Below are positions 1 to 30,513 of a stretch of 30,513 nt of DNA, piece by piece. The DNA lies in the NCBI GenBank assembly GCA_048939995.1, contig JBHLOY010000019.1, positions 1-30,513 on the forward strand, written 5' to 3'. The stretch comes from Promethearchaeota archaeon (GTDB lineage: Archaea > Asgardarchaeota > Lokiarchaeia > Sigyniarchaeales > SOKP01). Position 1 is the first letter of the stretch; every line of letters begins with the position of its first letter. Under the pieces are notes generated by a model. The model made no database searches, was not told where the DNA came from, and saw nothing but the letters and a program-made list of their open reading frames with translations. The translations under genes were made by a program, and so were the position numbers.

Positions 1-1184
1 TGGGATGCGGAGATTGCGGATTTGCCATTAGACCCGCAGTAGGAAGATATTTAACTTGCCCTGTAAAAGAAGCAAAAGAAGAAGAGGGATTTGAACTCTA
101 TTTTTCGCGAGGCAGAATGAATGTACTTAAAAGTATTTTGCAAGGACAAATTCCTTTGAGTAAGGAACTTGCTGAATGGGTATACCAATGTAGTGAGTGT
201 AAAAACTGCTCAGAGGTTTGCCACATGTCTCAAAATGAATATGTAATTCTTCCTACATGTAATTGGATTGATCATGTAAGAGTTTGGGAAGCGTTACGTA
301 AAGATTTAGTCGAAGCTGGATTTGCCCCTCTTGAACGACATAGTGAGTTACTTGAATATATGAATAATGATCAGATGAAGAATCCATACGGCGAGGATAG
401 AGAGAAAAAATTTGAATGGGTAAGCCAATTTCCTCAGATCAAAGAAGCTGGAGAACTCATGTTTTTTGGAGGATGCACTATACCACTAAGACAATTGAGT
501 ACCCTAAAGAATATGATGACTGTCTTAAAAGCAGCAGGGAAAGATGTAGCTATCTCTAGAGACGAATGGTGTTGTGGATCTATAGCTTTGCGGATTGGTG
601 ATGAGAAATCTTTATCAGAAATAGTGAGACATAATATTGATGTCTTTAGAAATAAAGGGGCTAAAGTTCTATTTACTGCGTGTGCTGGATGTTACCGAAC
701 ATGGAAAAAAGATTATCCAGAACTAATAAGGGAAGAACTACCATTTGAAGTAAAGCATATAACAGAGATTTTAATAGAATTGTTAACGAATAATGAAATC
801 GAATTTAAACCTGAGCAAATAGAAAAAATAAAAGTCACTTACCACGATCCATGTCATTTGGGTCGTCATATGAATTTATATGATATCCCTAGAGATATTA
901 TCCAAAAAATTCCAGGTATTGAGCTAATTGAAATGAAGAGAAATAGAAAAGATGCTTGGTGTTGTGGAGCAGGTGGAGGAGTTAAAAGTCAATTTTCTGA
1001 CCTAGCTGTTACAATTTCATTAGAAAGAATCCAAGAAGCAATCGAGACGGGTGCAGAAATATTATTAACCAGTTGCCCTTTTTGCGTAGACAATTTAAAT
1101 GATGCCTTAAAACTCATGGATCAGCAAATAAAAATGAAAATAAAAGTTATGGATATTATTGATTTAATTGCCTCAATAATTTAA
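1..1184 (+). CDS. Fe-S oxidoreductase, GlpC/HdrD-like (ferredoxin-type Cys motifs plus two CCG domains); 5'-truncated by window edge
   Basis: The frame is open from base 3 (GCGDCGF...TCPVKE...SRGR) upstream of the ORF-track ATG at 117. Motifs: CSECKNCSEVC, GGC, WCCG, ACAGC, YHDPCHLGR, WCCGAGGG, TSCPFC. Confidence 0.9.
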   Translation, partial: GCGDCGFAIRPAVGRYLTCPVKEAKEEEGFELYFSRGRMNVLKSILQGQIPLSKELAEWVYQCSECKNCSEVCHMSQNEYVILPTCNWIDHVRVWEALRKDLVEAGFAPLERHSELLEYMNNDQMKNPYGEDREKKFEWVSQFPQIKEAGELMFFGGCTIPLRQLSTLKNMMTVLKAAGKDVAISRDEWCCGSIALRIGDEKSLSEIVRHNIDVFRNKGAKVLFTACAGCYRTWKKDYPELIREELPFEVKHITEILIELLTNNEIEFKPEQIEKIKVTYHDPCHLGRHMNLYDIPRDIIQKIPGIELIEMKRNRKDAWCCGAGGGVKSQFSDLAVTISLERIQEAIETGAEILLTSCPFCVDNLNDALKLMDQQIKMKIKVMDIIDLIASII

Positions 1185-1378
1185 AAATCATAATCTCCCT
1201 CATGCCAATTATAATCATTGTATCCTCTTTCTTCTTCTTCTGTTAATTCTTCATCCCAGTCTTTTTCTTCTTCTATCAATTCCTTTTCATCATGATCTAA
1301 TCCATTTAATTCATTAGCTTTTATTATAACCGAATCATCATTAATTCTGGATTTAATACTTTTAAGTCTTTTTTTCAT
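1181..1378 (-). CDS. Small hypothetical protein with basic N-terminus and very acidic C-terminus (~65 aa)
   Basis: GGAGGT RBS 7 nt upstream of ATG at 1378 (MKKRLKS...). Stop overlaps the convergent gene's stop (TTAA). Confidence 0.6.
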   Translation of the reverse strand: MKKRLKSIKSRINDDSVIIKANELNGLDHDEKELIEEEKDWDEELTEEEERGYNDYNWHEGDYDF

Positions 1379-1634
1379 ACCAATGACCTCCATTTTAAAT
1401 TCAATTGATTCTCAATAATCTAATTTCGAAAAGGGTCTTTTAAAAATACGTATTTAATATTTTAGCAATTTTTTTAATTTTCTTTATTGAAATTCACTAA
1501 TTTTGTAATAATTCTTTAGTTTTATAAATTAAAGATGAAAATTTTGTTTCTATTAACTTTCTGTAAAGCTTTTAGAGAATTATTAAATATTAAAAGACTT
1601 TATATATTACAATCTAAATTTGAATTGATCTTAA

Positions 1635-3050
1635 ATGCATAAACTAAAATATTTGACTGAAGAAGAAGTCAAGAGTTTATTAAGCTCTCCCTTAACCGAA
1701 AGTGAAATCAATAAGTGTCGTAAACATCTCTTAGTAAATGTTCGAGAGCATATAATTGTGGGAAGTAAAGAACCCAGTTCGATCTATTTTAAGACTCAAG
1801 AAGGTCGTGAGATTTTGGATTGTACTTCTCAAGCTTGGGTATTTAGTTTGGGACATAATAATCCAGATATTAGTTATACTTTAGGACTCCAGTCTCAAAT
1901 AAATACTCATACATGGTCCTATTTTCTAACACCAATTAGAATAAGATTCACAAATAAAATCGCAGATATTGCTCCTGGTCAATTGAAGGGTGGTAAAGTT
2001 AGTGTTAACAACTCGGGAGGGGGATGGGCGCTTGAATGTGCTATGAGATTAGCGATGATTAATAATAAGAGGGGAGATCAATTTATAGTATTCAGAAGGG
2101 CTTATCACGGCTCTAGTTTAGTTATGATGGGAGCTTCTCAACGCTTACCAATGAGGTTTTCTGGTTTTGGACGTGAACACTGGCTTCGAGCTTTTTATCC
2201 TTATTGTTATAGGTGCCCATGGAATTATAAAGAAGGTTTTGGAGGATTACGTGATAAATCCTGTCATCTTGAATGTCTAGAAATGATTCGGCAAAATATA
2301 GAGATGTATGCATCAGGGACACCAATTGGATGTATTATAGAGCCAATGCAGGGTCCTGGAGGCCAAATTCCTGCTCCTGTTGATTTCTTGATGGGTTTGA
2401 AAAAAATCTGTAAAAATAACAACATTTTATTAATATATGACGAAGCCCAGACGGGATTTGGACGTACAGGTAAAATATTTGCCTCTGAATGGTATGAATC
2501 AAGTTATGGAATGGATGTTTCTCCAGACATCATGACTTTAACGAAAGCTGCTGCTGCCGGTGTTCCCATAGGAATTACTGTAGCATCACCTAAACTGCGC
2601 ACATTGACAGAATTTGAAGAACACACTACTTTTTCTTCACCTCCATTAGCAATGGCTTCATGTCTAATAAATATTGAGATTTTACAAAAGCATAAGATAC
2701 CAGAAAATGCAGCAAAACAAGGAAAAAAGATTTCCTCTTATATAAAGGACCTCTCAGAAGAAATTCCAGAGATAGGTGATGTTCGAGGTCCTGGCTTATT
2801 TATCGGAGTTGAGTTCATAAAAGATGTTAAATCTCGGGAACCTCACAACGAATTATTAAACAAGTTAATTCACGTTGGGTGGAAAAATGGTATATTTTTC
2901 GGTGAGCAAATGCAGATTATGTCTACAGCTGGATATTATATCCAAAATACCTTAAAAATTAAACCTCCTCTTATAATAACTGATGAGGAAGCAGAAAAGA
3001 TATGCGAACTATTTGAAAAAACTGTAAAAGAAGCTTTAAAAACTCTTTAA
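1635..3050 (+). CDS. Class III PLP-dependent aminotransferase (GabT/ArgD-like)
   Basis: Motifs LGHNNP, AYHG, IIEPMQGPGG, DEAQTGFGRTG, PDIMTLTK (PLP lysine), GDVRGPGLFIGVE, LKIKPPL. Confidence 0.93.
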   Translation: MHKLKYLTEEEVKSLLSSPLTESEINKCRKHLLVNVREHIIVGSKEPSSIYFKTQEGREILDCTSQAWVFSLGHNNPDISYTLGLQSQINTHTWSYFLTPIRIRFTNKIADIAPGQLKGGKVSVNNSGGGWALECAMRLAMINNKRGDQFIVFRRAYHGSSLVMMGASQRLPMRFSGFGREHWLRAFYPYCYRCPWNYKEGFGGLRDKSCHLECLEMIRQNIEMYASGTPIGCIIEPMQGPGGQIPAPVDFLMGLKKICKNNNILLIYDEAQTGFGRTGKIFASEWYESSYGMDVSPDIMTLTKAAAAGVPIGITVASPKLRTLTEFEEHTTFSSPPLAMASCLINIEILQKHKIPENAAKQGKKISSYIKDLSEEIPEIGDVRGPGLFIGVEFIKDVKSREPHNELLNKLIHVGWKNGIFFGEQMQIMSTAGYYIQNTLKIKPPLIITDEEAEKICELFEKTVKEALKTL

Positions 3051-3053
3051 ACC

Positions 3054-3065
3054 TTTTTTTTCTTT
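3054..3065 (+). terminator. Oligo-T tract, probable archaeal intrinsic terminator
   Basis: TTTTTTTTCTTT starts 4 nt after the aminotransferase stop codon. Confidence 0.45.
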
Positions 3066-3118
3066 AACTCTTAAAAGATAATAAAAATATTATAAAAGGA
3101 TATCAATTTTTCTCTATC

Positions 3119-3802
3119 ATGGAGGATTTTTCAATTTATCTTCAGCCTTCAGAATTCTTTGACTTTGACAAAAAAATCGTAAAAAATCAAGTAAAAAAAA
3201 TCGTTATTGGGTTAGATACTGTCAAAGAAAAAGCTATTGCATTATTTTATTGGGTAAGAAATGAAATTAAATATAATATGGCAACTTATCTGCCTAATTC
3301 AAAATCTCATTTTAAAGCAAGTGTTACTCTAAGGAGAAGAAATGGTTTTTGTGTTTCAAAATCTATTTTATTATCATCCTTTGCTAGAGCTATTGGAATT
3401 CCTGCTCGTATTCATTTAGTTGATTTAATCAATCATAAAGTGTCTCATAAGGTTATTGAATTCATGGGTCATAATGTTATGTATTACCATGGATATAGTG
3501 AATTTTACTTGGATCGGAAATGGTTAAAGCTAACACCTTCTTTCGATAAAGCAACAGCTATAAAAGGAGGATTCCTTCCAATGGTAGAATTTGATGGAGA
3601 ATCTGATGCTGTTTTTCCTCCTTATGATAACGAAGGTAACCTTTTTGGTGAATATATTAAAGATAGAGGAATCCACGCTGATTTACCATTAGAAGAAATA
3701 GATCGCGTTTTTGAAGAGAAATATGAGAAATATGCAAGATATAAAAAAGGACTTTCAATAAACTCTATGAAGGGAGAAGAAGTTTTCAAATATAGGAAAT
3801 AA
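3119..3802 (+). CDS. Transglutaminase-like family protein
   Basis: Motifs LFYWVRNEIKY, GFCVSKS (catalytic Cys), RAIGIPAR, HGYSEFY (His), WLKLTP (Thr at the usual third-triad Asp position). Confidence 0.88.
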   Translation: MEDFSIYLQPSEFFDFDKKIVKNQVKKIVIGLDTVKEKAIALFYWVRNEIKYNMATYLPNSKSHFKASVTLRRRNGFCVSKSILLSSFARAIGIPARIHLVDLINHKVSHKVIEFMGHNVMYYHGYSEFYLDRKWLKLTPSFDKATAIKGGFLPMVEFDGESDAVFPPYDNEGNLFGEYIKDRGIHADLPLEEIDRVFEEKYEKYARYKKGLSINSMKGEEVFKYRK

Positions 3803-3936
3803 TTAGAGTGAAAAATTACTTCATCTTTTTTTAAAATTTGAAAAATTTTTGTAATTAATCTATTAATTAAGAAGGAAAAAAATTTTAAAATTAAATGCTA
3901 TTTAACTATTAAATACAATAAGAAAAGTAGCTAAAA

Positions 3937-4881
3937 ATGTCACCCGTTGGAATTGTCCTTTATGAGATAGATGAATCATTTGGACCTAATATTCTTGCTG
4001 AATATTATTTATCCCAAACAAGCAAGATAACCCCAGAAATATTAAAAGATTTTATAGAAAGCCATATTGATAAAGAATTTTTAAATGCTTCTGTCCGTAA
4101 AAATGATTTAAGATACTTCTCAAGTAAAATTGATGCAAAATCTATTCAAAAAGAAAATTTGTATATTGGCTTTATTCTAAAAGAGGAAGAAGATCTTGTT
4201 TCCATGAAAAGCATCATTAAACAAATTGCTGATGAAATTATCCAAGATTTTTCTAAAGATAGGGCTCAGATGGAAGAAATTTTGAAGAAAGAATTAAATT
4301 CGATATTTTCCTTGATGGAAAAGCTAAAAGAGCCAACATTGATTAAAGATACTATAAACGAAAAAACTAAGAAAATGATAGATGATGGTAAGCTGCAAGA
4401 GGCGAGAGAATTAATTGCCCTTGGTGAAGAAATACCTGAAAAGCTATCAGATGAAGTTGTGAATGCAGAACAACTACTTAAAGAAAAAATGTATAAAAAA
4501 GCAAAGAAGAGTTTTTTAAATGCAGCAGAATTAGCAGGAACTATTCAAGAAAGAGAAATTCAAGCTTTTTTAGAGAGTAAAGCTGAACAAATCGATAAAT
4601 TTCCTGAATTAATAAAGGAACGGGATCAAATGCTCAAAGAAGTTGAAAAGTTCATAGCACTATTACACCAAAATAAGCTTCATCTATACCATGAACTACT
4701 CAAACCAGTGAATAGATTGATTAATATTTCAAATACTTTTGAAGAACAAAGCTTATCTGAAACTTTATCTAATATCTCAACTGATCTCAAAAGAGCTGAT
4801 CAATTAGCTAAGGAACTATTTAATTTAGATAAAAAATTTAAAGATTTTTTTGAGAACCTTCACAGAAACTCTGAAAATTAA
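3937..4881 (+). CDS. Hypothetical protein with N-terminal longin/uDENN-like domain and helical C-terminal region
   Basis: N-terminus GIVLYEIDESFGPNILAEY fits the beta1-(F/I)DxxxGP-beta2 start of uDENN/longin domains. The remainder is E/K/L-rich and helical. Confidence 0.6.
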   Translation: MSPVGIVLYEIDESFGPNILAEYYLSQTSKITPEILKDFIESHIDKEFLNASVRKNDLRYFSSKIDAKSIQKENLYIGFILKEEEDLVSMKSIIKQIADEIIQDFSKDRAQMEEILKKELNSIFSLMEKLKEPTLIKDTINEKTKKMIDDGKLQEARELIALGEEIPEKLSDEVVNAEQLLKEKMYKKAKKSFLNAAELAGTIQEREIQAFLESKAEQIDKFPELIKERDQMLKEVEKFIALLHQNKLHLYHELLKPVNRLINISNTFEEQSLSETLSNISTDLKRADQLAKELFNLDKKFKDFFENLHRNSEN

Positions 4882-4893
4882 ATATAAAAAGGC

Positions 4894-6678
4894 TTAAATT
4901 TCATCTGCGGGTTTTTCTTCTTCTTCAGGTGGTTGATACTCTCCAATATCCGGAAACAGAATTTTAGCGATATTCCATCCTTCTTTACTAGGATAAGTTA
5001 GCGCATTAGCAATTAATTCTTCACCCGTATTATTATCAAGCTCGAATTTATGGATGTTTGGATTGTTTTCTAAAATTAATTCAAATTTTGCACCTGCTGA
5101 ACCAACGGGGACTATTAATATGGCTGCATCGATCGCGTCTACTTCAATTGCGTCTTTTAAACGCTTTGCGGCATAATAACCGGCTACTCCAGCACTTCTA
5201 TCGAAGGTCTTTATTGAGGGTATCTCAAGACCCCATTTTTTATCTCCAACTTCAATTAAAGCTGCTAGGGTTTGACTTCTTTTGCCTAGCATAAACTTAT
5301 ACTCCATCTGGGTTTTAAATTGTTTGCTTTTTTCTTCTCCTATCTTTATAATACTCTTTAGTGTAGCTCCAGCTACAGATGATGGATTTACGTCTATGGC
5401 GTATTCTTCTTCTGCTAATATATCTTCAATTGTCTTCTTTATAACCTCTCGAGGTTTTGAAAAATCTATAACTTCTTCTTCCTCTTCCATTGAAGGCGGT
5501 CTTGGAGAAGCAACTAGTTCTGCTCCAACTACCATTAACTCTTCAACACTCATCTCTTCCATCACTAATTTATCAATGAATCTCCTGCATAACTTTATAG
5601 AATTTCTCGGATTTCCTTGAGTCTTCTCATAGATCATTTCAATTATTTTCTCGTTTAAAGGAAATAACGGATAAAGTGGAGGGTTCAAATTATTATCATC
5701 CCAAAAAACTTCCATGGTTCTTGAATAATATATTTTTAAATCATTTAAGCTAAAGGGTTTTAGATCTTGCTCAGGCTCCATTCTTGAACGCAGAGGTTGA
5801 TCAGCTATTTCTAAAATACGAGGCCAGATTTCCTTTAAAACGGCTACTATAATTACTAGACCTTTCACCTCATTATATAATCTTTTCAAAATCTCAAGGA
5901 ATTTTTGTTCAGCAGCTTCTCCAAGCATTCTATATGGAGATTCTAATTCATCAAAATAAAGAATTAAGACCGTATCTAAATTCTCAGTAATAATTTTAAT
6001 CATAGCTAAACAAACATCGTCATCTTCAACAACACTATTGATTCCAAGTTCAGATAATTCTTCATCTTCTAAATCCTCACCAAGTAACCATCTTTCTGCT
6101 AATGCTTTCTTACTTTTATCCAGTTGGTATAATACTAAAGCCTTAACACAGTCCGCAAAAACTCCAGGAAATTCTCTTATTCCCTTTTGGATAACTTCAT
6201 CAACTTTAGGTTTCTGGAAAATTCCTCCCTTTTTTCCTCCCCATTTCTCTCTAACTAACTTTTCTGAAACAATATCAAGGATTCCAGCACCCAATTCCTC
6301 AATAATGCATGTATAAACATGAAGTAAAACCCTGATACTTGCCGGAGGACTTGGTACATAAGCTATACTCCAATCTACTGGTTCTAATTGGCTAACTTCA
6401 ACTTCTTCTTCCTCAGTTGTTTGTTCTAATTTCTTCCTATTTTCGCGTTCTTTATCCTTGAATGAATGGTACGCGTGAGTTTTACCAGTACCAGCAGAAC
6501 CTAATATTGGGATAAGTCTTGAGCTCCGATCTCTGTATGTTTGTCGGACTAATCTATATACCTCTCGATCTATATGACTCCTCGGTCTGCTGATATCAAC
6601 CTTGTCTGCTATATCTCCTCGTGAGACAAAATTGCTGAATGGTAAGATAGGAGCCTCTCTTAGTACATCCAGATACAT
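4894..6678 (-). CDS. AAA+ P-loop ATPase (BrxD/DUF2791-like or Cdc6-related) with a C-terminal alpha/beta domain
   Basis: Walker A GSAGTGKT, Walker B LILYFDELE, Arg finger PLRSRM, sensor-2 GNPRNSI, and AERWLLGE in a helical insert. The frame stays open upstream to ATT at 6717. Confidence 0.8.
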   Translation of the reverse strand: MYLDVLREAPILPFSNFVSRGDIADKVDISRPRSHIDREVYRLVRQTYRDRSSRLIPILGSAGTGKTHAYHSFKDKERENRKKLEQTTEEEEVEVSQLEPVDWSIAYVPSPPASIRVLLHVYTCIIEELGAGILDIVSEKLVREKWGGKKGGIFQKPKVDEVIQKGIREFPGVFADCVKALVLYQLDKSKKALAERWLLGEDLEDEELSELGINSVVEDDDVCLAMIKIITENLDTVLILYFDELESPYRMLGEAAEQKFLEILKRLYNEVKGLVIIVAVLKEIWPRILEIADQPLRSRMEPEQDLKPFSLNDLKIYYSRTMEVFWDDNNLNPPLYPLFPLNEKIIEMIYEKTQGNPRNSIKLCRRFIDKLVMEEMSVEELMVVGAELVASPRPPSMEEEEEVIDFSKPREVIKKTIEDILAEEEYAIDVNPSSVAGATLKSIIKIGEEKSKQFKTQMEYKFMLGKRSQTLAALIEVGDKKWGLEIPSIKTFDRSAGVAGYYAAKRLKDAIEVDAIDAAILIVPVGSAGAKFELILENNPNIHKFELDNNTGEELIANALTYPSKEGWNIAKILFPDIGEYQPPEEEEKPADEI

Positions 6679-6903
6679 TTGCTTGTCATCATCACTAAGT
6701 TCAGAATAAATACTAATCCACTCTTAACTATTTTTAATAATAAATTACAAAATTTTTAATTGGAATAATTTTATTAATCTAAACAATTTTTTCTAGAATA
6801 TAAGCTGTAATATTTTTAGCTTTTATGTATTTTATATTATAATTCAAATTTAAAAATTTATTTAGCGATAATATCAATTAATTTTTAGGTGAGGTATGAA
6901 TTT

Positions 6904-7557
6904 ATGCCACCAAAAGAAAGAAATGAAGATGAAGACGATGAGGATGAATCTGAGGATCCCTTTGATTTATTCAAAAAGTTTGGAGATCCAGAAAAGTTAT
7001 TTAAGAATTTTGATATGGGAAAATTATTCAATGCAGAACAGTTTCAACAAATTTTCAAGGAAGTTTTTAGACAGATAATGAAAGATTTACCAAAGAATTT
7101 ACAAGACATGACTCCAGAGGAAATTACAAAAGAGATTTGGAAGAATCGTCATAAATATATTAAAGGACCTATTATGTATGGTTTTAATATTACTTCTGGA
7201 CCTGATGGAAAGCCTACTGTCGATTCTTTTGGCACAATAAAACCTGAAACCTTCACTGGAAAAACAAAGGTAAAAAAAGAACGGGAACCGCTAGTAGAAG
7301 TTAGCGAGGATGCAAATCAAATCATTGTTGTAGCAGAGATGCCTGGAGTAACTAGAGATGATATAGAATTAAAAGCAACTACCCGCTCCTTAACTATTTC
7401 AACTAAACCGGAATCGAATAGGAAATATTTTAAAGAGGTAAAGTTGCCTACCGCAATCAATTCTGATTATGCTAAAGCTCGCTATGTTAATGGCATACTT
7501 GAAATAAAGTTGAGAAAAATTGATGAGAAAGAAACGGATATCAAAATTGATAGCTAA
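6904..7557 (+). CDS. hsp20: Archaeal small heat-shock protein Hsp20 (alpha-crystallin domain)
   Basis: Motifs GPIMYGFNITSGPDGKPTVDSFG, REPLVEV, VVAEMPGV, AKARYVNGILEIKL. GAGGT RBS precedes ATG 6904 (the ORF track starts at GTG 6889). Confidence 0.92.
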   Translation: MPPKERNEDEDDEDESEDPFDLFKKFGDPEKLFKNFDMGKLFNAEQFQQIFKEVFRQIMKDLPKNLQDMTPEEITKEIWKNRHKYIKGPIMYGFNITSGPDGKPTVDSFGTIKPETFTGKTKVKKEREPLVEVSEDANQIIVVAEMPGVTRDDIELKATTRSLTISTKPESNRKYFKEVKLPTAINSDYAKARYVNGILEIKLRKIDEKETDIKIDS

Positions 7558-7575
7558 TGTTTATCAATGTAAAAT

Positions 7576-7725
7576 TTAATCTTGTTCCTCTTTTGCTACT
7601 TCTTCCAAGAGTATATTTTTAAGAATATTTTTGTCGCTTGGTTCTATCTTATCATGAGGAGTTAAGACTTTATAGATATACATATCTTCCCTATTTCCAT
7701 GGCGGATGACTTTCTCCCAATCCAT
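7576..7725 (-). CDS. Possible small hypothetical protein (~49 aa, MDWEKVIRHG...)
   Basis: Protein-like composition from ATG 7725 and convergent with hsp20. No recognisable motif. Confidence 0.3.
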   Translation of the reverse strand: MDWEKVIRHGNREDMYIYKVLTPHDKIEPSDKNILKNILLEEVAKEEQD

Positions 7726-7990
7726 ATTAATTTTTATTGTAACTTTTGATATTAAAAAAATTTGCGTTTTTTCAGGCGACAAAAAAGAACTAACATTTAA
7801 GAGGAAAAATCATCAAAAAAATGCACATATAACACTGTAACCGAGATATCTTTGAATAGAATTGAGATTTGTATACGAAGAGAATTAAGATTTAAAGTTT
7901 TTTAGCAAGATGTTGACCTTTCATGAAATTATTAAATTCATCATTACTTATGGAATATAAGTATGTTTTAATTGTAAAGTATAAAATCTT

Positions 7991-8010
7991 CGTGAAACGC
8001 CAATTTCACG
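7991..8010. promoter_or_regulatory. Perfect inverted repeat CGTGAAA-N6-TTTCACG, candidate operator
   Basis: Relatively GC-rich dyad in an AT-rich intergenic region, ~80 nt upstream of the VOC gene. Confidence 0.35.
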
Positions 8011-8088
8011 CTTAAACTAATATACGTAAATATACATTTAATCTATATAAATATAATTTTCAATCTTAAAATTAAGAAAAGTTAAACA

Positions 8089-8502
8089 ATGACACCTGAA
8101 AATAGCTTAATTAGAAAAATAGATTGTGTAAGAATTCCTGTATCAGATTTAGATTTAGGTTTAAAGTTTTATAGAGATTCATTGGGTCATGAATTGATTT
8201 GGCGTACAGACACAAGCATTGGTTTAAAGATTCCTGAGAGTGAAGCAGAATTGGTTATCCATACTGAACCCGATGAATTCGAAGTTGATTTTAAAGTGAA
8301 TTCAGTAATAAGTGCTACTGAACAGTTTAAGGATGCTGGTGGAAAAATAATCTCAGGTCCTTTTGATATCCCCATAGGAAAATGTGTAGTCGTTAAAGAT
8401 CCTTGGGATAATAAATTTATTCTTCTTGATTCATCTAAGGGTGCTTATAAAACTGATTTATCAGGTAAAGTCATAGGTCTTAATTCAGACGAAAAAACCT
8501 AA
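8089..8502 (+). CDS. VOC family (glyoxalase/bleomycin resistance) protein
   Basis: Motifs IDCVRIPVSDLDLGLKFYRDSLG, GGKIISGPFDIPIG, DPWDN. Confidence 0.88.
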   Translation: MTPENSLIRKIDCVRIPVSDLDLGLKFYRDSLGHELIWRTDTSIGLKIPESEAELVIHTEPDEFEVDFKVNSVISATEQFKDAGGKIISGPFDIPIGKCVVVKDPWDNKFILLDSSKGAYKTDLSGKVIGLNSDEKT

Positions 8503-8512
8503 ATTTGCATCT

Positions 8513-9469
8513 TTAATTATTTTGAATTTTTCTGAGCTTTCTTTTGATATCTTGAATAAACTGCGGATTTATAGCTTGTTTTCCGGAAAAAATTTTACTG
8601 TATTTAAATCCTGCTCTTGGTTTGTGACCTCCCCCACCAAATTCAAGTGCAAAATCTCTACAATTAATATAATCACTCGATATAATAATCTCATTAAATC
8701 TTGTATCAATTCCTATGTAAACTTTCATATTAGGATAGTTCGCTTTTATTATATCAGTGATTTTTCCTCCGCTTATTCTCGCAAATGAAATGGCTAGATT
8801 TCCAAAATACTCAATATTTACAAATTCAATATGATTTAGAGCAAAAGCCGACTCTTCTTTAAACCATGTTTGTAAATCATCTAGTTGAGCCCTAAACCAT
8901 GGATCCTGAAAAGCACCTTTAGATAATAATGAAACTAACTTAATCTTCTCTTTATACTTATCTTCTCCACGATTATACCCAATAATTAATTGTAATTCAC
9001 CTGCAAAAAGAAATTTATTTGTTTTAAAGTCAGAGTCTCTTGCCAATTCAGCTATCTTTAACGCAACTGTATCATTAGGTAAATAATAATCTTTAACTAT
9101 TTCAGCAGCACACTTCAAAGGATCATTTAAATAAAGAAAAATTGAACTCATAATCTTATCTTTAATTTCACTGTTAACTATGTGGTGGTCAAACCAAAAA
9201 ATATTAGCCCCTTTTTTTTTTAATTCTTCAAATAATAGGAATAAATCTTGAAAATCCTCATTAAAGCCAATATCTGTTATGATTAATTTAGTGGGGATAG
9301 GATCTAATTTTGAAATATTTTTCATTTTTTCAACAAAATCTAAATAATGGGCAAAGTGTTGTATAAATTTAGGGCTTTCTTCTTCAAAATGTAAGTCAAA
9401 ATATCTTTTTAGAATTGCCTGAGAACCAATGCCATCCAAATCATGCTCATGAGTAATTGAGATTATCAT
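8513..9469 (-). CDS. DHH/DHHA1 family phosphoesterase (NrnB-like nanoRNase/pAp phosphatase)
   Basis: Motifs THEHDLDG, ITDIG, WFDHH, GGGGH..AGF. Confidence 0.9.
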   Translation of the reverse strand: MIISITHEHDLDGIGSQAILKRYFDLHFEEESPKFIQHFAHYLDFVEKMKNISKLDPIPTKLIITDIGFNEDFQDLFLLFEELKKKGANIFWFDHHIVNSEIKDKIMSSIFLYLNDPLKCAAEIVKDYYLPNDTVALKIAELARDSDFKTNKFLFAGELQLIIGYNRGEDKYKEKIKLVSLLSKGAFQDPWFRAQLDDLQTWFKEESAFALNHIEFVNIEYFGNLAISFARISGGKITDIIKANYPNMKVYIGIDTRFNEIIISSDYINCRDFALEFGGGGHKPRAGFKYSKIFSGKQAINPQFIQDIKRKLRKIQNN

Positions 9470-9493
9470 ACTAGTTTCAAAAAAATTGCATTA

Positions 9494-9949
9494 TTAACAA
9501 TAACTTAAATAAGGTTTCACTTTTTTTTTCCCTTTTGGATCTAAAACTGCTTCCAAAATTCTTTTGGCTAACTCCTTCTTCTTCTTATAATAGATTTGCA
9601 TTCTCTCTTCCTTGGATTTATCAGGATATCTTACTTTTAAAGCAGGATCTCTCCTTTCACAGCCTCCTCTCCGCATGCAACAATAAGATAGCGATCCAAA
9701 ACATACCAAATTAGAATCCCAATTGTTTTCTTTTGAAAAATTTTCTTTTATATTGATAAATTCTTGTGAGGACATCCCTATTTCTTGAAGGATTTTATCT
9801 CTTTTACACTTGAATTCAAATGTTAATGAATGTCCTGGTTTGCAACAAAAAGTTAATCCTCGGTAATCTGCTCCCATACATATATGAATAGGAGCATTCT
9901 TTTCCCAGCCTGGAATGTCTCTAAGTTTTTCGGAATCTAATTTCCCCAT
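9494..9949 (-). CDS. Methanogenesis marker 9 domain-like Cys-rich protein
   Basis: W..APIHICMGADYRGLTFCC and CFGSLSYCC...C..RD.AL...KKELAKRIL match the recalled consensus (APSHxCRGGDxRGLAFCC / TCFGSLxWCC...CxxRD). Confidence 0.8.
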   Translation of the reverse strand: MGKLDSEKLRDIPGWEKNAPIHICMGADYRGLTFCCKPGHSLTFEFKCKRDKILQEIGMSSQEFINIKENFSKENNWDSNLVCFGSLSYCCMRRGGCERRDPALKVRYPDKSKEERMQIYYKKKKELAKRILEAVLDPKGKKKVKPYLSYC

Positions 9950-10090
9950 AATTTAGATAAAAAATGATCGATTATAATAGAAAATAATTAAAGAGTTTTT
10001 AATCTTCCATTTTATAATTATTTACAAAAATTTAATAAAGAAAATCTTCATAAAACTAAGAAGGGCTCGGTGGGGGAATCGAACCCCCGT

Positions 10091-10121
10091 TTCCTCGAAA
10101 GGAGAGAAAGTCTCTCAATCT
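10091..10121 (-). other. tRNA intron 3 (variable loop, 45/46), 31 nt
   Basis: Central helix CCTT/GAGG, bulges AG|A and AA|A, inner helix GA/TC plus a GAGAGA/TCTCTC hairpin. Excision leaves a 4-nt variable loop AGAC. Confidence 0.8.
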
Positions 10122-10134
10122 CTAAGGATTCACA

Positions 10135-10165
10135 CTAGGGAGTCTAGAGATCTTTTTCAAGATTT
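10135..10165 (-). other. tRNA intron 2 (anticodon loop, 32/33), 31 nt
   Basis: Central helix GGGG/CCCT, bulges AC|A and AG|T, inner helix AATCT/AGACT (one mismatch). Confidence 0.8.
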
Positions 10166-10182
10166 GTCCCCAATACTAACCA

Positions 10183-10212
10183 TTTTATAAATTTTCTGAA
10201 CTAGAAAATTTA
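10183..10212 (-). other. tRNA intron 1 (D-loop, 15/16), 30 nt
   Basis: Central helix GTAT/ATAA (one G.A mismatch), bulges AG|T and AA|T, inner helix AAATTTTCT/AGAAAATTT. Confidence 0.8.
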
Positions 10213-10252
10213 CTATACAAACCGAGCCATGGAATTTAAATAATATTTCAAT

Positions 10253-10267
10253 AGTATTAATTTTTCT
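10253..10267 (-). promoter_or_regulatory. Candidate BRE/TATA promoter of tRNA-His
   Basis: On the minus strand, AGAAAAA-TTAATACT has its TATA-like element ~25-32 nt upstream of G-1. The AT-rich background limits specificity. Confidence 0.35.
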
Positions 10268-10307
10268 TTCTAAAAAAAATTTAGTTTTTACCTATCCTTG
10301 CCATTCT

Positions 10308-10892
10308 TTAGATTTTAATATGTTTATGATTTTTTATTACACTCATTATGTAATTTATAAATTTTTCAATGGCATCATTAAGCTGTCCTGTGTTATTTAT
10401 AGAATAATCTGCTTCAGGATAATGTTGATTATTTTTTGCTCTTTCAATCCTTTCATTCAGTCTTTTTCCACTCTCTCTAGCTCGTTCTCTTAGGCGTTTT
10501 AATGTGATTTCAAATGGAACTTCTATAAATATAACTTTAATGTTTTCATATATTTCTCTTGTTTTAGGAACTATTTTCCTACTAACATTAATCGCTACAG
10601 GATGACCCTTTCTTAGTAAATCATCAATTTCAATAGGAACTCCATAATCTAATCCATATATATGCCACTCAATAGCAAATTTTCCTTCTTGGGATAAAAA
10701 TTTAAATTCCTCAGGTGAAACTGAAATATTATTTTCTGTTTCTGAGGGTGGGCGTGTTATATATCTCTTGGGAGCATATAATCTTTTAATTTGAGAGGGG
10801 TAACTTTCAAGAGCTCCTTGTATAATGGAATCTTTGCCAGAACCAGAATTACCGACTACTAAGAATAGAGTACCTTTATACTTTTTTATCAT
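10308..10892 (-). CDS. phnN: Ribose 1,5-bisphosphate phosphokinase PhnN-like (guanylate-kinase fold)
   Basis: Motifs VVGNSGSGKDS, RYITRP, FAIEWHIYGLDYGVP, INVSR and RLRERARES are PhnN-type rather than Gmk-type. Confidence 0.8.
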   Translation of the reverse strand: MIKKYKGTLFLVVGNSGSGKDSIIQGALESYPSQIKRLYAPKRYITRPPSETENNISVSPEEFKFLSQEGKFAIEWHIYGLDYGVPIEIDDLLRKGHPVAINVSRKIVPKTREIYENIKVIFIEVPFEITLKRLRERARESGKRLNERIERAKNNQHYPEADYSINNTGQLNDAIEKFINYIMSVIKNHKHIKI

Positions 10893-11002
10893 AATCTATC
10901 TTTTATTTGAATTTATTCTATCTTAATTAGAAAAAATAAAAAGAGTTTTATTAATAATTATTGATATTATACCTAGTAAAAAATTTAAGATCCTCCTTTA
11001 TT

Positions 11003-11422
11003 ATGAAAGATAGCAATCAAATTGAGGACTCAGATATATTAGACGTTAGAGAAAGTTTCCAGAGATATTTAGATGTTATTTTTCAAATCTCGAAGAAAAA
11101 GAAAGGGGGGTGGGTATCAAATAAAGAAATTGCTAAAACACTTAAAGTTGAACCAGCTTCAGTATCTGGCATGCTTGAAAAATTAAAAAGCAAAGGTTAT
11201 ATTAAATGGGAACCTCGAAAAGCTATAAGACTTACTGAAGAAGGAAAAAAAATTGCGATTCAATTGGATGAAATCCATGAATTACTTAGAATTTTTTTTA
11301 GGAACGTTTTAAAAATTGAGGATGATAGGGTAATTGAATCTATAACCCATGAGATTGAACATCATATAACACAAGATATAAAAGAGTCTTTAAGCAAATT
11401 TCTTTCTAATTATAGCCAATAA
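11003..11422 (+). CDS. DtxR/MntR family metal-dependent transcriptional regulator
   Basis: wHTH IAKTLKVEPASVSGMLEKL, then IRLTEEGKKIA, HELL and EIEHHI. ATG 11003 is preferred over TTG 10961. Confidence 0.88.
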   Translation: MKDSNQIEDSDILDVRESFQRYLDVIFQISKKKKGGWVSNKEIAKTLKVEPASVSGMLEKLKSKGYIKWEPRKAIRLTEEGKKIAIQLDEIHELLRIFFRNVLKIEDDRVIESITHEIEHHITQDIKESLSKFLSNYSQ

Positions 11423-11481
11423 ACTTAATTAATATTATTCCTTCAAAGTTGTATAATATTAAAATTCTTATTTGAATTAAA

Positions 11482-12234
11482 ATGACTGAGAAACTTAAAG
11501 AGAATATTGAAATTGTTTCGAAATATTTCCAAAATTTCACTAATTTTATTGAGGTTGAGGATTTTAGATCTTTCCTTCTATTTACACTCACTAGTCAAGT
11601 TTCCATGGATTTAATGGCACAACTTGGCTTCGGAGGGAGTAAAGAGATCATTAACTTACCTTATAGTCCCATTCATAAAATATATTTTCAGAAGATCAAT
11701 TTATTTTCTGCTGGTACTATGATAATATATTGTAAAAATGATCCTCTTTCCGATAAATTTCTTCTAGATAAAGATAATGAAATATTCAAAAAATATCTAA
11801 ATTCTAATGAAATTTCTTTAGCGTTTCGTGGTAAAGAAAGATTTTCTCTTCCTTTAATTAGCGATTGTAGTGCTTTAGATAATTCTAAGTTAAATATAAA
11901 AGTTGATGATCTCTTTCATTCAATGGAATCATTTATTTCATACTTACAACCCAATATAGTCTTTGTAATTAATGCCAAAAGCGAATCAGAGCCAGACTTA
12001 GTTTTTACTTTTAACATGATGCCTCAATTACCAGGGAAACTAGACGAAAATGTTCTTAAAATTGATGTTTATTTAGATTACAAATACAAAACAAAGGGTA
12101 TAACATATATAAAGCGAGAGGAAGATCATACAATTAAATTTCTCACAGATATTAAAGAAGTGAGTCATTCAGAATTATACAAATCATCATATTCTTTAGT
12201 TTTACGTGTGAAATCATTCGAAAGACTCTATTGA
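11482..12234 (+). CDS. Hypothetical protein
   Basis: 250-aa ORF with ATG start, co-oriented with neighbours. No recognised motif. Confidence 0.7.
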   Translation: MTEKLKENIEIVSKYFQNFTNFIEVEDFRSFLLFTLTSQVSMDLMAQLGFGGSKEIINLPYSPIHKIYFQKINLFSAGTMIIYCKNDPLSDKFLLDKDNEIFKKYLNSNEISLAFRGKERFSLPLISDCSALDNSKLNIKVDDLFHSMESFISYLQPNIVFVINAKSESEPDLVFTFNMMPQLPGKLDENVLKIDVYLDYKYKTKGITYIKREEDHTIKFLTDIKEVSHSELYKSSYSLVLRVKSFERLY

Positions 12235-12407
12235 ATTAAAAAAATTTTTTAAATTCCCTTTTTCTACTATATTCGTTATAAATTAAACCATTAACACCAT
12301 TAAAGGATTAATAGAAATGATTTATATATAATCCGACAAAATATAATTATTAATTAATCTTATACCACGCAAAAATTCCACTTTTAATAAATTAAGGGTT
12401 GATTATA

Positions 12408-12608
12408 ATGAAGATCATAACAATAAATCTACCAGAAAAATATTTAGCAGCAATACAAACTTTAAACGACTTGGGGGTATACCCATCAAGGAGTGAAGCT
12501 ATTAGAATTGCTTTAAGAGACTTTTTAAAAGATGAGCTAGAAATGTATAACAATTTAGAAGATACATCCTTTAAAATACTCCTTAGAAGCAGTTTAAATA
12601 AGCGGTAA
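12408..12608 (+). CDS. Ribbon-helix-helix (CopG/Arc/MetJ) DNA-binding protein
   Basis: MKIITINLPEKYL...GVYPSRSEAIRIALRDFL is a classic RHH pattern. Confidence 0.9.
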   Translation: MKIITINLPEKYLAAIQTLNDLGVYPSRSEAIRIALRDFLKDELEMYNNLEDTSFKILLRSSLNKR

Positions 12609-12633
12609 AAAAAACTTTTTTATTTTCTATTTT

Positions 12634-13098
12634 TTAATCCATATCTACTAAAAGTCCACATTTATTACATTTCTTTACACCGCGAAAGAGAGAATTGCCG
12701 CATTCTGGGCAAATATATCTCTTCTCTTCTTCCTCTACGAATTTTTCAGTTCCATTTTCTCTCCAAAATGGAATAGTTCGCATCATAACTTCTTTAGCAA
12801 CTGGAACTGGGAAATTATTAATGAATTTGCATGGAAAATCATTGCATTGATAGCAGCCTTTAGTCCCCTTTTCTTCATTACATTTTTTAATGGAACATGC
12901 CCTGCATACAGGAAAAACAACTCCAGAGGATAAACAACCCGTACAAGCTATATCATCAATGCTCTTAGCAAAAGCTCTATATACAGGTAACAAAACATGC
13001 TTAAATTTCTCATTATTATCTCTATAGGCAATATAAATTGAACATACACCACAATATAATCCGCATGGAGCTAAAAGTTCTTCTTTTACTTCCACCAT
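12634..13098 (-). CDS. DUF3795 domain Cys-rich protein with C-terminal zinc ribbon
   Basis: Motifs APCGLYCGVC, CTGC, CRACSIKKC, CYQCNDFPC, CPECG...CNKCG. Confidence 0.85.
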   Translation of the reverse strand: MVEVKEELLAPCGLYCGVCSIYIAYRDNNEKFKHVLLPVYRAFAKSIDDIACTGCLSSGVVFPVCRACSIKKCNEEKGTKGCYQCNDFPCKFINNFPVPVAKEVMMRTIPFWRENGTEKFVEEEEKRYICPECGNSLFRGVKKCNKCGLLVDMD

Positions 13099-13204
13099 TT
13101 TACTTTTTGGTTCTAGATTTTTCTTTTTCTTAAATAGAATTTCTTCTTAATATATAAATAACTTCACATCATTATATGAATTGTGATTACTTTTTGGTGG
13201 GATA

Positions 13205-14257
13205 ATGAAAATAGCAAGATATTATAGCAATGATGATATAAGGCAAGATAATATCCCAAAACCAACTATCGGTCCTGGAGAATTATTAGTAAAAGTAAAA
13301 AAATCAGGAATTTGTGGATCTGATATCTTAGAATATTATAGATTTGCTAAAATGAAAAAGCTGGGAGTTGATAACTTAATTCTTGGTCATGAAATTGCAG
13401 GGGATATTGTTGAAATTGGAGAAGGGGTTAAAAGATTTAAATTAGGAGATCGGGTCTTTGTTTCTCATCATGTACCTTGTTTTGAGTGTCATTATTGCAT
13501 TCAAGGACATCATACAGCATGCAATTTATTACATAATACCAATTTTGATCCTGGTGGTTTTGCGGAATATGTAAGAATACCTAAAATCAATATTGAAAAC
13601 AGAGGAGTATATGTTTTGGATACTTCTGTATCATATGAAGAAGCAGTATTTATCGAACCATTAGGATGCGTTTGTCGTGCACAAAGGCTAGCTAATATAA
13701 AAAAAGGTTTAACAGTTTTAGTATTAGGAGCGGGAGTATCGGGAATTTTACATATTCAGTTAGCTAAGTTGAGGGGGGCTGAAAAAATTTTTGCGACAGA
13801 TCTGAATGAATTTAGATTAAGTATGGCTAAAAAGTTTGGGGCTGATATTGTACTTCATGCTACATATAATGACATTCCATCTAAAATTAAAGAATATAAT
13901 AATCATCGTTTAGCTGATATAGTGATTGTATGTACTGGAGCAGTTTCCGCAGCAAAACAAGCATTAGAATGTATAGCTCCAGGGGGGATTATAATATTTT
14001 TTGCTGTACCAGAACCAGATGTGAAATTAGAAATTCCTATCAATGAATATTGGAGAAATGAGATTACTATTATGACCTCTTATGGAGCCGCGCCTGATGA
14101 TCTGCAAGAAGCCTATACTTGGATTTTAGCAAAGAGAATAAACGTAGAAGATTTAATTACTCACAGATTTCCTTTAAATAAAGCTAATGAAGCTTTTAAA
14201 GTAGTCTGTGAAGCACAAAATTCCTTAAAAGTTATATTAGAACCAGAAGAAAAGTGA
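13205..14257 (+). CDS. Zinc-dependent MDR alcohol/polyol dehydrogenase (L-iditol/threonine dehydrogenase-like)
   Basis: Motifs GICGSD, GHEIAG, CFECHYC...C, EPLGC, GAGVSG. Confidence 0.92.
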   Translation: MKIARYYSNDDIRQDNIPKPTIGPGELLVKVKKSGICGSDILEYYRFAKMKKLGVDNLILGHEIAGDIVEIGEGVKRFKLGDRVFVSHHVPCFECHYCIQGHHTACNLLHNTNFDPGGFAEYVRIPKINIENRGVYVLDTSVSYEEAVFIEPLGCVCRAQRLANIKKGLTVLVLGAGVSGILHIQLAKLRGAEKIFATDLNEFRLSMAKKFGADIVLHATYNDIPSKIKEYNNHRLADIVIVCTGAVSAAKQALECIAPGGIIIFFAVPEPDVKLEIPINEYWRNEITIMTSYGAAPDDLQEAYTWILAKRINVEDLITHRFPLNKANEAFKVVCEAQNSLKVILEPEEK

Positions 14258-14296
14258 AAAAACCCTAATCTTTTTTTACTCAAAATCCTCTTCATT

Positions 14297-15757
14297 TCAA
14301 ACATTTTCAGGATTCCAAAAGGATTTGACGCCATGAAAATTTTCGAAATTATTCACATTATGCAATATGATTTTTAGTGCGGATGTTACCCTATAAGAAC
14401 TTGAAACAGTTCTTAAAAAGGTTTTAAAGATATACTTAGGATTTCCAAAAAATTTTTTGAGCATTTTTAAAATTAAATTCGAAATTATTTCAGTTGGAAC
14501 TCCGTTAGAATCTATATCTGAAATATGAACACCCTCTTCCCAATATTTTTCCTCATCAAGAATATTTTTACTTACCAAATCATCCCATATATCTGTTCCA
14601 GGCATAGTTCCTAATAGGTTAAAAAGTGGAAAATCTATATCCAATTTTTGAGCAAACTTTAATGTGTTGTATATCTCTCTAAATGTCTCACTCGGAGCCC
14701 CAACTATAAATGAACTCAAAAGAAATGGAATTTTAGCCTTTCTTGCTTTCTTTATTGCTAAAATTGACTGCTCAGGTGTAATTCCTTTATTATAATAATC
14801 AAGGATTCTTTGGTTTGCACTCTCCACCCCATAACATAATATTCTAAAATTAGCACGTTGCATCTCTTTTAACATCTGATCAGATACTTGATTCACTCTC
14901 CCTTCGCAAATCCAATTCATATCGATCTTATTTTTCCGTATTAACTGACAAAGTTTAATTACTCTTTTCTTCGAAAGAGTGAAATTATCATCAACAAAAT
15001 TAACATAGGAAAAACCTTCACTCTCTAAATAAAGGATTTCTTCTAGTATATTCTTTACTGAGCGAGTTCTGAACCCGGAAGTTCTACTTCCATAACAGAA
15101 GCTACATTGATAAGGACATCCCCTAGAGGAGACCATGGATGTAAATCCTTCTGGAGCGAATTCAAGATTAGCATAAGTACCTTTATAATTAAAATTAAGT
15201 GATTTTCTATCGGGAAATGGTAAAACATCGAGATCTTTAATTAGTTCTCGTTTTTCATTTCGAACTATTTTTCCGTTGCTTCTATATGTTATACCTTTTA
15301 CATTTTTTAACGAGTTATCTTTCTCAAGTGTCTTTACAAGTTCTAAAAAAGTATACTCACCCTCGTCCCTAACGCAAATATCAACAAAAGGATATTTATT
15401 TAAAATCTTGTAGTCATTTACTGTTGCATGACGATTCCCAAAGACAATTTTTATATTAGGATTCCATTCTTTTACTTCTCTGGAAGTTTTAGCAGCACTA
15501 ATTCCTGAACCAGAAGCAGTTAAAGTTGAAAATCCTAGGACATCTGGGTCCTTCTTTTCAATCCATTTAATAATCTCTTGTAGATTTAACCCCCTAGCTG
15601 CTTGGTCAATTATCTCCACTTCATAATTTTCATTCTTCAAAACTGCACTTACATAACACATCCCTAATGGAGGATAGATATGATCTGCATTTGCGAGTTG
15701 TCTTCCCTTTTTAATTACCAATCCCGGTCCCGGGTTAATTAAAGCGACTTTAAACAT
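14297..15757 (-). CDS. B12-binding radical SAM protein, paralog 1 (486 aa from MFKVALINPG)
   Basis: N-terminal cobalamin-binding domain (PPLGMCYVSA, DEGEYT), SRGCPYQCSFC, FVDDNFT, GVESANQRILD. An alternative ATG lies at 15766. Confidence 0.92.
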   Translation of the reverse strand: MFKVALINPGPGLVIKKGRQLANADHIYPPLGMCYVSAVLKNENYEVEIIDQAARGLNLQEIIKWIEKKDPDVLGFSTLTASGSGISAAKTSREVKEWNPNIKIVFGNRHATVNDYKILNKYPFVDICVRDEGEYTFLELVKTLEKDNSLKNVKGITYRSNGKIVRNEKRELIKDLDVLPFPDRKSLNFNYKGTYANLEFAPEGFTSMVSSRGCPYQCSFCYGSRTSGFRTRSVKNILEEILYLESEGFSYVNFVDDNFTLSKKRVIKLCQLIRKNKIDMNWICEGRVNQVSDQMLKEMQRANFRILCYGVESANQRILDYYNKGITPEQSILAIKKARKAKIPFLLSSFIVGAPSETFREIYNTLKFAQKLDIDFPLFNLLGTMPGTDIWDDLVSKNILDEEKYWEEGVHISDIDSNGVPTEIISNLILKMLKKFFGNPKYIFKTFLRTVSSSYRVTSALKIILHNVNNFENFHGVKSFWNPENV

Positions 15758-15791
15758 CCACACCATTTAAATTGTAATTTTCAACTACCTG

Positions 15792-17252
15792 TTAAACTTG
15801 TTCAGGATTCCAAAAGGATCTGACACCATGGAAATTCTCAAAATTACTAATATTAGTTGTTAAAATGTTCATGAATTTTAAGGCACGATATGAGCTCCTG
15901 GTTGTTCTTAGGAGCGCTTTAAATAAATACTTAGGATTTGCAAAAAACTGCTTTAGCATTTTAAGTATTAAATTGGATATGACTTTTGTTGGAACGCCAT
16001 TAGGATCTATATCTGAAACTCGGACACCCTCCTCCCAGTATATTTTTTCATCCAAAAACTTTCTTTGTACCATGTCATCCCACACATCAGTCCCAGGAGT
16101 AATACCAAGAATATTGAAGAGTGGGAAGTCTAAATCCAATTTTTGAGCAAACTTTAAAGTGTTATATATCTCATTAAGATTTTCACTTGGTCCCCCTACT
16201 ATAAAGGAACCCACAATAAAAGGAATTTTTGCGTTCCTGGCTTTTCTTACAGCTAATAATGATTGGTCGGGGGTTATATTTTTCTTATAATAATCAAGAA
16301 ATCTCTGATTTGCACTTTCTATTCCAAACATAAGAAGCCTACAATTACTACGTCTCATTTCCCTTAGCATTTCATTAGATACTTGATTAACCCTTCCCTC
16401 ACAAAACCAGTTCATATCAATCTTATTTTTGCGCATTAACTGACATAATTTAATGATTCTCTTTTTTGAAAATGTGAAGTTATCATCTGTAAATATTAAA
16501 GATTTATATCCCTCACTGTCTAAATAGAGAATTTCTTCCATAACATTCTTAATCGATCGAAATCTGAACCCAACTCGCCTTCTTCCATAGCAAAATGTGC
16601 ATTGATAAGGACATCCACGAGAAGAGATGATCATTGCAAATTTTTCAGGACCTAAATCTAAATTCCCATAGCTTCCTTTATAATTAAAATTCAGTGATTT
16701 TCTATCGGGAAATGGTAAAAGATCGAGATTATTAATTAATTCTCGTTTTTCATTTCGAACTATTTTTCCATTACTTCTATATGTTATGCCTTTAATATTT
16801 TTTAAGGAGTCTTTCTTCTCTATTGTTCTTATAAGTTCCAAAAAAGTGTTTTCTCCCTCATCTCTAACACATATATCAATGCAAGGATATTTATTTAAAA
16901 TGTTATAATCATTTACCGTTGCGTGACGGTTTCCAAAAACAATATATACATCCGGATTCCAATTTTTAATTTCTTTTGAAGTTAATGCAGCATTAATTCC
17001 CGAACCAGATACTGTCAGAGTAGAAAAACCTATAATATCTGGATCTACTTTTTTTACCCACCTAATAATATCTTGTAGGCTTAAGCCCATTGCTGCTTGA
17101 TCAATCAACTCAACGTTAAAATTAAATTTCTTTAAAATTGCACTTATATAACAGATACCCAAAGGTGGATAACCACGATCTGCATTTGCTAGAATTCTAC
17201 CCTTCTGTAAATTCTCTCCTGGTCCTGGATTAATTAAAGCAATCTTAATTAT
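15792..17252 (-). CDS. B12-binding radical SAM protein, paralog 2 (probable ATA/ATT start)
   Basis: Homology to paralog 1 continues upstream of the ORF-track start (17162) through KIALINPGPG. The codon aligned with paralog 1's ATG is ATA (17250-17252). SRGCPYQCTFC present. Confidence 0.85.
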   Translation of the reverse strand: MIKIALINPGPGENLQKGRILANADRGYPPLGICYISAILKKFNFNVELIDQAAMGLSLQDIIRWVKKVDPDIIGFSTLTVSGSGINAALTSKEIKNWNPDVYIVFGNRHATVNDYNILNKYPCIDICVRDEGENTFLELIRTIEKKDSLKNIKGITYRSNGKIVRNEKRELINNLDLLPFPDRKSLNFNYKGSYGNLDLGPEKFAMIISSRGCPYQCTFCYGRRRVGFRFRSIKNVMEEILYLDSEGYKSLIFTDDNFTFSKKRIIKLCQLMRKNKIDMNWFCEGRVNQVSNEMLREMRRSNCRLLMFGIESANQRFLDYYKKNITPDQSLLAVRKARNAKIPFIVGSFIVGGPSENLNEIYNTLKFAQKLDLDFPLFNILGITPGTDVWDDMVQRKFLDEKIYWEEGVRVSDIDPNGVPTKVISNLILKMLKQFFANPKYLFKALLRTTRSSYRALKFMNILTTNISNFENFHGVRSFWNPEQV

Positions 17253-17291
17253 TAACCACTTGTTTTCTTTCTGTAAAACTTTGTGTTCTTC

Positions 17292-18749
17292 TTAGACATT
17301 ATCAGGATTCCAAAAAGATCTAACTCCTCGGAAATCCTTAAAATTCTTGATGTTATGCATGAGCATACTAATATATTTTATAGCACGATATTTATTAATT
17401 GTAGCTCTAAAGAGTGCCTTTGATAAATATTTAGGGTTCAGAAAAAATTCTCTAAACATTTTGAGAATTAAATTTGAAATTATTTTTGTTGGAACTCCAT
17501 TAGGATCTATATCTGAAACGCGAACTCCTTCCTCCCAAAAATTTTCTTCATTTATGAGATTTTTTTCCACCATTTCATCCCAAATATCGTTTCCAGGTGT
17601 CGCACCTAGAATATTGTAAAGTGGAAAATCGATATCTAATTTTTGAGCAAATTTTAACGTATTATAAATCTCATCAAAAGTCTCTCCTGGTGCTCCAACA
17701 ACAAAGGAACTAACAACAAAAGGTATTTTTGCCTTTCTAGCCTTCTTTACGGCTAAAATCGACTGAGCAGGTGTAATTTCTTTCCGGTAGTAATCAAGAA
17801 TCCTTTGGTTAGCACTCTCTACACCATAATATAGCGTTCTACAGTTGGCTAAACGCATTTCTCTTAGCATTTCATCAGATACTTGATTTACTCTTCCTTC
17901 ACAATACCAATTTATATCAATCTGATTCTTTCGCATTAACTTACAAAGCTTTATTACTTTTTTCTTTGAAACTGTAAAATTATCATCTACAAAAATAATT
18001 GATTTATATCCTTCATTCTCTAAATACTGAATTTCTTCTAATATATTCTCTATTGAGCGGGTTCTATATCCAACATTTCTTTTTCCATAGCAAAATGTAC
18101 ATTGATAGGGACATCCTCGAGAAGAAACAAATGATGCACTTTTTTCTGAAACCAATTCCATATTTCCATAGCTAACCCTATATCTAAAATTTAATGAATC
18201 TCTATCTGGAAAAGGCAATATATCAAGGTGTTTTATCAATTCACGCTTTTCATTTCTGATAATTCTTCCATTATTTCTATATGTTATTCCCCTAATGTCT
18301 TTTAAGGAGGTATTTTTCTCAAAAGCTTTAACTAATTCTAAAAAAGTATATTCTCCTTCATCTCTAATACAGATATCAACTTCTGGATATTTCTTTAAAA
18401 TTCTGTAATCATTAACTGTTGCATGACGATTTCCAAACGCAATTTTAACATTAGGATTCCAACTTTTCACTTCTTTTGCAGTCTCTGCGGCACTTATCCC
18501 TGATCCGGAAGTGGTTAAAGTAGAGAATCCTATAATACTTGGATCTATTTTCTTTACCCAGTTGACAATTTCTTTTAGGTTTAGACCCAATGCTGCTTGG
18601 TCAATTAAATCGACATCATAGTTCTCTTTCTTTAGTACAGCACTCACATAACACATACCTAAAGGAGGATAAAGATGATCCGCGTTTACGTGAAGTCTCC
18701 CCTTATCTATAATCTCGCCAGGTCCGGGGTTAATTAAAGCGATTTTAAA
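17292..18749 (-). CDS. B12-binding radical SAM protein, paralog 3 (start codon unresolved)
   Basis: The frame is intact from FKIALINPGPG (18749). The preceding codon is TAA (ATG GTG AAA TAA TTT AAA ATC), and the first downstream ATG is at 18656. SRGCPYQCTFC present. Confidence 0.75.
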   Translation of the reverse strand, partial: FKIALINPGPGEIIDKGRLHVNADHLYPPLGMCYVSAVLKKENYDVDLIDQAALGLNLKEIVNWVKKIDPSIIGFSTLTTSGSGISAAETAKEVKSWNPNVKIAFGNRHATVNDYRILKKYPEVDICIRDEGEYTFLELVKAFEKNTSLKDIRGITYRNNGRIIRNEKRELIKHLDILPFPDRDSLNFRYRVSYGNMELVSEKSASFVSSRGCPYQCTFCYGKRNVGYRTRSIENILEEIQYLENEGYKSIIFVDDNFTVSKKKVIKLCKLMRKNQIDINWYCEGRVNQVSDEMLREMRLANCRTLYYGVESANQRILDYYRKEITPAQSILAVKKARKAKIPFVVSSFVVGAPGETFDEIYNTLKFAQKLDIDFPLYNILGATPGNDIWDEMVEKNLINEENFWEEGVRVSDIDPNGVPTKIISNLILKMFREFFLNPKYLSKALFRATINKYRAIKYISMLMHNIKNFKDFRGVRSFWNPDNV

Positions 18750-18852
18750 TTATTTCACCATACAATTATAATTTTCGTTATTTTCTTACTTATTAATTAA
18801 ATTAAATTGCTTCCTATTTAAAAATACAAAAACAAGAAAAAAAATTAAAAAG

Positions 18853-19647
18853 TTATAATCCTTTTGGTCCATTCGTATAAATATCAAAAGCATCTTCCAC
18901 TGAGATGTTTTCATGTACTATTGCTCTGACTGCTTTAATCATCCCTATCGGACTGTCCGATTCAAAGATATTTCGCCCCATATCTACTCCAACAGCACCT
19001 TTATCAACAGCATTTTTAGCCATTTGTAAAGCGTCTCTTTCTTCAATCTTTTTCCCACCTGCTATAACAATTGGTGCCGGACAAATTGAAGTTACCTCTT
19101 CAAAATTATCACAATAATACGTCTTTACAAATGTTGCGCCCATCTCTGCAGCCATTCTACTTGCCATCCCAAGATAACGTGCATCTCTCACCATTTCGCG
19201 CCCAACTGCGGTTACTGCTAAAGTAGGAATTCCATATTGTTGTCCCCAATTGACTAATTTTGATAAATTCATAAGAGTTTGCTTTTCATACTCTCCTCCT
19301 ACAAAAATTGAACATGTTAAAGCAGAAACATTTAATCTTATAGCATCATCAACTGCAACATTAATTTCTTCATTTGAAAGTTCTTTTAACATACTTGCAC
19401 CCGCAGAAACTCTTAAAACTATGGGAACATTTACATCTGCTGGAACGCAATTTCTTAGCATTCCTCTAGTTAACATTAAGGCATCAGCATATTCAAATAA
19501 GGGTTTCATATCACTGAAACATTTTAACTGACCTGGAATATTCCCAAAATATCCATGATCAATAGCTAGCATAACACATCGTCCAGTTTTAGGTTTTATA
19601 ATTCTTGTGAAGCGGTTTTGAAACCCCCAATCACCTATTAACGTCAT
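18853..19647 (-). CDS. lsrF: LsrF-like thiolase / DhnA-type class I aldolase
   Basis: Motifs DWGFQNRFTRI...VMLAIDHGYF, AVTAVGREMVRDARY, GATFVKTYY (Schiff-base Lys), PIVIAGGKK, GVDMGRNIF. Confidence 0.85.
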   Translation of the reverse strand: MTLIGDWGFQNRFTRIIKPKTGRCVMLAIDHGYFGNIPGQLKCFSDMKPLFEYADALMLTRGMLRNCVPADVNVPIVLRVSAGASMLKELSNEEINVAVDDAIRLNVSALTCSIFVGGEYEKQTLMNLSKLVNWGQQYGIPTLAVTAVGREMVRDARYLGMASRMAAEMGATFVKTYYCDNFEEVTSICPAPIVIAGGKKIEERDALQMAKNAVDKGAVGVDMGRNIFESDSPIGMIKAVRAIVHENISVEDAFDIYTNGPKGL

Positions 19648-19725
19648 AATTATTCCCTCTTAATATATTTAATAGCATTTTTAAATTATTTTTATATATA
19701 AATTAATAATTGAATTTTATCTTTT

Positions 19726-20064
19726 CTATAAAAGACTTAAAAAGTCCTCTACTTTGTTTTTTATCTTAAAAGCTAATTTAGCAGAGTATCTTTGTTTAAT
19801 AAATTCTTTAATTAAATTTATTCGATAACGATTTGGTTTTGGAATCATCAACTCTCTTGCCATTTTCTTAATAATGCCTTGATCATCAACAAAAACAATG
19901 AAATGATGTTCTCTACAGACTCCACCTTGAGGAATCTGAACTTTAATAATACTAAATTTTTTTTGAATAAAGAGTTTTTCAGGAATCCCGATACTTTTCA
20001 CTGCAGAACACACTGGACAAGTTACTTGTATTTCTCTATAGGTTTCTTCCATTATAGTACTCAA
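19726..20064 (-). CDS. Small hypothetical protein with CxxC...CxxH putative Zn site; possibly internally shortened
   Basis: Motifs TCPVC, VCREHHFIVFVD. 112 aa. Confidence 0.6.
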   Translation of the reverse strand: MSTIMEETYREIQVTCPVCSAVKSIGIPEKLFIQKKFSIIKVQIPQGGVCREHHFIVFVDDQGIIKKMARELMIPKPNRYRINLIKEFIKQRYSAKLAFKIKNKVEDFLSLL

Positions 20065-20106
20065 TTAAATCATTCTTCTTAAATTAATATTTAGCATCCT
20101 TTATAT

Positions 20107-20829
20107 TTAAACGCTAATTCTGGTTAACAATTCTTCAAATTTTTCTTTCCAATTTGAATATCCAATTATATAATTATAACCACAAACTTTCTCTAGCTTT
20201 TTATTTCTAATTATTTCCCTTAATTTGAAAGCACCTTCTATAGTCTTTTTATAGGGCCCATAAGGATTAAATCTCATTCTCTCTTCAGAAAGAAATACAT
20301 AGTCACAAATGAAGAGTATATTTTCAAATACATAACATGTAAATCCAGGTGTGTGACCATTAATTTGGAAAGCCTTAATCCCCTCAAATTCAAAATCATC
20401 TGAAAATTTTTTGTCAAATGAATAATTTTTCACCAGAAAATTAGCTGTATCTGACTGATGAATCCAAATAAAAGCGGTATAATAATTTCTATATAAATTT
20501 GAAGCTCCTAAAAAATGATTATGGGTAAAAATTATCTTATCCATTCTTTCTATATCCACTTGAAAAGTAGAAGGACAATCAATCCAAATTCTTTGATTAC
20601 TATTTATACAATATGCTCTATGCTCTAATCCTAATGCGGGCGAGGAACGTAGGCTAGAAACCCGATTCGTGATCCTTTCCTCTACAATCCTATAATTCTC
20701 TGAACAAAATTCTGCGGTTATAAAATTTTCATTTTTTGCACCGCAGAAAGGACAATTCTGGGGGAAGTAACCAATTATATTATAACCGCATACTCTACAT
20801 ACATATTGCTCAATTCTAAAAATATTCAT
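20107..20829 (-). CDS. Rubredoxin-like domain fused to a degenerate metallo-beta-lactamase fold
   Basis: CRVCGY...CPFCGA, followed by FTHNHFLG, GHTPG and FICDY. Confidence 0.8.
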   Translation of the reverse strand: MNIFRIEQYVCRVCGYNIIGYFPQNCPFCGAKNENFITAEFCSENYRIVEERITNRVSSLRSSPALGLEHRAYCINSNQRIWIDCPSTFQVDIERMDKIIFTHNHFLGASNLYRNYYTAFIWIHQSDTANFLVKNYSFDKKFSDDFEFEGIKAFQINGHTPGFTCYVFENILFICDYVFLSEERMRFNPYGPYKKTIEGAFKLREIIRNKKLEKVCGYNYIIGYSNWKEKFEELLTRISV

Positions 20830-20941
20830 GAACTTTAAAGATATAAATTTTCGATTGAATCGCTTCTTATTTAATTTTAAATGTATTGAGAATTAATATT
20901 CTTTTAACATATTTAATTTTTTAATGCATCTTGGTGAAGTT

Positions 20942-22225
20942 ATGAAAATCGAGATTTCTAAGGAAGATTCTGATTATATGTATCATTTTGTGAAAAAAGT
21001 CATTGATGAATGCGGACCTAGAATGCCTTGTAGTCCTCCAGAAGCAAAGTGTGCTGAAATTATTGAAAGTGAACTTAAACAAACTTGTGATGAGGTCACC
21101 ATAGAATCTTTTATCTGTCAGCCAAGAGCATTCCTAGGATTTATAAAGATTATCATTATCTTAACTATAGTATCTTTAATTTTGTTTCTGTTAACATCTT
21201 TAAACCTAATATTCTATTGGGAGCAAATCCTTCTATTAATAATAGTAAGTCTTAATATCTTCAGTATTTTGATATTATGGAATGAATTTTTTAGCTACAA
21301 TGAATTTATTGATCCAATTTTTAAAAAAAAGCATTCTCAAAATGTAATCGGAAAGATAACTCCAGATGAAGAGGTAAAAAAAATCCTTATATTTTCTGCC
21401 CATCATGATAGTGCACTTCAATTTAACTTATTAACATATTTAAAAATTGGCTATATTGTTATTATTGTTCTAGGATTGTTTATTATGGTTTTTTGGTCAA
21501 TTTTATCTATAATTTTGCTTTTAATCTCATTAGTAGGATTATTATCATATACTAATTCAATTTTTTATGCAATTATTTTTTGGTTATTAATCTTAAGTAC
21601 CCCAATAATGATAGGATTATTCCTTTTCGTGCCCTTCGGTAATAAAGCAAATAAAGTACCTGGTGCTGTAGACAATTTAAGTGCTGTTGCCGTCATATTA
21701 GCTTTTGGTAAAATTCTCAAAAAAAATAGAAAATTGATACCTCCCAATACTGAAGTGCGGTTAATTTCATTTGGATGTGAAGAAGCAGGGTTAAGAGGGG
21801 CTTATAGATATGTAGAAGAGCATCTAAATGAATTAAGAATAGTTGATGCGGAGTGCATTAATATGGATGCGATTCAAAATAATAGTAAAATCTCAATTAT
21901 CGATTATGAGCCCACTACTAGGACAAGGCATTCAGATATAGTAGTTAAAAATCTAGTTAGGGGAGCTGAACACGCTAAATTAAATATAGTAAAGTCAGGG
22001 TTAGGAGGCTCAAGTAAAATGGAAAAAGTTATTGGACAACTAACAGGCGGCACAGACGCAACTGCTTTTTCTAAAGCTGGAATTAAAGCTGCAAGTATTA
22101 CCGCTATAGATCTAAAACAAATGCTCAAATTTTACCATCAACCATCAGATACTCCGGATAAAATCGAGAAGGGATCTCTAGAAAATGTATTGAAACTATG
22201 TATTGAATATCTTAAAATAAAGTGA
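20942..22225 (+). CDS. Membrane-embedded M28 family metallopeptidase
   Basis: Motifs SAHHDS, GAVDNLSAV, GCEEAGLRG, NMD, TDATAF, YHQPSDT, with two pairs of hydrophobic helices inserted. GGTGA RBS precedes ATG 20942. Confidence 0.88.
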   Translation: MKIEISKEDSDYMYHFVKKVIDECGPRMPCSPPEAKCAEIIESELKQTCDEVTIESFICQPRAFLGFIKIIIILTIVSLILFLLTSLNLIFYWEQILLLIIVSLNIFSILILWNEFFSYNEFIDPIFKKKHSQNVIGKITPDEEVKKILIFSAHHDSALQFNLLTYLKIGYIVIIVLGLFIMVFWSILSIILLLISLVGLLSYTNSIFYAIIFWLLILSTPIMIGLFLFVPFGNKANKVPGAVDNLSAVAVILAFGKILKKNRKLIPPNTEVRLISFGCEEAGLRGAYRYVEEHLNELRIVDAECINMDAIQNNSKISIIDYEPTTRTRHSDIVVKNLVRGAEHAKLNIVKSGLGGSSKMEKVIGQLTGGTDATAFSKAGIKAASITAIDLKQMLKFYHQPSDTPDKIEKGSLENVLKLCIEYLKIK

Positions 22226-22241
22226 AAAATAAATTTATAAT

Positions 22242-24836
22242 TTATAATTTATGATTCATTAATTTTCTTTTAATTAAACCAATAATTGCAACTACTGCTA
22301 GAATCAAAACCATTGGAATTAATCCTAACCCAAAAGTTAAATAAAAACTCACAACTGTGAAATTGGTTGTATTTAAGATAAAACTTTGGACAATAATATT
22401 TACAAAGTAATGGAGTGTAATAGTGGGTATCAAGCTTTCTGTTTTGACATAAATATATGCAAAAGATATACCAAGGCAAGTTGCATAAAATACTTGATTT
22501 AAAACTGAAAATAAATCACCTATCGTTAGTAAATTTACAAAATGCATTAGTCCAAAAAATACGCCACTCAAAATGATTGATGTTAATTTTGAGAATTTTC
22601 TAAGCTGAAGTCTTAAGATCACCCCCCGAAATGCAACTTCTTCCCAGATACCTGGTATTAACATCCAATAAAAGTGTACCCATATTGGATATCTTAAAAG
22701 AACTCCGAGATTTATAGTTAACACCCCAAAAAGCGAAAAAACTATGGTAGGTATGAGAAAAAGCAGAGCAGAGGATAAAAGAATCAAGATATTCATTCCT
22801 AAAGGTCTAACTTTAAAAAATCCAATTGTATTTGAATACTGTTTTAAGCTTTCCTTTCCATTTGGTAGTTTCATTCCTTTAGGAACTACTACAAAAAATA
22901 GTAGTATAAATACAGGAAAAATCAAAATAACATCTATAGTACGTAAGTAAAAATAGGAATCTTCAGGAGGTAATCCAAATAAGAATGGCAATATTGGCAA
23001 TTCAATAAAACCGACTAAATTTTGGAAAAGGAAATATAGAACCATTATAACAACAGCTCCAGCAAGAACATTTCTTCTCAATAATCCTCCTGTATAGTAA
23101 GTGGCTAATTCATTTTCCTTAGGAAACATCTTAGTGAAAACATAATATAATGAGCCCAAACCAACTATAGCAATGACTATTAAACCTATAATCATACCCA
23201 TTATACCATAAATTGCAAGTAAATTGAATTCAATAATTATTATCGCAAAATAGATTAATAATTCAGAACCAACTATTACTACCCACTTTAAGACTTTTCT
23301 TCCTTTATGTACCTCCTCAATAACATATTTATACTTCATTTTTCCAAAAAGGCTAATTTTTACTTCAAATGTATATAGCAATAAAATCCATGCTATAGGA
23401 ATTGTTAAGAGAAAAAGTACTAGTAATAATAATGATTGGGTCATGATCATTAGCACAATACCCATTAAACCGAGACCAATAGCTTGTATTGTTAGTGTCA
23501 GATAAATTTTTGCCCTTGCCTGTTCACGTGAAAGCAATGGTAAAGAAGATAAAATAGTGGATCCTGACTCTTCCATATTTAAAAAACCTGCAACAAGCAT
23601 AAAGGGTATGAATTGATTTACAGCAACAATAATAGACCATAAAATAATTATACTATCAATCGAACTTACTTCTTGAGTAATCACGTAACCCATACTTAAT
23701 ATTAAAATAACTGGATAAACAATGGGCATTATCATGAATATAAAACTCTGATAATCCCTTGTCGTTGAAATCAAATCCTTACGAATAAACGATTTTGTTG
23801 TTGATATTGTTTTTATTTCTATTGAAATTTCTTCTATAGATATTTTTCTCTTCTTAGGTTTTTCCATTTCGATTTCAGTTTTAGTTGCACTTTTTATTTG
23901 TTTTATAGCTACTCTATATAATAAGAAAGCTAATGCGATGGATAATGCAAAACCAATCATAGAAGTAAAAATAATATCTAATGGTATTGTACCAGGAGTT
24001 GTGAAAAAGGCCATAACGTAACTAATCCCAAATGGGTAAGGAATAAAACTTAAAATCCTATTTAATAGTAAAGCGGAGTCATTGGTAGGGAACATCAAAA
24101 AGAATGTGTCTATCGAATTCAATAACAACGTTAATATGAAACTGGTTCCAAAAGCCAATATAAAAAAACCACCCATAGTAACAATTCTTAAGAGATATGT
24201 TCTTTTTGAATTTACTTTTGATTCTGAAAATATATTTGCCATTTTCTGAGAAAGTATGATAAGAATACTAAAAGCAGAAACGGCATTAATTACAGAAGAC
24301 ACAAGACATATGAGGAATAGAACAAAATCTTGAGTCATTATAAGTAAGATTATTGGAAACCCAATAATCATGGTTATAATCGCTACATCCATATTTCGAA
24401 AAACAGTAACATATCCTAACTTTCTCAATTCTTTTTTTGAAAAAGGAAGTGTTTGTAACCATTTAAAAGCATTACCTGACATGAATGCACTTGTAGAAAA
24501 TAAACCCATGAGCAAAACATAAAGGATTGACATTATAAAAAAGATACTAAACACAAAACTATAAATAAATAATGTAGTTTCCGTTGGAGCTGATGGATGA
24601 TCTTCCGAAATACTAAGAAAACCAATAATAGTAATAGCTGGAAGAAATACAAAAAGAAAGCCATAAACAATCTTTAATACGAATAGCTGTTGCTTTACAG
24701 ACTTTTTATTTTTTTTATATTTTTCAAGGAGCTTTGCTTGATTTGCTCCAGCTGAATTCAGCTGAGACTCCATTAAAATCTCTAAATTTGGATACTTAGC
24801 TAAAGAATAATACTTACGGTTTATCTCTTCTTCCAT
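22242..24836 (-). CDS. ABC exporter permease-like protein fused to a C-terminal CPBP (CAAX/Abi) intramembrane protease
   Basis: About 575 aa polytopic permease region (WLQTLPFS, FIRKDLISTTRD, LSSLPL), then WEEVAFRG, FFGLMH and LHYFVN. Lies directly downstream of the ABC ATPase gene. Confidence 0.82.
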   Translation of the reverse strand: MEEEINRKYYSLAKYPNLEILMESQLNSAGANQAKLLEKYKKNKKSVKQQLFVLKIVYGFLFVFLPAITIIGFLSISEDHPSAPTETTLFIYSFVFSIFFIMSILYVLLMGLFSTSAFMSGNAFKWLQTLPFSKKELRKLGYVTVFRNMDVAIITMIIGFPIILLIMTQDFVLFLICLVSSVINAVSAFSILIILSQKMANIFSESKVNSKRTYLLRIVTMGGFFILAFGTSFILTLLLNSIDTFFLMFPTNDSALLLNRILSFIPYPFGISYVMAFFTTPGTIPLDIIFTSMIGFALSIALAFLLYRVAIKQIKSATKTEIEMEKPKKRKISIEEISIEIKTISTTKSFIRKDLISTTRDYQSFIFMIMPIVYPVILILSMGYVITQEVSSIDSIIILWSIIVAVNQFIPFMLVAGFLNMEESGSTILSSLPLLSREQARAKIYLTLTIQAIGLGLMGIVLMIMTQSLLLLVLFLLTIPIAWILLLYTFEVKISLFGKMKYKYVIEEVHKGRKVLKWVVIVGSELLIYFAIIIIEFNLLAIYGIMGMIIGLIVIAIVGLGSLYYVFTKMFPKENELATYYTGGLLRRNVLAGAVVIMVLYFLFQNLVGFIELPILPFLFGLPPEDSYFYLRTIDVILIFPVFILLFFVVVPKGMKLPNGKESLKQYSNTIGFFKVRPLGMNILILLSSALLFLIPTIVFSLFGVLTINLGVLLRYPIWVHFYWMLIPGIWEEVAFRGVILRLQLRKFSKLTSIILSGVFFGLMHFVNLLTIGDLFSVLNQVFYATCLGISFAYIYVKTESLIPTITLHYFVNIIVQSFILNTTNFTVVSFYLTFGLGLIPMVLILAVVAIIGLIKRKLMNHKL

Positions 24837-24842
24837 CCTATC

Positions 24843-25655
24843 TCAATTCTCCTTATATTTCTTCTTATATGAGGTTCTTAATCTCTTTACAATCTCATCT
24901 ACAGAGGTATCTTGCTCTGTAAGTCTAAGGAAAACATCCTCTAAACTAGCTCCTAATCTATCAGCTTGTTGGCGTAATTCATCAACGGTCCCTATCCCTA
25001 CCATCTTGCCCTTGTTTATAATACCTATTCTATCACAGAGTTCTTGAGCAATTTCCATAATATGTGTAGAAAATAGAACAGCTCCACCATGTTGTGTATG
25101 TAATTCAAGAATTTCTTTTACAACTTTTACAGATTTAGCATCTAATCCTGAGAGTGGTTCATCTAGAATTAATAGATCAGGTTCATGGAGTATTGCAGCT
25201 ATGACCTGAATTTTTTGTTTATTACCATGGCTTAAAGTAGCAATTAATTGCTCATAATACTCCATAGCTTCTAAACTTTCTAAATATTCTCGCGCTTTTT
25301 CAGCAGTTTCTTCCTCATCTAACCCTCTAATTGAAGCAATAAAGTTAAATAAATCTTTTGGTGTGAGGGACTTAAAGATTAACGGTTCTTCTGAAACATA
25401 TCCTACCTGACGTTTAATTTGAACCTCATCACGTTCTGGATTTAATCCAAAAATACTCATTTCACCTTCTAAAGGCTCTAATAATCCCAATAATAATTTA
25501 ATTGTAGTAGTTTTTCCTGCACCGTTCGGTCCTAATAATCCAAAAACTTCTCCCGCTTCAACATTAAAAGAAATTCCATTTACAGCTTTAACTTCTCCAA
25601 AATACTTTTTTAAATTTTCAACCTTAACTACAACATTATTTATCATATTTATCAT
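24843..25655 (-). CDS. ABC transporter ATP-binding protein
   Basis: Motifs GPNGAGKTT, LSHGNKQK, LILDEP, STH. Confidence 0.95.
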   Translation of the reverse strand: MINMINNVVVKVENLKKYFGEVKAVNGISFNVEAGEVFGLLGPNGAGKTTTIKLLLGLLEPLEGEMSIFGLNPERDEVQIKRQVGYVSEEPLIFKSLTPKDLFNFIASIRGLDEEETAEKAREYLESLEAMEYYEQLIATLSHGNKQKIQVIAAILHEPDLLILDEPLSGLDAKSVKVVKEILELHTQHGGAVLFSTHIMEIAQELCDRIGIINKGKMVGIGTVDELRQQADRLGASLEDVFLRLTEQDTSVDEIVKRLRTSYKKKYKEN

Positions 25656-25852
25656 TCATTTTACTTACTTTATATGATTTCACATTCAATGATTATTTAT
25701 TAAAATATGTAAATATATTTTTCAATATATCAAAAGTTATTTAAATGTTTCGACATGAACCATGTATTTTTTAAACTACTACTTTTGAGATTTTTCCCTA
25801 CTTATTTGAGATATTCAGAAATATCTAAATATATATATTTAATTAAGAGATA

Positions 25853-26719
25853 TTATTCAGTTTCAGAAAAGATACTTTTCCTTATTTTTTTTCCTGTTTT
25901 AGTAGCAGCGATTCCACCCTTGCCAGTTTCCTTTAATTCGTATGGCATTTTACGACCGACTTTCATCAAGGCATCTATAACTTCATCAGCAGGGATGATA
26001 GAAATCACACCTGATAATGCCATTTCAGCAGCTAAAAAAGCGTTAACAACACCTATTGCATTTCTTTTAATACATGGCGAAATTACAAGTCCTGCAACAG
26101 GGTCACATACAAGTCCTAATAGATTTTTTAGGGTTAAAGCGATAGCATTGCTCATTTGTTCAGATGTTCCCCCTGCCATATAAGTGATAGCTGCAGCAGC
26201 CATTGCAGATGCAACTCCGACTTCAGCTTGACATCCCCCCTCACTGCCTGATAACATCGCTTTATTACCTATGATTGATCCAATTGCTGCTGCAACGATC
26301 AAAGCATTTAGAATATCATCATCTGATTTATTAAGGATCTCCTTTGCTTTAAAAAGTACGGCAGGTAGAACTCCAGAGGAGCCTGCTGTTGGACAAGCAA
26401 CTATTAGACCCATACCACTATTATATTCTCCAATAGCCATTGCCCAGCCCACAGCTTCTTTTAAATTATTACCGTAAAATATCCCTGGTGAAAGCATTTT
26501 CTTAGCTTGATGGCTAGCTTCTTTAATAGGTAATTCAATATCAATTGCAAGTGCCTTCTCAAGAGATTGTTTCATTACTCTTAAAGATTTATTTAACTTT
26601 TCAATAATCTCATCTTTAGGAGTATTTTGATATTCTATTTCATCCTTTATTATTAACTCATGTAGGGGAATACCTTTAGCTTCAGATTCATTAACAAGGT
26701 TCAAAATTGATTCAAACAT
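25853..26719 (-). CDS. sdaAA: L-serine dehydratase, Fe-S dependent, alpha subunit
   Basis: Motifs VACPTAGSSGVLP, GGCQAEVG, GLVCDPVAGLV..PCIKRN, ETGKGGIA. Confidence 0.95.
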   Translation of the reverse strand: MFESILNLVNESEAKGIPLHELIIKDEIEYQNTPKDEIIEKLNKSLRVMKQSLEKALAIDIELPIKEASHQAKKMLSPGIFYGNNLKEAVGWAMAIGEYNSGMGLIVACPTAGSSGVLPAVLFKAKEILNKSDDDILNALIVAAAIGSIIGNKAMLSGSEGGCQAEVGVASAMAAAAITYMAGGTSEQMSNAIALTLKNLLGLVCDPVAGLVISPCIKRNAIGVVNAFLAAEMALSGVISIIPADEVIDALMKVGRKMPYELKETGKGGIAATKTGKKIRKSIFSETE

Positions 26720-27377
26720 TTATAATTCTCACCCATATTATTTCTGGATGCTTTTTTAAAGCATCGATTAAATCTTCTGATATAACAGAATCTGCTTCAA
26801 GCCACGTTAAAGCAATCTTCTTTTTTAGATTTCTAGATATTTTCATCGATCCTATATTTAATTTAAATTTCTGAAGTGTATTGGCAATATTGACAAGTGC
26901 TCCAATCTTATCAAAATTTAAAATTACTAATGTGTTTGGTTCTCCTCCAAAACCTGCTTCTAATCCATCTACTTCTTTGATTATGATATTACCACCCCCA
27001 ATTGATGAGCCTATAACATTCATTCTTTCTGATCCATCAATCATTTCAATACTAACCGAGTTAGGATGATAATCTATTCCTAAATCCACAAGTTCGAATG
27101 AATAATTAAGTCCCTCCTTCTTAGCAATCTCAAATGCATTCTTAATTTTTTCATCTTCTGGAGTAAAACCTAATAATCCTCCTAATATCGCAATATCTGT
27201 ACCATGTCCCCGAAATGTTTCTGCAAATGAGCCATGAAGTCCGATTTTTACTGTTTTAGGTTTTTTACCGAATAATAATTGAGCTACATATGCAATTTGA
27301 CATGCTCCAGCAGTATGACTCGAGCTGGGTCCTACCATTATATGGCCAATCACATCAAATATCGATGTATATTTCAT
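26712..27377 (-). CDS. sdaAB: L-serine dehydratase, Fe-S dependent, beta subunit (with ACT domain)
   Basis: Motifs SIFDVIGHIMVGPSSSHTAGA, HGSFAETFRGHGTD, HPNS, GSSIGGG. Overlaps sdaAA by 8 nt. Confidence 0.95.
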   Translation of the reverse strand: MKYTSIFDVIGHIMVGPSSSHTAGACQIAYVAQLLFGKKPKTVKIGLHGSFAETFRGHGTDIAILGGLLGFTPEDEKIKNAFEIAKKEGLNYSFELVDLGIDYHPNSVSIEMIDGSERMNVIGSSIGGGNIIIKEVDGLEAGFGGEPNTLVILNFDKIGALVNIANTLQKFKLNIGSMKISRNLKKKIALTWLEADSVISEDLIDALKKHPEIIWVRIINV

Positions 27378-27415
27378 AATCTATTCAACTCTAGTATCGT
27401 TTTAATTTTTTTCTA

Positions 27416-28366
27416 TTAAGGGGACTTGGTTTTCATTATAATAATTGTTGATACGATTATCATAATTGTTCCAATTATATGAAAAATTGTAAAGGTTGTA
27501 TTACGAAGTAGAGTTGCAAATAAGGCGGTGACTATTGGTGTAGGAGAAAATAAGATTGTTGCTTTCGAAACGTCTAAATATGAAAGAGTTTTATACCAAC
27601 AAAATAAACCCGCACTATAAACAGCTCCCATAAAAAAGAAATAGAAAACATTAATCGGAACAAACAATAGATTTATATTTCCTAAAGAGAAAAAAATAAA
27701 GTAGGTTGAAAATAGCATAATTCCACTGAGTATATTCCTTACAAAAACCATTTGAGCAGGAGTTGCTTCATTTCTCGTAAAGATTGGTTTAGTCAAAGTA
27801 TGCCCTAGCATCCAAAGACAAGTTATAAATAACAATATTAAAACACCAAATACCATATTAATATCTATATTTTCAAAATCAAAGGATAATTGAGTAATTG
27901 CAATTATTAAACCTAAGAATAAAGTTATCGAGAATAAAATTTGGAGCTTTGAAATTCTTTCTTTTAACAATAAATATCCAAAAATTAACCCAAAAAAGAC
28001 GGTTGTTTTCTGAGTCAGTGATCCATTTATTTCCTTAGCTAATTGGTATCCAACAAAAAATAACAATTGGTTAAGTCCAAAGATAAACCCAATAAATATC
28101 AAGAGTTTTAAATTTTTCCTCCAGTTTTTTAACAATGAAACTTTTTTTTCTACGATCTTGATTTCTCCTTTAGATTTTCTTCGATTCAATTTGATTTCAA
28201 TTAGCATTATTGGAAAAAATATTAAGGCTTCTATAAGGCATGTCATAGCCGCAAAAATATATGCATCTAGACTTTCAGGACGAGAATTTGCAACGATTGG
28301 TTGAAAACCAACGAAAAAATCTCCCAAGATCCCAAACGTTAAGCCTTTCTTAATACTCTTGTTCAC
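27416..28366 (-). CDS. EamA/DMT family transporter
   Basis: About 10 TM segments. Motifs LLKERISK and WYKTLSYLDVSKA. Confidence 0.88.
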   Translation of the reverse strand: MNKSIKKGLTFGILGDFFVGFQPIVANSRPESLDAYIFAAMTCLIEALIFFPIMLIEIKLNRRKSKGEIKIVEKKVSLLKNWRKNLKLLIFIGFIFGLNQLLFFVGYQLAKEINGSLTQKTTVFFGLIFGYLLLKERISKLQILFSITLFLGLIIAITQLSFDFENIDINMVFGVLILLFITCLWMLGHTLTKPIFTRNEATPAQMVFVRNILSGIMLFSTYFIFFSLGNINLLFVPINVFYFFFMGAVYSAGLFCWYKTLSYLDVSKATILFSPTPIVTALFATLLRNTTFTIFHIIGTIMIIVSTIIIMKTKSP

Positions 28367-28391
28367 GATATTTATTAGAAAGCTTTTAAAA

Positions 28392-29369
28392 TTAAAAATT
28401 TTTAGAAACGACTTTCTTTTTCTTTTTTCGAAAAATCATAATAATTGATATGATAATTATTGTTGTGCCAATTAAATGGAAAATTGTAAAGCTATCTCCT
28501 AAAAGTAAGACTGCAAAAAAGGAAGAGATTATTGGAGTTAGTGAATTAATGATACCAGCCTTTCCAATTTGAATATAAGACAATGTCTTATACCATAAGA
28601 ATAAAGAAAAGCCATAATCTAAACCCATTACTAAAAAGAATATAAAATTATTAAAGTCCAAAAGCATTAATAAATTCTGTAAAGGGAAAATACTTAAATA
28701 GACTACTAGTAAAATTGTGCCACTAGATAAATTACGGATGAATACTACTTGTGAAGGAAATAATTCGTTTCGATCAAATGCAGATTTAGTTATCGTATGA
28801 ATAAGCGAAAATAATGCACTAGTAAAAATAATAATAAGAACTCCAAAGTTAAATTCAAGTAAGTTAAATGAACCTTGGGTTATTGCTATAATCAAGCCGA
28901 AAAATAATAAAAAACAAAATAAAATTTGAATCTTTGATATTCTTTCTTCCTTCAGAATTAAATATCCAAATAAAAGCGCAAAAATTATTTCACTTTTAAG
29001 GGCTAAAGAACTATTAATTGCCTCCGCAAGCTCAAAACCAATATATAAAAGAACAGGGATAATACTAAAACTAATTGCAATTATAAGTAATAGCTTTAAA
29101 TTTACTCTTTTCTTCCACCCATTTAGAAGAGATTCAATTTTCGCACAATCCGTTTGATCCCTTTTTTGTTTATTCAATCTGTTTCTTTCAAAAAAGTAAA
29201 TTGGAAGGAAAACAATCGCTTCAATTAAAGCTGTGATTGCTGCGAAAATATAGGGATCGATAATACTAGGTCTTGCGATTGCTATTATAGGTTGTAATCC
29301 TATTAAGAAGGTGCCTAATATCCCACAAATTAGACCTTTTTTCAAGTTATAATTTTCCACATTAAACAA
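28392..29369 (-). CDS. EamA/DMT family transporter (tandem paralog)
   Basis: Shares KKGL..GILG, QPI.A.xRP, YIFAA, QxVFxRN.xSG and WYKTLSY with its neighbour. Confidence 0.88.
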   Translation of the reverse strand: MFNVENYNLKKGLICGILGTFLIGLQPIIAIARPSIIDPYIFAAITALIEAIVFLPIYFFERNRLNKQKRDQTDCAKIESLLNGWKKRVNLKLLLIIAISFSIIPVLLYIGFELAEAINSSLALKSEIIFALLFGYLILKEERISKIQILFCFLLFFGLIIAITQGSFNLLEFNFGVLIIIFTSALFSLIHTITKSAFDRNELFPSQVVFIRNLSSGTILLVVYLSIFPLQNLLMLLDFNNFIFFLVMGLDYGFSLFLWYKTLSYIQIGKAGIINSLTPIISSFFAVLLLGDSFTIFHLIGTTIIIISIIMIFRKKKKKVVSKNF

Positions 29370-29416
29370 AAAGAAAGAAAAAATATAGAAATTACTTTTC
29401 TTGGTCTTTAAATAAA

Positions 29417-29758
29417 TTATTTTGAAGAACTTTTAATCTCATCTAGTGTTTCTTTTGCTGAAACGTCTTTTCCAAAAACATTTTCTAAGGTTTCACATGG
29501 GTAGTTCTTACAATAAGCACAGTTTTTCAAGTCTTTCTCCCTAGCGCAATTTCTAATATCACATTTTTCGCACCAGCTAAAAAGCCTTTGGTTAGAAATA
29601 CAACCATCACATAAAAGCTCTTCTGGACTAAATTTCATTTCTCCACTAGACCAGGTTTTCGAAACTTCTTGTAATGCGTTTTTATCATTTTTTTGAGTAG
29701 CTATATATGCTGGACAGTTTGAACATGTTATACCACAATATGCTATAATTTTACTCAT
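29417..29758 (-). CDS. DUF3795 domain Cys-rich protein
   Basis: Motifs AYCGITCSNCPAY, CDGC, CEKCDIRNC, NCAYCKNYPC. Confidence 0.85.
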   Translation of the reverse strand: MSKIIAYCGITCSNCPAYIATQKNDKNALQEVSKTWSSGEMKFSPEELLCDGCISNQRLFSWCEKCDIRNCAREKDLKNCAYCKNYPCETLENVFGKDVSAKETLDEIKSSSK

Positions 29759-29829
29759 AAACTACACTTGTTTATATTGTATTATATAAGAATGTACTAT
29801 ATAGTACTAAGTAAAATATATTTTTAAAG

Positions 29830-30513
29830 TTATTGTTCTGAGTGAAGAATTTGAAAAGGTGCTGCTGTACATCTCCAAATCGCTAAATCTTCAAATCCTA
29901 GTTCTTCAGCATTAGTCTTTTCTCCACTACAGATGGATTTTAATTTTTCCCAAAGAATAGTTGCAATGACTTGAATTGGCTTACCTTTAGTTATTATTTC
30001 ACTTGCATCAATATCGATATTGTTTCTCATCCAATTACAAGTTTTAGGGTTTCCACATATTTTTATAACGGGTGTTACAGGATTACCGCATGGACTTCCC
30101 CTACCAGTTGACATAATTATTACATTGACCCCAGCAGCAGCTAAACCTGTCATAGATTCAACGTCGATTCCTGGTTCTATCATTAGCCATAAACCTTTAC
30201 CCTTAGGACGTTCTGAATATTCAAGAATTCCTTCAATTGGTGCGTTTCCTGCCTTAGCTATTGTACCTAATGACTTTTCTTCAATTGTTGTCAATCCACC
30301 CTCAATGTTGCCTGGTGTAGGCTGAATTTTTCGGAAATCTATTTTATATTCTTTTAAACTTGCTATAAAATTGTTCAAAATAGATTTAATTTTTTCAGCC
30401 ACTTTCTCATTCTTAGCTCGTTGGACTAGTATCTTCTCAGTACCAATCCATTCTGTAAATTCTGGTAATATTGATGTCCCACCTAGTTCAATAATTTTAT
30501 CAGAAATAAGACC
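29830..30513 (-). CDS. UxaA family protein (altronate/galactarate dehydratase or SuyB-like); 5'-truncated by window edge
   Basis: The frame is open to the window end (GLISDKIIELGGTSILPEFTEWIG). Motifs PGNIEGGLTTIEEKSLG and STGRGSPCGNPVTPVIK. Confidence 0.9.
   Translation of the reverse strand, partial: GLISDKIIELGGTSILPEFTEWIGTEKILVQRAKNEKVAEKIKSILNNFIASLKEYKIDFRKIQPTPGNIEGGLTTIEEKSLGTIAKAGNAPIEGILEYSERPKGKGLWLMIEPGIDVESMTGLAAAGVNVIIMSTGRGSPCGNPVTPVIKICGNPKTCNWMRNNIDIDASEIITKGKPIQVIATILWEKLKSICSGEKTNAEELGFEDLAIWRCTAAPFQILHSEQ

Follow-up and report, generated by a model that had tools for sequence, protein, structure and literature searches.

A predicted triple-intron tRNA-His gene in a Loki-type Asgard archaeon, with comparative evidence that suggests exchange of intron-bearing alleles between species

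A locus on the minus strand of the window (the whole 30,513-nt stretch of DNA analyzed here) is almost certainly the real, functional tRNA-His(GUG) gene of its host, a Loki-type Asgard archaeon, and three introns of the bulge-helix-bulge (BHB) type would be removed from its transcript by EndA and RtcB. As read from its letters, the gene is a member of the archaeal class with multiple non-canonical BHB introns, as every defining feature that we tested was found. Although multi-intron tRNAs are already known in Asgard archaea, comparison with related genomes provides new evidence that suggests inter-species exchange of intron-bearing alleles.

Results

Gene structure and predicted processing

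Introns make up 92 of the 166 nt of the gene (55%), while the acceptor stem and T-arm are uninterrupted in the precursor (Table 1). When the in silico spliced sequence was run through ARAGORN, as an earlier note on this DNA had advised, it was called tRNA-His(gtg), with a 7-bp acceptor stem plus G-1:C73, a D-loop of AGTGGTTA, an anticodon loop of CT-GTG-AA and a variable loop of AGAC. The GUG anticodon with G-1 and C73, which marks tRNA-His identity, is the same in parsed relatives. The earlier note had placed the gene at 10064-10228; its structure stands and G-1 is at 10228, but position 10064 is C72, and the discriminator C73 (10063) lies one base beyond that range. That note had also described a 4-bp helix flanked by 3-nt bulges at every intron, which holds for introns 2 and 3 (4/4 pairs) but not for intron 1 (3/4, with a G10·A mismatch). 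The canonical 37/38 intron is absent, as exon 3 is continuous from 33 to 45, and a split or permuted tRNA was ruled out, as the four exons are collinear within 166 nt.

Table 1. Features of the tRNA-His locus (positions in the window)
Feature	Coordinates	Strand	Remarks
tRNA-His(GUG) gene, 166 nt, 4 exons and 3 introns	10063..10228	-	G-1 encoded, CCA not encoded
Exon 1 (G-1 to G15), 16 nt	10213..10228	-	carries T9
Intron 1, site 15/16, 30 nt (probable register)	10183..10212	-	central helix 3/4 pairs (G10·A), 9-bp intron hairpin
Alternative intron 1 register, 16/17, 28 nt	10184..10211	-	central helix 4/4 Watson-Crick; 10-nt D-loop would remain
Exon 2 (U16 to C32), 17 nt	10166..10182	-	
Intron 2, site 32/33, 31 nt	10135..10165	-	central helix GGGG/CCCT, 4/4
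Exon 3 (U33 to G45), 13 nt	10122..10134	-	anticodon GTG = 10133-10131
Intron 3, site 45/46, 31 nt	10091..10121	-	central helix CCTT/GAGG, 4/4
Exon 4 (A46 to C73), 28 nt	10063..10090	-	T-arm, 3′ acceptor strand, discriminator C73
Candidate archaeal promoter	10255..10266	-	A-rich stretch then TTAATA, start 32 nt upstream of G-1; proposed from position and consensus
Methanogenesis-marker-9-like domain protein (below curated cut-off), downstream neighbor	9494..9949	-	syntenic locus marker across the family
PhnN-like ribose 1,5-bisphosphokinase, upstream neighbor	10308..10892	-	syntenic marker

In the processing that we infer, which comprises transcription, cleavage and ligation of the precursor, each intron would form a hairpin, and its 3′ end would pair with the four exon bases immediately preceding the 5′ bulge. 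The exon bases concerned are 10-13, 27-30, and 40-43, and three non-overlapping relaxed BHB motifs would result. Since these motifs use separate exon bases, they could form together and may need no fixed order. EndA would cut after the second base of each bulge and RtcB would join the exons, yielding a 74-nt tRNA with the encoded G-1:C73, to which CCA would be added after ligation. We propose cleavage, ligation, and CCA addition because established archaeal tRNA splicing works in this way.

A bacterial promoter and terminator scan, which is not suited to archaea, returned hits at chance level only. Scanning the window for BHB introns that would repair protein-coding genes yielded only chance joins of adjoining ORFs, none of them convincing. 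In three other genomes (L184 in G053, L196 in G057, and L274 in G068), a 30-31-nt insert breaks the RNA polymerase A′ gene rpoA1 at one shared codon, following the sequence for CMGHFGH, and introduces stops or a frameshift. By inspection, these inserts have a hairpin and a 4/4 BHB central helix (GGGC/GTCT, GGAC/GTCT, GGGC/GCCT) and resemble introns of the EndA type, here within an essential mRNA.

Host genome and splicing machinery

The host genome is 98% complete with 5% contamination. Its closest EndA relatives are mostly from Promethearchaeota MAGs, identifying the host as a Loki-type Asgard archaeon, in agreement with the earlier note; 16S rRNA was not found in the assembly, and the taxonomy rests on these EndA relatives. 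The genome encodes two EndA paralogues. The best structural-database match of the alpha paralogue is the Aeropyrum pernix alpha subunit (E 5e-37), whose (alpha-beta)2 structure is known (PDB 3P1Z, 3AJV; PMC3241643). The host protein keeps the catalytic residues Y142, H150, and K181 as well as loop residues K59/R61, which align with K44/R46; K44 of the A. pernix enzyme is required for non-canonical substrates (PMC3241643). The second paralogue lacks the catalytic histidine. Judged from sequence, the host EndA is predicted to be of the (alpha-beta)2 type, with the Crenarchaea-specific loop and broad specificity. The genome thus appears to supply the broad-specificity endonuclease that the earlier note had said such introns need, namely a two-subunit EndA with a K59/R61 loop. 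RtcB is also encoded. A search of the genome for Thg1 found none, which fits the encoded G-1.

Using our own motif-aware parser, we recovered 31 tRNA genes well above background, of which 25 contain an intron, nine contain at least two, and one is His. This census is incomplete, as several isotypes were not recovered and a second His gene with acceptor- or T-stem introns could be hidden. Thus, to the question raised earlier of whether this is the only tRNA-His of the genome, the answer within this incomplete census is that a single His gene was found. Its exon fragments are unique in the genome, and another locus that ARAGORN calls "His" proved to be Val(GAC) with a D-loop intron.

We also looked for relatives of the three introns within the genome. 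The best partner among the other tRNA introns of the incomplete census was 58% identical, no fuzzy copies with up to 5 mismatches were found elsewhere in the genome, and no upstream partial tRNA-His repeat was found in it. Among the other tRNA genes of the host (G000), a tRNA-Ile with a UAU anticodon (C23:115833-116011, minus strand, outside the window) is a second triple-intron gene, with introns of 25, 47, and about 33 nt. The T-loop introns of tRNA-Lys(UUU) (C19:7060-7164) and tRNA-Thr(CGU) (C19:8350-8481), which lie 1.2 kb apart, share their 3′ halves almost exactly and are 74% identical overall, a likeness that may reflect local copying between tRNA types.

Detection by standard tools and strength of the parse

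The expectation that standard finders would miss the gene proved correct. ARAGORN reported 0 genes in the raw DNA, Rfam matched only 18 nt of the T-arm, to tmRNA, and an RF00005 search gave no match on the contig carrying the gene. With the -i option, ARAGORN miscalled the locus as Leu(cag). To gauge the spliced call, we enumerated all relaxed-BHB splicings and then applied ARAGORN as a filter, which accepted 67,541 of 331,691 alternatives (20%) and was useless as a test. As a fifth of arbitrary splicings also pass, the ARAGORN call is weak evidence for our parse. When the intron letters were shuffled, with the intron boundaries taken as given, the observed motif was recreated in 0.037%, 1.4%, and 0.11% of shuffles for introns 1, 2, and 3.

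Since ARAGORN accepts many arbitrary splicings of a sequence with a perfect acceptor stem and T-arm, we considered whether our parse could have arisen by chance or from an assembly artefact. Assemblies from two other studies argue against an artefact: one (run X3) extends across the whole gene and has no listed differences within it, and the other (X6) covers 10080-10600 with no listed differences in the gene. No joint skipping an intron was seen among the DNA contigs aligned to the locus. A chance parse is countered by orthologues in which each intron is missing at its exact boundaries (described below). Together, the intronless orthologues, the independent assemblies, and the exact boundaries of intron absence led us to reject this explanation, which is barely credible.

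A mangrove-metagenome contig (run X6, record 15) aligns to window positions 10166-10230, a stretch of 65 nt that includes exon 1, intron 1, and exon 2, and shows 8 differences from it. Thus, a relative carrying a homologue of intron 1 is present in that metagenome.

Comparative evidence within the genus

The comparison covered 32 genomes of the host's genus, which yielded 33 His genes; almost all of these genes are flanked by PhnN (upstream) and the marker-9-like gene (downstream). In G053 and G055, the His gene at this syntenic locus is intronless and identical to the predicted spliced product at 73 of 74 positions, which fixes the junctions. These orthologues bear out the three non-canonical BHB-type introns proposed in the earlier note at 15/16, 32/33, and 45/46 and, together with the ARAGORN call and the G-1/C73/GUG combination, its identification of the locus as tRNA-His. 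The sole exon difference is T9 in the host, as C9 is present in its six closest same-allele relatives and in G053 and G055. For every intron of the host gene, there are relatives that lack it precisely at its boundaries, and exactly this set of three introns recurs in G056 and G057.

The survey of intron positions in relatives that had been suggested revealed five reused sites: 15/16 (in 8 of the 33 genes), 22/23 (10), 32/33 (23), 45/46 (22), and the T-loop (7). Four genes have no introns, four have one, ten have two, fourteen have three, and one has four. The rarity first attributed to triple-intron tRNAs was therefore overstated, as 15 of these 33 genes contain three or more introns and multi-intron tRNAs have been published for Asgard archaea.

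Pairing in the central helix is kept at each of the three host sites. Counted descriptively, with no probability attached because kin are not independent, pairs are intact in 88 of 88 cells at 45/46 (where position 42 is C:G in 15, U:A in 4, and U:G in 3), in 87 of 92 at 32/33, and in 28 of 32 at 15/16, with every miss at G10. This pairing persists while the intron bodies have diverged to about 30-50% identity. Compared with the same introns in the host's own clade, intron 2 is 65-81% identical and intron 3 is 84-94% identical; both appear to have been inherited within this clade.

These data also bear on whether the locus could be a pseudogene or integration scar, that is, a dead tRNA copy whose insertions are not removed by splicing. 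In favor of this, G002 and G074 have partial duplicates of the His gene at this locus (see below). However, the exons of the host gene differ from the intronless orthologues by one base, every stem closes, no other His gene was found, and the pairing between intron ends and exons is both conserved and covarying. We consider a dead copy very improbable and retain the interpretation that the gene is functional.

Other features of the His genes varied among relatives. One MAG (G046, with 7% contamination) contains two His genes, one with three introns and one with none (C48:29123 and C79:33181), which may reflect contamination. In L261 (G141), L262 (G125), L207 (G060), and L269 (G014), the His intron is located within the anticodon loop or immediately after it (about 35/36 to 37/38), so the family also uses near-canonical sites. 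The locus is also a hot spot for extra genes (L277 in G019, L278 in G004, L279 in G016, L280 in G046, L281 in G024, and L282 in G008), which encode an LVIVD-repeat protein, a serine dehydratase-like protein, an LRR protein, and unknown ORFs. In G008, tRNA-His is inverted relative to PhnN.

Register of intron 1

Intron 1 can be drawn in two registers, and we favor with good confidence a cut at 15/16 that removes 30 nt. The D-loop is 8 nt in 60 of 60 His genes without this intron and 10 nt in none of them, and the G10·A mismatch that the 15/16 register entails is also found in G008, whose intron cannot form the 16/17 register; both observations favor 15/16.

Cleavage at 16/17 (28 nt), or a mixture of the two, would instead leave a mature tRNA with a 10-nt D-loop, 2 nt longer than its intronless orthologues, as expected of intron sliding by re-registration. 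Its central helix is full and Watson-Crick, with three G·U outer pairs in addition, and it is the register chosen by our motif-aware parser. The 16/17 fold is 1.1 kcal/mol more stable than the 15/16 fold, all four pairs form in 6 of 6 members of this intron family compared to 2 of 6 for 15/16, and D-loops of 9-10 nt are found in other tRNAs of the genome. However, in addition to the uniform 8-nt D-loops, several congeners have 15/16 introns that cannot adopt this register (one of them with the same G10·A), and the intron bases that would be retained vary among homologues. Cleavage at 16/17 thus seems unlikely, and we use the 15/16 register below. In the isolated intron 1 region, neither BHB fold has minimum energy, as both registers are near +1 kcal/mol compared to -7.9 kcal/mol for a plain hairpin. 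The two registers offer a clean in vitro test of whether an Asgard EndA chooses a perfect or a mismatched central helix.

Origin of intron 1

Unlike introns 2 and 3, intron 1 is absent from the host's own clade, and it is at most 45% identical to the 15/16 introns of congeners. Its closest relatives, at 67-77% identity, are the 15/16 introns of five genomes from another genus (g12), while its maximum identity to 133 introns from other sites is 58%. Comparison of its hairpin with those of the g12 homologues revealed a compensatory U:A to C:G change. The neighboring T9 allele is common in g12. RpoA1 rejects a grouping of the host with g12 (p-AU 7e-41).

Clearer conflicts occur at this locus in two other genomes. 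Both RpoA1 and the flanking genes make G010 the sister of the host, yet the His exons of G010 are identical to those of G007 and differ from the host's at 10 of 74 positions. G057 and G056 have His genes that are 93% identical and share the same intron 2 sequence, but the proteins encoded on either side are 69% identical. RpoA1 and flank data reject the groupings implied by both His alleles. For these tests, the groups were named after the trees had been seen, the trees were quick and based on single genes, and genomes without a recovered His gene were left out; chimeric MAGs could also underlie such conflicts. Nevertheless, the disagreement between His alleles and the RpoA1 and flank trees, together with the restriction of the intron 1 homologues (77%) to another genus, points to inter-species exchange of alleles. 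We lean towards the view that intron 1, probably with T9, arrived by recombination with an allele of another lineage.

A functional link between T9 and intron 1 was considered and rejected. Within the genus, T9 accompanies the intron in 4 of 8 genes compared to 0 of 25 (Fisher p 0.002), but the association dissolves in g12, where T9 is common without the intron. T9 may be a co-transferred marker.

Alternatively, intron 1 could be old: the common ancestor of the host's clade and g12 would have had it, repeated losses would have followed, and the host's lineage would not have gained it laterally. The RpoA1 tree places g12 close to the host's clade, within a group that it does not resolve; intron 2 retains 61-68% identity over similar distances, which brings 77% for intron 1 within vertical reach, and full intron loss is frequent (4 of 33 genes are intronless). 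Such a history would require at least three losses (in G053/G055, the G045 group, and G019), and it sits poorly with a T9 that is shared with g12 alleles but absent from the host's clade and with the lateral swaps evident at this locus in G010 and G057. We regard an old intron 1 as plausible but somewhat doubtful, and recombination with a foreign allele as the better reading.

Two genomes contain partial duplications of the His gene. In G002, a 5′ tRNA-His fragment (L275:2278-2345) lies 2.1 kb upstream of the intact gene (4352 onward), and in G074, such a fragment (L276:1966-2030) lies 2.8 kb upstream of the intact gene (4757 onward). In both, the fragment and the intact gene bracket one long ORF (582 aa; up to 845 aa). 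The G002 fragment carries a 15/16 intron that the intact gene lacks. No integrase was identified at these duplicated loci, as the inserted ORFs had no Pfam match.

Discussion

The host gene resembles the multi-intron tRNAs of other Asgard archaea. Introns interrupt 92-95% of tRNA genes in three Asgard genomes, over half of them with several (Valentin-Alvarado 2024, PMC11291895), and a census of 90 Asgard genomes found up to 5 introns per gene and reported that D-arm introns are systematically missed (Goswami 2026, bioRxiv 10.64898/2026.10.13.758758). As in Atabeyarchaeia and Freyarchaeia (PMC11291895; Goswami 2026), we found that a gene can hold several short non-canonical introns with BHB-compatible boundaries, that annotation tools overlook those in the D-arm, that introns have come and gone repeatedly at a small number of reused positions, that EndA has two paralogues, and that there is little copying between tRNA types. 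Our host differs in belonging to a Promethearchaeota (Loki) genus outside the three focal families of Goswami 2026, the main text of which mentions neither Lokiarchaeia nor tRNA-His. The earlier note had also suggested that the gene bears on the evolution of EndA/TSEN specificity. One more triple-intron gene says little on this subject, as EndA features are not associated with intron burden within families (Goswami 2026).

Triple-intron tRNAs were first described in Thermoproteales (reviewed in PMC4033280), with which our host shares up to three non-canonical introns per gene (Sugahara 2008; Fujishima 2010; PMC4033280) and a predicted (alpha-beta)2 EndA with the Crenarchaea-specific loop. In Thermoproteales, a single genome holds similar introns in several tRNA types. 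The host's His introns instead have their relatives in orthologous genes of other species, at the matching site, and identity within the genome is at most 58%. Transposition between tRNA types of the Thermoproteales kind was therefore rejected for the His introns, for which 58% is the best partner in an incomplete census. A parallel to the proposed arrival of intron 1 is tRNA-Thr(GGU) of Caldiarchaeum, for which gain through recombination of an incoming intron-bearing segment was proposed and which also has an upstream 5′ tRNA fragment, as in G002 and G074 (Sugahara 2012, PMC3293823). The Caldiarchaeum case concerns one population and a putative recombinase, whereas the swaps described here appear to reach across species and genera, and comparison of the inserted ORFs with Pfam gave no integrase hit.

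These comparisons raise a broader possibility, to which we give an even chance, that Lokiarchaeia gain and lose tRNA introns mainly by inter-species exchange of whole or part orthologous tRNA genes, with the conserved exons as anchors. The host gene would then be a mosaic, with a 5′ part (T9 and intron 1) from a g12-like lineage and the rest native. The routes examined by Goswami 2026 were intragenomic copying, mobile elements, and reverse transcription; inter-species exchange of orthologous alleles was not among them.

Annotation of this locus brings back an essential gene that is overlooked or misidentified by standard tools, and shows that tRNA genes are heavily interrupted in this Loki genus too (an intron is present in 25 of the 31 that were parsed). 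With about 75 genes across the family, five reused sites, zero to four introns per gene, and alleles at odds with the species tree, the His locus offers a compact system in which to study how introns arrive. If inter-species exchange is general, it would answer what Goswami 2026 calls the central open problem, by providing a route of intron arrival that their census left open.
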